A DNA stretch of 61,605 nt, filler included. It is 5 parts of 5 records of this genome, joined end to end, with 100 filler letters (N's around TTAATTAATTAA, not from the genome) between each part and the next. Parts side by side here need not be neighbours in the genome. Positions count along the whole stretch, not along the records: positions 43,918 to 61,605 come from DRR723986_19036; 4 more parts are not named here. One strand, 5' to 3'. Numbering within the stretch: the first letter of the stretch is position 1; each line of letters begins with the position of its first letter. Position numbers and translations under genes: made by a program. Under the pieces are notes generated by a model. The model did not search any database. It saw nothing but the letters and a program-made list of their open reading frames with translations, and was not told the origin of the DNA. Positions 1-61,605 of the stretch are shown here, one piece after another.

Positions 1-191
1 GATAGACGAACGGGCCACTCTTGCTGTGTGGCGCTTTTAGGGTTTCGATCTGCCCGGAGCAAGTGCTGATTTTAAGATTCTTGAGAAATTCGAATTTTTT
101 TTGTCTGAAGGGGAAAAACGACAAACTGATGGGATCAAAGAACTCCGCCGATTTCCCCTAAACAGTGGGTTGAACTTCGCTAAGAGCCGTC

Positions 192-1079
192 TCAGATAGA
201 ATTAAACAGGCGGTCTAACCCTTGGGTGTCTATTGTGTGTGCTGGGCCAATACACACCACTGCGTGCTCTGTTCTGGCGGGGCAGGCTGTGGTTTCAGCC
301 CGGCGTCCAATGATTTGGAGCAACACAGTTTCTCCTGTTGGAGTCGGCACAAACCCTTTGGCCCGCGTTATACCCAGTTCAGGGGAAGTCAGACCCGTCA
401 CAAGCGCCTCAAGGTTAATGGGGCGAGAGATGGGGAAAACCGAACTTTCAAACAGAGCATCAGAATGCCGGCTGTGTTCTTGGGACAGTTCAGGGGTTCG
501 AGGGCCAAGGATGATGTCTGAAGCCACCCTTCCTTGGGTGGCGTGAACCAGCGCGGCGCGCGGCGATACAGTCGCTAACCAATGCCCAAGGTCCTGAGAC
601 CATGCATCGCTCACCAGATCTGTTTTGGTGGCAATAACCAGATCTGCATCCTTTAACTGGCGCAGGATTGTGTCACCGAGATAGGCATCCTGAGACAGGT
701 CACGCACCGTTTCACTATCGGCAAGAACCACGACGCCGTTTGGCTTTAGCCCTTGTATCAACGACAGGCTGGCGGCGATTGCCCCGGGAATCGCAACACC
801 AGACGCTTCGATAACGATATGGTCCGGGCGGGGCTGGCGCTGCATCAGATCCATCAACGCACCAACAAGGTTGTCCCCAAACGAACAACAAATACAGCCG
901 CCTGCGATGGAAATCAGGTCATCATCCTGCGCTTCGATCAGATCCTCATCAATAGAAAGCGCGCCAAACTCATTGACTAAGATTGCCAATTTTTGACCAT
1001 CGGGATGGCGCAGCAAGTGATTGATCAATGTGGTTTTTCCAGCGCCAAGATACCCGCCGATTGTTGTAATCGGTATCAC
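192..1079 (-). CDS. COG0523/CobW-family G3E P-loop GTPase (putative metallochaperone)
   Basis: GYLGAGKTT Walker A, NEFG, GCICC (CxCC), EASG and TKTD motifs; start codon overlaps the stop of the upstream amidohydrolase. Confidence 0.9.
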   Translation of the reverse strand: MIPITTIGGYLGAGKTTLINHLLRHPDGQKLAILVNEFGALSIDEDLIEAQDDDLISIAGGCICCSFGDNLVGALMDLMQRQPRPDHIVIEASGVAIPGAIAASLSLIQGLKPNGVVVLADSETVRDLSQDAYLGDTILRQLKDADLVIATKTDLVSDAWSQDLGHWLATVSPRAALVHATQGRVASDIILGPRTPELSQEHSRHSDALFESSVFPISRPINLEALVTGLTSPELGITRAKGFVPTPTGETVLLQIIGRRAETTACPARTEHAVVCIGPAHTIDTQGLDRLFNSI

Positions 1080-2719
1080 AGATCATCTGCCGCGAAAATG
1101 CGCCCACCTTGAACAGTGCCCCAGACGCCGATGTCTTTTAAGGCCATGGGGTCGCAGGTCGTCGGATCATCTTGCAAAACAGCAAAATCAGCGCGTTTCC
1201 CCACTTCGATAGATCCAACTTCGCCATCCAGATGCAATGTGTAAGCCGCGCCAAGGGTGACCGCTTGCAGGGCCTCAGCAACGCTGATCTTTTCAGCCTC
1301 GCCTTGCACCCGCCCGCTGGCTGTTATGCGATTCACTGCACACCAAGCGGTAAAGAGAGGCGAAAGTGGCGTAACAGGCGCATCCGAGTGCACTGTCATC
1401 GGGACATCGTTATCCAACGCCGTCCGGCACGCATTCATGCGTTCCGCGCGTTCGGGGCCGACAGTCAGGCGATAATGTTCGTCCCCCCAGTAGAAATGAT
1501 GATTTGCGAACAGATTAACGCACATGCCCAGTGACTTCATGCGACGGAATTGAGCCTGATCAGCCAACTGACAGTGTTGCAGCGTGAACCGGTGGTCTGG
1601 CCGCGGATGCGCGGTTAGGGCAGGGGCCAGCATATCAAGCGCAAGGTCGGTCGCCTGATCCCCGTTTGTATGGGTGTGGACACAGATGTCGGCCTCTAGC
1701 GCCCGATGATAGATTTCGGACAGTTGTTCAGGGGCAATATACCAAAGCCCGTTTTCTGCTCCGTTGTGATATCCGGGCCAGCGCAGGCGAGCCGAGAAGC
1801 CTTGGATCGACCCATCAGCAATAACTTTGATCCGCCCCAATCGCAGCTGATCTGTTGATTTTTTCTTATGCTCCAAGGTTATGGCAATCAGCTCTTCTGG
1901 TGTGTGTCCCATAAAAAACTTCAACGGTACGACCCGCGCAGGAAAGTTGGGTTCCCCTGTGACCCGCAGCATCATGTCAACAGCATTGTCATCCAAACGT
2001 GATGCCAGATCGGTCACGGTTGTCGTACCGGTGCGAACGCAAAGCTTGGCAAAATCACGCAAGCCGGGTTCATCTGCATCTGTCGCGGCACGATCTAAGC
2101 CAATTATTGGTCCAACCGGCATATAAACTTCGGGTGATTTGAGGACACCAATCGACAGTCCATCTGCGCCCAGTTCGATGCCCGGATGGTTTAGGCCGGT
2201 GCGCATCATCCCCGCCAGTTCCAAGGCTTTGGTATTCACATTCAAAATATGCCCCGAGGCGTGCAATATGCCGATGGGGCGCGTGGCTGAAACCTGATCC
2301 AGATCGTGGCGTGTGACCGTAATGTTATCCATATAAATCGGATCGAGCTGAAACCCGGTCAATGGTGCATCAGGATCGGTCAACTCCGCCTCGGCCTGTT
2401 TCAGGCGACCCAGCACATCATCCAGAGTTTTCAACCCATCCCAGACTTTGCCATTCGGATCCATCCGGTCAAAGAAGCCACAATAAACGTGGCGCCAGAG
2501 TGTTCCCTCCATTGCATGGGCATGGCCTTCGACAAAGCCGGGCATCAGGGTCATATCAGCAAATTGGGTGTTAAGTTCGTAATCACCCCAGCCTTGGAGA
2601 TCTGTCAAAGATCCGACACCCAGAATACGGCCGTCCCGGACGGCCACGTGGGTCGCGGTGGGCGCGCTGGGATTCATTGTGACAATGGATCGTGCTTGGA
2701 AAATCGTGATGCCTGTCAT
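1076..2719 (-). CDS. Metal-dependent amidohydrolase (Amidohydro_3 / YtcJ-like)
   Basis: PGFVEGHAH (HxH), KVIADGS, HTNGD, QHCQ, HSDAP and GSIEVGKRADF motifs. Confidence 0.9.
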   Translation of the reverse strand: MTGITIFQARSIVTMNPSAPTATHVAVRDGRILGVGSLTDLQGWGDYELNTQFADMTLMPGFVEGHAHAMEGTLWRHVYCGFFDRMDPNGKVWDGLKTLDDVLGRLKQAEAELTDPDAPLTGFQLDPIYMDNITVTRHDLDQVSATRPIGILHASGHILNVNTKALELAGMMRTGLNHPGIELGADGLSIGVLKSPEVYMPVGPIIGLDRAATDADEPGLRDFAKLCVRTGTTTVTDLASRLDDNAVDMMLRVTGEPNFPARVVPLKFFMGHTPEELIAITLEHKKKSTDQLRLGRIKVIADGSIQGFSARLRWPGYHNGAENGLWYIAPEQLSEIYHRALEADICVHTHTNGDQATDLALDMLAPALTAHPRPDHRFTLQHCQLADQAQFRRMKSLGMCVNLFANHHFYWGDEHYRLTVGPERAERMNACRTALDNDVPMTVHSDAPVTPLSPLFTAWCAVNRITASGRVQGEAEKISVAEALQAVTLGAAYTLHLDGEVGSIEVGKRADFAVLQDDPTTCDPMALKDIGVWGTVQGGRIFAADDL

Positions 2720-2804
2720 GGAAACCCTCGTGCGTTGAACCTGAATCGGACGTGTTCCGCAAACGGTAGGGGGCTTTGCATGATTGGAAAAATGGTTTTT
2801 ACTG

Positions 2805-2828
2805 CACTATAAGAACGAAAAAATAGTG
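2805..2828. promoter_or_regulatory. Putative LysR binding site in the divergent promoter
   Basis: Inverted repeat CACTAT-N12-ATAGTG containing T-N11-A, just upstream of the LysR gene. Confidence 0.45.
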
Positions 2829-2842
2829 AAAGGAGATTGGCG

Positions 2843-3778
2843 ATGAATTTCACACTAAAGCAACTTCGCTATGTCGAAGCGGCGGGGCGACTGGGGTCGA
2901 TTGCACAAGCTGCGGGCGAAATGTCTATTTCCCAATCGTCTATCACGGCTGCGATTGATGCGCTTGAAACCTCGCTGACCTATGACTTGTTTGTGCGCAC
3001 GCCTGCCAAAGGAATCAGGGCAACACCTGCCGGTGATGAAGCCCTGCATTTGATCCGGGCATTTATCCATCAATCGCGCCATTTCGAAACCGAATTGACG
3101 TCGGTTGGTGGGGACACATCCGGACATGTTCGGATTGCTTGTTATGCGACTGCGGCACCGGCTTTTTTACCACCAATTTTGAAGAATATCTCTGACGCTT
3201 TTCCGGGGATGTCCGTTCAGGTGCTGGAGGGAAATCTAGAAACGATTCTTGAATTTCTCAACGAAGGCAAAGCAGATCTGGTGTTCACGTACACAGAAGG
3301 GCTTACAAAAAACCATAATTTTCAACCGCTATTCGAGGCACCGCCTTATGCGTTGGTGGGATTGGACGATCCACTGGCAAAGCAACAATCCGTGACGTTT
3401 TATGAATTGGTCGACCGGCCTATGGTGCTGTTGGATCTGCCCCGGACTCGTGACTATTTCACCGGCCTGTTCGAGCGCCGAGGCCTACGCCCAAACATCG
3501 CACACACAACGCGATCTGCAGAGATTGCGCGGGCGCTTGTGGCAGGCGGATTTGGATATTCTATCCTTAATATTCGTCCACCGGATTACTATGAGGAAAA
3601 GGTCGGATATCGCGCGTTGCCAATCCAAGGGGCCCCAACGGCGCAGAGTTTTGGCATCGCGACGCTGGCAGGTGCGAGAGAACCTAAGATTGTGCGAGCT
3701 TTTATTGCGAATTGCCAAAAGTTGCAGCGAGAAGGGGCCTTTGACACGCTGACTGTCTGGGACACTGAAAACGAATAA
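2843..3778 (+). CDS. LysR-family transcriptional regulator
   Basis: N-terminal HTH (TLKQLRY...SIAQAA...SQSSIT...LE...LFVR) plus substrate-binding domain; AGGAG 7 nt before ATG 2843. Confidence 0.93.
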   Translation: MNFTLKQLRYVEAAGRLGSIAQAAGEMSISQSSITAAIDALETSLTYDLFVRTPAKGIRATPAGDEALHLIRAFIHQSRHFETELTSVGGDTSGHVRIACYATAAPAFLPPILKNISDAFPGMSVQVLEGNLETILEFLNEGKADLVFTYTEGLTKNHNFQPLFEAPPYALVGLDDPLAKQQSVTFYELVDRPMVLLDLPRTRDYFTGLFERRGLRPNIAHTTRSAEIARALVAGGFGYSILNIRPPDYYEEKVGYRALPIQGAPTAQSFGIATLAGAREPKIVRAFIANCQKLQREGAFDTLTVWDTENE

Positions 3779-3883
3779 CCCTAAAAAACCAAACAAGGTG
3801 ACATATTAAATCTGTTTTCTGGTGTAACAATGCTGGGCTAGGCTTCATGGCAATAACCAAAAGAACATCTGGGAGGATGATCC

Positions 3884-5461
3884 ATGAAGCACTTTTTAAA
3901 GGGGCTGGTTGCCTCTGCTGCGCTGAGCGCAGTTGTAGTGGGAAGCCAGGCCGCGGCCGAAGAACCGGTACGGGGAGGCACCTTGGTAACGGTGATTGCG
4001 ACCAATGTTCGGAACTTGAACTCATCTGTTCAATCCGGAATCGCAACTGGGTACCCCGGCGCACAATTGTTCGCCTCGCCCCTGCGCTATGACGAAGATT
4101 GGAACCCTCAACCTTATTTGGCAGAAAGTTGGGAAGTCAGCGAAGACGGCCTGACAGTGACCTTGAATTTGGTGAAGAATGCCAAATTCCATGATGGTGT
4201 GCCGATCACGTCTAAAGACGTGGCATTTTCGGTTGATGTGATCAAAGAGAACCATCCGTTCAAGTCGATGTTTGCCCCGGTGTCTTCGGTTGATACACCA
4301 GATGATCACACAGCGATCCTGAATTTGTCGAAACCCCACCCGGGTCTGATGTTGGCGATGTCAGGTCAGCTGATGTCGATCATTCCACAGCACGTGTATG
4401 GGGATGTTCCTATAAAAGAGGTGAAAACTCACCCTCGAAACAATGAGAACCCAGTTGGTTCAGGGCCCTTCAAACTGGTCGAATACAAATCTGGTGAACA
4501 CATCATTTTGGAACGGTTCGACGACTTCTTTATTGAAGGACGTCCGTATCTGGACAAAGTGGTGATGCGGATTATCACCGATCCAGCCGCGCGTGCGATT
4601 GCTTATGAAAATGGCGAATTGCATATGGGTGCATTCGAGTCTCTGCCGCGTATCATCAATCGCTTGAAAAAAGTGGATGGATTGAATGTGACCCCAAAAG
4701 GGTACGGTGCGATTGGTCCACTTGATTGGCTGGCGATGAACACCCAATCGGGCCCGCTCAAGGATGTTCGTGTCCGCAAGGCAATTGCCTATGCGATTGA
4801 TAAGAATTTCATCCAGAAAGCCCTGATGCTTGGCACGTCAGAGGACAGCCGGACAGGTATCCACCCTGATAGCCCATTCTATAATGGGGATGTCGAAGGT
4901 TATGACGTTGATCTCGACAAGGCTAACGCCCTGTTGGACGAGGCCGGTTTCCCAATGGATGGGGACAAGCGGTTTTCGCTGACGATCGATTTTGGCTGGC
5001 CGGGCGTAAAACCGCAGGTCGAATATGTCAAAGCGGCGCTGAAAAAGGTTGGCATCGACGTGTCCGTCCGCGCGAGCGCCGATTTCCCGACTTGGGCCAA
5101 GCGTATGGGTCAAATGGACTTCGACATGAGCTGGGATACCGTCTTTAACTGGGGCGATCCTGTGATCGGTGTCCACCGGACATATGTGTCAGATAACATT
5201 GGCAAAGGTGTCTGGTCGAACACGCAGGGCTATTCCAACGCACGTGTAGATGAGCTGCTTGATATGGCCGCGCGCGAAAATGACCCGGAAAAGCGCAAAG
5301 CGATGTATGGTGAATTCCAACAGATCATCGCGGATGAACTGCCAGTCTATCACACCAACACACTCCCATATCACACGGTGTATTCCGACAAAGTCGGCAA
5401 CCCACCATTGGGCATTTGGGGTACGTCGACGCCAATCGACATGACCTACCTGAAAAAGTGA
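3884..5461 (+). CDS. ABC transporter substrate-binding protein, family 5 (peptide/nickel)
   Basis: Signal peptide; LAESWEVSEDG, KFHDG, GSGPF and VRKAIAYAID motifs; GGAGG RBS. Confidence 0.93.
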   Translation: MKHFLKGLVASAALSAVVVGSQAAAEEPVRGGTLVTVIATNVRNLNSSVQSGIATGYPGAQLFASPLRYDEDWNPQPYLAESWEVSEDGLTVTLNLVKNAKFHDGVPITSKDVAFSVDVIKENHPFKSMFAPVSSVDTPDDHTAILNLSKPHPGLMLAMSGQLMSIIPQHVYGDVPIKEVKTHPRNNENPVGSGPFKLVEYKSGEHIILERFDDFFIEGRPYLDKVVMRIITDPAARAIAYENGELHMGAFESLPRIINRLKKVDGLNVTPKGYGAIGPLDWLAMNTQSGPLKDVRVRKAIAYAIDKNFIQKALMLGTSEDSRTGIHPDSPFYNGDVEGYDVDLDKANALLDEAGFPMDGDKRFSLTIDFGWPGVKPQVEYVKAALKKVGIDVSVRASADFPTWAKRMGQMDFDMSWDTVFNWGDPVIGVHRTYVSDNIGKGVWSNTQGYSNARVDELLDMAARENDPEKRKAMYGEFQQIIADELPVYHTNTLPYHTVYSDKVGNPPLGIWGTSTPIDMTYLKK

Positions 5462-5469
5462 TCTGAACG

Positions 5470-5503
5470 GCCGTGGCGGCAGATGTCGCCACGGCTTTGT
5501 TTT
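5470..5503 (+). terminator. Intercistronic hairpin / partial terminator after the binding-protein gene
   Basis: GCCGTGGCGGCA / TGTCGCCACGGC stem followed by TTTGTTTT. Confidence 0.6.
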
Positions 5504-5519
5504 GCAAGGGGCCACGCGT

Positions 5520-6497
5520 GTGAAATTTCTCCAGACTACGATGATCCGGGTGATCTATGCTGTACTGCTGTTGTTGGCAGTGTTGGTGTTGAATTTCTCG
5601 TTAATGCACCTCGCGCCGGGGGATGTGGCTGATACGATTAGCCAATCGATGGGCGGGGCAGATCAAGAAGTGCTTGACCAAATTCGATCCGACTATGGGT
5701 TGGATCAACCCTTTATCGTTCAATTGGGCCGCTACATCGGTGGCGTTCTACAAGCCGACTTAGGGTTTTCGTTCTTCTATAATCAACCTGTCACCAAGCT
5801 TATTCTCGAACGATTGCCCGCTACGCTGTTGTTGGTGATCACCTCGCAGGTCCTGGCATTGGGATTGGGCGTTTTGTTGGGGGTGATCTCTGCCCGAAAG
5901 CCCAATGGCATCAGCAGTCACCTCGTTACTTTTTTGGCTCTGTTTGGTTATTCTGCGCCCGTTTTCTGGACCGGAATTCTATTGCTGATTGGCTTTTCGC
6001 TCCAGTTCCAGTGGTTCCCAGTTGCGGGAATGCGGGATGTGACGATCAGCGGGGGGTTTTGGGTTCATTTCTGGGATGTAACACGACACCTTGTGCTGCC
6101 TACAATCACGCTTTCTTCGATCTTCTTGGCGCTCTATTCCCGCCTGTCACGTGCAACGATGATGGAGGTTCTAGGCTCCGACTATGTGCGTACAGCCAAG
6201 GCCAAAGGGCTGACAGAGCGTCAGGTGGTTTACAAACACGCGCTCAAAAACTCGCTTTCTCCAGTGATTACACTGGCTGGCTTGCAGCTCTCGGCTGTGG
6301 TGTCCGGCGCGGTGTTGGTTGAGACCGTCTTTAGCTGGCCCGGTTTGGGGACGCTTGCGTTCCAGTCGATCATTGCACGGGATACGCCTACAATACTGGG
6401 AATCCTGTTCTTTTCCGCCTTGGTTGTGATCGTTGGCAACCTGTTGACTGATCTGGCCCTGCGGCTGGTTGACCCCCGTATGAGGGAGAGGGCATGA
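5520..6497 (+). CDS. ABC transporter permease (DppB-like); start uncertain (5502/5520/5541)
   Basis: APGD, YGLDQP, RLPATL and DYVRTAKAKGL (EAA loop) motifs. Confidence 0.92.
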   Translation: MKFLQTTMIRVIYAVLLLLAVLVLNFSLMHLAPGDVADTISQSMGGADQEVLDQIRSDYGLDQPFIVQLGRYIGGVLQADLGFSFFYNQPVTKLILERLPATLLLVITSQVLALGLGVLLGVISARKPNGISSHLVTFLALFGYSAPVFWTGILLLIGFSLQFQWFPVAGMRDVTISGGFWVHFWDVTRHLVLPTITLSSIFLALYSRLSRATMMEVLGSDYVRTAKAKGLTERQVVYKHALKNSLSPVITLAGLQLSAVVSGAVLVETVFSWPGLGTLAFQSIIARDTPTILGILFFSALVVIVGNLLTDLALRLVDPRMRERA

Positions 6498-7390
6498 CCA
6501 TGAATAATGACCCTATGAACACCCCGACCGAAGCCCCTGTTGAACAAGCTCGTTCCCCATTTGCTGAGGCATGGAGCATGTTCCTGCGCAACCATGCGGC
6601 TGTGGCTGCATTGGGTGTGTTGTTTCTGATCGTGCTGGGCGCAATCATTGGACCCTTCCTATATCCAATCGATCCGTTCGAAATGGTCTGGGCCCCGTTT
6701 TCCCCACCGGGTGAAGAGGGATTTTTGTTGGGCACCGATTATCTGGGCCGGGATCTGTTGGCGATGATCATCAACGGGGCGCGGGTGTCTTTGTTGATCG
6801 GTCTTGCCGCAGCGGTAGTTTCGGTTGTGATTGGCGTCACGGTTGGCGCGCTCGCCGGGTTCTATCGGGGCTGGGTAGAAGAGGTGCTGATGCGCATCAC
6901 CGAGTTCTTTCAGGTCCTGCCCACATTGCTGTTTTCGATGGTTATTGTCGCCCTGTTTGGCGCATCGCTGACTATGATCACCTTCGCCATTGGCATCGTC
7001 AGTTGGACCGCAGTGGCGCGCATTACCCGCTCTGAATTCCTCCGTATCCGCGAGCTGGAATATGTCACGGCCTCGCGCGCTGCCGGGGCAAGCCCGATGA
7101 ACCTGATGTTTGGGGTCATCCTGCCAAACGCTATGCCGCCAATCATCGTGCAATCTGCGCTGATGGTCGGCTCTGCGATCTTGTTCGAGGCGGGCCTGTC
7201 GTTTCTGGGTTTGACTGATCCAAACGTCGTCAGCTGGGGGCAGATCATCGGCTCGAACCGGCAATATATTCTGGATGCAGGGTATACCGTCACCATACCG
7301 GGACTCGCGATATTTGTGACCGTACTGGCGATTTCGCTGGTCGGTGATGGATTGAACGACGCCCTAAACCCCAAGCTGAGGCAGCGCTAA
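6494..7390 (+). CDS. ABC transporter permease (DppC-like)
   Basis: LGTDYLGRD, GARVSL, EYVTASRAAGA and EAGLSFLG motifs. Confidence 0.92.
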   Translation: MTMNNDPMNTPTEAPVEQARSPFAEAWSMFLRNHAAVAALGVLFLIVLGAIIGPFLYPIDPFEMVWAPFSPPGEEGFLLGTDYLGRDLLAMIINGARVSLLIGLAAAVVSVVIGVTVGALAGFYRGWVEEVLMRITEFFQVLPTLLFSMVIVALFGASLTMITFAIGIVSWTAVARITRSEFLRIRELEYVTASRAAGASPMNLMFGVILPNAMPPIIVQSALMVGSAILFEAGLSFLGLTDPNVVSWGQIIGSNRQYILDAGYTVTIPGLAIFVTVLAISLVGDGLNDALNPKLRQR

Positions 7391-8376
7391 TGGATCCGCT
7401 ACTGAAAATCGAAAATCTGCGGATCGAATTGCAGACCCGCGCTGGGGTGGCACCGGTTATCGACGACTTGTCCTTTGAACTGGCCGCAGGCGAAGCCATC
7501 AGTTTTGTCGGAGAATCTGGCTGCGGCAAGTCCATGACGGCACTCAGCATTATGGGGTTGTTGCCCGAGGGGATCGGCCGTGTTGCCAGCGGCTCAATTC
7601 AATTCGCGGGGGAAGAGCTGACAACCGCAAGCCGGCCGAGATTGCGGGATCTACGCGGCAACGACATTTCGATGATTTTCCAGGAACCAATGACCTCACT
7701 TAATCCGGTGTACACGGTTGGGGAACAAATCGCCGAAGTGTTGCGCGCCCACCAAGGGTTGTCGCGCAAGGCGGCATGGGACATGGCGATTGAATTGCTG
7801 GATGCCGTACGTATTCCAAATGCGAAAAGCCGGGTCTCGTCTTACCCGTTTCAGATGTCAGGCGGACAGCGTCAGCGCGTGATGATTGCGATGGCATTGG
7901 CCTGCAAGCCAAAGATCCTGATCGCAGATGAGCCGACCACCGCATTGGATGTCACAGTCCAAGCGCAGATTTTTGACCTGTTACGGGATCTTCGGCGGGA
8001 CACGGGGACTGCAATCATCATGATCACCCACGATATGGGGGCAGTTGCGGAAATGGCTGATAGGGTCATCGTTATGTACGCTGGACGAAAGGCGGAAATC
8101 GGACCGGTCGAACAGATCATTGAACACCCGCGCCACCCCTACACCAAGGGGCTGATCTCATGCGTCCCGCATATCCACAACCCTTTAACCGAAGAGCGCG
8201 AGGAGCTGACGGAAATTCCGGGCATCGTTCCTTCGCTCAATGATTTTGGCGCGGATTCGTGTCTATTTGCGTCAAGATGCGCTTGGCGAACGCCCGATTG
8301 TACTAAGGCACGCCCTAAGCCGGTGTCCTTTGACGGTGGGCAGATTGCCGATTGCTGGCATGCGGAGGCAATTTGA
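7390..8376 (+). CDS. ABC transporter ATP-binding protein (DppD-like)
   Basis: GESGCGKS, MSGGQRQR, ADEPTTALD and C-terminal HPY/Cys motif. Confidence 0.93.
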   Translation: MDPLLKIENLRIELQTRAGVAPVIDDLSFELAAGEAISFVGESGCGKSMTALSIMGLLPEGIGRVASGSIQFAGEELTTASRPRLRDLRGNDISMIFQEPMTSLNPVYTVGEQIAEVLRAHQGLSRKAAWDMAIELLDAVRIPNAKSRVSSYPFQMSGGQRQRVMIAMALACKPKILIADEPTTALDVTVQAQIFDLLRDLRRDTGTAIIMITHDMGAVAEMADRVIVMYAGRKAEIGPVEQIIEHPRHPYTKGLISCVPHIHNPLTEEREELTEIPGIVPSLNDFGADSCLFASRCAWRTPDCTKARPKPVSFDGGQIADCWHAEAI

Positions 8377-9368
8377 TGGCTGATCCTTTTGTACAGGTTG
8401 AGAACCTTTCCGTACACTTTGCGCTCAAACGCAAAGGCATGTTCGGCGCAAAGTCGGTCTTGAAAGCTGTCGATGACGTGTCGTTTAGCGTGGGGCGGGG
8501 GGAAACCCTTGCGATCGTGGGCGAAAGTGGGTCGGGCAAGACAACAGCGGCTCTGGCGGTGGCGCAATTGGTCAACGCAGCTGGTGGATCGGTCAAACTT
8601 GACGGTGAGGAGGTCCTGGGGGTTCAGGGCGACGCGCTTCGGTCCATGCGTGAACGGGTTCAGTTCATTTTCCAAGATCCCTATTCCAGCCTGAACCCAC
8701 GTCGTCGCGCCGAAGATCTGGTGCGCGAACCGCTTGACAGTTTGACAGATAAAACCAAGGCCGAAAAACAGCAGATCGTTGATGAGCTGTTTGCAGCCGT
8801 GGGGCTGCGCAAAGAGCAGCAACGCCTGTTTCCGCATCAGTTCTCTGGTGGTCAACGCCAGCGGATCGGTATTGCGCGGGCTTTAGCAACCCGGCCCGAA
8901 GTCATCATTTGTGATGAACCGGTCTCTGCTTTGGACGTGGCTGTTCAGGCGCAAATTCTAAACCTGTTGCGTCGTTTGCAAACCGAATTTGGCCTGACAT
9001 TCCTGTTCATCAGCCATGATTTAGGGGTTGTACAGCATGTCAGCGACCGGATTGCGGTGATGTACATGGGCCGGGTGGTCGAACTTGCGGATCGCCTTAG
9101 CCTGTTTAATTCGCCTCGACACCCCTACACCAAGGCGTTGCTTTCGGCGGTGCCTGCTGTGTCGCGCAAAGATCGGGCCGCGCGTCAGCGCATTTTGATC
9201 CCGGGTGATCCGCCCGATCCCGTCAATCTGCCTGCGGGGTGCCGTTTTGCCAGCCGTTGCCCTCACGTGATGCCCATTTGCAAAGAGCAGGAGCCAGGGA
9301 TGTCTCGCGTGGGCGCGGGCCACCAAACGGCCTGCCATCTGACAGAGCAGGAAGAGGCCACGGTCTAA
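8376..9368 (+). CDS. ABC transporter ATP-binding protein (DppF-like)
   Basis: GESGSGKT, FSGGQRQR, CDEPVSALD and GCRFASRC; TGATG coupling at 8374-8378. Confidence 0.93.
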   Translation: MADPFVQVENLSVHFALKRKGMFGAKSVLKAVDDVSFSVGRGETLAIVGESGSGKTTAALAVAQLVNAAGGSVKLDGEEVLGVQGDALRSMRERVQFIFQDPYSSLNPRRRAEDLVREPLDSLTDKTKAEKQQIVDELFAAVGLRKEQQRLFPHQFSGGQRQRIGIARALATRPEVIICDEPVSALDVAVQAQILNLLRRLQTEFGLTFLFISHDLGVVQHVSDRIAVMYMGRVVELADRLSLFNSPRHPYTKALLSAVPAVSRKDRAARQRILIPGDPPDPVNLPAGCRFASRCPHVMPICKEQEPGMSRVGAGHQTACHLTEQEEATV

Positions 9369-9403
9369 CTTTGGTTGAGCGCACGCCCGCACGGGCTGTG
9401 CGC

Positions 9404-9820
9404 TCAACCCGTAGACAATCGTATATGACTTTGGGTTTCCGCCACATCAGGCAGGGCCCTGATTTGATCCAGAATTCCGTCCAGCCGTTTCAGGGACGAT
9501 GTGCGGATTTCAACAACAATATCAAAATTCCCACTCAGTGTATGAATGTCCATCACAGCTTCCATCCGCCGCAAAGACGCTTGGGTCACCCGTCCGTCGT
9601 CGGCCTTGAGACGGATTAGGGTAAAAGCACTGACTTGGTGATCATCTTCTGACGATCCGAGTTCCACAGTGAAGCGATGAATAACCTTCAAGTGCAAGAG
9701 CTTGTCGATCCGGTTTTGAACGGTCCCCCGGGAAACACCCAGATCTCGTGCAAGATCGGTGACAGAGGCGCGGGCGTCTTTGGTCAGCCGTAAAAGCAGG
9801 TTGTGATCCAGATCATCCAT
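9404..9820 (-). CDS. Lrp/AsnC-family transcriptional regulator
   Basis: DARASVTDLARDLGVSRGTV HTH plus RAM domain (SGNFD). Confidence 0.9.
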   Translation of the reverse strand: MDDLDHNLLLRLTKDARASVTDLARDLGVSRGTVQNRIDKLLHLKVIHRFTVELGSSEDDHQVSAFTLIRLKADDGRVTQASLRRMEAVMDIHTLSGNFDIVVEIRTSSLKRLDGILDQIRALPDVAETQSHIRLSTG

Positions 9821-9963
9821 GGTCGCCTCTCATGCCACTTAACTTATTGCCTTTTTGCCAGCAATTTCACGAATTGCAAGAATTTCTGTCGTTCTGATTG
9901 GCGCGCGGGTTTTGTTCACTCTTTGCATCAAGATGCACTTACGCGCGAAAAAGGATCCTCCCG

Positions 9964-10017
9964 ATGCAGCACGACAGCATAGAAATGTCCCACACCCCCA
10001 TTCTCCACTCTGCCGGT
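9964..10017 (+). CDS. Possible 5' fragment of a gene divergent from Lrp, cut by the contig end
   Basis: AAAGGA followed by ATG 9964, open to the linker (MQHDSIEMSHTPILHSAG). Confidence 0.35.
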
Positions 10018-10117
10018 NNNNNNNNNNNNNNNNNNNNNNNNNNNNNNNNNNNNNNNNNNNNTTAATTAATTAANNNNNNNNNNNNNNNNNNNNNNNNNNN
10101 NNNNNNNNNNNNNNNNN
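10018..10117. other. Artificial contig linker
   Basis: 44 N + TTAATTAATTAA (stops in all six frames) + 44 N. Confidence 0.98.
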
Positions 10118-10118
10118 G

Positions 10119-10229
10119 TGGTTCATCGGCGTCCAGTTCCACCCCGAACTCAAGTCCAAACCCTTCGATCCCCACCCGCTGTTTCGCGATTTCGTGCGGG
10201 CTGCGAAGGAAAACTCGCGTCTCGTCTGA
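10119..10229 (+). CDS. pyrG: CTP synthase, C-terminal fragment (absent from the ORF track)
   Basis: Translates [36 protein letters not shown], containing the class I GATase QFHPE motif. Confidence 0.92.
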
Positions 10230-10281
10230 TCAAGCAATCACCCGTGTCTTGGCCCCTCGCATCCCCTGCGGGGGAATATCT

Positions 10282-10313
10282 TTTGAACCTTGTCCAGGGT
10301 TCGTGCGACTCAC
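10282..10313 (+). promoter_or_regulatory. ECF-sigma-like promoter, copy 1
   Basis: TTTGAACC-N15-GCGACTCAC; same spacing as copies 2 and 3. Confidence 0.7.
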
Positions 10314-10317
10314 TGGC

Positions 10318-10458
10318 ATGATGATTGACATCATACGCCATAGCTATTGACCCCGTAGCACCCAAGTCAGGCCGCAGTCCTTCTCCCCGGATTGCCTGCC
10401 TTTTGGACCTGATCGCCACCCGGCCTGACCCGCCCGTCAGGCCGGACAAACTATTTTT
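10318..10458 (+). ncRNA. Candidate small RNA or structured leader (ends approximate)
   Basis: Follows promoter copy 1; hairpin GCAGTCC/GGATTGC with TTCTCCCC loop; perfect 10-bp stem 10420-10429/10436-10445, then a T-run at 10454-10458. Confidence 0.45.
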
Positions 10459-10487
10459 GAACCTTGCTCCCCGGACGCGCGACACAC
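10456..10487 (+). promoter_or_regulatory. ECF-sigma-like promoter, copy 2
   Basis: TTTGAACC-N15-GCGACACAC, about 30 nt upstream of ATG 10516. Confidence 0.7.
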
Positions 10488-10515
10488 CTGCGTGTGTAAC
10501 CAGAAGGGGCGATTT

Positions 10516-11133
10516 ATGAAAAAGACACTCACCCTGTCGGTGCTGGCAATTGTTGCGGCAACCGGCAGCCAGGCGCAGACCGTGGAGGACTGGCACGGGT
10601 TTTATGCCGGGCTGGTCATCGGCTCGACCACTACAGAGTTGACCATCACCAACAGCACCGCAGATGAAACCCAAACCGGCCTGGGCCTTGCCCTGGGGTA
10701 CAATCATCACCTGTCCGGCAATTGGTATATCGGCGGAGAGCTGCATGTCGCGGCGCAGGAAACCGATTTCGGCAACACGTTCACGCTGGACAACGAACGG
10801 TCGCTGCGGGCGCGGATCGGCTATGCCACCGGGCGAACCTTCTTCTATGGCACGCTTGGCTACGCGATGGCCGATGTGAATTCGCAACTGAACCCGGCCG
10901 ATTCCGGAGAGGTCGCCGGGTTGCTAGCCGGGATCGGAGTGGAATACCTGGTGACCGACCGGATGTCGCTGCGTTTTGAATATGTCCATCGCAACTTGAC
11001 CGGCGATCCAATTACCCCGCAGGTCAACGCCCGTCAGCCGATGGCGCTGGTCTCCCCCCCGCCGCAGGTGACTCCGGTCGACACCGACACTTCCGGCGGT
11101 CAGTTCAGTCTGGGAATTGCGTTCCACTTCTAG
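10516..11133 (+). CDS. Outer-membrane beta-barrel protein (Omp25/Omp31/RopB-like porin family)
   Basis: Signal peptide; WHGFYAG, LRARIGY, GIGVEY; ends GIAFHF (terminal Phe); AAGGGG RBS. Confidence 0.88.
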   Translation: MKKTLTLSVLAIVAATGSQAQTVEDWHGFYAGLVIGSTTTELTITNSTADETQTGLGLALGYNHHLSGNWYIGGELHVAAQETDFGNTFTLDNERSLRARIGYATGRTFFYGTLGYAMADVNSQLNPADSGEVAGLLAGIGVEYLVTDRMSLRFEYVHRNLTGDPITPQVNARQPMALVSPPPQVTPVDTDTSGGQFSLGIAFHF

Positions 11134-11160
11134 AAATGGAGAAATATTCCGTTTGAATAC

Positions 11161-11197
11161 AGCCCCTTGTGCCGAATTTTCGACACAAGGGGTTTTT
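11161..11197 (+). terminator. Rho-independent terminator after OMP gene 1
   Basis: CCCCTTGTG / CACAAGGGG stem followed by TTTTT. Confidence 0.75.
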
Positions 11198-11199
11198 CC

Positions 11200-11231
11200 T
11201 TTGAACCCGGCGCCAGTGGCTTGCGACAAAC
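11200..11231 (+). promoter_or_regulatory. ECF-sigma-like promoter, copy 3
   Basis: TTTGAACC-N15-GCGACAAAC, upstream of ATG 11297 and just after the OMP1 terminator. Confidence 0.7.
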
Positions 11232-11296
11232 CCTTGAAAGCCATTTCAGAGGCTGCTCATCACCGCCATACGCCATAACGTCGAAGGACTCTTACT

Positions 11297-11878
11297 ATGA
11301 CCAAAACCTTTACCCCGCTCGCCTCTGCCATTGCGCTGGCCGCTGCTCTGGCCGCATCTTCCGCCCATGCCGATGCCACCAGTTTTGAGGGCTTCTATGG
11401 CGGTCTGTCGATCAGCTCGGTCGGGATCTCGCCGAACTGGACAGCAGCAGATATCCAAAACTCCGTCGGCTATGAACTTTTCGGCGGATACAACCATGCT
11501 CTGAACAGCAACTGGGTTGTCGGCGGCGAACTGAGCTTCGGTGCCTCGGGCACTCATGATGTGTCCGGGTCAGCTACGACCGTGGATCTGGAAAACATGG
11601 TGACGATCAGCGCTCGCGCCGGGTATGTGTTTGATAACACGATGATCTATGGCCGCCTTGGCTATCAGATCGGCGAGTTTAGCATCTCGACCAACCCTGT
11701 CACCCCTGATCTCGAAGGGGTCATTTTCGGGCTTGGGGTCGAGCATATGTTCACCGACACTGTTTCTGGTCGCATCGAGCTGAGCCGCTCGGCTCTGGCC
11801 CTGTCCGGCATGGGTGTCCCCCCGGGGGCAGAGATTGACCGCACCGCCCTGTCCATCGGCATCGCCTTTCACTTCTGA
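11297..11878 (+). CDS. Outer-membrane beta-barrel protein, paralogue of 10516-11133
   Basis: Signal peptide; FEGFYGG, GYNH...NWVVGGEL, ARAGY, GLGVEH; ends GIAFHF. Confidence 0.88.
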   Translation: MTKTFTPLASAIALAAALAASSAHADATSFEGFYGGLSISSVGISPNWTAADIQNSVGYELFGGYNHALNSNWVVGGELSFGASGTHDVSGSATTVDLENMVTISARAGYVFDNTMIYGRLGYQIGEFSISTNPVTPDLEGVIFGLGVEHMFTDTVSGRIELSRSALALSGMGVPPGAEIDRTALSIGIAFHF

Positions 11879-11901
11879 TCCCGGTTTTCCCTCGAACCGG
11901 C

Positions 11902-11931
11902 GGGCGGGCGCAGCAATGCCCCGCCCTTTTT
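11902..11931 (+). terminator. Rho-independent terminator after OMP gene 2
   Basis: GGGCGGGCGCA-GCAA-TGCCCCGCCC followed by TTTTT. Confidence 0.75.
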
Positions 11932-12002
11932 GTTTGCCTTGCATCCCGCCAGGCTTTCTGGGCGAACTGAACGCAAGCCATTTGCCTTGAAAGGTTTGCC
12001 CC

Positions 12003-12908
12003 ATGACTGCCCTGCCCTTCGCCACCTGCGATGTGTTCACCGACACGCCCTATACCGGCAACCCGCTGGCCATCGTCGAAGGGGCAGACGCGCTGACGAC
12101 CGAGCAGATGCAGTCCATCGCGCGCGAATTCAACCTGTCGGAAACCATCTTCGTGCAGACGCCCGACGACCCCGACAACACCGCCAAAGTGCGCATTTTC
12201 TTTCCGACCGCCGAGATTCCCTTTGCCGGTCACCCCACCATCGGCTGCGCGATCCATCTGGCAAAGCAGCGCAACGCGGGGGCTGACTGGGATGATCTGA
12301 TCACGCTGGAAGAGGTGGCGGGGCTGGTGCCTGTCACGGTGGCCTGTCGGGGGGGCCAGATACGCGCCGAATTCACCGCACCGCAACTGCCCGTCCCCCT
12401 TGGCGGCGACACCAGCCCGGCGCTGATCGGCAAGGCGCTTGGGTTGTCTGCCGGTCAGATCGGCTATGGCACCCATGTGCCGCGCGTCTGGAAGGCGGGG
12501 CCGGATTTCCTGTTCGTACCGCTTGCCGGGCCCCACGCGCTGGCCGCTGCCAAACCGTCTGGCGCGGCCTGGGCCGAGCTGTCGCGCAACACCAACGAAT
12601 CGGTATTCCTGTACACGCCTGCGGGCGATCAGACCTTTCGGACCCGCATGTTCGCGCCCGATCACGGCGTGCCGGAAGATCCGGCCACCGGATCGGCCTC
12701 GGCCATCTTTGCGGCGCAGCTCTTGGCGGGGGGCGATCTGGACCCGGAGGGCACGACGGCCTTCACGCTGGTACAGGGCGTCGAGATGGGCCGCCCCTCG
12801 GATATTGGGCTGAGCGTCGATTGCGCTGGCGGCAAGATCACTGCCATCCGGATTGCCGGCGGCGCCGTGCCGGTCATGTCCGGGCAGATCACCCCGCCAG
12901 CCGCCTGA
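12003..12908 (+). CDS. PhzF-family isomerase
   Basis: DVFT...GNPLA, NLSETIF, PFAGHPTIG, EDPATGSA and QGVEMGRPS motifs. Confidence 0.93.
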   Translation: MTALPFATCDVFTDTPYTGNPLAIVEGADALTTEQMQSIAREFNLSETIFVQTPDDPDNTAKVRIFFPTAEIPFAGHPTIGCAIHLAKQRNAGADWDDLITLEEVAGLVPVTVACRGGQIRAEFTAPQLPVPLGGDTSPALIGKALGLSAGQIGYGTHVPRVWKAGPDFLFVPLAGPHALAAAKPSGAAWAELSRNTNESVFLYTPAGDQTFRTRMFAPDHGVPEDPATGSASAIFAAQLLAGGDLDPEGTTAFTLVQGVEMGRPSDIGLSVDCAGGKITAIRIAGGAVPVMSGQITPPAA

Positions 12909-12953
12909 CAGTTCGACCTTGGCAGCGGGCGCGTTGCGCCTTATCTCGGAAGG

Positions 12954-13394
12954 ATGTTCGGAGAATTGCTGAAACGCCTCACGGCGACTGACCCCGCCCC
13001 CCTGCCCGATCCCGACGCGCGTCTTGCCCTGGCCGCTTTGCTGGTGCGTGTCGCCCGCAGTGACGGGTCTTATGATGCCGACGAGGTCGCCCATATCGAC
13101 CGCGTGCTGGCCCGGCGCAATGGCATCGGCCCGTTCGAGGCCGCGAAACTGCGCGCCGAGGCGGAAGTGCTGGAATCCGAGGCCCCCGACACCGTGCGCT
13201 TTACCCGCGCCATCAAGGATGCGGTTCCCTACGAGGATCGCGCCGGTGTGATCGAGGCGCTGTGGTCGGTGGTGTTGGCCGACGGCGTCCGCGACCACCA
13301 GGAAGACGCGATGCTGCGCCTGACCGCGAACCTGTTGGGCATCAACGACCGAGACAGCGCGCTGGCCCGCCAGCGGGTCGAAGCGCGGGGCTAG
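12954..13394 (+). CDS. TerB-family (tellurite-resistance-like) protein
   Basis: LLVRVARSDG...E and LWSVVLADG...E helical repeats. Confidence 0.85.
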   Translation: MFGELLKRLTATDPAPLPDPDARLALAALLVRVARSDGSYDADEVAHIDRVLARRNGIGPFEAAKLRAEAEVLESEAPDTVRFTRAIKDAVPYEDRAGVIEALWSVVLADGVRDHQEDAMLRLTANLLGINDRDSALARQRVEARG

Positions 13395-13397
13395 CCC

Positions 13398-14087
13398 ATG
13401 CTGCGGGCGCTTCTGGCCGGTCTGATGCTGGCCACGCCCCTGAACGCCCAAGGCATCGAGACGGCAGATTACGCCACTGTTCTGGCCGACGCCCAGACGT
13501 TCGTCACCTTCGAGATCCTGCCGCCCCGGCCTGAACCCGGTTACGCGCTGGATCACGGGATTGCCTTTTCCGGCGGCCGGATCGGCAGCGCCTTTGCAGG
13601 GCAGACCCTTGATGATGTGGACGGCTTCGACCGCTTGGGCGGCAATCCCTCCGCGCCCTTGTCACTGCTGACAGGGCCGCCCGGACACGGGCTGTCGCTT
13701 GCCACGCATCACGGATTTGGCTCGCTTGCCATCTATCCCCTTGGTCCCGCTGAATTTCCTGCTCTGGAGGCGCGGGGCGAAGGCAGTGCGGCGGTCCTGT
13801 TTGATGAAGATGTCTGTCAGGTCGGTCTGCGGGTTCACAGCGACTATCCCGATCCTCTCGGAGCAAATACCACCCCTCGCGGCGCAGTCACGCTGACCGC
13901 TTATGGCCGAGGCGGTGATGCGCTCGGCCAGATCAACCAAACACTGGCGACGGGCGTCTCGTCCCTCGGGCTGCAAAGCGCTGACAGCCTGTCCGCCATC
14001 GCGGGCTTGACCATTGAAAACTCCGACCCCGGTGGTATTGCGCTGGATGACCTTGCCTTCGGCCCCTGTGCCCAGATCCTAGGATGA
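13398..14087 (+). CDS. Hypothetical exported protein
   Basis: Signal peptide (MLRALLAGLMLATPLNA); tightly packed in the operon. Confidence 0.7.
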   Translation: MLRALLAGLMLATPLNAQGIETADYATVLADAQTFVTFEILPPRPEPGYALDHGIAFSGGRIGSAFAGQTLDDVDGFDRLGGNPSAPLSLLTGPPGHGLSLATHHGFGSLAIYPLGPAEFPALEARGEGSAAVLFDEDVCQVGLRVHSDYPDPLGANTTPRGAVTLTAYGRGGDALGQINQTLATGVSSLGLQSADSLSAIAGLTIENSDPGGIALDDLAFGPCAQILG

Positions 14088-14857
14088 TGCCGATGCACGC
14101 CTCGCTGCCGATGTACGACCGCCCCGAAACGCGGGCCGAGACCGACCGTTTCTGGACCCTGACCCGCGACGCCCTGCGCGACCGGGGCATTGCCGCGCCC
14201 GATGCGCTGACGCGGGACTTTTCCAGTCCCTGGGACCTGTGGCTGTCGCCCGACCTTTTGCTGTCGCAGACCTGTGGGTTGCCGCTGCGGGCCCGGCTGC
14301 ATGACAAGGTTGGGCTGGTCGCAACCCCCGATTTCGCCCTGCCCGGTTGCGCGCCGGGATATTACAACTCGGTCCTGATCACCCGTGCAGATCACGCAGA
14401 AACCCCGGTCGAGACGCTTCTGCGCGGCCCCATCGCGATCAATGAGGGGCTAAGCCAATCGGGCTGGGGGGCACTGTGCCGGTATGCAAGCGATCTGGGG
14501 CATGTCCCTGCCAAGCCGATCCTGTCGGGCGGCCACGCCTTATCCGCCCGCGCGGTGCTGGACGGGCGCGCCGATCTGGCTGCCATCGACGCACAGACCT
14601 GGCGGCTATTGCTGCGCCATGAACCCGACCTGAGGGCGCTTGTCGAGCGTGACCGCACCGCACCAACTCCGGCGCTGCCGCTGATCACAGCGCAGGGCCG
14701 CGACCCCGAGCCGCTAATTGCCGCGCTGACCGAGGCGCTGGCGGCGCTGCCCGACGACGACCGCGAAACGCTCGGGCTGGCCGGGTTCGCCCGCATCCCC
14801 CTGGCCGATTACATGGCGCTGCCCATCCCGCCAAATCCCGACGATCTGCCGCAATGA
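14084..14857 (+). CDS. PhnD/SsuA/transferrin-fold binding protein without an obvious signal peptide
   Basis: ASLPMYD, LSQTCGLP, SQSG, SGGH and ADLAAID motifs. Confidence 0.75.
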   Translation: MMPMHASLPMYDRPETRAETDRFWTLTRDALRDRGIAAPDALTRDFSSPWDLWLSPDLLLSQTCGLPLRARLHDKVGLVATPDFALPGCAPGYYNSVLITRADHAETPVETLLRGPIAINEGLSQSGWGALCRYASDLGHVPAKPILSGGHALSARAVLDGRADLAAIDAQTWRLLLRHEPDLRALVERDRTAPTPALPLITAQGRDPEPLIAALTEALAALPDDDRETLGLAGFARIPLADYMALPIPPNPDDLPQ

Positions 14858-14957
14858 CGGGCAAAAGCACGGGCGAACGCTAGGTCACCCGACAGATGCG
14901 CATTGCAATTGCGCAGTTTTTGCGCAGAAATCGCAAAGGTCCACAGGGAACAATAGA

Positions 14958-15311
14958 GTGACAGACCAAGCACCGCCCGTCATCGAAATCACGGGACTAC
15001 ACAAGAGTTTCGGAAATCTGCACGTCCTGAGGGGCGTCGACATGCGGGCCCGCGCGGGCGACGTGGTGTCCCTGATCGGGTCATCCGGGTCTGGAAAGTC
15101 CACGCTTCTGCGCTGCGCCAACCTGCTGGAGGACAGTCAGGAAGGCCGCATCGTCTTCGAGGGTGAAGAGGTTCACTGGAAAGGCTCTGGCCATGGTCGC
15201 CACCCGGCAGACCGTGACCAGATCCGTCGTATCCGAACGAATCTCAGCATGGTGTTCCAGCAGTTCAACCTCTGGGCGCATATGACCATCCTGCAAAACG
15301 TGATGGAAGCG
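14958..15311 (+). CDS. Polar amino-acid ABC transporter ATPase (HisP-like), 3'-truncated
   Basis: GSSGSGKSTLLRC and MVFQQFNLW; runs into the linker. Confidence 0.88.
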
Positions 15312-15411
15312 NNNNNNNNNNNNNNNNNNNNNNNNNNNNNNNNNNNNNNNNNNNNTTAATTAATTAANNNNNNNNNNNNNNNNNNNNNNNNNNNNNNNNN
15401 NNNNNNNNNNN
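15312..15411. other. Artificial contig linker
   Basis: 44 N + TTAATTAATTAA + 44 N. Confidence 0.98.
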
Positions 15412-15455
15412 GACATTTAGAAGAAAATGAGATCTCATTTTTAAAAATGAAGTAA

Positions 15456-15932
15456 TCATTTCAACAGTTCATCCAAGTCTGGAAAAAAAGCTTTTAACTC
15501 ATTAATGACAGTTCTCACATCACCTGATTTAGCAGGGAATTCATCAACTTGACAATGGTCTAAATAGGTGTTCAAGAGTAATTTATCTGTATAAATTTTT
15601 AATGATTCTGAAGTTGAACCTGAACAGGCTAGGTCATTTTTGGGTTTGGAATGAGTTAACTCGGCAGCATTAACCTGCTCTATGAATTCGTCAAATTGAC
15701 CCGCTTTCAACTCAACACTCTTGGCATTCAATGTATCGCCATAAGAGTCCACAATTATACCCACAGAATTCTTATTTATGCTTATTTCATAAGATCTATG
15801 GTATTCTGGCGGTACCGAAGAATCGTGGAAATTGTAGACTATTTTTTCAGTGCTACTAGCATCCAACAGAATAGGAGTTTCACATGAGGTAAACAAGTTG
15901 ATCATGACTAAAATTAGTGTTAGTCTTTTCAT
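15456..15932 (-). CDS. Hypothetical lipoprotein
   Basis: Lipobox-like LFTSC; DSSVPPEYHRSY motif; start overlaps the GH18 stop. Confidence 0.75.
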   Translation of the reverse strand: MKRLTLILVMINLFTSCETPILLDASSTEKIVYNFHDSSVPPEYHRSYEISINKNSVGIIVDSYGDTLNAKSVELKAGQFDEFIEQVNAAELTHSKPKNDLACSGSTSESLKIYTDKLLLNTYLDHCQVDEFPAKSGDVRTVINELKAFFPDLDELLK

Positions 15933-18199
15933 TCTGTTTTTAATAATTGGAATTTCTCAATAAATTCTCCTTGTTGGATTTCAATAATATAAGTTCCAGT
16001 TGAGAATTGATCCAGCTGATTAATTTCGTTAGATTCGATAGTTACGTTTTCTTGCGTTCTGATAAGTTGACCATCTGCCGAATATATGCGGACAGTAGCA
16101 GCACCTTGTAGCAACAAACCTTCTATTATTATTTTATTGGTAAATGGATTAGGATAGACATTGAACTGAGAAGAATTATTATCGATTAAACCAACAGTAT
16201 TGATTACTTCGACTGTAAGGTTTGTTGTGTCATTAGGGCAGATGTAATTCGCTGCGACTAAGGTAACAGTGTATACTCCGGGACTGTTAAAATCATTCCA
16301 CGGGTTCGCATCAGCAGATGTATTCCCATCTCCAAAATCCCAAGAATAAACACTAGAGTTAGATGAGTTGTTGGTAAAATAAACCGTTGAATTCGGCATG
16401 TAAACAGGAGAGTTTGAATTGAATGCAGCAACCGGGGCTCCTGCAACCTGAACAGTAATTGTTTGACTCGTTAGGTTTGAATCAATACCGTCAATGGCAT
16501 ATAAACTCACATTGAAATTTCCTGAAGACATGTACGTCACAACAGGGTCAGTATCTGTGCTAGTTGCTGGAATACCGTTTTCAAAAACCCAGTAATAATT
16601 AGTAGCATCAGTTGAGTTGTTGGTAAACTGAATGGTTTCTCCTTGGCAGAATGTGGTATTAGAGGGTTGAGTAAAATCTGCCTGTGGATTAGTTGTACTC
16701 GTTACACAGGTATAATTGGCAAGCCAACCTGGTGCCACTGTGGCTCCATCAGATTTGAATCTGAAGGTAATATCCCCTGTTGAAGTAGAAAACGTTCCGG
16801 GTGAGTTAGTACCTGTGTAACTACCAAGTAAAGTAGAACTCGTGTTTGGACCATCATAAATAAAGAGGGTATCATAATTTAATTCAACGTCAAACATGCT
16901 AAAATTGAAATCAATTGAACTGGCTCCATCTGGGGATAGTGTCCATGTATAATCCTCATCATTATAGTAGTTTTTAGTAGGGCCTCCGAAATCATGAACC
17001 GTACCTGTACATGGATCAACTTTACAATCCGTGAACTTGTCTTCTAAAGCATCCCAAAGTTCTGAATAACCGTTGTCGTATCCTAAGGCCCAAATTCCAA
17101 TTCCTCCAATTCCTGTTTGATTAACGAAATCTAATCGTTTTTCAAAAGCATCTTCAAGCGCGATAAAACATTGTCTGTTAGCTCCGTTATTAAAGGCGAA
17201 AATATCTGTGTAGCTATCAGCATCCCAAGTGTAGTTGGATACCGAGTAATTCCCTGAAGTATTGTTTTTTACATAGGCGAAGGTTCTAGCAACTCCGTTA
17301 GCAGTAGTAGCTGAAGGGATCGATAAACTTGTTGTTTGCCATTCATACCCATAATAAGGTAAACCAAGAATAAATTTGTCTTTTGGGCAGCCTTTGTCCA
17401 GGTAGTAAGTCGTAGTTTTGGATAAAGTATAGTTGTACGAAGAACCGAAATGATAAAGAGGGTCACATGGACCAGTGTTACCAGATCCTTGATAATAATA
17501 TGCGTAGCCCATCACAATAAAATGATCAACAGCCGAAGCCATAATATTAAAATCAAAAACATCATTCCAATCAACCGCATAAAGTACCGTACTCACTTCA
17601 GATCCTGGAATTGCGGCATGCATTTGATTAGATAAATCGACCATGAAATTGGCGAAATTCGTTTTTTGCGAAGAAGGTAATCCTTCAAAATCAATATTCA
17701 CCCCATGAGCACCTCGTGATTGAACTAGGTTTATAAGATTAGTAATCAAAGTTTGTTTTGAAGTTGAATTTGACAAAAAAGTAGCTAAATCTGAACCACC
17801 GAAAAGCGTAACACAAAGCGTGACCTTTACGCCATTTGCTAAAGCAGAATCAACCGCATCTGAGGTTGACCAACCATGAGTTGAAAGTGCATTTCCAGAT
17901 GTCTCATCTACTTCATATGAAAAAAACGACATATGACTTAGTAAATCCCAATCATAGTTATTATAAGCAGATCCTACCCAATACGGGTGCCAGCCATAAA
18001 CCACCTTTTCTAGATTGCAGGAGGTTCTATCATCATTATAATTAAACTTTTTAGTGTTTACATTCTGCTCATACCATTCAGTGCTTTTGTTTTGAGCATT
18101 GTAAAAGCTTTGCTGTTCATGGTGAATTGAGGTGTATTGCTGTGCACCGGCACTACATAAAACTAATAACCAAACAAGAAGTAAAAAGTATTTTGTCAT
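15929..18199 (-). CDS. GH18 glycoside hydrolase with CUB, two PKD domains and a T9SS type A sorting domain
   Basis: GVNIDFE catalytic motif, GIWALGYD; CUB-like YDTLFIYDG/FKSD; PKD WVFENG and WDFGDG; YPNPF C-terminal domain; TATCTTTG promoter motif upstream (18221-18228, minus strand). Confidence 0.88.
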   Translation of the reverse strand: MTKYFLLLVWLLVLCSAGAQQYTSIHHEQQSFYNAQNKSTEWYEQNVNTKKFNYNDDRTSCNLEKVVYGWHPYWVGSAYNNYDWDLLSHMSFFSYEVDETSGNALSTHGWSTSDAVDSALANGVKVTLCVTLFGGSDLATFLSNSTSKQTLITNLINLVQSRGAHGVNIDFEGLPSSQKTNFANFMVDLSNQMHAAIPGSEVSTVLYAVDWNDVFDFNIMASAVDHFIVMGYAYYYQGSGNTGPCDPLYHFGSSYNYTLSKTTTYYLDKGCPKDKFILGLPYYGYEWQTTSLSIPSATTANGVARTFAYVKNNTSGNYSVSNYTWDADSYTDIFAFNNGANRQCFIALEDAFEKRLDFVNQTGIGGIGIWALGYDNGYSELWDALEDKFTDCKVDPCTGTVHDFGGPTKNYYNDEDYTWTLSPDGASSIDFNFSMFDVELNYDTLFIYDGPNTSSTLLGSYTGTNSPGTFSTSTGDITFRFKSDGATVAPGWLANYTCVTSTTNPQADFTQPSNTTFCQGETIQFTNNSTDATNYYWVFENGIPATSTDTDPVVTYMSSGNFNVSLYAIDGIDSNLTSQTITVQVAGAPVAAFNSNSPVYMPNSTVYFTNNSSNSSVYSWDFGDGNTSADANPWNDFNSPGVYTVTLVAANYICPNDTTNLTVEVINTVGLIDNNSSQFNVYPNPFTNKIIIEGLLLQGAATVRIYSADGQLIRTQENVTIESNEINQLDQFSTGTYIIEIQQGEFIEKFQLLKTE

Positions 18200-18264
18200 C
18201 ACTAAAATTTTAAGCGGCTCCAAAGATAGGCCATTTTTAGTGTTTATCCCAAAAAAATGGTTGT

Positions 18265-18921
18265 TTATCGAAACAAATCTATTGCTTCGTCTAAGTTAAA
18301 ACCATTTAGATTGTCTAAAATTTTATCAGCGATTTTGAATTTTTCGTTGATTTCATGCGTTTTTTCTGGAATTGCTATAACTTTCATTCGAGCAGCTTTG
18401 GCAGAAATGATACCGTTTAGAGAATCTTCAAAGACAAGGCACTTTTTAGGATCTACATCTAATTTTTTAGCTGCCGTCAGAAATACTGCGGGATGTGGTT
18501 TGCCATATTGCTCATTTTCTGCTGAATGAACAATATCAAAATATTCAGCTAAATGTAGTTGATCAAGAACAGTTTTGAGAATTCGCGTAGCAGAAGAAGT
18601 TGCTAATCCTATTTTGTATCCTGCTGATTTTAGCGTTTGCAAAGTTTTAGTGACACCTGGTAATTCTGTTCCTTGTTTTTTGATTTCGCGAATAACTATA
18701 TCAACAACATCATTTTCAACTTCTTTGAGACTTTTACCTTCCCATCCGATTCGGTTGTACCACATTAGCACCACTTCATCCATTCTTAAGCCTACGGTTT
18801 CTTCGCAGTCTGTATGAGTTAAGTCAATACCTACTTTACCGAATCCTTCAATTTCGGCAATTTTCCATAGCGGTTCAGAGTCTATTAAAACTCCATCCAT
18901 ATCAAAAATGACGGCTTTCAA
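18265..18921 (-). CDS. HAD-family phosphatase (HxpB/YniC-like)
   Basis: FDMDGVLIDSEP, GKPHPAVF and FEDS motifs. Confidence 0.9.
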   Translation of the reverse strand: MKAVIFDMDGVLIDSEPLWKIAEIEGFGKVGIDLTHTDCEETVGLRMDEVVLMWYNRIGWEGKSLKEVENDVVDIVIREIKKQGTELPGVTKTLQTLKSAGYKIGLATSSATRILKTVLDQLHLAEYFDIVHSAENEQYGKPHPAVFLTAAKKLDVDPKKCLVFEDSLNGIISAKAARMKVIAIPEKTHEINEKFKIADKILDNLNGFNLDEAIDLFR

Positions 18922-20526
18922 TTATTTTGATCTTTGTTCTGCAAGTTCGACAGCTGCGTATACATCTACAATTCCTCCCGTTATACATAGGTCATCAAAG
19001 GAAACAAATACTTCAGGATCACCAGGAAGCGGCGCTGTGTATTTATCCATGTTTTGAGTAGTGCTTATGATGATGTCTCTAATTTCAAGCATACTTAAAT
19101 TTGGGTAATAAGATTTTAATAGTGCCGCAACGCCTGATACCATTGGAGCAGCCATTGAAGTACCGTCATAAACATCATAATCGCTCTGCGGAACAGTTGA
19201 ATAAATTTCTAATCCTGGAGCGAAAACATCAACCATTTCATCTCCGTAATTAGAAAAATCAGCCACCAAACCATCATGCCAAAAATAGCCTTTTTTGTAT
19301 TTGACTTTCTTGTATCTGGTTGATGCTCCAACCTCTATCCAATTAGTGAAGCGTTCGCTCATATTTGGGTATTGAGGTCCCGGATAATTAGCAACCTCAT
19401 CTACATCTAAAGCCTCGTTACCAGCAGCATGAACCAATAACACTCCTTTTTCTTCAGCATATCTAAAAGCCGCGATTACCTCTTCCTTATTTGGAGAGTA
19501 TGATTTTCCAAAACTCATATTGATAATTTGAGCACCATTATCTACAGCATATCTCACGGCCAAAGCTACGTCCTTATCTCTTTCATCCCCATTCGGAACA
19601 GTTCTGATTGACATGATCTGAACATCATTACAAACGCCATCATTTCCTATATCATTTCCTCTAATAGCTCCTATGATTCCAGCGCAGTGAGTACCATGAC
19701 CGGCATCTGGTCCTTCAACATCATTATTACCATAGCCAAGATCTGAAAAATCTTCTGGATTATCACCTACTAATTCTCTAGGATAGATTTCCGTATTGTA
19801 AGCAAAATTTAAATCATCCTCTAGGTACTTTTTGTAGCTACTGAATTCGTCATAACTCAATCCAAAAGCCGCCAGTTGAATCATCATTCCTGCTTGCAAT
19901 GTCATGTCCGAACCTTTAGCCAATTTTTTAAGGTCTTTGTATTCATAATCACGCCCTAAATGCTCTACTAATTGTTTGTGAGCTTTTTCCAGTATCTCAA
20001 AGGATTCGATCATGTCATTCAACTCTTTTTGCGAGTCTTTTCTAATCTCATCAACTTCTTTCTTAACTTGCTTGTATTCTTGGTAATCCTCCTTTTCTGC
20101 GTCTGTAAGTTGGTCTTCGGTTTTACCAGCAAATTGCTGTTCATATTTTTGGTATAGCCTAGTAACTTCTAATTGAACATCATTTAAATTTTCTCCGTTA
20201 GAATTCCCTAGAAAGTTCCAGCCATGAATATCATCAATGTATCCGTTGTTATCATCATCAATCCCATTATCGGGAATTTCATCCGTATTTACCCAAATTT
20301 TACCTTGTAAATCTTCATGTTCAATGTCAATTCCAGAGTCAATAACAGCAACCACGACCGTTGAAGATTTTTTATCTTTCAACAACTTTTTATAAGCCAA
20401 ATCGGTATGCAAACCGAATTTCTTGCCATTGTACCAATTAACAATTTTTTTATCGACCGTCTGTCCTAAACACAGATTTACAATAACTAGAAAAAGAAGG
20501 GTTATGTTTAGTTGTTTAATTTTCAT
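18922..20526 (-). CDS. S8 (subtilisin-like) serine peptidase
   Basis: Catalytic triad motifs VIDSG, HGTHCAG and GTSMAAP; signal peptide. Confidence 0.93.
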   Translation of the reverse strand: MKIKQLNITLLFLVIVNLCLGQTVDKKIVNWYNGKKFGLHTDLAYKKLLKDKKSSTVVVAVIDSGIDIEHEDLQGKIWVNTDEIPDNGIDDDNNGYIDDIHGWNFLGNSNGENLNDVQLEVTRLYQKYEQQFAGKTEDQLTDAEKEDYQEYKQVKKEVDEIRKDSQKELNDMIESFEILEKAHKQLVEHLGRDYEYKDLKKLAKGSDMTLQAGMMIQLAAFGLSYDEFSSYKKYLEDDLNFAYNTEIYPRELVGDNPEDFSDLGYGNNDVEGPDAGHGTHCAGIIGAIRGNDIGNDGVCNDVQIMSIRTVPNGDERDKDVALAVRYAVDNGAQIINMSFGKSYSPNKEEVIAAFRYAEEKGVLLVHAAGNEALDVDEVANYPGPQYPNMSERFTNWIEVGASTRYKKVKYKKGYFWHDGLVADFSNYGDEMVDVFAPGLEIYSTVPQSDYDVYDGTSMAAPMVSGVAALLKSYYPNLSMLEIRDIIISTTQNMDKYTAPLPGDPEVFVSFDDLCITGGIVDVYAAVELAEQRSK

Positions 20527-20586
20527 ATTTCAAATTTATCGGCCAATTTATGGGGTCGCGAAAATAATTAAATTACTGGATTACAT

Positions 20587-21450
20587 TTACTTGAGTTGGA
20601 TTTTATATAGGTTTCCACCTCCAAGGCCTCTGCGATACTCATCTGTGAGAAACCACTTATTTTTGCCTGCATAACAAATGGCTTCTCTTTGTTTAATTGT
20701 GGGCAGATTATAAGAACGGTATTTACCTTTCCAAAATTTATTTCCTTTAAATCCGCTAAAGACATGAAGTTTTGAGTAGGTAAGCACTGTTAATTCATTT
20801 CGTTCAATATCATAATCCGCAGCCGTAACTGAACACCATTGCCAATTTGTTTTACAAAATTGAAGAGATCCTATTTTTTGAGCTTTGTGTTTTCCAGTTT
20901 TAGCGGGTATTACGTAGATATTTGATATACCAGAAAAAGGTTTTGATCTGCATTTTGTCAATATAAATAGGCTGTCGTTTTTCCAAAAAAAAGCTTCTGC
21001 ATCATAATTTAAATTTTCTTTATTCGGTGGGAATTTTTTTTGATCCTCATAGGTGAAAGTGATTTTATCAGCGTTCACACGCTCATTTTTATCATGAATG
21101 AATCCAGCTCTCAAAATGTAAATCACATTTTTTTCGCGCTTGTTCAGATTGTTTCCGAAGTCTCCAATATATAATCTTCCAAATCTATCTTGAGCTAAAT
21201 CTTCCCAATCAATGTTTTTAGCTTCATCAACATCAATGGTTTTCAGTAACTCTCCTTTAAAATTGAGAATATAGACCTCACTTTTATTCCCGCCATCATT
21301 ATGTGTGACCAAGTATTTGTTGTCGAATATGGCTAAACCAGAGGTCTCATAGAGTTTTTCGGGTAAGTTTGCAATTTTTGAAACTTTAATTTCGTTTGCT
21401 TTTGTTTGTAAAAATGCACAGGTCAATATGAAAAAGAAAAGTTGTCTCAT
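20587..21450 (-). CDS. Exported hypothetical protein (probable beta-propeller)
   Basis: Signal peptide; ETSGL, HNDGG, DWEDLA, GDFGNN and DAEA motifs. Confidence 0.7.
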   Translation of the reverse strand: MRQLFFFILTCAFLQTKANEIKVSKIANLPEKLYETSGLAIFDNKYLVTHNDGGNKSEVYILNFKGELLKTIDVDEAKNIDWEDLAQDRFGRLYIGDFGNNLNKREKNVIYILRAGFIHDKNERVNADKITFTYEDQKKFPPNKENLNYDAEAFFWKNDSLFILTKCRSKPFSGISNIYVIPAKTGKHKAQKIGSLQFCKTNWQWCSVTAADYDIERNELTVLTYSKLHVFSGFKGNKFWKGKYRSYNLPTIKQREAICYAGKNKWFLTDEYRRGLGGGNLYKIQLK

Positions 21451-21539
21451 GTGTACTACAAAGTTCCAAAATTATACCAAACCATTTTATCCGTTTAAAT
21501 AAAAATAGATTTACATATCTTTAAAAGAAATTAGTAGAA

Positions 21540-22799
21540 ATGATGAACCCTAGTAGTGACGGATGGATAAAGAAGTTTTTTTCTTTATTGACTGATCATG
21601 AATCTGCCTTAAATAAATTTCCTGGCAGTATGTCTGCTGAGGAGCTTATTTATGGCTATTTGCAGCCAACGGGAATCATGTATGGGTTCCCAACTAGTTT
21701 TTTATTCATGTCAGAAGAGGTTGTGTCTGATTGGTCAGGTGAAGAGAAGTTCAAAGTATTGTTATTGGAAGGATTGATTTTAGTTGATCATATCAATGAC
21801 GGTAGATTTGATTTGGATGCCCTAGAAGATGCTCTAGAACGTTTTGTTGACTTTTATGAGCACACAGAAATAGAGCATGCAAAGAAAAATTGGCTCAATT
21901 TTAAAGGTTTGACGGTATATCAAAAGTTAGAGAGTATCATTGATCAAAGAATCGATATCAAAATGAGCTTCACAACTAAATTGTGGACAAGCTATTTGCA
22001 TAACAGTTTAGTTTTTCAAGATTTAATATTGTATTATGAATACCGTTGCATCAATGACCCTAAAGTTATTGCTGCTAAGCGCTCACGCTTAATGACCGAT
22101 ATGATGAAGCTCGTTTCGGTTGCTGCACATGCTGATGGTGAAATAGCGGAAGAGGAAGAAGCCATTTTTGATGTATTTATGGCATCTGCTAAATTAACAG
22201 GTAAAGATCGTGATGAAGCGAAAGATTTTTGGGAAAGAAATCATGGATTACAGGCTATTAATTTTGATTATGAAATGTCCTGGCTACTTAAAAGGTATTT
22301 ATTAGAAATTGCCACATTAACTGTTTGGAGTGATAAAGTGGTAACAGAATCTGAAGACGACTTTTTGGATGAGCTCGCCCAGCTACTTGGTCTTGAAGAG
22401 GAAGAAAAGGATAAATCATTTATTGCAATTCAGAGTTTTGTCATGCAAAACGCAACAGAAGTTCCGTTCTTAAGTGGTAAAGGTGAAACAGAACAGTTAT
22501 TGGACGGTGCAGCAGATAAATGGAAAAAAATTCTAGGACGGAATAAGGATAAATTAGGGACGGAGTTGCGTCAAAGTAAGGAGCTTGTGGGCTTAATTAG
22601 AAAATCTGCAACTGAAGATTTAACGCCAGAAGAAAAAAAGCGGGTGAAAGCACAGTTTAAAGACTTAGGTAAGTCAATACCGGCATTTACACTTTTCATG
22701 TTACCTGGAGGATCGCTAGTAATGCCTATTGTTTTAAAGTTGATACCTGATTTGGTGCCTTCGGCATTTAGATCAAATCAAATTGACGAGGAGGAATAA
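21540..22799 (+). CDS. Protein with a TerB-like middle region and a LETM1-like C-terminal domain
   Basis: MNPS..GWI start; AAHADG..EEE and WSDK...E; C-terminal IPAFTLFMLPGG...LVPSAF. Confidence 0.7.
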   Translation: MMNPSSDGWIKKFFSLLTDHESALNKFPGSMSAEELIYGYLQPTGIMYGFPTSFLFMSEEVVSDWSGEEKFKVLLLEGLILVDHINDGRFDLDALEDALERFVDFYEHTEIEHAKKNWLNFKGLTVYQKLESIIDQRIDIKMSFTTKLWTSYLHNSLVFQDLILYYEYRCINDPKVIAAKRSRLMTDMMKLVSVAAHADGEIAEEEEAIFDVFMASAKLTGKDRDEAKDFWERNHGLQAINFDYEMSWLLKRYLLEIATLTVWSDKVVTESEDDFLDELAQLLGLEEEEKDKSFIAIQSFVMQNATEVPFLSGKGETEQLLDGAADKWKKILGRNKDKLGTELRQSKELVGLIRKSATEDLTPEEKKRVKAQFKDLGKSIPAFTLFMLPGGSLVMPIVLKLIPDLVPSAFRSNQIDEEE

Positions 22800-22800
22800 T

Positions 22801-23502
22801 TTACTTTTCTTGATAGTATTTCACAATAGAAAGTACGTGAATAAATACGGCTAGTGGCATTAAGTAACCTGCCACGAGAATGTAGGGGTATTTCGTAAAT
22901 TCGAGAGGGGCAGGGGTAGTTTCATGGCCATATAGCTCGGGCAAATAAATCGAGGACATGAATACAAAAATGACAGAGGCTAAAACAATTAAGCCTAAAT
23001 AGTTCCACAGGAGTACCAATTTATCACTTAAACGTTTTGCTAAGTAGGTGAGGCCAACTACAACTGCTGTGATACCGAAAATCATGTCGTAATTGTAACC
23101 TTCTATAGTAACTTCGGCATGCAATATGCCTTCAGACACAGACATCATGAATAAAATTTCAACGAATATTCTGAAGCCTTGAATTAAAATGAGCCATTTC
23201 ATTGGAATGGCTTGAATCCATTTCTTTTTTCGTTGACTAATAAGAAAACTGAAAGTGAAAATGAACAATGGTAGAATGAGAAATAAAGCGAATTTGGGCG
23301 GAAATTCAAAAGAGCTCAAAATTCCTGATTTGGCCATTAGTAAGGAATAAACATGCCAGAGAATAAAGATGATTATAATGGTAAAAACATTCTTTTTCTT
23401 GGTTGCTAAAGGAATGTCTAAAGAATTTATAGCTCGAAAAACAAGCCTAAAAAATAGAATTGAGACTAATATAGAAAGGATGATATAAAGGGAAGCTAAC
23501 AT
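22801..23502 (-). CDS. Hypothetical multi-pass membrane protein
   Basis: Several hydrophobic segments; QGFRIFVE and NYDM motifs; directly downstream of MarR. Confidence 0.75.
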   Translation of the reverse strand: MLASLYIILSILVSILFFRLVFRAINSLDIPLATKKKNVFTIIIIFILWHVYSLLMAKSGILSSFEFPPKFALFLILPLFIFTFSFLISQRKKKWIQAIPMKWLILIQGFRIFVEILFMMSVSEGILHAEVTIEGYNYDMIFGITAVVVGLTYLAKRLSDKLVLLWNYLGLIVLASVIFVFMSSIYLPELYGHETTPAPLEFTKYPYILVAGYLMPLAVFIHVLSIVKYYQEK

Positions 23503-23506
23503 TCAG

Positions 23507-23923
23507 TTAAGTTGTTATTGATGTATAAACGGTACTCAATGAGTGTTCGCCTTGTTCACCAATTTTCTCTCTTATTTCGTTCATTGCTTTTTCCCAAATG
23601 GGTATGATGTTTTCTACAAAGTAAAGGCCGTCAGTAGTGATTTCTATTTGATGCGGACCGGTTTTGTGGATTAATTTTCTGTCGATTAATCTAGTTAAGT
23701 TTCGGCTTAAACTTGATTTTTCAAGGAATACCATTTCGCTCATTTGTTTTTGAGTCATGCTGCGTTTTTTAGACATGACGAACATCAATGTTAACTGACT
23801 ATCTGTAATGTGGTAGGGGGCCAAGTGTTTTCTAAAAATGTTTGCTGTAATCCTTTTAATTCGCATCACCTTACCTGCAATGCAGCTTGATGGGTCAAAT
23901 TTCTCAATATTATTAAATTCCAT
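23507..23923 (-). CDS. MarR-family transcriptional regulator
   Basis: ITDSQL, LEKSSLSRNL..L winged HTH; likely ATG at 23923. Confidence 0.85.
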   Translation of the reverse strand: MEFNNIEKFDPSSCIAGKVMRIKRITANIFRKHLAPYHITDSQLTLMFVMSKKRSMTQKQMSEMVFLEKSSLSRNLTRLIDRKLIHKTGPHQIEITTDGLYFVENIIPIWEKAMNEIREKIGEQGEHSLSTVYTSITT

Positions 23924-23944
23924 AGTGTAAACATACAATTTAAT

Positions 23945-23958
23945 GTTGTATATACAAC
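23945..23958. promoter_or_regulatory. Putative MarR operator
   Basis: Perfect 14-bp palindrome GTTGTATATACAAC about 21 nt upstream of the MarR start. Confidence 0.6.
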
Positions 23959-24011
23959 TATTACTGATGTGGAAATTCAACGAAAGAGTTCATTACCTCA
24001 ATAAAAATTGA

Positions 24012-24470
24012 TTATACGCCGAATTGTGTTAGGTGATGATCGATATGTTTATAAAACATATTGTTCCATTCCAGCATAGTTAGTTTTCCAAAAGAATTAG
24101 ATTCCATGCCATCAAAATGTAATCCTCCAAGACTTTGTACTTTGTGCAAGTATTCAATTAATTTCGTGCGTTCGTCTGTAAAAACACGTTCGTCTACGAT
24201 TAAGAATTGTGGAGCGGTACGGCTGTTTCGTTTGTAAGGTTTTTCACTTACTACAGTGTTTTTCACCAATGAGGTCAGCAAGAATTTTTTAAAGGCTTTG
24301 GCTTTAACATAATGATCCGTAAATACCATATCATAAGTTACATTGCAATGAGCAAGCATTTGTGCAACATTCATTTTTCCCCATTGTGGTTGTGATTCAG
24401 GAGTTAACTTGTTAATTCGTTCAACAACTTCATCCGTTACTTCTTTATCAAAAATGTTTTTTATAGCCAT
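24012..24470 (-). CDS. DUF1569 / DinB-superfamily protein
   Basis: WGKMNVAQMLAHC and KHIDHHLTQFG motifs. Confidence 0.85.
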   Translation of the reverse strand: MAIKNIFDKEVTDEVVERINKLTPESQPQWGKMNVAQMLAHCNVTYDMVFTDHYVKAKAFKKFLLTSLVKNTVVSEKPYKRNSRTAPQFLIVDERVFTDERTKLIEYLHKVQSLGGLHFDGMESNSFGKLTMLEWNNMFYKHIDHHLTQFGV

Positions 24471-24500
24471 AATAAATAGAGTTTTTACAAACCTAATGAA

Positions 24501-24908
24501 TTATGCCAAATCATAGCTGAATAATTCAGATTGGGCAGATACCGATTTAAAGCCAATTTCAGTAAGGTAGCTTTGATATTTAGGATGACTAGCTATTGCA
24601 TAGACTGAAGTGAACCCAAGTTTTTTAAAATCATCTATTTTACTTCCATAGAAAAAAAGTCCAACACCTTGATCCCTGTGTTCTTCGACTATATAATCTA
24701 CATCTACATGCATTTGATCACCTTTTTCTTGGTAGATAAAAACACCTATGATTTGTTCACCAGATCGGAGGACAATAAAATTACTCAGTTCAGCGGTTTC
24801 CAATTCAAAATCTGGATGATAAATGAGAATGTCATCTTCGTTATCTGCAATAAATTGACGCAATTCGGGATTAGTAAGTGTATCGGGATTGATTGAAATT
24901 TTGGACAT
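24501..24908 (-). CDS. Hypothetical protein, GNAT-like
   Basis: DYIVEEHRDQGVG...YLTEIGF resembles an acetyl-CoA-binding motif. Confidence 0.55.
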   Translation of the reverse strand: MSKISINPDTLTNPELRQFIADNEDDILIYHPDFELETAELSNFIVLRSGEQIIGVFIYQEKGDQMHVDVDYIVEEHRDQGVGLFFYGSKIDDFKKLGFTSVYAIASHPKYQSYLTEIGFKSVSAQSELFSYDLA

Positions 24909-24930
24909 GATTCAATATAAGGAAATTAGC

Positions 24931-27051
24931 TTAGATTCTAACCGACATGAAGCAAATATCATCTATTTGTTCAGTATCACCTTTCCAATCTTCAAATGCT
25001 GTAAGTAACCTTTTTTTGGTGATTTCTAGATCCATGTTTTTCGATTGCAGTAATATTTCCTTTACATTTTTTTGCTTAAACTTTCTTCCTTTGTCACCTC
25101 CAAATTGATCCGCGTAACCATCTGAAAATAAAAAGAATGTATCTCCTTTTTCAAGTTGTAGGGTATGGTTTGTGAAAGGGGTCATTTTCCAGTAATGACC
25201 AATTGGTTCTTTGTTGGCCTTGATTTCAATAAATCCATTTGAATCAGTTAGTCCTTCGTTATTAGCCAAGCAATTATTCATAGTTTTTGGAATCATCCAG
25301 AATGGATTGTTTGCCCCAGCCCAAGTAATTTGGTGACTTTTTAAATTCAACATAACTAAGGATATATCCATGCCATCTTTGTTTTCTCCAATACCACCAG
25401 TTTGAGATAGTTCAGAAACAATACGATCTCTTAATTCATCTAAAATTTCGCCAGGTTTTGGTGTACCACTTGCGCTAATAATTTCATTTAGAAATGACGA
25501 ACCAAGCATGGTCAAAAATCCACCCGGAACACCATGTCCAGTGCAGTCTGCTACTGCCAGGTATAAATAATCTTCTTTTTCATGTACCCAATAAAAGTCA
25601 CCACTAACAATATCTTTCGGGATAAACAAGACACTGTTTTCAGGTAAGTGGGAAGAAACATGGCTGTCCGATTTTAATAGTGCATCTTGAATCCTTTTGG
25701 CGTAATGTATGCTGTCAATTATTTCGGTTTGCTTTTGCTCTAAAATGAATTTTTGCTGCTCAATAATTTTGTTTTGACGCTTAGTGACTTTGTTCCTGTT
25801 TAAAATAACAATACAAAGTAAGGCCAGTAAAATTCCGCCAATTAAAGAAGCCCAGATGATTAAGTTTTGTCGTTTAAGTTTTGCGGTGTTTTGATCAATT
25901 AGCGATTGATTTTCAGCGATCTCTTTTTCCTTTTTTATCGTTTCATATTTAATTTGGGCATCATGCATTACCTGTTCACTTTGAGCAGATACCAAAGAGT
26001 CTTTGTAGTCGGCAAACAATTTTAAATTCTCAACAGCATTTTTATAGTCTTTTGCCGCTAAATACACTTCATATAAATTTAAATAAGCATCACCGATTTC
26101 TTCTTTTAAACCGGCTTCTTTTGCTAGATGTAAAGCTGAGTCAGAATAGATTACCGCCAGATCAATGTTATTTTGATAGCCGTATAGAATGCCAATGTTA
26201 TTATAGCTCTGGGATATAGCGCTTAAGTCACCAGCTTGTTTCCTTATTTCTAGCGATTTTTTGAAATAGTTCATGCAACTATCTTCTAATCCTTGGTAGT
26301 AATAGATGATGCCTATGTTATTATAGCCATGTGCTAATCCACTTTCGTAATTAATATCCATGTAAATATCCATGGCCATTTGAAAATAGACCACTGCTGT
26401 GTCATACATTTCTTGGACTTGAAAGAGGTTTCCGTAATTATTGTAAATATTTCCTAATTGAACGGAATCATTACTTCCCTTATGATATTCAAGACTTTTA
26501 TCGAAATTCTCAAGCGCGTTTTTATATTGATCACGTTCAATATCAACCAAGCCGAGATTTGAATGTGCCGCTGACATACTCTCTTTATCTCCCAAGTCCT
26601 CATAAATTCCCAAACTCTGATAATAGTACAAATAGGCTTGGTCATAATCACCCGTATGACTGTAAACATTAGCAATTTGAACAGCACTTTCTGCAACCAT
26701 TTCAATGTCACAGTGACGTTCTCTTAAAGTCAAGGATTTATTGTAAAAAGCTAATGCTTCTGAATATTGACCCTTTAAATAAAAATAGTTGCCTTTGTAG
26801 AAATAACCCATGGCTTCATCACAGGGTTGATCAAGCTTGTTAGCAAGATTTATTAATTCGTGAGCCGTTCCGTACAACGAGTCTGTGCTGTATTCAGAAT
26901 AATAAGACCCCAGTTCAATTAACAATTCTGCACGAAGATGATCGTTGGAAGTTTTATCGATTTTTTGACGCAAGGATAATTCCAATTCTGAATCTTGTGC
27001 AATTGTCCAAAATGAAAAACAGATGAGAAAGTGGGTTAATAGTGTTTTCAC
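24931..27051 (-). CDS. TPR-repeat sensor with transmembrane helix and SpoIIE/PP2C phosphatase domain
   Basis: Repeated YNNIG/SNLG TPRs, TM segment, VSGDFY, ADCTGHGVPG, SDGYADQFGG and DDI. Confidence 0.9.
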   Translation of the reverse strand: MKTLLTHFLICFSFWTIAQDSELELSLRQKIDKTSNDHLRAELLIELGSYYSEYSTDSLYGTAHELINLANKLDQPCDEAMGYFYKGNYFYLKGQYSEALAFYNKSLTLRERHCDIEMVAESAVQIANVYSHTGDYDQAYLYYYQSLGIYEDLGDKESMSAAHSNLGLVDIERDQYKNALENFDKSLEYHKGSNDSVQLGNIYNNYGNLFQVQEMYDTAVVYFQMAMDIYMDINYESGLAHGYNNIGIIYYYQGLEDSCMNYFKKSLEIRKQAGDLSAISQSYNNIGILYGYQNNIDLAVIYSDSALHLAKEAGLKEEIGDAYLNLYEVYLAAKDYKNAVENLKLFADYKDSLVSAQSEQVMHDAQIKYETIKKEKEIAENQSLIDQNTAKLKRQNLIIWASLIGGILLALLCIVILNRNKVTKRQNKIIEQQKFILEQKQTEIIDSIHYAKRIQDALLKSDSHVSSHLPENSVLFIPKDIVSGDFYWVHEKEDYLYLAVADCTGHGVPGGFLTMLGSSFLNEIISASGTPKPGEILDELRDRIVSELSQTGGIGENKDGMDISLVMLNLKSHQITWAGANNPFWMIPKTMNNCLANNEGLTDSNGFIEIKANKEPIGHYWKMTPFTNHTLQLEKGDTFFLFSDGYADQFGGDKGRKFKQKNVKEILLQSKNMDLEITKKRLLTAFEDWKGDTEQIDDICFMSVRI

Positions 27052-27169
27052 AATGTCAATTTAGTTAAAAAAATCAACATTTTTGACAATTGTGTTTAGC
27101 AACAAAGAGAAATTTAAAATCGATTTAGATTAACCTTTTACAAGGTGTTTAGAATCAATTAATTGATTT

Positions 27170-28390
27170 TTAATATAAAAAATTGTGATATGGATACCTG
27201 ATTTGAAATATGCTTTTTACCTCCTCATAAATTCGGGCTTTCAATTCATCAATGTTCATTTTTTCTTGAGCTGAAATAAATATGCACTGCTTATCTCCCA
27301 ATTTTGACATCCATGTGGCTTTTAACTCGTCTAATGCGAACTCTTTTCCTTCAGGATGAAAGCCAATGTCAGATGGCTTTGGATTATATGCATCAACTTT
27401 ATTGAAAACAACCAATGTTGGTTTGTCCGCCTGTCCGCTATCAATTTCTGCAATGGTTTCGTTCACCACTCTAAAGTGATCTTCAAAGTTAGGATGAGCA
27501 ATATCCAACACATGAATCAAAACGTCAGCTTCGCGAACTTCGTCTAATGTCGACTTAAATGATTCAATTAATTGATGCGGTAATTTTCTGATGAATCCAA
27601 CCGTATCTGATAATAAAAAAGGTAGGTTTTCAATAACCACTTTCCTTACAGTTGTATCTAAAGTTGCGAACAGCTTGTTCTCAGCAAACACTTCAGATTT
27701 TGCCAGCATATTCATAATCGTTGATTTACCAACGTTTGTATATCCTACCAAAGCAACTCTTACCAATTGACCCCGATTACCTCTTTGAACCGCCTTCTGC
27801 TTGTCGATTTTCTTTAGTTTGTCTTTGAGAAGGGATATTTTTTGTTGAATAATTCTTCTATCTGTTTCTAACTGAGTTTCACCCGCACCTTTCATTCCGA
27901 TACCACCTTTCTCTCTGTCAAGGTGCGTCCAAAGCTTAGTTAACCGTGGTAACAAATATTCGTATTGTGCCAATTGCACTTGAGTTTTAGCATCTGCAGT
28001 TCTAGCACGTGTGGCAAAAATATCTAAGATAAGTGTGTTACGATCTAAGATTTTTTTATTGATAATACGCTCAACGTTTCTTAATTGAGAAGGGGACAAT
28101 TCATCATCAAAAATTACTGCGTCAATGTTGTTTTGAAGACAATAAAGCCTAATCTCTTCCATTTTACCAGACCCCACGTAAGTTTTCGGATTTGGTGCTG
28201 AAACTTTTTGAGTAAATTTCTTTTTTGTGACTGCACCGGCAGTTTCTGCTAGAAATTCTAGTTCATCCAGAAATTCCTTTGCCATTTCCTCTGTTTGATC
28301 ATCTGTGATCACCCCAACCAGAACAACATCTTCTGGCTCCATCTCTGTATAAATATATCCGTCTCCCAAGTTTGTGATTTTTACATCCAA
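27170..28390 (-). CDS. hflX: Ribosome-associated GTPase HflX
   Basis: GYTNVGKS, LFATLD, DTVGF, NKVD and GETQLETDRR motifs. Confidence 0.95.
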   Translation of the reverse strand: MDVKITNLGDGYIYTEMEPEDVVLVGVITDDQTEEMAKEFLDELEFLAETAGAVTKKKFTQKVSAPNPKTYVGSGKMEEIRLYCLQNNIDAVIFDDELSPSQLRNVERIINKKILDRNTLILDIFATRARTADAKTQVQLAQYEYLLPRLTKLWTHLDREKGGIGMKGAGETQLETDRRIIQQKISLLKDKLKKIDKQKAVQRGNRGQLVRVALVGYTNVGKSTIMNMLAKSEVFAENKLFATLDTTVRKVVIENLPFLLSDTVGFIRKLPHQLIESFKSTLDEVREADVLIHVLDIAHPNFEDHFRVVNETIAEIDSGQADKPTLVVFNKVDAYNPKPSDIGFHPEGKEFALDELKATWMSKLGDKQCIFISAQEKMNIDELKARIYEEVKSIFQIRYPYHNFLY

Positions 28391-28833
28391 CTACCACCCA
28401 ATGCCGTTCTAAAAGGCCAAGGTATAGAAGCAAGAATTATTACAAGTGCGATTGTGTAAAAGACAAAAATCTTCTTAAATTTTTCTGGACCTTCTTCTAC
28501 TTTCTTAGATTTTGAATGACCAATTGTGATTAACACAAATGCAATGGTCATAGCAACGATATGCTCCATTCCGTAGAATCTTAACATAGCATTCTTCATA
28601 AATCCTTCAACGAATTGAACTTTAGGGCTTATAAAATAGAGGATGACCCCAAACGTCCATTGTAGGTGGAAAGCAATCATTGCGAACATTGCTAATTTTT
28701 TATCTGTTGCAGTGAAATCCTTCTTCTTTTTCCAGCCGCCATATGCTTTCACAATAGCCGCTAACAAAAGGATTAAGACTACCCATCTCCATCCTGAATG
28801 TGATCCAGTAAGTATCTTATATAAAGTTCCCAT
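28381..28833 (-). CDS. Conserved Bacteroidota four-helix membrane protein
   Basis: HSGWRW, HLQ..G, EH and IPW motifs; overlaps the hflX start. Confidence 0.7.
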   Translation of the reverse strand: MGTLYKILTGSHSGWRWVVLILLLAAIVKAYGGWKKKKDFTATDKKLAMFAMIAFHLQWTFGVILYFISPKVQFVEGFMKNAMLRFYGMEHIVAMTIAFVLITIGHSKSKKVEEGPEKFKKIFVFYTIALVIILASIPWPFRTALGGSWM

Positions 28834-28867
28834 AAATCCTTATTTTTGAACAAATTTAATCTTAATA

Positions 28868-31800
28868 ATGAACATCATCTTGCGCAGCTTCAAATATATT
28901 TTCAGCATTTGCATGATGTTAATTCTCAGCGCAAGTTCATTGGCGCAAGATTTCACACCAGAGAATGGAGTACATGATCCAAAAAATACAACATATGTAT
29001 TGACAGGATGTAAAATTGTTGTTTCTGCGGATAAGACTTTGCCTATTGGCATGCTCGTAGTCAAAAATGGAATCATTGTAAATGTTGGTTTAGTTGAAAT
29101 TCCACCAAGAGACGCCGTAAAAATTGACATGAAAGGCTTTACTATCTACCCTTCATTTATCGATATGTACTCCACGGATGGGATGCCGAAAATGAAGCCG
29201 AAGCCCTGGAATCCTAAACCGCAAATCGAAAGTTTAAAAAAAGGCCCTTACTACTGGAATCAAGCAATGCATCCAGAAGTGAATGCTTATGAATTGTTTG
29301 ATCAAGCACAATTTAAGAACAAAGAAGCCTTTTTAAAAGCTGGGTTTGGAGCAATTTCCACTCATCAGGGAGATGGGATTATGAGAGGATCTGCTGTATT
29401 GATGTCCTTAAGTAGTGAGCCTACTTCTGAGAATGTTATCAAGGCAGAAGTTGCGAATCATTTGAGTTTTTCTAAGGGTTCATCAAAACAAACTTATCCA
29501 TCTTCTCAAATGGGAAGTATCGCTTTAATCAGACAATTTATTTATGATGCCAAATGGTTTGACGGTTTAAATGAAGTCAACAAAGAAAACATTTCTCTCA
29601 AAGAAGGATTAGCCAATTTAAAATTGCCACAGGTATTTGGAGTTTCTGATAAGCTAGAGATTTTGAGAGCGGCAAAAATTGCAAAAGAATTCAATTTAGA
29701 AATTTTTGTAAAAGGCGTTGGAGATGAATACGAAAGATTTGAAGAGATTAAAAAATCAGGAGCAAAACTCATAGTACCACTCAAATTTCCAGCTCCGTTT
29801 GATATGACCGACCCTTATGCTGCGCGATACGTATCCTTGGCTGATTTAAAGCGTTGGGAAATGATGCCTTATAATCCATATATCTTGTATTCGAAAGGTG
29901 TGAAATTTGCCTTAACAACTGATGGATTAAAAGATAAGGCAGAATTCATGAAGAATTTAAAGAAGGCCATTTCATGTGGTTTCCCAAAAGAAGAAGCTTT
30001 AAGATCATTGACTGAAACACCAGCTAAATTCTTGAAAGTTGGTGATAGAATAGGTACGCTTGAGAACGGTAAAATAGCGAACTTTCTTGTAGTAAAAGGA
30101 GATCTATTTGAAGGCGGAGAAATTTATGAGAATTGGAGCGGTGGAGATCGCAAAAGATTCAAGGATGTTACATTGCCTGACTTGAGAGGAGTGTATGACT
30201 TGAACTTGAATAATATCGTTTATGAATTGAAAATTACCGGTGATATAGATAAGCCAACAGCATCAATTGTTGTGTTCTCAATTAAAACCAATTCTGCGGG
30301 TGTTAGTAAAATGGATACTACTAAAATCAAATGCGAGTTGCAGTTTGAAGGTTTACAAATGAGTTTAATGTTTGAAACTCATGATCAAAATTATGACGGT
30401 CTCATTCAGTTAAACGGTTCGTTTCACCCAGGTTTGGGAATTTTAGATGGAACTGGAATTCTGCCTGATGGTTCCTGGATAAGCTGGGGAGCTATTCAAT
30501 CTAGTAAGCACAAAGAGGAGGCTAAAACAGGCGCTACAGAGTTGGTTGATACTTCGGCAATTTCTGCCATGACCTATCCAAACATGGCTTTTGGATTTAG
30601 CGATTTACCGAAACAAGAAACCTTTTATATTAAGAATGTAACAGTTTGGACAAATGAAGAAGCGGGAATAGTAGAAAACGGTTCTGTTACGATTAGAGGT
30701 GGAAAAATAATTGCTGTTAACTCTGGTGGAGCCCCTGGCGGAGCAACGGTAATAGACGGGTCAGGAAAACATTTAACTTCTGGAATAATTGATGAACATT
30801 CGCACATAGCGATTTCAAAAGGTGTAAATGAAAGTGGACAAGCTGTGACAGCAGAGGTGTCTATCAGAGATGTGGTGCGTTCGGATGATATTAACATCTA
30901 TCGACAATTGGCGGGAGGAGTTACTTGCGCGCAATTACTGCACGGTTCGGCCAATCCTATTGGCGGTCAATCTGCGCTAATTAAATTGAAATGGGGATTT
31001 GCGCCTGAGGCTATGTTGCTAGATGATTCTTTAACAGATGGATTTATCAAATTTGCTTTAGGTGAAAATGTGAAACAGTCCAATTGGGGAGATTTTAATA
31101 CGGTCCGTTTTCCGCAAACCAGATTAGGAGTTGAGCAAGTTTTTTATGACGCTTTTATTCGTGCAAAAGAATATAAAAAGTCGTGGGAAGAGTATTATAA
31201 TATGACGGAGGGGAAGCGCAGTAGAACGAATGCTCCCCGCAAAGATTTGGAACTAGACGCCCTGTCACAAATACTTGAGAAAACTCGATTTATCACCTGT
31301 CATTCTTACATACAAAGTGAAATCAATATGTTAATGAAGGTTGCAGATTCTATGGGCTTCACGCTAAATACCTTCACGCATATTTTAGAAGGTTATAAGG
31401 TGGCAGATAAAATGAAGGCGCATGGTGCAGGCGCATCTACCTTCGCAGATTGGTGGGCTTACAAATACGAAGTGAAAGACGCTATACCTTACAATGCGGC
31501 CATTTTGCATGAGATGGGAATTGTAACAGCTATTAATTCTGATGATGCTGAAATGGGTAGACGACTCAATCAAGAAGCGGCGAAAGTGGTTAAGTATGGT
31601 GGGATATCTGAAGAAGATGCTTGGAAAATGGTCACATTGAATCCTGCAAAATTGTTACACCTTGACGAACAAATGGGAAGTATTAAAGTGGGTAAAGACG
31701 CAGATTTAGTTTTATGGTCGGACAATCCACTTTCTATCCATGCTAAAGTTGAGAAAACCTTTGTAGATGGGATGTTGTTATATGATTGGCAACGAAATGT

Positions 31801-31939
31801 TGAGCTTGAAAAAAGAGATCAATTGGAACGTAAGCGAATTATTCAATTGATGCTAAAGGCTAAAAATAAAGGTGAAAAAACCAGAGAACCAGTTATGAGA
31901 GCTCACCCTCATTACCATTGTGATACTGAAGGAGAATAA
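28868..31939 (+). CDS. Two-domain exported amidohydrolase-family protein
   Basis: Signal peptide; domain 1 YPSFIDMYS (no HxH); domain 2 GIIDEHSH, KFALGEN, HSY, FTH and NSDD. Confidence 0.88.
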   Translation: MNIILRSFKYIFSICMMLILSASSLAQDFTPENGVHDPKNTTYVLTGCKIVVSADKTLPIGMLVVKNGIIVNVGLVEIPPRDAVKIDMKGFTIYPSFIDMYSTDGMPKMKPKPWNPKPQIESLKKGPYYWNQAMHPEVNAYELFDQAQFKNKEAFLKAGFGAISTHQGDGIMRGSAVLMSLSSEPTSENVIKAEVANHLSFSKGSSKQTYPSSQMGSIALIRQFIYDAKWFDGLNEVNKENISLKEGLANLKLPQVFGVSDKLEILRAAKIAKEFNLEIFVKGVGDEYERFEEIKKSGAKLIVPLKFPAPFDMTDPYAARYVSLADLKRWEMMPYNPYILYSKGVKFALTTDGLKDKAEFMKNLKKAISCGFPKEEALRSLTETPAKFLKVGDRIGTLENGKIANFLVVKGDLFEGGEIYENWSGGDRKRFKDVTLPDLRGVYDLNLNNIVYELKITGDIDKPTASIVVFSIKTNSAGVSKMDTTKIKCELQFEGLQMSLMFETHDQNYDGLIQLNGSFHPGLGILDGTGILPDGSWISWGAIQSSKHKEEAKTGATELVDTSAISAMTYPNMAFGFSDLPKQETFYIKNVTVWTNEEAGIVENGSVTIRGGKIIAVNSGGAPGGATVIDGSGKHLTSGIIDEHSHIAISKGVNESGQAVTAEVSIRDVVRSDDINIYRQLAGGVTCAQLLHGSANPIGGQSALIKLKWGFAPEAMLLDDSLTDGFIKFALGENVKQSNWGDFNTVRFPQTRLGVEQVFYDAFIRAKEYKKSWEEYYNMTEGKRSRTNAPRKDLELDALSQILEKTRFITCHSYIQSEINMLMKVADSMGFTLNTFTHILEGYKVADKMKAHGAGASTFADWWAYKYEVKDAIPYNAAILHEMGIVTAINSDDAEMGRRLNQEAAKVVKYGGISEEDAWKMVTLNPAKLLHLDEQMGSIKVGKDADLVLWSDNPLSIHAKVEKTFVDGMLLYDWQRNVELEKRDQLERKRIIQLMLKAKNKGEKTREPVMRAHPHYHCDTEGE

Positions 31940-33260
31940 ATGAACAGAGAAATGAAGAAGTATTTAAGCATATTGTTTTTCATGCTCGCCATGTGCGCTG
32001 GCGCTCAGGTTCCAACTCCTCTTGAGCAAAAACATTCTACCGTTTTGTTTCAACATGGGCATGCGCACATTGGAAATGGTGAATACATTGATAACTCGAG
32101 TGTAGGCATCAAAAACGGTAAAATTTTATTCGTTCGAAATGCTTTAACGAATGATATTGTCACGTCAGAATGGGACACCATTATTGATATTACTGGACAT
32201 CATATTTACCCAGGATTTATTGCAACGAATGTAACTTTGGGTTTGACAGAAATTGATGCAGTTAGAGCGACAAGAGATTTTCAAGAGACCGGATCAATGA
32301 ATCCACACGTGCGCACATTAATTGGTTTCAACACCGATTCAGATATTATTTACACAGTGCGAACCAATGGTGTATTAGTGACTCAAGCAACACCAAGAGG
32401 AGGTGTGGTTTCTGGTACATCCTCTGTGATGGCTTTAGATGGTTGGAACTGGGAAGATGCTGTTTATAAAGCTGATGATGGTGTACATGTAAATTGGCCA
32501 AAAAAAATGAAAACTACTGGATGGTGGGCTGAGCCAGGGCCAAATAAAAAGAACGATCAATATGCGAAAACCAAGATGAAAATCTGGGATTTTTTCAAAC
32601 AAGCAGAGAGTTATTGCAAGGTGAAAAAACCGGATGAAACGAATCTTAGATTAGAGGCATTAAGAGGCGTTTTTAAGGGGACGCAAAGAATTTATATACA
32701 TGCAGATTTTGCTCCTGAAATCAATGATGTCATAGATTTTAGCCGTGAGTTTAATTTTAAGTATCCTGTTATTGTTGGTGGTTATGATGCGCATATGTTG
32801 TCTGATCGAATCAAGGAAAATCATTTTTCAGTAATTATTGGGAAACCGCATTCACTTCCTCATTTTGAAGATGATCATATTCAATCTTATTACGAATTGG
32901 CTTATCAACTGCAAAGCAAGGGAATTTTATTTTGCATTTCGAATGAAGGGGATATGGAGGCCATGAACACACGAAACCTTCCGTTTTTGGCCGGAACAGC
33001 ATGGGCGTATGGATTGTCTGAAGAGCAAGCCGTAGCAACTATCAGTTTAAATGCTGCAAAAATTATGGGCTTAGATGATCGAATTGGGTCGCTTGAAAAA
33101 GGTAAAGATGCTACACTATTTGTTTCAAAAGGCAATGCACTCGAGATGAAGTCTAATGAAGGTGTTATTGGAATGGTGAAAGGTCGATTTATTGTTATGG
33201 ATAATCACCAGATGGAGTTGTATCGAAAGTATAAAGGGAAGTACGATTTGAAAGGATTGG
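31940..33260 (+). CDS. Amidohydrolase-fold protein, 3' end cut by the linker
   Basis: YPGFIATN (no HxH), LGLTEIDAVRAT and GSLEKGKDATLF motifs. Confidence 0.85.
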
Positions 33261-33360
33261 NNNNNNNNNNNNNNNNNNNNNNNNNNNNNNNNNNNNNNNN
33301 NNNNTTAATTAATTAANNNNNNNNNNNNNNNNNNNNNNNNNNNNNNNNNNNNNNNNNNNN
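33261..33360. other. Artificial contig linker
   Basis: 44 N + TTAATTAATTAA + 44 N. Confidence 0.98.
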
Positions 33361-33472
33361 CCAGCCACACGCAGTGGGGCGCAAGCGCTCCTGGGATATG
33401 TTTAGGGACTGTTTTGAAGTACATCTGCCTAAGCTGAAACTGGTCTGGCCCTAAACAGCGGGAGGAAGGTGG

Positions 33473-34051
33473 TCATTTGAGTTCGGCGGCTACGGAACGG
33501 CGTAATTGTGGCAAGACATCGCTCGCAAACCAGGCATTTTTTTTAAGCCAGATGTTGTTGCGTGGACTCGGATGTGGCAGCGGCAGAAATTTGGGCGCAT
33601 ACTCTTGCCAGTTGCGAACGGTTTCGGTCAGAGTTTTGTGTTTGTGCGGCCCCAAATGCCAGTCGATCGCACTGCTGCCGATGAGCAGTGTCAGGGAGAT
33701 ATTGGGCATGACATTGAGCATTTTCTCACGCCAGGCGGGGGCACATTCCTTGCGCGGCGGTAAATCGCCTGACTTGCCTCGGCCGGGGTAGCAGAAACCG
33801 AGCGGCAGAATTGCGATAAGTTGTTCATTATAGAATTGGGATGTATTGATGCCCATCCACTCGCGCAGGCGTTCTCCGGATGCGTCATCAAAGGGGACGG
33901 CACTGGCATGCACTTTACTTCCTGGCGCCTGCCCGGCGATTAAAATGCGCGCAGCGGGATGCACCTGAAACACCGGACGTGGTCCCTGAGGCAGATGTTC
34001 CGCACCGATTGTGCATTGTTTGGCTTCATCAATGAGTTTGAGATAATTCAT
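33473..34051 (-). CDS. Uracil-DNA glycosylase superfamily protein
   Basis: GQAPG, FDDASG, CYPG and LPHPSPRN motifs; likely ATG at 34051. Confidence 0.9.
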   Translation of the reverse strand: MNYLKLIDEAKQCTIGAEHLPQGPRPVFQVHPAARILIAGQAPGSKVHASAVPFDDASGERLREWMGINTSQFYNEQLIAILPLGFCYPGRGKSGDLPPRKECAPAWREKMLNVMPNISLTLLIGSSAIDWHLGPHKHKTLTETVRNWQEYAPKFLPLPHPSPRNNIWLKKNAWFASDVLPQLRRSVAAELK

Positions 34052-34226
34052 GGCGCACTGGATTTGGGGAAGAATTTTTACGCTGAACAGTGGAATCAGC
34101 ATAAAAAATTCCAGCGGCGGAAGAAAAAAGACTTCTGGCTACGTGATTTGCGGCTGTGGACGCAGCGACTAACAAGAGGAAACAGCTAGCCAACCGGAGG
34201 GGGGCGCAAGCGCTCAGACATGCTTT

Positions 34227-34260
34227 AAAACGACGAAACCCCGCAAAAATGCAGGGTTTC
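34227..34260 (-). terminator. Terminator downstream of tRNA-Arg
   Basis: Minus strand GAAACCCTGCA/TGCGGGGTTTC stem then GTCGTTTT. Confidence 0.65.
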
Positions 34261-34273
34261 CTTTTAAAGAGTG

Positions 34274-34347
34274 TGCGCCCGGGAAGATTCGAACTCCCAA
34301 CCTTCTGATCCGTAGTCAGATGCTCTATCCAGTTGAGCTACAGGCGC
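34274..34347 (-). tRNA. tRNA-Arg(ACG), CCA not encoded
   Basis: Minus strand GCGCCTGTAGCTCAACTGGATAGAGCATCTGACT-ACG-GATCAGAAGGTTGGGAGTTCGAATCTTCCCGGGCGCA forms a canonical cloverleaf. Confidence 0.97.
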
Positions 34348-34371
34348 GCCAAAATTTTATGCCGGCGTTTA

Positions 34372-34629
34372 TCAGCTTTTGAGGCTGTTAACGAACCTGG
34401 CCAGCTTAGATTTTTTGTTTGCCGCAAAATTTTTGTGAATCACACCCTGAGCGGCAATGCGGTCCAGAACCTGTGTAGCGCTCTGAAATGCTTTGCTGGC
34501 TTCATCGAATGTCGTGGCTTCGTGAACTGCTTTCATGGCGCGTTTGGCCATTACTTTGCGATAACGATTGTACTCGCGACGACGCTCGCTCTGGCGAATC
34601 CTTTTGGCGGCTGACTTATGATTAGGCAT
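34372..34629 (-). CDS. rpsT: 30S ribosomal protein S20
   Basis: MPNHKSAAKRIRQ...VIHKNFAANKKSKL; TATGTTTG (TAnnTTTG) promoter motif upstream. Confidence 0.95.
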   Translation of the reverse strand: MPNHKSAAKRIRQSERRREYNRYRKVMAKRAMKAVHEATTFDEASKAFQSATQVLDRIAAQGVIHKNFAANKKSKLARFVNSLKS

Positions 34630-34827
34630 GGACGTTTTTGCTTTTGCGTTGATTCTCAATCAAATAGAGCCTGCAAACATACGGGGTATTTCCGGTAAAA
34701 GCAAGTGTTTTTTATACGATAATCAATTTTTTAGCTCATATTTTTGTAGCGGAACATGTAGCTTAGCAGAAGCAGCCCGCGCGTACCTGCCGTGCGGTTC
34801 TCTTGGAGTTCAAAACTGAGAACAACC

Positions 34828-35625
34828 ATGCGTCAACACAAATTTACAATTCTCTTGTCTCTGGTAGCCATTATTCTCTCTTCCTGCGGATCAGCCAGCG
34901 TAAGCGACCGCGAGGACGAAATTCTGCTACTACTGAAGGGCCAAAACCTGCCGCCTATGGAATTGCGCAAGGATTGGCGCATGGGGCGTGCTGAACAGCT
35001 GCGCGCCGGCTCAGCGCTGTTTTTCCAGTTTTCCTGGCCTGTGGACAAAGACGGTAAGCATCGCGGCATTCGTGAAATGCACTTGATTGACGACCATGAT
35101 GCGCAGATGACCGTCGATTTCATTCACCGCGAGTTTCCCGGCCACAAACACACGATTTGTGTAGTTGCGGTGCCGCCACAGGAAACCTATGACTTTCCGA
35201 AAGGGACTTACACGATGGCCGTGCAGGGCGCTTTTGAGAATGGCGAAGAGTTTGAAACCAGCAAGATGCAGCTGGTCATCAAAACCAACGTGGCACAAAT
35301 CTCCGAAGCCGAACAACAACGCGAACGTGAGCGTTTTGCGGCTTACCTGCTGTTCTCGGGTGAGGATGAGTCATTTGACAGTGTCATGCCCGTTCTGCTT
35401 GAAAACCTGAGCAGTGGCGATGATGGTGAGCACAATGTGTTAACACGTATTCTGGATTCGTTCCACAAAGCCAAACAAGTGCCGGCACAGGAGAAACAAC
35501 TGTCATTTGATAATATTCTGGAACTTGCCAACGATAACGAGTTAACCAAAGAAGAGAAGGGCCTGGTGGTTAGTGCGCTACAGGAATTGTATTCGCGGGG
35601 CATGGAACGCGTTAACCAAGACTGA
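34828..35625 (+). CDS. Hypothetical lipoprotein
   Basis: MRQHKF...lipobox LSSC; no family recognised. Confidence 0.7.
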   Translation: MRQHKFTILLSLVAIILSSCGSASVSDREDEILLLLKGQNLPPMELRKDWRMGRAEQLRAGSALFFQFSWPVDKDGKHRGIREMHLIDDHDAQMTVDFIHREFPGHKHTICVVAVPPQETYDFPKGTYTMAVQGAFENGEEFETSKMQLVIKTNVAQISEAEQQRERERFAAYLLFSGEDESFDSVMPVLLENLSSGDDGEHNVLTRILDSFHKAKQVPAQEKQLSFDNILELANDNELTKEEKGLVVSALQELYSRGMERVNQD

Positions 35626-35727
35626 TCGAAAAGACTGACCGCAAAACCTGATCAAAAGAGACCTGGATTAACACCAATCACGATGCCGGCGCACGGTAAT
35701 CCTCAGCAGGTAGAAATGTTAGAGTAC

Positions 35728-35757
35728 AAAAAAGGGAAGCCATTTTATTGGCTTCCC
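35728..35757 (-). terminator. Rho-independent terminator for the FadL-like transcript
   Basis: Minus strand GGGAAGCCA-ATAAAA-TGGCTTCCC-TTTTTT. Confidence 0.7.
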
Positions 35758-35904
35758 TGGGGCTGTTTTCTGATAGTGTTCCCGGCCGTGTGTGCTCCTG
35801 AAATCCAAGCCTTAAAGTCTTCTGTTCAGGTTGAGTATGTTCCAAAACGCAGGCGTGGTCCACATATTGTCAGGCTTCTTTTGTTAACTGCCTGTTGTGA
35901 ACTC

Positions 35905-37350
35905 TCAACGTCCAAAACGTATGTGAAACTGCACTGCCACTTCCAGTGACTTGTTGTTAACAAGTGCTGCCGAAGCGTTGTTGTAATTTGTGCGCAGGAA
36001 ATCACCTGAATGGCTGCGAACCATTGTTTCAAGCCGTGCGTTGTCGGCCAAATACAGGCCGGCTCCAAAGGAGAGGACTTCGCGGGCACTGTCAAAGCTC
36101 TCATCCGCGTAGGGCGAATCGAAGTAGCTGTAACCACTGCGCAGGACAAGCGGCAGGCCGGGAATATCGTATTCGGCGCCAAATCCCCAGTTGAATTGAT
36201 TGTCCACCACGCGTTCAACTGAACGGTTTAAGGCCTGAACTTCATCAATGCCGTCGTGGAAACCGATTTCGTTCATTGTGCGATATTCGGCTGCGGCACT
36301 CAGGGTTAACTGTGCAATGTTAATCGAAACTCCCGAGCCAAAAGTCCAGGCTGTTGAGACCTGATAGTCGTTAAATCCATCGGTCTCATCGGTGTAAATA
36401 TCGCCGTTGTCAAACCGCACCGAGGCATTGCGCGAAAAGTCTTCCTCAACTGAAAAGAAGGTCGGCGAGCTGACGGAAACGCCGAAGCGCATAAAGTTCT
36501 CAAAGCGCTTCTGCAGGCCAAAGTTAAAACGAACGCCGGAGAGGTCCTGCTCCACGCGTTCAGTAACCGCGAGCCGGTCAAAGTCTACGTTGTTAAACGC
36601 AACTGTGTCGAGTTGATCGTAAACATTATCGCGATCCAGCTCAACGTATTCGCGCTCATATTCGTAGCTGCCCCAGCGGACGCCGATGCCGAATCCAATG
36701 GCCAGGTCATTCTCCAGCTCAAAGGCCGCCGAGCCCGTCAGGCTGTGAATGCCGCCGGATTCGCGGATGCCGGACTCCTGCAGCAGCTGGCCACTGATAG
36801 GCGTAATTAACTGACCATCGACGGTGTCGGCCAGGAAGAGGCGGTAAGCCACGTTGTCTTCGGGATCGCCGTTGGGCGTGCCCTGCGACGTCCAATCACC
36901 AATCAATGAGTTAACAGTGTTAAAACCGCTAAGTTCATAAGACTGTGTGAAGTCAGTATCGTAATTGTACATGATGCCAATTGCGCCGGCCACGTCTCCG
37001 CTGTTAAAGCGGCCGGCATAGGCCACGTGGTTGAGTGCCGTCGCATTGTCATCAATTGTAAATGCATTGTCCAGGAAACTTCCGGTGTTCTCAGCCTGAT
37101 GCATTTGCATGCCGATGCTGAATTCCTCTACTGGAATGAGGATTAATCCGGCGGGGTTTGCCGCCATCGCCGCAAAGTCGTCCGAAATGCCGCCGTAGGC
37201 CAGGCCAATTGCTCCGGCGCGCGCCGAAGGATATGTTTGTTCCAGGCTGAGCCGGACGGCATCGTCAACGAACTGTGCCTGCAGGGCCAGAGGGAAAAGC
37301 AGGATGCCGAGGACGATTGCGTGTGCGTGTTTAATTGCTCTGTTTAACAT
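35905..37350 (-). CDS. OmpP1/FadL-family outer-membrane protein
   Basis: Signal peptide; SARAGAIGLAYG...NPAGL hatch motif; beta-strand pattern; Phe near the C-terminus. Confidence 0.82.
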   Translation of the reverse strand: MLNRAIKHAHAIVLGILLFPLALQAQFVDDAVRLSLEQTYPSARAGAIGLAYGGISDDFAAMAANPAGLILIPVEEFSIGMQMHQAENTGSFLDNAFTIDDNATALNHVAYAGRFNSGDVAGAIGIMYNYDTDFTQSYELSGFNTVNSLIGDWTSQGTPNGDPEDNVAYRLFLADTVDGQLITPISGQLLQESGIRESGGIHSLTGSAAFELENDLAIGFGIGVRWGSYEYEREYVELDRDNVYDQLDTVAFNNVDFDRLAVTERVEQDLSGVRFNFGLQKRFENFMRFGVSVSSPTFFSVEEDFSRNASVRFDNGDIYTDETDGFNDYQVSTAWTFGSGVSINIAQLTLSAAAEYRTMNEIGFHDGIDEVQALNRSVERVVDNQFNWGFGAEYDIPGLPLVLRSGYSYFDSPYADESFDSAREVLSFGAGLYLADNARLETMVRSHSGDFLRTNYNNASAALVNNKSLEVAVQFHIRFGR

Positions 37351-39317
37351 TATTTTCTCCCGCGCTTACGACCGCCACCCGCGCTTTTGCCGCTGCTTTT
37401 GCTTGAACCTGAGGAACGTACCGAAGACCCGGAGCGACTGCCGGAAGACTTGGAGCTGCCAACATTGCCGCTGCGTGGCCGGCTGGAAGTCGCCGCCGAT
37501 GAGCGTCGTGACTTGGAGCTGCCGACATTGCTGTTGCGCGAGCTGCCGCTGCGCACTTTAGCATTGCCGGATTTAGGCTTGCTGCTGCGCGTTTGTGTGC
37601 TGCTGCGTGTATTTGCTCCGTTGGGCGCCTGCCGCGTGCTGCTGCCGTTCTGCATGGCACCCGAGTTTGTGGAGCGACTGCGATTTGTTTGTGATGTTGA
37701 AGAGCCACTGCGGCTGGAGCCGAAAGTGCTGCTGCCAACGTCGCTGGAGTTAGGTCGCTGAGATGTTGCTGCGCCGGTGTTAACATCTGTAGAGCGCGCG
37801 GCTCCGCGATTGCGTGAGCCATTTGCAGGCGTTGACTGCACGTTGGAGCGCGATGAACGCGACTGCCTGCGTGCATTATTGTAGTTGGCGCGGTCTCTGG
37901 CAGAGCCCGTTACGCCCGCTCCGCTCGGCTGTGTTGTTGTCGTATTTGTGTTGCCGCGAACTGCAGGAGCAAGTGCGCCCTGACTGCGGTTGCGTGAGAA
38001 AGTGTCGGCTGCACGCGGGTTGACGTCGGCACTAACATCACTGGAAGAACTTCTGACGTTGCCACCAAAGTTGCTTCCGCTGCTGCGTGTGCTTGCAACA
38101 TCGCTGTTGGCTGAGCGCATGCGCGGGGAGCGCGGCTGCGCTGACTGTACGGTTCCCGCATTGACATTCGTGCCGCTGTTGCGGCCTGTAGCGACGTTTG
38201 CGTCATTGGTACTGCCGCTGATCGACGAACGTGTACGCGGTGACGCCGCTGAGCCAAACTGGGAAGTACTTGCGCCGGCGGCGCGAGGGTTGACCTCGGC
38301 AGAGCTGCGCTCTGCGGCCGAAGGTACGCCGTTTGGAGTTTCGGCCAGACGGACGCGTCCGCCGCCGCCGGAACCACTATTGTTTCCAACTCCCGAATTT
38401 GCACCGAAATTACGGTGTGTGCGCCCGCTTCTGGGCCTGTCTGGCTCATGATCACCATAGTGACGATGTCCATAATGATGTCCACCCCAGTATCCGCCGT
38501 GGCGATGGCCCCAATGTCCGCCCCAATAGCCGCCCCAATAGCCGCTATGATATCCCAGGAAACCGCGACTGTAGTATGGCGGGCACCATGGATCGTAAAA
38601 ACCATCGTAGAACCATGGATCACAGATCCAGGCACGGCTGCTCCAGGCGCGATGTCCAATAAATGGACGGTAGCAGTAGTAGTCGTCCCAGTAATTGAAA
38701 CGATAGTGTGCCGCGCTCCAGAGGCTGTGTGGATGTCCAAAACCCAGATGAAATGACCATGTAGGGCGATAGTTAAAGGCGTGATGCCGCGGACCAAACG
38801 ACGCGGCATGCACATTGCTGCCGTAGTAGTTCGGATCCGAGTAGTCGTAATAGTTTTCTATGTAAACGTTAGCGCCTTCGTTGAAATTCGGATCGGCACT
38901 GTAGTTGATATTTTCACTTTGGCCAACGCTGTAATTCTGGTCGTTGTAGTAATTCTCAGCGTTGTAATACTGGTCATTCTGCTGACCGAATTGCTCTTGT
39001 GGCTGCTGCATCTCAGCATCCCAGTCGCGCATCTCAGCTGCCTGACCGGCGCGGGCATTGACGTTGTCGCTTGTATAGTAATTCCCGTCGGCACCGCCAT
39101 TGGCTGGTGCATCCGGTGCCGGCGTGGAGACCGGCGCATCTGCCACTTCAAGATCGGCAGCGGGGTATTCCTTGGCTCTGTCCGGATCATTGCTGTAGCC
39201 AAAGTAGGAGTTTTGGCGCGCACCGGCGTCGCTGGAGCAGGCCTGCAGGCCTCCCAGGAAGAGCACGCTGCCTGCAAGAATCAGAAAGGGGCGCAAAAGT
39301 AGTCGCTGTAGTTGCAT
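37350..39317 (-). CDS. Low-complexity lipoprotein (Y/W/G/H-rich core, S/R/G/N-rich disordered tail)
   Basis: ATG 39317 after GAGG; lipobox LQAC; stop overlaps the FadL start. Confidence 0.75.
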   Translation of the reverse strand: MQLQRLLLRPFLILAGSVLFLGGLQACSSDAGARQNSYFGYSNDPDRAKEYPAADLEVADAPVSTPAPDAPANGGADGNYYTSDNVNARAGQAAEMRDWDAEMQQPQEQFGQQNDQYYNAENYYNDQNYSVGQSENINYSADPNFNEGANVYIENYYDYSDPNYYGSNVHAASFGPRHHAFNYRPTWSFHLGFGHPHSLWSAAHYRFNYWDDYYCYRPFIGHRAWSSRAWICDPWFYDGFYDPWCPPYYSRGFLGYHSGYWGGYWGGHWGHRHGGYWGGHHYGHRHYGDHEPDRPRSGRTHRNFGANSGVGNNSGSGGGGRVRLAETPNGVPSAAERSSAEVNPRAAGASTSQFGSAASPRTRSSISGSTNDANVATGRNSGTNVNAGTVQSAQPRSPRMRSANSDVASTRSSGSNFGGNVRSSSSDVSADVNPRAADTFSRNRSQGALAPAVRGNTNTTTTQPSGAGVTGSARDRANYNNARRQSRSSRSNVQSTPANGSRNRGAARSTDVNTGAATSQRPNSSDVGSSTFGSSRSGSSTSQTNRSRSTNSGAMQNGSSTRQAPNGANTRSSTQTRSSKPKSGNAKVRSGSSRNSNVGSSKSRRSSAATSSRPRSGNVGSSKSSGSRSGSSVRSSGSSKSSGKSAGGGRKRGRK

Positions 39318-39474
39318 AATATTACCTCGCTTGTGTGGGCCGCTTGAAACAACAGCGTCCTGGTGTGTGCCGGGAACCTCTGTTGATGTGAGCGCAATGT
39401 CGGGAAGTTTCCCGCTCCCTGAAAGGGGCACTGAACAGGCGGAAGCCGCCGATGTATAGATGGTCATCCTGACT

Positions 39475-40182
39475 CTATCGCTGACGAGCACCCCGGCGGT
39501 ATGTTTCCGCCAGCTGCTCGATAGGGCGTCCCATTTTCCAGCCCAGGAAGAGCCTGATGTTGAGCAACATTTGTCGCCACGGGCCATGAATCTCAAAACG
39601 GCGCGCCGACGCAAAGACTTTCAGCTCCAGGAATTTGAGTCGCGTGCGGCGGCGCACCTCAGCCAAAAGCAGCACATCCTCAAACAGCGGCACTTCCGCA
39701 AATTCGCCGCAACGCATATACAAATCGCGCCGAATTACCAGCCCCTGATCCCCAAAGCGCGTCAGCGCACTGTCAATCCGTGCCGCCAAAGCAAACAGAC
39801 GCAGAGACCAGCGCTGACTGTCAAACTGCAAACGAAACGTCGCGGCTTCTAGTTCTCCAGACTCAAAGCGGGCCGGCAACGCTGCCCAAACCTGCGGCAG
39901 CGCGCTGTCCATACGGCTGTCGGCATGTAAAAACACCAGAATTCCGGCATCCGTGGCGCGCGCACCACAACGCATCTGCGTGCCACGACCTGCGCGGCTG
40001 TGCACCAGCCGGACTGCCGCGTGGCGCTGGGCAATTGCGCTGACAATCTCACAGGTGCCGTCGCGGCTGCCGCCGTCCACAACGACAATTTCCACATCGG
40101 GCAGGGGCAGTAACTGATCTATCAGGGGTGGCAGCCGGGCTGCTTCGTCCAGAGCCGGGATGATAAATGCTGTTCGGGGCAT
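39475..40182 (-). CDS. GT2 glycosyltransferase (TIGR04283-like)
   Basis: IIPALDEA, VDGGSRD, FLHAD, FGDQGL, FED and SARRF motifs. Confidence 0.85.
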   Translation of the reverse strand: MPRTAFIIPALDEAARLPPLIDQLLPLPDVEIVVVDGGSRDGTCEIVSAIAQRHAAVRLVHSRAGRGTQMRCGARATDAGILVFLHADSRMDSALPQVWAALPARFESGELEAATFRLQFDSQRWSLRLFALAARIDSALTRFGDQGLVIRRDLYMRCGEFAEVPLFEDVLLLAEVRRRTRLKFLELKVFASARRFEIHGPWRQMLLNIRLFLGWKMGRPIEQLAETYRRGARQR

Positions 40183-40421
40183 GTCCGCAATGAATTCCAG
40201 ATCAAAAGGCTAGAAAAGCGAGACCTTCGCTCTTGCCGAAGTGACGGCAAAAATGTAACTTGCGTGCTTGTGATTCCCAGGCTGCGGGCGTGCCGCTCGA
40301 CGGTGCCAAGCGCAGGCAGGGCTCACAAGGCTTCTCCGCGAAATTTGACGATTCAAACTATTGTGGTTTCTAGGGCATTTTAAGCCCGACAGACCGGCAT
40401 GTGAACTGAGAGCAGAGCTTT

Positions 40422-41759
40422 ATGTCCAAACACCCCAAATTGGTCATTCCAGCAATCAAGAATTTGAGCGACATTGATGTCTATCTGGCAAATGGCGGCT
40501 TCGATGCCTATCGCAAGGCCGTTGCTACCAGCCCGGATGAAGTCATCAACGTCGTCAAGGCGTCCAATTTGCGTGGTCGCGGTGGTGCCTGTTTCCCGAC
40601 CGGCCTGAAGTGGAGCTTCATGCCCAAGGATACGGACAAGCCCAAATACCTCGTCATCAACGGTGATGAGTCGGAACCCGGCTCCTTCAAGGATCGTCAG
40701 ATCTTTGAAGACAATCCGATGCAGATGATCGAAGGTATCATGATTGCCGGATATGCGATGGGCTGCAAAGCCGCCTACATCTATATCCGCGGTGAATACC
40801 ATCGCTGGGTCCGCCTCGTCGAAGAAGCCGTCGCCAAAGCATATGAGCGCGGTTTTATTGGCGAAAAGATGAAGCAGACTTTCGGCAACGATTACATGAT
40901 CGACATTGTCGTTCACAAAGGTGCCGGCGCCTATATCTGTGGTGAAGAGACCTCGATGCTCAATTCGCTGGAAGGTGAGCGCGGATACCCACGTGTCAAG
41001 CCGCCATTCCCGGCGCAAAAAGGTGCCTGGGGCATGCCCACAACCGTCAATAATGTTGAGACGCTGGCCACCGTGCCGCCGATTATCAACATGGGCGGTG
41101 AAGCCTACGCCAAAATCGGTGCGTCCGGCCACCCCGGAACGCTGCTTTTCGGCGTCAGCGGCCACGTCAACAAACCCGGTGTCTACGAACTCGAAACCGG
41201 AATCCCGCTGCGCGAACTCATCGACGATGTCTGCGGCGGCGTCCCCGGCGGCAAAGCCGTCAAGGCCGTGATTCCCGGTGGAAGCTCCATGCCGCCGTTG
41301 ACGGCCGATGAAGTTGATACCGCGTTCATGGACAATGAATCGCTCAAGAAAATTGGCACATACATCGGAACCGGTGGTGTGATGGTAATGGATGAAGACA
41401 CCGATATTCCAGCCGTAACGCTGCGTATCGCACACTTCTACCACCACGAATCCTGCGGACAGTGTACGCCCTGCCGCGAAGGTGCCGGCTGGGTCGAAAA
41501 AGTCCTCAAACGCATCGTGGCGGGCGACGGAACAAGTAAGGACCTGGACTTGCTGATCAGCGTTTGCAATAACATCGACGGCAACACAATCTGTGCACTG
41601 GGTGAGGCGATCGCCTGGCCGGTTCGTGGTTTTGTGACCAAGTTCCGTTCTGAGTTTGAGCAGCGTGTTAAAGCCTCGCGTGACTATGTTCCATTGAACG
41701 TGGTTCACGGTGTAGCGCACCGTGCTGATGTATTTGAAACGACGCAAGTTTCAGCCTGA
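40422..41759 (+). CDS. nuoF: NADH-quinone oxidoreductase subunit F
   Basis: LRGRGGACFPTG, DESEPG, GAYICGEET and ESCGQCTPCREG...C (4Fe-4S) motifs. Confidence 0.95.
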   Translation: MSKHPKLVIPAIKNLSDIDVYLANGGFDAYRKAVATSPDEVINVVKASNLRGRGGACFPTGLKWSFMPKDTDKPKYLVINGDESEPGSFKDRQIFEDNPMQMIEGIMIAGYAMGCKAAYIYIRGEYHRWVRLVEEAVAKAYERGFIGEKMKQTFGNDYMIDIVVHKGAGAYICGEETSMLNSLEGERGYPRVKPPFPAQKGAWGMPTTVNNVETLATVPPIINMGGEAYAKIGASGHPGTLLFGVSGHVNKPGVYELETGIPLRELIDDVCGGVPGGKAVKAVIPGGSSMPPLTADEVDTAFMDNESLKKIGTYIGTGGVMVMDEDTDIPAVTLRIAHFYHHESCGQCTPCREGAGWVEKVLKRIVAGDGTSKDLDLLISVCNNIDGNTICALGEAIAWPVRGFVTKFRSEFEQRVKASRDYVPLNVVHGVAHRADVFETTQVSA

Positions 41760-41787
41760 TTGCGGTGACGCGCATACCTGATAGTTC

Positions 41788-41818
41788 AAAAAGCCGCCCG
41801 GAATCGGGTGGCTTTTTT
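41788..41818 (+). terminator. Rho-independent terminator after nuoF
   Basis: AAAAAGCCGCCCG-GAAT-CGGGTGGCTTTTTT. Confidence 0.85.
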
Positions 41819-41856
41819 GTTGCTGCTAAACATGATTCGCTTCGGAGCCTGGTGTA

Positions 41857-42477
41857 ATGGCAGAATCCGCTACAAAACGGCGAGTTGGTATTTTTGGCGG
41901 GACGTTTAATCCCGTACACATGGGGCATCTTGTTATCGCCGAGCGTTTTGCCGATGCTGCGTCGCTTGATCGTGTTGTCTTCATGCCTGCAAGCGTTTCG
42001 CCGTTTAAGATGCAAGGCAGTGCATCGACCACGGCACCGGCACACCGCCTGGCAATGCTGCAGCGTGCAATTATGGATAATGCGCGTTTTAGTATTGACG
42101 AATGGGAATTGCGTCGTGGCGGGACATCTTATACCATTCAGACCCTGGAATATTTCCAGAAACACTACAAAAATTCGGATCTGCACTTGTTAATCGGTGC
42201 TGATCAGGCGCGCAAGTTTCGCGAGTGGCGTGACTGGCGTCGCATTTTGCATTTGGCGCATCTTTGTATTGTACGCCGTCCCGGTTCGCGGCTGGATGTG
42301 CATGTGCAGCAGGAGTTAACACTTGGCGGCCGTCCGCCGATGCTGGTGGAGTGTCCGCAGCTCGATATTTCATCGACTGATATTCGTCAGCGCATTAACG
42401 CCGGCCAGTCGATCCGATATTTAACGCCCGATTCCGTTGCCGACTATATTCACGAGTATTCCCTGTACCGAAGCTGA
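41857..42477 (+). CDS. nadD: Nicotinate-nucleotide adenylyltransferase
   Basis: GGTFNPVHMGH, SYT, IGAD and ISSTDIR motifs. Confidence 0.93.
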   Translation: MAESATKRRVGIFGGTFNPVHMGHLVIAERFADAASLDRVVFMPASVSPFKMQGSASTTAPAHRLAMLQRAIMDNARFSIDEWELRRGGTSYTIQTLEYFQKHYKNSDLHLLIGADQARKFREWRDWRRILHLAHLCIVRRPGSRLDVHVQQELTLGGRPPMLVECPQLDISSTDIRQRINAGQSIRYLTPDSVADYIHEYSLYRS

Positions 42478-43295
42478 TGAAACGCGCCAAATCTGCACTC
42501 CTTTACGGAATCCTGTTTGCCGTTGCCGCCGGAATGATCTTTCCGATTGGCTGGATGCTGCTGCTTTCCCTGCGCGAACGTCCTCTCAGCGTCGATTCTT
42601 TTTGGGAATTACTGGCTTCGCCGACGGTCTTAACAAATTACATCGATGCCTTGCAGTCCGATGCATTTGATGTCTACGCCTTAAACTCCGTGATTGTCGC
42701 TTCACTTGTCACTTTGGGCAATGTGATTTTCTGCGTGATGGTCGGTTACGCATTCGCACGGCGCAAGTTCCGTGGCAAAAGTTTAATGTTCGCATCCGTG
42801 CTGGGTGTGTTAATTATTCCGCCACATGTTATCATGATTCCGCTCTATCGTTTAATGGTCGAATTCGGCTGGATTAACACGTATTATGCGTTGGTGATTC
42901 CCTGGCTGGTTTCGCCCTTTGGAATATTTTTAGTGCGGCAATACATCATGGCTTTGCCGCCCGAAGTTGAGGACGCCGCCCGTATCGATGGGGCGGGTGA
43001 GTGGCGTGTCTTATTCCGCGTAGTGTTTCCGCTGTGTAAACCGATTATTACGGTTCTGGCCATTTACGTTTTCCTCAGCAACTGGAATTCTTTTCTGTTT
43101 CCTTTTTTGTTTACCAACGACGAATCAATCCGCACGCTTCCGGTGGGCCTTGCTTTTTACCTGGGCAAACAGTCGATAGACTGGGGGCATTTGATGGCGG
43201 GCGCTAGCATTTCCGCACTGCCAATTCTGTTAATGTTTGTAGTATTCCAGCGCCGCATTATCGAAGGTTTAACAGCTGGTGCTCTCAAGGAATAA
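42477..43295 (+). CDS. Carbohydrate ABC transporter permease (MalG-like)
   Basis: GYAFAR, EVEDAARIDGA, WNSFLFP and GLTAGALK motifs; TGATG coupling to nadD. Confidence 0.92.
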   Translation: MKRAKSALLYGILFAVAAGMIFPIGWMLLLSLRERPLSVDSFWELLASPTVLTNYIDALQSDAFDVYALNSVIVASLVTLGNVIFCVMVGYAFARRKFRGKSLMFASVLGVLIIPPHVIMIPLYRLMVEFGWINTYYALVIPWLVSPFGIFLVRQYIMALPPEVEDAARIDGAGEWRVLFRVVFPLCKPIITVLAIYVFLSNWNSFLFPFLFTNDESIRTLPVGLAFYLGKQSIDWGHLMAGASISALPILLMFVVFQRRIIEGLTAGALKE

Positions 43296-43543
43296 TTCGT
43301 TTGTAGTTGCTGTTAAATTCCACAGTTTCTGATCGCATTCCGATCATATTTTGAGTGACTTTTCGAGCACCTTCTGATCGCTTTGAGCTGCCCCTTCACC
43401 TTGCACTTCGCTCCGCACTGCGTTTGGACTCGTGCGTTTCGGTTGCCATCTCAGGCTCTATGATTTTTTTGTTAATTGTTGTGTCCGCAGCAAAGGTCCG
43501 CACTGTCCACGCCAATTCCCAGAGTCAAAACCCGCAGCGTCCA

Positions 43544-43584
43544 CCCCCAGTCTCAGAGCCCCCCCCAGTCTCAGAGCCCCCCCC
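43544..43584 (+). repeat. Tandem 18-bp repeat (about 2.3 copies)
   Basis: CCCCCAGTCTCAGAGCCC at 43544-43561 and 43562-43579. Confidence 0.85.
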
Positions 43585-43817
43585 GACTCAATCAACTCAG
43601 CCCAAAGTCTCAAATTCCCACCGACCCGGCTCAAAGTCTTCCACCTCCAGCCCCGGAACTTTTGGGCTCAAGTTCTCCAATCTCAGTTGCAAGTGGGTAA
43701 GGTGTGAAATTCAGTAATCGTATCGTAGACCGTAACTATACGCTTGCGGCCGGCTGTCTACTACTCAGTGAACCAAGCATGGGGGGCTTGAGGCCATTCC
43801 CAGAGACTTTGGGCTGG

Positions 43818-43917
43818 NNNNNNNNNNNNNNNNNNNNNNNNNNNNNNNNNNNNNNNNNNNNTTAATTAATTAANNNNNNNNNNNNNNNNNNNNNNNNNNN
43901 NNNNNNNNNNNNNNNNN
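43818..43917. other. Artificial contig linker
   Basis: 44 N + TTAATTAATTAA + 44 N. Confidence 0.98.
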
Positions 43918-44613
<696 letters not shown>

Positions 44614-44725
44614 CTAAACACTCTTTTTGTTTAGCAGTCAACTATATAAACAAGAATGTAGCACATGTTTTCTTCTTTCTTACATTTTTGAATTCGAGAA
44701 ATTTTTACCTAGTTCTTAGAATTAT

Positions 44726-44786
44726 CTATTTGGAATTAATCTAATTAAGATTACATTTGTTCCTTATCTAAATTTAATCTAAATAA
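44726..44786 (+). promoter_or_regulatory. Haem-uptake promoter with two putative Fur-type boxes flanking a TAnnTTTG element
   Basis: CTATTTGGAATTAATCTAATTAA (44726-44748), TACATTTG (44752-44759), TTATCTAAATTTAATCTAAATAA (44764-44786). Confidence 0.6.
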
Positions 44787-45637
44787 TGTTAACACGCTAT
44801 CTACCTCTTATCCTTGTAGTTTTGGCTGCATGTTCCGCTCCTTCTAAAGAGGAAGAAACAACCGCCGAGCGTAAGATCATTACTGCTGGCGGTACCATTA
44901 CAGAAGTCGTGGATGCACTAGGATATGGCGATCTTATCATCGCAACCGACATAACCTCGACTTTCCCGGCATCCATGCAGGATCTTCCTTCCATTGGGTA
45001 TAGAAACCAGATCAAAGCAGAAGGGATTCTTGCGCTAGGTCCTGATTTGGTGCTTATAGAAGAAGGTTACCTCAATCCTGATGTAGTGACTCAATTGAAA
45101 GCAGCTCAAGTTAATATTGAGGTTTTCACGAAACCAACTACAGTAGAAGGCACCAAGAAATTGGTCACGGAGTTGGCAACTTTCTTTGAGGAAGAGGATA
45201 AAGGAAAGGAAGTAAATGCCGCAATTGATGCTGATATAGCTGCACTGAACAGCTATTTGGAATCTGAGGAATCTAAGCCAAAAGCAATCTTCGTAATGGC
45301 CCGCGGCCCGGAGACAGTATTTATCGCTGGAGACAAAACCTTTGCAGCAGAAATGTTTGAATTGGCTGAGATCGAAGGAACAGCTACAGGCTTTGACGAA
45401 TTTGCTCCTATGACTCCAGAATCCTTGGTGTCTATGAATCCCGAGTATTTGGTGTTTTTCGAATCAGGAATCCAAAGTGTAGGTGGAAAAGATGGCTTGG
45501 TAGCGATACAAGGAATCGACCAAACCACAGCTTTTAAAGAAAATCAAATCGTTGCTTTAGATGGCCAATACCTTTCCGGTTTTGGACCAAGAGTGGGAAA
45601 AGCAGCATTGGAACTAGCCAAAGCCGTAAGGCAATAA
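44786..45637 (+). CDS. hmuT: Haem ABC transporter substrate-binding lipoprotein
   Basis: Lipobox LAAC; ITEVV.ALG, DITS, IGYR...AEGIL and GFGPR motifs. Confidence 0.85.
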   Translation: MLTRYLPLILVVLAACSAPSKEEETTAERKIITAGGTITEVVDALGYGDLIIATDITSTFPASMQDLPSIGYRNQIKAEGILALGPDLVLIEEGYLNPDVVTQLKAAQVNIEVFTKPTTVEGTKKLVTELATFFEEEDKGKEVNAAIDADIAALNSYLESEESKPKAIFVMARGPETVFIAGDKTFAAEMFELAEIEGTATGFDEFAPMTPESLVSMNPEYLVFFESGIQSVGGKDGLVAIQGIDQTTAFKENQIVALDGQYLSGFGPRVGKAALELAKAVRQ

Positions 45638-45734
45638 TTAAATAAGTATAAGATAAAGCTTAGAAAGTAAAGTTAAAATCAAGCATTGAAGCCGCTTCGG
45701 TCTCCCGTCTTCGGTCTTCCAGCAATATAAATAA

Positions 45735-46793
45735 ATGATCACCGCATTGAATCATACTAAGATCCAGAGTCAAAACCTCACCCTCCTCGGGTTTGGGTTT
45801 GTGTTGGTTTTGGTAGTGCTAGCTTCCCTTTCTTTGGGCGCCTTTAGCATACCATTTCCTCAGACGCTTGCGATCTTATTTGACCAAATCGGTATTCAAC
45901 TAGGAACTTTTGAAGTGCAACAAGCCAATGTGCTTCTCCAAATCCGCATACCTCGTGTCCTGATGGCCATGCTTATAGGAGGAGGGTTAGGAATAGCCGG
46001 CGCAGCATTGCAAGGCATGTTTAGAAATCCTTTGGTAGAACCAGGGTTGATCGGTGTAAGTACAGGATCCGCCTTATTTGCTGTGATTTTCATGGTATTG
46101 GTGCCTACAGTTTCCTCTTTGGCTTGGATCAAAACTCTCGGCTTGCCTCTTTTTGCATTTATTGGAGGTTTGATTTGTGTGACGGCTGTCTATCAACTGT
46201 CAAAATCCCAAGGAAGAACAGATGCTGCAACTTTAATTTTGGCGGGTGTAGCGATCAATGCATTGGCAGCAGCACTAATTGGTTTGGTGCTGTTCTTTGC
46301 AGATGATTCCGCTTTGCGAAGCTTCACTTTCTGGAGTTTAGGAGATCTGGGTGGTGCTACTTGGACAAAGGTCCCAGTAAGCCTGATGCTTATAGGTGTT
46401 CCATCAGTTCTACTATTATTTAATTCTAGACAATTGAATGCGCTAGCGTTAGGAGAGCAAGAAGCTTTCCACATGGGTGTAAACGTGCAGCAAGTTAAAA
46501 TCCGACTGCTTATTTGTAGTGCTTTGGTCGTTGGAGTTGGAGTTTCCATGGTGGGAATGATTGGCTTTGTAGGCTTGGTCGTACCACATTTGATTCGAAT
46601 TCTGTTTGGAGCGGATCATAGACTGGTGTTGCCTGGATCATTTCTTCTAGGTGCGATTTTGTTAAATTTTGCCGATCTCATCGCAAGAGTGATCGTAATT
46701 CCCGCCGAAATGCCTATAGGCGTGATCACCGCACTGATCGGTGCACCATTTTTTATCTGGCTTATTTTCAACCTGAATAAATCCAAAAACTAA
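45735..46793 (+). CDS. hmuU: Haem ABC transporter permease (FecCD family)
   Basis: IRIPR, QGMFRNPLVEPG, GFVGLVVPH and GAPFF motifs. Confidence 0.9.
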   Translation: MITALNHTKIQSQNLTLLGFGFVLVLVVLASLSLGAFSIPFPQTLAILFDQIGIQLGTFEVQQANVLLQIRIPRVLMAMLIGGGLGIAGAALQGMFRNPLVEPGLIGVSTGSALFAVIFMVLVPTVSSLAWIKTLGLPLFAFIGGLICVTAVYQLSKSQGRTDAATLILAGVAINALAAALIGLVLFFADDSALRSFTFWSLGDLGGATWTKVPVSLMLIGVPSVLLLFNSRQLNALALGEQEAFHMGVNVQQVKIRLLICSALVVGVGVSMVGMIGFVGLVVPHLIRILFGADHRLVLPGSFLLGAILLNFADLIARVIVIPAEMPIGVITALIGAPFFIWLIFNLNKSKN

Positions 46794-47602
46794 TGCTTCA
46801 AGCTTCACAAGTACATTTTTGCATTCGCCAAAGACCTATCGTAGATGAGGTTAGTTTGGAATTGAATCCAGGGGAAATTCTAGCAGTGCTAGGCCCAAAT
46901 GGCGCAGGAAAATCAACTTTTTTCAAAATCCTCTCTGGAGAGATCAAATGCAAACATGGTTCTGTGGGCTACAATGGCCACGATATTCATAAACTAAAAG
47001 CCCGTGATTTGGCTGCGGTGAGAGCTGTAATGCCTCAGCATACACAAGTTAATTTTCCATTTACCGTGCAGGAAGTTGTGGAGCTTGGGCTGATCAGCAC
47101 CAAAGTAAAGCAACCGACAAAACTCATTCAAGAGGTTTTGGAAGCTACCAATACTTCCCACTTGAAGGATCAGGTTTTCAATCACCTTTCCGGCGGAGAA
47201 AAGCAGCGTGTGCAACTCGCAAGAGTACTGGTACAAATCTGGGAAACAAAGCCTTTTCCAAGGTATTTGCTCCTTGACGAACCAACTTCCAGCTTGGATA
47301 TTGCGCAGCAACATGCAGTATTGAAAATCCTTCAAACGCTGAAATCAAGGAATATAGGAATCTTGGTAATTCTTCATGAGCTGAACCTTGCGGCACAATA
47401 CGCAGATAAAATTGCCTTGCTGAAAAACGGCATGATCGCAAAAGCAGGAACGGTAAAAGAAGTATTAGAGGAAGAAATCCTAGAATACGTTTTTGATCAC
47501 CCGATTCAATTAATTCAAAACCCTGTTACAGGTGGACTCCTCATATCAGCAACCGCACAGGCACAGGTACAAACATCCATACCCACATTTAAACAAGCGT
47601 AA
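46793..47602 (+). CDS. hmuV: Haem ABC transporter ATP-binding protein
   Basis: GPNGAGKST, LSGGEKQRVQLARVL.Q and LLDEPT motifs. Confidence 0.9.
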   Translation: MLQASQVHFCIRQRPIVDEVSLELNPGEILAVLGPNGAGKSTFFKILSGEIKCKHGSVGYNGHDIHKLKARDLAAVRAVMPQHTQVNFPFTVQEVVELGLISTKVKQPTKLIQEVLEATNTSHLKDQVFNHLSGGEKQRVQLARVLVQIWETKPFPRYLLLDEPTSSLDIAQQHAVLKILQTLKSRNIGILVILHELNLAAQYADKIALLKNGMIAKAGTVKEVLEEEILEYVFDHPIQLIQNPVTGGLLISATAQAQVQTSIPTFKQA

Positions 47603-47604
47603 CA

Positions 47605-48651
47605 ATGGAAACTATTCAAGAATCCGCACAATCCCTGAAGCAAGCATGGGAGAATCTGAAAGAATCTGAGCCTCAACTTAGAATCCGTGATGCTGCTTCC
47701 AAACTTGGTGTGACTGAAGCACAACTTTTAGCCACCGGAATCGGCGCAAACGTGATTCGTCTGACTGATAATTTTACCGAGCAACTGGAAGAATTCCCAA
47801 AACTAGGTCGCGTGATGTCACTGACCAGAAGCGAAGGCTGTGTATTGGAGCACAAGGGACCCTTTCAGAAAATTGAAATGCATGCTGCCGGACCGCACAA
47901 GATCGCTACTGTAATTGGCCCAATCGAGCAGCGAGTATTTTTCGCAGGTTGGAAATTTGGTTTTGCAGTGACTACCGAGACTCCTCGTGGCACAATGAAA
48001 AGCTTGCAATACTTCGACAAAGCTGGTGAAGCTGTAATGAAAGTCTATTTGCAGGAGAAATCAAATCCAGAAGCTTACGAGGAATTGGTGAAAAATAATA
48101 CAGCAGAAGACCAGTCTGCTGAGTTGGAGCTTGAAGCTTTTCCAACTCCGGAATATGTGTCCCGAGAAGAATTGGACTTCGAAGGATTTTCCAAAGATTG
48201 GGAAACGATGAAGGATACGCATGATTTCTTTGGTATGCTTCGCAAATACAAGCTGAACAGGCAAGATGCTGTGAAGTGGATTGACGACAAATGGGCTTAT
48301 GAGATCGACAGGCTTTCTGCACGTAAAATCGTAGAAACTGCCGCTGAGACCAAACTCCCTATCATGATTTTCGCTGGGAATAAAGGCAACATCCAAATCC
48401 ACCAAGGTAAGGTGCAGACCATTCGCCAGATGGGTGATTGGCTCAATGTACTTGATCCTGATTTCAACATGCATTTGAATGAAAATGTGGTTGACAAAGC
48501 CTATGTAGTTCATAAAAATACGGAAGATGGGTTGGTATCTGCTGTTGAGCTTTTCGATAAAGCAGGCGAAATGGTCGCTCAGTTCTTCGGATTGAGAAAG
48601 CCGGGACTTCCTCAGAAACCTGAGTGGAAAGCTTTGGTAGATAGCCTTTAA
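47605..48651 (+). CDS. hmuS: HemS/ChuS/HmuS-family haem-degrading protein
   Basis: RIRDAA..LGV.EA, DTHDFF.ML, GNKGNIQIH, NVLDPDFNMHL and FFGLRKPG motifs. Confidence 0.88.
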   Translation: METIQESAQSLKQAWENLKESEPQLRIRDAASKLGVTEAQLLATGIGANVIRLTDNFTEQLEEFPKLGRVMSLTRSEGCVLEHKGPFQKIEMHAAGPHKIATVIGPIEQRVFFAGWKFGFAVTTETPRGTMKSLQYFDKAGEAVMKVYLQEKSNPEAYEELVKNNTAEDQSAELELEAFPTPEYVSREELDFEGFSKDWETMKDTHDFFGMLRKYKLNRQDAVKWIDDKWAYEIDRLSARKIVETAAETKLPIMIFAGNKGNIQIHQGKVQTIRQMGDWLNVLDPDFNMHLNENVVDKAYVVHKNTEDGLVSAVELFDKAGEMVAQFFGLRKPGLPQKPEWKALVDSL

Positions 48652-48698
48652 TACAAATTTCGGCGGGAGGTAAAGCTCCCGCCATCTCAAAAATTTTT

Positions 48699-50969
48699 AT
48701 GCACATGCATAGATTTGATCTAAATAAACACTTCATCGTTTTCTCTTTGCTATTCCTGGCTATGCCAATTATAGCACAAGCTCAAGCTGTGTTGCAAGGA
48801 AAAGTGGTGGATTCCCATGGCAATGCGGTGTCTCATGCTACGATCTGGCTGGCAGACCTTAAGGGAGAAGTAGCCGACGAACAGGGTGAATTCTCACTTG
48901 CCCAATTGCCATCAGAAGGGAAACTCAAAATTTCAGCGGTGGGATTTGAGACGATCTGGGCAACTTGGCCGGCGGGAAAAACTACAGAAACATTCGTATT
49001 GACTTCCTCGACTTCTGATTTGGAAACTGTTGTGGTCACAGGGAATTTTGAGCCTCAGTCTGCCAGGCAGTCTGTCTATCAGGTGCGGACCATCGGTGCT
49101 GAAGTCATTAAAAATCGAGCACCAAGTAATATTCAGGAGGTTTTGAGCACGGAGCTGGGAATTCGATTTTCTCAAGACAACGCGCTTGGTTCGAGCAATA
49201 TGGAGCTTCTCGGAATGTCTGGACAAAACGTAAAAATCCTGATTGACGGCATTCCGATGGTCGGTCGTCAGGGAACTTCCAACGAGATAAACATCAATCA
49301 GATCGACATCAACCGCATTGAGCGAGTGGAGATCGTCGAAGGCCCTATGTCTGTCGTCTATGGCGCAGATGCATTGGCTGGAGTGATCAATATCATCACC
49401 AAGTCGGATGATGTAAAGAAATTTGACGTGAAAGCCAGAGTTCAGGAAGAAACTGTAGGAAGTGAATACAGTCCCTTTGACGGAAAAGGCACACATATCA
49501 GAAGTGTGACTGGAAGCTATCGGCTGAAACACTGGGATTTAGGTGCTTCATTTTCGCAGAACAATTTCGGTGGATGGAAAGGTGAAAAAACTGGAAGAGA
49601 CTACGAGTGGCTTCCAAAAGATCAAAACTTTCTCAATCTCAAAGCAGGCTGGGGAAATGAATCTCTAAACTTGGAATATCAGCTGGACTTCTTGGATGAG
49701 ACAGTTTTTTCCTATGGGCCAGAAGCTCGTCTGGAGATGCTGGATCAGGAATTCATCACTTCCCGCTGGATGCATAGGCTGAGCGGAAGGTGGGATACCA
49801 ATTCCAAATTTGGAGTTACCTGGCAAGGAGCATTTACAGATTATGCCCGAGAAAGCCAGACTTGGGTGACCAATGTGCGGACAGGTGAGCATTACCAATC
49901 CCAAGCTCCCGGAGCTAATTCTACCATCGATTACACTGGATTTAGCTGGAGAATGATCGGCGATTGGAAGCTTGCTGATAAATTCAATTTGCAACCTGGA
50001 ATCGACCTGAATCTGGAACAAGGTTCTGGCGAGAGAATAGACGAGAATGAAGGAATTCAGGATTATGCTATTTTCCTTTCCGGAGAATGGTCTCCAGTTT
50101 CTACCATTAAAATCAAACCGGGACTACGCAAAAGCTGGAATTCTGCTTACGAAACACCAGCTTTGATTCCTTCATTGAACACAAAATTTGCCTTGAATGA
50201 AAACTTGGATCTGAGACTGGCCTATGCCAACGGATTCAGAGCTCCTTCTATCCGTGAATTGTATTTCAACTTCTTTGACGCAAGTCACAGTATCACTGGA
50301 AATCCAGATCTGAAAGCGGAGACCTCCAATAGTTTCAATGGATCATTGGATTGGAAAGTTCAAGTTAACCCAACCTGGAAAATTTCAACTGTGCTTGGCG
50401 CTTTTTACAATGATGTAAAAGACAGAATCGCTTACGGTCAAGATCTAAGCGACATTCAGGTGACTACCTTGTTCAATGTGGAGCGATACAAAACGGCTGG
50501 TCTTACGCTGAACAATAGCCATTCCTTCAAAAACCTGACTGCAAATGTTGGGTTCTCTTACATCGGACGCTACAACCTACTTTCTGAAGAGCAGACTATA
50601 GTTCCCGATATGAGCTGGACTCCAGAGGTGAATACAAATCTTACTTATCAGATTTTGCCATGGAGAACTACTGCGACGCTCTTCTACAAATGGACAGGCG
50701 CATTGCCCGGCTATGAAACAATCACTGATTCTGAGGGAAACCCTTCCGCAACTGAAATAATGCTGGACGGCTACCACTGGATGGATATTTCTTTCAAGAA
50801 GGATTTTGGCAAGCATCTATCTGTGAATGCCGGAGCTAGAAATATCCTAGACGTAAAGCAAATCAATAGTACTTCCGGAGGTGGAGATGCCCATGGAGGT
50901 GGAACCCAAAGACCCGTAGGCTATGGAAGATCCTACTTCCTCGGTCTCACTTATCAATTAAATAAATAA
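48699..50969 (+). CDS. TonB-dependent outer-membrane receptor (probable haem receptor)
   Basis: ETVVVTG, LIDG, IERVEIVEGP.S.VYG..A..GVINII, GFRAPS and GNPDLKAE motifs. Confidence 0.92.
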   Translation: MHMHRFDLNKHFIVFSLLFLAMPIIAQAQAVLQGKVVDSHGNAVSHATIWLADLKGEVADEQGEFSLAQLPSEGKLKISAVGFETIWATWPAGKTTETFVLTSSTSDLETVVVTGNFEPQSARQSVYQVRTIGAEVIKNRAPSNIQEVLSTELGIRFSQDNALGSSNMELLGMSGQNVKILIDGIPMVGRQGTSNEININQIDINRIERVEIVEGPMSVVYGADALAGVINIITKSDDVKKFDVKARVQEETVGSEYSPFDGKGTHIRSVTGSYRLKHWDLGASFSQNNFGGWKGEKTGRDYEWLPKDQNFLNLKAGWGNESLNLEYQLDFLDETVFSYGPEARLEMLDQEFITSRWMHRLSGRWDTNSKFGVTWQGAFTDYARESQTWVTNVRTGEHYQSQAPGANSTIDYTGFSWRMIGDWKLADKFNLQPGIDLNLEQGSGERIDENEGIQDYAIFLSGEWSPVSTIKIKPGLRKSWNSAYETPALIPSLNTKFALNENLDLRLAYANGFRAPSIRELYFNFFDASHSITGNPDLKAETSNSFNGSLDWKVQVNPTWKISTVLGAFYNDVKDRIAYGQDLSDIQVTTLFNVERYKTAGLTLNNSHSFKNLTANVGFSYIGRYNLLSEEQTIVPDMSWTPEVNTNLTYQILPWRTTATLFYKWTGALPGYETITDSEGNPSATEIMLDGYHWMDISFKKDFGKHLSVNAGARNILDVKQINSTSGGGDAHGGGTQRPVGYGRSYFLGLTYQLNK

Positions 50970-50992
50970 CTATTCCCCCAAATTTAAACACA

Positions 50993-52048
50993 ATGCAACA
51001 GTATCGTTTTCTAACTCTTACAGCCTTAATGGCTGGCGTGACACTTTTCTCATCCTGCAGTGATGACGATCCAGAGCCGGTAGTAGTACCGCCTACAGAA
51101 TCGGGAATCATCGAAGTAAATGGTGGCGGGGCCACTTATCCGAATACCGCATACATCCAATTCCGAACTGGCACTCAGACAGCAGTGGCCAGAGAATCAT
51201 GGGATCTTGCCTTCGCTACAGGATCTGAATTCAAAGTCCTGATTAACGGCACCACGGGCGCCATGGCTTCTGCTACCGGAGAAACTGATATCAATGCTGT
51301 TTCCGCTGCTGATATGAGTGCAGCTGACTCTGCGGCTCTGGTTTTAACCTACACTAACCAAGTAGGAATTCAACATGTGGACGACGCAGCTTCGCCTTTG
51401 TCCAAACCTGCAATCGCTGCCATCAGTTCTACTGAAAGTAGCAATGAAGTCTATATTCTTTCGAGAGGTGCTAGTGCAGTCGATGCCAAACCTCTCAAGA
51501 AAATCAGAATCATCAGAAACGGTGAAGGCTATACGCTACAGCATGCGGATGCAGATGCTACTACTTTTACCTCTGTAGATATTGGGAAGGATAGTGACTT
51601 GAACTTCGTATACTTCAGTTTTGAAAATGGAATTGTTGATGTAGAGCCTGGTAAAGCTGCGTGGGATATCGCTTGGACAGCAGGTACTTCTTCAACAAGC
51701 TTCGGAGGCGCGCCTTTGGCATATTTCTTCCAGGATTTAGTTTACCATAATATTTATGGTGGTAGCGCAGCTGCACAAGTGCTGGAAGAAGATATTGCTT
51801 ATGAAAGCTTTACAGAACAAGATGCTGAGACGCTCACTTTCAGTACCACAGATAGATTGACTATTGGTTCAAGCTGGAGGACAACACAGCCTTCAGAAAC
51901 TACTCCTCCGCATGCATTTGATACGATATATTATGTAGTAAAAGATGCTGAAGATAATATCTACAAAGTAAGATTCCTTTCTTTGACCAAAGACGGGGAA
52001 AGAGGCAAGCCGAGCTTAGAGTTTGAACTTGTATCAGAAGATCTATAA
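50993..52048 (+). CDS. hmuY: HmuY-family haem-binding lipoprotein
   Basis: Lipobox FSSC; two WDL/IA motifs; IGSSWR...YYVVKD..N.YKVRF. Confidence 0.8.
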   Translation: MQQYRFLTLTALMAGVTLFSSCSDDDPEPVVVPPTESGIIEVNGGGATYPNTAYIQFRTGTQTAVARESWDLAFATGSEFKVLINGTTGAMASATGETDINAVSAADMSAADSAALVLTYTNQVGIQHVDDAASPLSKPAIAAISSTESSNEVYILSRGASAVDAKPLKKIRIIRNGEGYTLQHADADATTFTSVDIGKDSDLNFVYFSFENGIVDVEPGKAAWDIAWTAGTSSTSFGGAPLAYFFQDLVYHNIYGGSAAAQVLEEDIAYESFTEQDAETLTFSTTDRLTIGSSWRTTQPSETTPPHAFDTIYYVVKDAEDNIYKVRFLSLTKDGERGKPSLEFELVSEDL

Positions 52049-52071
52049 ACTATTAGGTTCAATTATTTCGG

Positions 52072-52109
52072 AAAGGCCAGGGATAGCAAAAGCTGTTCTT
52101 GGTTTTTTT
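52072..52109 (+). terminator. Terminator after the haem-uptake cluster
   Basis: GGCCAGGGATAGC-AAAA-GCTGTTCTTGGTT followed by a T-run. Confidence 0.65.
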
Positions 52110-52119
52110 ATGCCATATA

Positions 52120-52397
52120 TTTTACCGCAAAGAGGTCGCGGAGGTTTGCGCGGAGTGCACAATTTTATATACTGTCCTACTTCTGGAGAAGCTAGATCTA
52201 AAAGCGTGTGTAAACTGGATTCAACGTTGATTTTTTAGCCACAAAGAGCACCAAGAAATAGCGAAGTCGAATGCTGCGCCGTTGCGCAGCCGACTGAAAA
52301 TTCTAAATGCCAAAATCAAAAGGGTTTGATCTGCAATATAAAGTTCAATTACAGTTTGCGTCCTCTGCGGAAAACTCTGTGCCCTTAGCGGTTAAAA
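52120..52397. repeat. Intergenic imperfect inverted-repeat element (REP/REPIN-like)
   Basis: Arms 52120-52162 and 52355-52397 are imperfect reverse complements; internal hairpin at 52265-52295. Confidence 0.6.
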
Positions 52398-52401
52398 CCA
52401 C

Positions 52402-52881
52402 TCAATCCAGTATCCGTCGTGCGAATAAAAATGCCTTAGCCCAGTAATTATTGCTCAGATAATCTTCCGACACGCCAAGCGAGGTAGAAGAATGAATAAA
52501 ACGAACATCTCCCCGTGAGGTCTCTGTCACTATACCCGAGTGAGTCACCTGCTTTCTTCTTTTACCTGTGGCAAAAAACAGTACATCACCAGGCTTGATC
52601 TCATTAGTCCGGATACTCTTACCCATTTTACTTTGATCCGTTGAGATTCTCGGCATCGTAATTCCCACAGAATAAAACGAATGATAAACCAAGGCTGAAC
52701 AATCTATTCCAGCACGAGTGGTTCCTCCATAACGATAAGGTGTTCCTGTATAACTTCTAGCAGTCTGAATGACAGTATTGAATGGCTCGCTGGCAACTTT
52801 CTTTTTGGATGCGCAAGAAGTACCGAGCATCAATCCCAAAACGAGAAAAAAAGCGGTAAAACGGAATTGTTTGAGCAGCAT
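52402..52881 (-). CDS. NlpC/P60 (C40) peptidoglycan peptidase lipoprotein
   Basis: Lipobox GTSC; GTPYRYGG, DCS, PGDVLFF, HSGI and FIHSS motifs. Confidence 0.92.
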   Translation of the reverse strand: MLLKQFRFTAFFLVLGLMLGTSCASKKKVASEPFNTVIQTARSYTGTPYRYGGTTRAGIDCSALVYHSFYSVGITMPRISTDQSKMGKSIRTNEIKPGDVLFFATGKRRKQVTHSGIVTETSRGDVRFIHSSTSLGVSEDYLSNNYWAKAFLFARRILD

Positions 52882-52986
52882 AGTGGTTTTTGTTCTCTCA
52901 AGTATAAGACGAAGCCAATCAGGAATCAACCTTTTTTGATCAAAAAGGAATTCATTTTAGTAACTTAACGAGTGCATTTGAAGATT

Positions 52987-53226
52987 ATGAGTAAAGAAGA
53001 ATTCACCAACCTCCCTTTCCACAAAAAAATAAATACCCTCTACACCGAGGGTACATTTGTGGTCGGTATACGCTATTACAAGCACAAGGTGAATCTTTAT
53101 CTTCTCGAAAACGAATACATCGAAGTTTTCTATAATCACAAACAGGATAAAATTGATAAAATTGACTTTTTGCCACGAGATCATACTCGAATGAAGTTCT
53201 ATTTGGATCAGATAAAGTTAGCATGA
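52987..53226 (+). CDS. Small hypothetical protein
   Basis: Protein-like 79-aa ORF (EF..L....K...L...G...LY.L....IEVFY). Confidence 0.7.
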   Translation: MSKEEFTNLPFHKKINTLYTEGTFVVGIRYYKHKVNLYLLENEYIEVFYNHKQDKIDKIDFLPRDHTRMKFYLDQIKLA

Positions 53227-53263
53227 TATTTCCCGCAGATTAAAACCAATTTGCATAGAATAA

Positions 53264-53486
53264 TTTCCCGCAGATTGACGCAGAAAAAACACGCTGAGTT
53301 GCGCAAATTTTTGATGTTGTACTATAGATTATCTCGGATTGAATTTGAGGTTATTTTCGGGAAAACAAACTGCATCAAATAAGCCTCTCGATGATTTACA
53401 GAGCTTTTTTAGGAGCAGAGATTCCTTTGATAGTTCAAGATCCTCGACAATCTGCGTTAATTATCTGCGTAGATCTGCGGGAAATA
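53264..53486 (+). repeat. Bipartite inverted-repeat element, copy L (upstream of GxxExxY)
   Basis: 5' arm 53264-53315, 121-nt spacer, 3' arm 53437-53486; termini TTTCCCGCAGAT / ATCTGCGGGAAA. Confidence 0.9.
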
Positions 53487-53565
53487 TCAACAATCATCTC
53501 CGGGAAATATGAACTAAATTCGACTGATATTCAGTAAATTAGACACACTTTTTAAATCATACAAA

Positions 53566-53943
53566 ATGACTGAAAACGATATTTCTTATAGAATACGAGG
53601 ATGTATTTTTAAAGTATACAACCGCCTAGGGCCAGGATTATTGGAATCTGCTTATGAACTCGCTTTAACTCATGAATTAGAAAAAGACGGGCTAAATGTA
53701 AGACGTCAAGTAGGTCTTCCGTTAGTTTATGATACGATTAAGTTAGATGTTGGCTATAGGATTGACTTAATAGTTGAAAATAAGGTCATAGTCGAAATTA
53801 AATCAATTGAAAACCTTTTGGAGGTACACCATAAGCAAATCATTACTTATCTAAGACTATCAGGATTAAAACTCGGACTATTGGTTAATTTCAATGTGGA
53901 AGATATTACTGAAGGAATTATCAGGAAAGTCAATAACCTTTAG
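53566..53943 (+). CDS. GxxExxY protein (predicted PD-(D/E)XK nuclease fold)
   Basis: LGPGLLESAYE signature; RIDLIVENKVIVEIKS; Q..TYL...GLLVNF. Confidence 0.93.
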   Translation: MTENDISYRIRGCIFKVYNRLGPGLLESAYELALTHELEKDGLNVRRQVGLPLVYDTIKLDVGYRIDLIVENKVIVEIKSIENLLEVHHKQIITYLRLSGLKLGLLVNFNVEDITEGIIRKVNNL

Positions 53944-53944
53944 G

Positions 53945-54069
53945 TTTCCCGCAGATTTACGCAGAAAAAAAACGCTGAGTTGCGCAGATTTTTGATTGAC
54001 ATAATTGTTTTTTGTTTTAAAGATCCGCGACAATCTGCGTTAGTTATCTGCGAACATCTGCGGGAAATA
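53945..54069 (+). repeat. Bipartite inverted-repeat element, copy R (downstream of GxxExxY)
   Basis: 5' arm 53945-53996 (49/52 identical to copy L), 23-nt spacer, 3' arm 54020-54069 (46/50 identical to copy L). Confidence 0.9.
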
Positions 54070-54153
54070 GCCCCGAAAGTTAGTAGGATAGGAAGTAGCT
54101 TTGCGGGAAATTCCCAAAAATTCGAGTAATTCGTATCATTAATTTTTATACCC

Positions 54154-55143
54154 ATGAAGAGAAAAATTGCCCTGGTTACAGGTGGATATACCGGAGAATC
54201 TGTCATTTCTTTAAAAAGTGCTGCTGTGGTAGAAAAAACCATTGACCGCAATCTTTACGACGTTTACAAAATCCTGATTTATCCTGGAGATTGGCATTTT
54301 CTGTCTGCCTCAGGAGAAAAAATCCCAGTGGACTTAAACGACTTCAGTATAAGAATCGGTGATGACAAAATCACCTTTGACGGTATTTTCAATATCCTTC
54401 ATGGCTCTCCGGGAGAAGATGGAAAGCTTGCGGGCTATTTCGACATGATCGGTATTCCATACACTACTTGTGATCAGCTCAGCTCTGCCATTACCATGAA
54501 CAAGGGCTATACAAAAGCAATTGTAGACGACATCGAGGAGCTGCACATTGCTAAATCACTTCAGCTATTTGAAAACTCTGCTAAAAACCTAAAGCGGGTA
54601 CAAGATGAGCTGACTTTGCCTCTTTTTATCAAACCAAATAATGGAGGAAGCTCTATCGGTATGAGTAAAGTAAAAACCTGGGAAGAATTGCCTGAGGCTT
54701 TGGATAAGGCTTTTGCGGAAGATAAACAGGTGCTGGTAGAAGAGTTTGTCTCAGGGCGGGAGTTTTCAATTGGCTGCTATAAAGGTAAAGGAGAAATCAC
54801 CGTGCTTCCCGCCACGGAGATCGTGAGCAGCAAAGAATTCTTCGATTATGAAGCCAAATACGTGGCAGGAGTGACAGAAGAAATCACCCCAGGAAGAATG
54901 TCTGATGAAGAAGTTGCCCGTGTAAATCGGATTATTGCAAAGATCTATGAAAAGTTAAACTGCAAAGGCGCGATCCGCGTAGATTACTTCCTTCAACACG
55001 AAACAGGCAAATTTTACTTTATCGAAGTAAACACTGTTCCAGGCCAAACTGAAACCAGTTTGATTTCCCAGCAAGTGAAAGCCATCGGCATGGAGGTGAG
55101 GGATTTTTATACTGAGTTGATTGAGGAGATGTTTATTATTTAA
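54154..55143 (+). CDS. ddl: D-alanine--D-alanine ligase
   Basis: GGYTGE..ISL.S, LHGSPGEDG, KPNNGGSSIG, FDYEAKY and EVNTVPG motifs. Confidence 0.95.
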   Translation: MKRKIALVTGGYTGESVISLKSAAVVEKTIDRNLYDVYKILIYPGDWHFLSASGEKIPVDLNDFSIRIGDDKITFDGIFNILHGSPGEDGKLAGYFDMIGIPYTTCDQLSSAITMNKGYTKAIVDDIEELHIAKSLQLFENSAKNLKRVQDELTLPLFIKPNNGGSSIGMSKVKTWEELPEALDKAFAEDKQVLVEEFVSGREFSIGCYKGKGEITVLPATEIVSSKEFFDYEAKYVAGVTEEITPGRMSDEEVARVNRIIAKIYEKLNCKGAIRVDYFLQHETGKFYFIEVNTVPGQTETSLISQQVKAIGMEVRDFYTELIEEMFII

Positions 55144-55230
55144 GACATAAGTATGTAGACATAAGTAGCTAGATTGACACTTTCTCCCATCTCAGAATCT
55201 TGTATTGAGAATTCTAAAAATCTTGCTACT

Positions 55231-55273
55231 AAAAATAAAAGCTTCCGATTTAAAACCGGAAGCCTTTATTTTT
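55231..55273. terminator. Bidirectional terminator between convergent ddl and metK
   Basis: AAAAATAAAAGCTTCCG...CGGAAGCCTTTATTTTT. Confidence 0.75.
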
Positions 55274-56525
55274 ATAGTCCAAATGCAGATTTAATCTTAT
55301 CCACGTAATCAAGCTTTTCCCAAGTGAATAACTCCACATCGAGCTTTATCTCATTTCTATATGGAGATACAAACACCTTGGTTACCACTTCATTTTTTCT
55401 ACCCATGTGGCCATAAGCAGCCGTTTCTTCATAGATAGGATTTCTCAGTTTCAATCGTTGCTCGATAGCATACGGACGCATATCGAAGATTTCTTCAATT
55501 TTCTTCGCGATAGCCCCGTCATTCAGATCAACTTTGGCAGTGCCATATGTATTGATATAAATACCCATAGGCTTGGCAACTCCAATCGCATAAGAAACCT
55601 GCACCAACACCTCATCAGCAAGACCAGCAGCAACCATGTTTTTTGCAATATGCCTAGTAGCATAAGCTGCAGAACGGTCAACTTTTGAAGGATCCTTGCC
55701 AGAGAAAGCTCCTCCACCGTGTGCACCTTTGCCTCCATAAGTATCTACGATGATTTTTCTACCTGTCAAACCTGTGTCACCATGCGGTCCACCTATTACA
55801 AACTTACCGGTAGGATTGATGTGATATTTTATTTCTGAAGTGAAAAGCTTTTGTATTTCCGGTTTTAGCTTAGCAATTACTCTTGGTATCAAAATATTGA
55901 TGATATCGGATTTGATTTTAGCGAGCATTTTCCCTTCCTCATCAAAATCATCATGCTGAGTAGAAACCACTATTGCTTCTATACGCTGAGGCACATTGTC
56001 GTCAGAATATTCTATAGTTACCTGAGCTTTGGAGTCAGGGCGGATATACGTGATCTCCTTATTTTCTCTTCTCAAATCTGCCAATTCACGAAGGATCATA
56101 TGCGATAGATCCAAAGCCAAAGGCATGTAGTTTTCAGTTTCATTGGTGGCATAACCAAACATCATCCCCTGATCACCTGCACCTTGTTCTTCCGGGCTCT
56201 GACGAACCACACCTTGGTTAATCTCTGAAGATTGCTCATGAATTGCTGAAAGTACTCCACAAGAGTTTCCTTCAAACATGTACTCACTCTTTGTGTAACC
56301 GATTCTGTTAATCACGTCACGGGCTATTTTCTGAACGTCAAGGTAAATGTCAGAATTCACCTCACCAGCTAGGAACACCTGACCTGTCGTCACAAGAGTT
56401 TCACAGGCTACTTTGGAATTTGGGTCGAAGGCTAAAAAATTGTCAATTAACGCGTCAGAGATTTGATCTGCGATTTTATCTGGATGCCCCTCAGAAACAG
56501 ACTCTGAGGTAAATAGATATGCCAT
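55272..56525 (-). CDS. metK: S-adenosylmethionine synthetase
   Basis: [19 protein letters not shown] and [16 protein letters not shown] motifs. Confidence 0.97.
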
Positions 56526-56632
56526 AAATATAAGTTGGTAATGCGTATTTTAAAGGAAGCCCAAAAATACGGGAACTGGAGGAAATAAAAAACTTAGGGT
56601 TCTAGGGATTAATGAATATTGTTTTCGATGGT

Positions 56633-57208
56633 TTAGCTCTTCTTTACAAACCCCTCAGTAATCTGATTCATAGCTTTCACTTTGTATTCGAAGTCGCCTT
56701 TGAGAGTTTCACGGTAAGCATTTAAATTATTAAGCAAATCATCCAATTCCTCCGGAAGCACATCTTCCAATAATTGGCGAAGTCGCTTTGCTGCCGTTGG
56801 AGATTTACCATTGGTGCTAATGGCTATTTTCAAGTTTCCTTTAGTAACGATTCCTCCCAAATAGAAATCACATAATTCTGGCGTATCTGCTACATTCACT
56901 AACAGAAAGCGTTCTTTCGCTTCGTTACGAATCTGCCGATTTACAGATTTATCATCAGTGGCGGCAATTACGATATGCTTCCCGCCAAGATATTTCTCAT
57001 GGTAAACATCCTCTATCAAAGTCACAGAATCAGTAGTCGAAGCTAGATCAAAGAAGGGTTGAGAAAATTCCCTAGAAACCGCAGTCACCTGAGCATTAGG
57101 ACTTGATTTTAAGAGGAATTCCAACTTTTCCGTACCCACATTTCCTCCTCCGATCAGGAGCACGTTGAGTTCGTGTACTTTTAGGAAAATAGGGTATAAA
57201 TGATTCAT
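56633..57208 (-). CDS. Precorrin-2 dehydrogenase / sirohydrochlorin ferrochelatase (Met8/SirC-like)
   Basis: LYPIFL, IGGGNVG..K, VNVAD.P..CDF and ISTNGKSP motifs. Confidence 0.9.
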   Translation of the reverse strand: MNHLYPIFLKVHELNVLLIGGGNVGTEKLEFLLKSSPNAQVTAVSREFSQPFFDLASTTDSVTLIEDVYHEKYLGGKHIVIAATDDKSVNRQIRNEAKERFLLVNVADTPELCDFYLGGIVTKGNLKIAISTNGKSPTAAKRLRQLLEDVLPEELDDLLNNLNAYRETLKGDFEYKVKAMNQITEGFVKKS

Positions 57209-57218
57209 GTGATTTAGG

Positions 57219-57346
57219 ATAACCTTTGAGGTGTCATTTCGAGCGAGGGACGAGTGAGAAATCTCCTCGAAGGTTTAATACCTTTAAGACACCGTACACT
57301 ATTTTATTAACAAAACCTTCAAGGTTCTAAAAACCTCAAAGGTTAT
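57219..57346. repeat. REP-doublet-like element with perfect 14-bp terminal inverted repeats
   Basis: ATAACCTTTGAGGT (57219-57232) / ACCTCAAAGGTTAT (57333-57346); each end also forms its own hairpin. Confidence 0.75.
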
Positions 57347-58106
57347 ACTTCACCGCTTCTCGGTATACTTCAGCTAATTTAATGCTTTCTCGCACTACTT
57401 CTCCGATGATAATAATCGCAGGAGCTTCTACTTTGTTTTCAAAAGCTTTTTCCTCTATATCATGAATAAAACCAGCAGTGATTTTTTCATCTATGGTTGT
57501 GCCGCTTTGGATGATTGCTATTGGCAAATCTCGTTGGCCAAACTTCCGATAAACCGATACGATGTCAGCCAATTTCTTGGTTCCCATCAGCACCACAACA
57601 GTTGCTGTAGATTGCGCTGCGAGTGCCAAATCTTTGGAAAGTTCTCCCGCTGAAGTTGTGCCAGTTACTACCCAGAAGCTTTCTGAAACTCCTCGTTTGG
57701 TCACTGGAATTCCCGCCGAAGCTGGAACAGCAATAGCCGAGGTAATCCCGGGAATCATTTCAGTTGGGACGCCAAATGCTTCTATGTATTCAATTTCTTC
57801 TGATCCGCGTCCGAAAACAAATGGATCTCCACCTTTCAGACGAACTACATGTCCATGCTTTTTGGCTAAACTGACACATAGTTGATTGGTATCTTGTTGT
57901 GGGAAAGAATGTTTCCCAACTCTTTTTCCCACAAATACCTTTAATGCGGAATCAGGCGCATGATCAAGCAATACTGGATCTATCAATGCATCATATAACA
58001 CCACATCAGCCTTATTCAGTGCCAAAACAGCCTTTAGGGTAATCAATTCAGGATCTCCAGGACCTGCGCCAACAAGCGTTACTTTCGGTTGAATTACGGT
58101 GTTCAT
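57336..58106 (-). CDS. cobA: Uroporphyrinogen-III C-methyltransferase
   Basis: VGAGPGDPELITLKA, RLKGGDPFVFGRG.EE and PGITSA motifs. Confidence 0.95.
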   Translation of the reverse strand: MNTVIQPKVTLVGAGPGDPELITLKAVLALNKADVVLYDALIDPVLLDHAPDSALKVFVGKRVGKHSFPQQDTNQLCVSLAKKHGHVVRLKGGDPFVFGRGSEEIEYIEAFGVPTEMIPGITSAIAVPASAGIPVTKRGVSESFWVVTGTTSAGELSKDLALAAQSTATVVVLMGTKKLADIVSVYRKFGQRDLPIAIIQSGTTIDEKITAGFIHDIEEKAFENKVEAPAIIIIGEVVRESIKLAEVYREAVKYNL

Positions 58107-60202
58107 GCAGTCACCTCTTCCTCACGGTAGCTTTTCAGCAGTCCGTAAATTTCCAATGCCTGAGCAGCATAAGCATTTGCAAACTCTTCAGTTGGCTCAT
58201 TCTGATTGATCTGATAGATTATCTCTGCAAAAGTTCCTCCCAAATCTATTTTACCAGATTCTACAAACACCTCATCAAATTGTTTGATGATATTCGCATA
58301 AGAATTAGTGCTTACACTTTCGCTGAGCAAGATCGCCTTTGCAGCATTGATCAAGCCTGCGTAATGGTGGTAAATACTATCTGACCAGCGACCTTCTTCC
58401 AAGCATTTTTGAGCGATATCAATTTTCTCCTTCGCCTCCAAAAGCAGAGTAGCAACCAAGTCAAGTACCACTCCGGCACATTCACCCACACCAACTGCGA
58501 TCTTATATTCCTCCGTATTTCCCCAGTCCACATAATCGGCTGGAGTTACCGTAGAAGCATCACCAAGTTCTTTTAATAATTCGTAGAAATAAATCTGACC
58601 TTTCTCGTCATAATAACTCAAGAAATCCAGACCATTTGCATTGGCTTCGAAATCATCCAGTAAGATTCTCAATGCCTGAGGACCTCTTTTACTTGGAATT
58701 TTTGTCACTTTATCTGCAAAACGACCGTTTCCATCACCCATATTTCCACCTCCAAGCAGTACCTGAAGCGCAGGGATTACAACTTTTCCGGATTTCATGG
58801 ACATACCCTGAAAACCAATATGAGCCATATTGTGCTGTCCGCAGGCATTCATACAGCCTGAAATCTTGATCACTAAATCCTGATTTTTCAGGTATTGAGG
58901 ATATTCAGCTAAAATCACTTTTTCCAATTCTGCTGCAACCCCAGTTGAGCTAGCAATACCAAGATTACAAGTATCTGTACCTGGGCAAGCGGTAATATCA
59001 CCCAAAGAATTATAGCCAGCAGAAGCCAAACCGATTTCCTTCAGTTCTTTGTAGAAATATGGAATCAAATCCTCACGAACATCACGGATCAGGAAGTTTT
59101 GACGAAGAGTAAATCGTACCTCAGCACTTGCGTATTTCTCTACCAAATCAGCCAGTTTTCTTGCTTGATCTGTATAGAAATCCCCTAAAGGAACTCTAAC
59201 ACCAACAGAGACGAAGCCTTTTTGCTTTTGAGGCAAAATATTCGTGAGCTTGAAATGCTCAAAGTCCAACCCAAGCTCCTCTTCTACAGTTGCAGAAGGG
59301 GCATCAGGAAGAATTTGGGCAGCATCATATGCTTCAAAAGCTATAGGATATGACTTAAAGGGAAGTGCTTTTTTCTCATTTTCAACCAGTCCCAAAAATG
59401 CTTCCAACCCAATATCCTTGATCAGGAATTTCATTCTGGCTTTCATTCTTTTTGCCCGCTCACCATGGCGATCAAAGATTCTGATCACAGCTTCTGCAAA
59501 CGGAATAATCTGATCTGCTTCCACAAACTCAGAGAATACATCCGCATGACGAGGCTGAGATCCAAGACCTCCACCGAGCATCACTTTGAACCCTCGAACT
59601 TCTTTGCCGTCAATCTCTTTCACTTTTGGGATAAAGCCCAAATCGTGCAGGTAACTCAATCCAGTATCTTCATCAGAAGAGGAAAAAGAAATTTTGAATT
59701 TCCTTCCCATTTCCTGAGAAATCGGGTTTCTTAAAAAGTATTTGAAAGTCGCATCAGCATAAGGCGTTACATCAAATGGCTCATTTGGATCGATTCCGGC
59801 TGTTTCCGAAGCAGTGACATTCCTTACCGTATTTCCACATGCCTCACGGATGGTCACATCATCCCGCTCCAATTCAGCCCAAAGCTCAGGCGTACGATCC
59901 AAGCTCACGTAGTGAATTTGAATGTCTTGTCGAGTGGTGATGTGTAAACGTCCAGTAGAATATTCATCGGATACTTTGCAGATTCTGCGTAACTGATCGG
60001 AAGAAACACGACCATAAGGCAGTTTGATCCGGATCATCTGCACACCTGGCTGTCGCTGGCCGTAGATGCCTCGCGCCAGACGAAGGCTACGGAATTTTTC
60101 CTCGTCTATATTACCACCATTGAAAAGTGCAATTTTCTTTTCTAAATCGATGATATCTTGTTCTACTATATTGTTTTCAAGTTCTGTTCTGAAACTCTGC
60201 AT
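58103..60202 (-). CDS. Sirohaem/4Fe-4S sulfite (or nitrite) reductase haemoprotein with a C-terminal HEPN-like domain
   Basis: HITTRQ, RKFK, ACPGTDTC...SGCMNAC; helical C-terminal extension of about 130 aa; lies between cysN and cobA. Confidence 0.88.
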   Translation of the reverse strand: MQSFRTELENNIVEQDIIDLEKKIALFNGGNIDEEKFRSLRLARGIYGQRQPGVQMIRIKLPYGRVSSDQLRRICKVSDEYSTGRLHITTRQDIQIHYVSLDRTPELWAELERDDVTIREACGNTVRNVTASETAGIDPNEPFDVTPYADATFKYFLRNPISQEMGRKFKISFSSSDEDTGLSYLHDLGFIPKVKEIDGKEVRGFKVMLGGGLGSQPRHADVFSEFVEADQIIPFAEAVIRIFDRHGERAKRMKARMKFLIKDIGLEAFLGLVENEKKALPFKSYPIAFEAYDAAQILPDAPSATVEEELGLDFEHFKLTNILPQKQKGFVSVGVRVPLGDFYTDQARKLADLVEKYASAEVRFTLRQNFLIRDVREDLIPYFYKELKEIGLASAGYNSLGDITACPGTDTCNLGIASSTGVAAELEKVILAEYPQYLKNQDLVIKISGCMNACGQHNMAHIGFQGMSMKSGKVVIPALQVLLGGGNMGDGNGRFADKVTKIPSKRGPQALRILLDDFEANANGLDFLSYYDEKGQIYFYELLKELGDASTVTPADYVDWGNTEEYKIAVGVGECAGVVLDLVATLLLEAKEKIDIAQKCLEEGRWSDSIYHHYAGLINAAKAILLSESVSTNSYANIIKQFDEVFVESGKIDLGGTFAEIIYQINQNEPTEEFANAYAAQALEIYGLLKSYREEEVTA

Positions 60203-60297
60203 GGCTTAATAGGTTTTTGAGGTTTGGAGTTGAAAAGTGGTAAGGTTAGAAAGTTGATCAGCTTAATAGCCTACTATCCAAATTTTCATTTTTCAGT

Positions 60298-61554
60298 CTA
60301 TTCAATGAATCCAACCGAAACAGTATCGTATTCTGCTTCATCAATCAGAATAAAGCTTCCATTTGATTTATTTGACTTATAGGTATCAAAATGGATCGGC
60401 TTATTTAAGCGGAAATGAACCCGCCCGATGTCATTCAACTTAAGCGAATGCGCATCTTCTCCCCCAGAAAAATCCGTGTGAATTCTGGATTCTATCTGAT
60501 CGACTTTCGCCATCACACGATTCACTCCGTGTTGCAAAATGTATTTTTTACCTACTGTTAGGGCCTTACTATTTACTTGGCAAATCGTAGCTGTAATTTG
60601 CTTTTCGCTACGTGGAACTGCTGAGCTTTTCACCAACATATCTCCTCGGCTCAAATCAACTTCATCTTCCAATGTTACTGCAATAGAGCTACCTGGAGCT
60701 GCTTCTTGGATTTCCTGATCGAAGTAGTGAATACTTTTGATTTTGGAAGTATTCAATGAAGGCAAAAGCGTTACTTCATCACCTACTTTCAGATTTCCTC
60801 CGTAAAGCATTCCTGAGAAACCTCTGAAGTCATGCCAAGCCTCAGTTTTTGGACGGATCACATACTGAACAGGAAATCTAGCTACGGTACTTTCTTCGAG
60901 ATCTTTGGTCTCCAACACTTCCAAATGATCTAATAAAGTGTTTCCCACATACCATGGCATTTCTGAAGATTTCCTGGCAATATTCTCTCCTTTCAAAGCA
61001 GATACAGGGATGAAGTTAATTTGATCTTCACTGAAATCTGACTTTGCTACCAACACATCAAAATCCGCCTTGATCTTCAAAAACACTTCCTCATCATAAT
61101 CCACCAGATCCATTTTATTAACCGCTACCACCACATGGCTGATGCGTAATAAATTGGCTATGAAAAAGTGGCGATAAGTCTGCTCAATCACACCTTTTCT
61201 TGCATCGATCAAGATGATCGCTACCTGAGAAGTGGAAGCTCCCGTCACCATGTTTCTGGTGTATTCCACGTGGCCTGGAGTATCTGCTACGATAAAGTTG
61301 GTCTTAGCTGTATTGAAATAAATATGAGCTACATCAATCGTAATGCCCTGCTCCCGCTCAGCGACCAATCCGTCGGTAGCCAAAGAGAAATCAAGGTAAT
61401 CGTATCCTCGCTGCTTGGAGCTGCGCTCGATAGCTTCGATTTTATCGGTTGTCAGAGATTTGGTATCGTATAGTAATCTACCGATCAGCGTGCTCTTGCC
61501 ATCATCGACAGAACCAGCAGTAGCGATTTTTATAAGTTTTCTATTTTCAGACAT
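60298..61554 (-). CDS. cysN: Sulfate adenylyltransferase subunit 1
   Basis: GSVDDGKSTLIGRLL, AEREQGITIDVA, DTPGH and NKMD motifs. Confidence 0.95.
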   Translation of the reverse strand: MSENRKLIKIATAGSVDDGKSTLIGRLLYDTKSLTTDKIEAIERSSKQRGYDYLDFSLATDGLVAEREQGITIDVAHIYFNTAKTNFIVADTPGHVEYTRNMVTGASTSQVAIILIDARKGVIEQTYRHFFIANLLRISHVVVAVNKMDLVDYDEEVFLKIKADFDVLVAKSDFSEDQINFIPVSALKGENIARKSSEMPWYVGNTLLDHLEVLETKDLEESTVARFPVQYVIRPKTEAWHDFRGFSGMLYGGNLKVGDEVTLLPSLNTSKIKSIHYFDQEIQEAAPGSSIAVTLEDEVDLSRGDMLVKSSAVPRSEKQITATICQVNSKALTVGKKYILQHGVNRVMAKVDQIESRIHTDFSGGEDAHSLKLNDIGRVHFRLNKPIHFDTYKSNKSNGSFILIDEAEYDTVSVGFIE

Positions 61555-61605
61555 GTTGTTCAGTTTTTTATTTTGCTGTTGTCCTGCTTCTCCAGAAGCT
61601 GGACT

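Follow-up and report, generated by a model that had tools for sequence, protein, structure and literature searches.

A GxxExxY nuclease gene framed by inverted heptamer arrays upstream of ddl, a candidate selfish nuclease-repeat cassette of Bacteroidota

Architecture of the module and its protein

The window analysed here is a 61.6-kb pseudo-molecule of contigs joined via N linkers, and the contig carrying the module begins at position 43918. On this contig a GxxExxY gene lies between two copies of a bipartite palindromic element, and the whole is wedged between a hypothetical gene (hyp) and ddl (Table 1). A window-wide 'repeat' (D1) was rejected as a biological repeat, being the set of N linkers.

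Table 1 Features of the module and its flanking host genes, in window coordinates.
Feature	Position	Strand	Basis or remark
Upstream host gene, 84-aa hypothetical protein (hyp)	52972..53226	+	ORF; without Pfam or NCBIfam match
Solo outer terminal unit TTTCCCGCAGAT (F0)	53229..53240	+	exact 12-mer copy
5′ arm, element A (F1)	53264..53315	+	TTTCCC terminus, then about four CGCAGA-like units
Spacer/loop, element A, 121 nt	53316..53436	no strand	unrelated to element B spacer
3′ arm, element A (R1)	53437..53486	+	ATCTGCG units, GGGAAA at end; hairpin fold
Degenerate extra 3′ terminal unit ATCTCCGGGAAATA	53496..53509	+	12-mer with 1 mismatch
GxxExxY gene, 125 aa, predicted PD-(D/E)XK fold	53566..53943	+	ORF, profiles, structure model
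5′ arm, element B (F2)	53945..53996	+	begins 1 nt past GxxExxY gene stop codon
Spacer/loop, element B, 23 nt	53997..54019	no strand	
3′ arm, element B (R2)	54020..54069	+	direct and inverted repeat matches, hairpin fold
Degenerate outer 3′ terminal unit (R0)	54095..54111	+	ends GCGGGAAAT, abuts conserved ddl leader
Downstream host gene ddl (D-Ala-D-Ala ligase)	54154..55143	+	ORF and Pfam

The 5′ arms of the two elements (53264-53315 and 53945-53996) are identical at 49/52 positions and the 3′ arms (53437-53486 and 54020-54069) at 46/50, whereas an arm and its own pairing partner match in 36-39 of 55 aligned columns, below the copy-to-copy identity. Each arm thus resembles its counterpart more than its partner, so that the asymmetries are common to both copies, and elements A and B are thus copies of one already-asymmetric ancestor. 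The initial annotation of this DNA had reported the arm coordinates and identities, the 121- and 23-nt spacers, the closer match of each arm to its counterpart, the element termini TTTCCCGCAGAT and ATCTGCGGGAAA, and the 125-aa GxxExxY gene at 53566-53943 between the two copies; every one of these figures was reproduced. Terminal units at 53229-53240, 54095-54111 and 53496-53509 were absent from its list.

Repeat units are concentrated at this locus. The terminal 12-mer (≤1 mismatch) occurs six times in the 61.6-kb window, always within 53229-54067, against an expectation of 0.43, and 0/100 shuffles reach six. CGCAGAT is found 24 times where 8.3 are expected, with 10 of the 24 copies inside 53234-54062. 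The solo outer unit (F0) plus its flank forms a 17-nt perfect complement to 53473-53489.

Each element folds into one long hairpin: element B (53945-54069) reaches -53.2 kcal/mol with a z of -8.1, element A (53264-53486) -71.9 kcal/mol with a z of -5.3. Such strong folds, in a module that lies between co-directional genes and starts 2 nt past the hyp stop codon, would suit hairpins acting at the RNA level, in the manner of ribosomal intervening sequences: stems in read-through transcripts of the host operon would be cut by host RNase III, or would stabilise or terminate mRNA, while the gene is a passenger whose protein is unrelated to the repeats. We consider this explanation unlikely. No U-tract was seen after the hairpins on the + strand, which speaks against it, and further evidence is given below. 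An intrinsic terminator was rejected, since a scan for terminators and sigma-70 promoters listed no + strand terminator at element A or B; it was otherwise uninformative, sigma-70 being the wrong promoter type for the phylum. A search of 52900-54200 against Rfam (E up to 1) returned zero matches. A MITE or DDE-type transposon was likewise rejected: inverted termini are present, but no target-site duplication was found flanking the window elements or complete palindromes read elsewhere, and palindrome flanks sometimes prolong the inverted pairing instead of carrying a direct duplication.

The ORF at the centre of the module matches PF13366 (E 2.2e-41, 141.3 bits, cut-off 22) and TIGR04256 (E 5.1e-42, 142.9 bits, cut-off 35), its sole matches in Pfam and NCBIfam. 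An alignment of 37 proteins (from 42, after removal of a fragment, a pair of near-identical copies and two sequences whose starts are doubtful) has G22, G24, E27, Y30, D67, E77, K79, Q91, Y95, G104, N108 and F109 invariant, and the GxxExxY motif and predicted PD-(D/E)XK catalytic residues (G24, E27, Y30, D67, E77, K79) are intact in the window protein. Its AlphaFold model is confident (pLDDT 94.8), and the best solved structure in Foldseek is Cas4 SSO0001 (TM-score 0.59 on the query, E 0.012), followed by Hjc resolvases, lambda exonuclease and AddAB with E-values of 0.012 or weaker. Because the model is confident and nucleases are its nearest folds, the window protein is, as modelled, a minimal RecB/Cas4-like nuclease core with a PD-(D/E)XK fold. 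Its top structural matches, Cas4 SSO0001 and Hjc, relate it to the Cas4/RecB-type nuclease core; compared with Cas4 it is half the size and without Fe-S cluster module or CRISPR context, and the Foldseek E-values are weak. A homodimer prediction scored 0.00 ('no answer') and carries no weight either way.

Other searches with the window protein found zero matches among PDB sequences (phmmer), no family in PADLOC or PHROGs and zero matches in phage records (tblastn), while plasmid records gave eight matches, every one predicted to be non-mobilizable. The 2012 superfamily survey (PMC3424549) gives PDDEXK_3 as 'Unknown', and the myRT paper (PMC8934634) reports that a cas4 gene was taken for a GxxExxY domain.

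Alleles at the hyp-ddl junction and dispersed arrays

A metagenome scan with the upstream hyp protein (79 aa) as query recovered 80 loci, which encode relatives 72-96% identical. The ddl start was seen downstream of hyp in 41/80, with spacers of 80 to 3783 nt. The junction is empty in one relative (L206, 80 nt), holds one degraded palindrome in another (L197, 173 nt), and in a third (L189) has one palindrome before and two after a gene whose protein is 91% identical to that of the window. In L188 an array and a palindrome enclose the last ~30 codons of a GxxExxY gene. Elsewhere the junction is occupied by a 728-aa gene, by lipoprotein genes or by a GIY-YIG cassette, the GIY-YIG genes being framed by a different palindrome. 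The module is therefore an insertion between hyp and ddl, as had been proposed from the window alone, and relatives show the site empty, partly filled or decayed. A relative ~90% identical keeps the entire layout, and a strain ~98.5% identical has a 4-nt deletion (frameshift) inside the GxxExxY gene; the gene decays while the arms persist in L188, in X1 and, through a stop codon, in L123. At the right boundary the window, L188, L189 and L197 all have GCGGGAAAT and then the ddl leader, so the outermost units seem to be the oldest element, inside which lie the gene and the inner arms. This series of alleles (empty, palindrome only, full module, remnant, frameshift) offers a ready comparative system.

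Arrays of this kind were then sought in species-representative genomes with a pattern common to all four arms, TTTCCCGCAGAT followed by three free bases and CGCAGA, which occurs in at least 121 places. Bacteroidota names account for 66 of the 80 titled loci among the matches listed. By our own arithmetic ~17 chance matches are expected in that collection, and lone matches in other phyla therefore carry little meaning. Also among the matches listed, a GxxExxY gene was detected by tblastn at 3/121 array loci, abutting the array in 3/3, and 118/121 were without one in the examined flanks (2.5 kb at 80 loci, 0.3 kb at 41).

The terminal 12-mer reaches counts of 244, 151, 131, 14 and 3 in five carrier genomes (reversed control, 0-1 per strand). 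In an even sample of 301 Bacteroidota genomes it is present at least once in 136, mostly one to three times, with far fewer matches for the reversed control and high counts (131, 28, 11) in few genomes. The genome with 151 copies (G005) has GxxExxY gene fragments only, though it is a MAG and may be incomplete; that with 14 (G001) is complete and has no clade gene, its best protein being 52% identical. Contigs of runs X3 and X4 hold more copies of the 3′ arm in other contexts.

These observations could also be explained by a chromosomal Bacteroidota protein that maintains the arrays as its binding sites or as REP-like structural elements, small selfish genes landing or surviving preferentially in such palindromes. 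We regard such host-factor sites as improbable. In their favour are the low-copy presence of the terminal 12-mer in those 136/301 genomes, the absence of the gene from most arrays, and the hypervariable hyp-ddl junction with its other cargo in relatives (GIY-YIG with a different palindrome, lipoprotein genes); the evidence against them comes from the link between unit type and protein clade, described in the next section.

The dispersed arms extend beyond the pattern by which they were found. Further CGCWGA units follow in 105/146 arms (11/146 control stretches), at spacings of 10, 12 or 13 nt, and the base after the CGCWGA unit is T in 141/179. This helical-turn spacing fits any DNA-binding protein, and hence also the host-factor sites. 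Among the copies in one MAG the units stay the same but the bases between them change, which argues for constrained units over a recent copying burst. Near-identical dispersed copies inside one genome were not seen, the arms of that MAG differing between units, and together with the missing target-site duplication this gives no sign of recent transposition.

The same arms bear on the RNA-level explanation. An inverted partner lies within 200 nt in just 35-49/146 arms, and in G004 and G005 the abundant copies surround a 38-39-nt core with their polarity reversed; both findings speak against transcript hairpins. A stem, moreover, needs complementarity and not a fixed heptamer, but here the units are conserved within the clade whereas inter-unit bases vary and are often unpaired. 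The possibility that the 38-39-nt core is an internally deleted gene was dropped, since it has no similarity to the DNA next to that genome's own gene (local scores 4-10).

Unit type, protein clade and framing across the family

To evaluate the relation between repeat and protein, we inferred a tree of 62 GxxExxY proteins (63 in hand, one fragment dropped). Every unit ending in GAT falls in one clade of 19 proteins that includes the window (SH-aLRT 96). The clade draws on at least 15 genomes, with Chitinophagaceae and Flavobacteriales among those that carry titles. The unit labels change 21 times on the tree against 40.5 when shuffled, and 0/200 shuffles are as low. The clade is characterised by the unit C(G/A)CAGAT and the array end TTTCCC/GGGAAA, and complete palindromes usually flank its genes on either side; C(G/A)CAGAT units and a TCCC terminus accompany every protein with 63% or more identity to that of the window. 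Unit type thus tracks protein clade and not host taxon, GAT-type arrays flanking this one clade only, across different families of the phylum, and a single genome (G003) carries four GxxExxY protein lineages, each with its own unit. This pattern, and the separate repeat kinds of GxxExxY, PF05635 and GIY-YIG genes, argue against the host-factor sites.

Eight of the 19 clade members (WIN, L189, L122 and L267-L271) have the layout palindrome-gene-palindrome; in five or six others the gene lies inside one element and in three there are palindromes downstream only, with the calls for L270 and L283 made by eye. An ordinary intergenic palindrome that was duplicated locally in tandem, and brackets an unrelated gene by chance, would account for two adjacent copies, 92-94% identical, and local tandem palindrome copies are common at other loci (L082, L266). 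However, the bracket recurs around clade members from other genomes (8/19) and the unit is clade-specific, so that this explanation is largely refuted and we hold it to be very improbable.

Dispersed copies follow the gene-flanking type genome by genome. In one sub-clade all units have changed from CGCAGAT to CACAGAT and the dispersed termini have changed too: G179, with CACAGAT gene arms, has 18/20 dispersed termini of A-type (TCCCACAGAT), and G183, with CGCAGAT gene arms, has 21/25 of G-type (TCCCGCAGAT). In each, the predominant dispersed variant is that of the gene arms. Genomes with five or more terminal 12-mers more often hold a protein at least 62% identical to that of the window (3/10 vs 8/290 of the rest; Fisher p 0.004, centre genome left out).

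Proteins within the clade have diverged to ~56-69% identity, and gene and arrays are still together. Since they stay together despite this divergence, and the units are fixed while their neighbours drift, we infer a functional tie between protein clade and unit, in the simplest form of which the nuclease recognises its own arrays. Residues 14, 18 and 19 in the first helix track unit position 7, H occurring with G in 38/38 and Y or F with T in 17/17. This T/G switch lies on one branch and represents 1 independent pair, so it has no statistical weight; the best protein columns for unit position 2 have two supported pairs. With so few pairs at either position, co-descent explains the tracking as well as recognition does.

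Framing by inverted arrays extends to the wider family. We scored the flanks of 41 Bacteroidota GxxExxY genes (11 from carrier genomes, 30 top-scoring from the 301-genome sample, and those of the window, L189, L017 and L070, less a fragment and three genes that were broken). The inverted-repeat score exceeds the maximum of 30 own shuffles in 32/41, and its median is 17 compared with 8 for 58 control ORFs at the same loci. In the commonest frame AACC-CACAGAG units precede the gene and their mirror image follows it. CACAGAG arrays are low in copy (0-6 per genome), so REPIN-like expansion is not general.

Frames of this kind are also found around genes of another type. PF05635 encodes a four-helix bundle that is not a nuclease, and inverted arrays of other short units frame 15/19 of its loci by eye; among the remainder two have arrays in direct orientation and one has none, and a twentieth locus, mis-called, was left out of the count. 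The frame consequently does not need an encoded nuclease. Because PF05635 is the family of the 23S rRNA intervening sequence ORF, its use of the same frame favours the RNA-level explanation, as does the co-orientation of the neighbours of the 41 GxxExxY genes (31/39 upstream, 34/41 downstream). However, co-oriented neighbours are common in bacterial genomes anyway, and since these proportions are barely above that norm we did not use them as support.

A possible nuclease-repeat cassette and its relation to known systems

The occurrence of one gene family with matching repeats across Bacteroidota looks like a selfish partnership of nuclease and repeat. We tentatively propose, with somewhat more doubt than conviction, that the region is a selfish cassette formed by a GxxExxY nuclease and its cognate lineage-specific heptamer arrays, whose binding, cutting and mobility are putative. 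The best reading of the family as a whole is of a widespread cassette class, in which a minimal PD-(D/E)XK gene and inverted arrays of a 7-base unit particular to the lineage travel and persist as one. The GxxExxY protein would recognise its own units, whose spacing of 10-13 nt is about one helical turn, either in the duplex or in an extruded hairpin, and would cut the array or the DNA close to it. Gene and arms could then be copied or shuffled as the arms recombine during repair, and the gene-less palindromes would be non-autonomous satellites, as REPINs are to RAYT.

The main counter-evidence consists of the absence of the gene from most arrays, the complete genome that has arrays and no clade gene, the frames around non-nuclease genes, and the single protein/unit switch. 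A nuclease with a cognate repeat module had been suggested in the initial annotation, and this idea gains from the recurrence of the layout in 8/19 clade members and from the clade-specific unit, but not in a strict form of dependence, since 118/121 of the listed arrays have no GxxExxY gene in the examined flanks. The enrichment of repeats beside GxxExxY genes that the idea predicts was found both locally (32/41 genes framed) and genome-wide (3/10 vs 8/290 genomes), and the predicted empty site was found in L206, with 80 nt between hyp and ddl.

A more far-reaching proposal, which we think doubtful, is that there is a new kind of mobile or self-propagating DNA whose only enzymes are GxxExxY proteins. 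The 125-aa nuclease would read a 'heptamer code' in its flanks at helical-turn spacing, with residues 14, 18 and 19 setting the specificity, and would spread both itself and gene-less satellites; the same logic would explain ORF-bearing rRNA intervening sequences. PF13366/TIGR04256 is a large orphan family, present in 163 of the 301 sampled Bacteroidota genomes with 1-13 copies in each, and a fixed partnership with unit-array palindromes provides it with a concrete, testable substrate. Through such a partnership a common class of Bacteroidota intergenic repeats would be accounted for and linked to those unexplained intervening sequences, and a second, mechanistically different lifestyle of nuclease plus satellite repeat would stand beside RAYT/REPIN.

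Searches of the literature, supplements apart, yielded no paper on repeat arrays around GxxExxY genes. The direct TAACTGA repeats treated in PMC4679880 are different from the unit arrays described here. This locus adds a distinct clade with a REPIN-like high-copy satellite, the genome-by-genome match of gene-flanking and dispersed variants, and a natural allelic series at one locus.

Among known systems, the proposed cassette would work most like REPIN-RAYT, in which REP doublets accompany a REP-associated tyrosine transposase (Bertels and Rainey, Nunvar et al.). Both have a small nuclease-type gene between inverted hairpin repeats, and gene-less doublets that are dispersed, in some carrier genomes in hundreds, with no target duplication seen. 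However, the enzyme here is a predicted PD-(D/E)XK nuclease and not the HUH/Y1 (IS200-like) transposase of RAYT, and the arms are made of three to four helically phased heptamers whereas a REP is a single sequence of 20-40 nt with a GTAG or CGTC tag. GxxExxY genes are also multi-copy, with several lineages per genome, and high-copy dispersal is confined to some genomes. Membership was therefore rejected, the only profile matches being PF13366 and TIGR04256 with no HUH/Y1 domain. The REPIN/RAYT-like character first attributed to the locus holds for the dispersed gene-less copies of carrier genomes (up to 244 terminal 12-mers in one) and, as the enzyme is not an HUH transposase, is one of analogy only.

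Integron attC sites have R-box termini, GTTRRRY and its complement. As in integron cassettes, an imperfect palindrome comes directly after the ORF, and its asymmetries are kept between copies. Unlike attC, the elements end in TTTCCC/GGGAAA (TTTCCCGCAGAT, ATCTGCGGGAAA), their sequence is conserved and not structure alone, and single elements are scattered across genomes. An integron cassette was rejected, the termini being without R-box.

According to PMC4990558, ORF-bearing intervening sequences are known in the 23S rRNA of Coxiella and Leptospira, have terminal inverted repeats cut by RNase III, and resemble the present module in their small ORF of obscure role, stem-forming terminal inverted repeats and sporadic distribution. 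Their ORF family, PF05635, has the same unit-array frames in these Bacteroidota genomes. In contrast, the module here lies between hyp and ddl, outside rRNA (zero Rfam matches in 52900-54200), with its gene between two complete hairpins instead of inside one and with arms of repeated units; given this location, a 23S rRNA intervening sequence was rejected.

Free-standing homing endonuclease genes are not known to have inverted-repeat-array frames or dispersed gene-less satellites, and differ in both respects from the module. They resemble it as small nuclease genes wedged between conserved host genes, with presence and absence alleles at one site and a decay cycle that passes through frameshift and remnant.

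Small genes enclosed by inverted repeats

At the junction between the upstream hypothetical gene and ddl, where the GxxExxY module sits in the window, relatives carry a gene of 116-118 aa (loci L186, L191 and L187; see table), which we take from its motif to be of the GIY-YIG type. On either side of it stands a ~24-nt repeat, as GTCAGGCTGAGCGAAGTCGAAGCC in one orientation and as the complement in the other, and several more copies of this repeat lie without a gene in L186. In this putative GIY-YIG gene, a second small nuclease is paired with a palindrome of its own.

PF05635 genes, which encode four-helix-bundle proteins of the family found in 23S rRNA intervening sequences, are likewise enclosed by inverted arrays, here of short units in tandem (L164-L182; genomes G003, G004, G005, G065 and G149). 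The units vary between copies, and arrays longer than 100 nt occur at some loci (L170, L175, L178). Directly after CGCAGAT arrays there are often tandem runs of heptamers of other sequence, for example of the ACTCACT or CCTAAAC types (L016, L004, L025, L037), and these runs are similar to the arrays framing PF05635 genes. The CGCAGAT arrays and adjoining runs appear as if several kinds of frame were nested.

Features and their coordinates
Feature	Location	Coordinates
GIY-YIG-type gene, hyp-ddl junction	L186	4980-5330
GIY-YIG-type gene, hyp-ddl junction	L191	1361-1717
GIY-YIG-type gene, hyp-ddl junction	L187	about 4330-4690
Back-to-back copy, example	L016	2501-2581
5' arm, three copies	L266 (G183:C7)	206901, 207001, 207101
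Contig linkers, four identical (44 N, TTAATTAATTAA, 44 N)	window	10018-10117, 15312-15411, 33261-33360, 43818-43917

Back-to-back arms, tandem amplification and a frameshift

The abundant copies in genomes G004 and G005 have their arms back to back, as units-GGGAAA, a conserved 38-39-nt core and TTTCCC-units, a polarity opposite to that of the ordinary palindrome. Such pairs, 50-51 nt apart, comprise 58 of the first 100 listed copies of the terminal 12-mer in G004. Downstream of a clade gene at L266 the 5' arm occurs three times at exactly 100-nt steps, which is a tandem amplification of half elements. In a ~98.5% identical strain (run X1), a 4-nt deletion at window position 53778 shifts the frame of the GxxExxY gene.

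Four identical 'repeats' of the window were ruled out as genuine repeats, being contig linkers; it follows that the window consists of contigs joined in a row and that no distance spanning a linker has any meaning.

GxxExxY genes beyond Bacteroidota

On a Fusobacteria plasmid (L265), one GxxExxY gene is flanked by ~46-nt repeats that are direct rather than inverted. In Sphingomonas (L263) another such gene interrupts an operon between fabD and fabG, with CGCGAAG-like units upstream.
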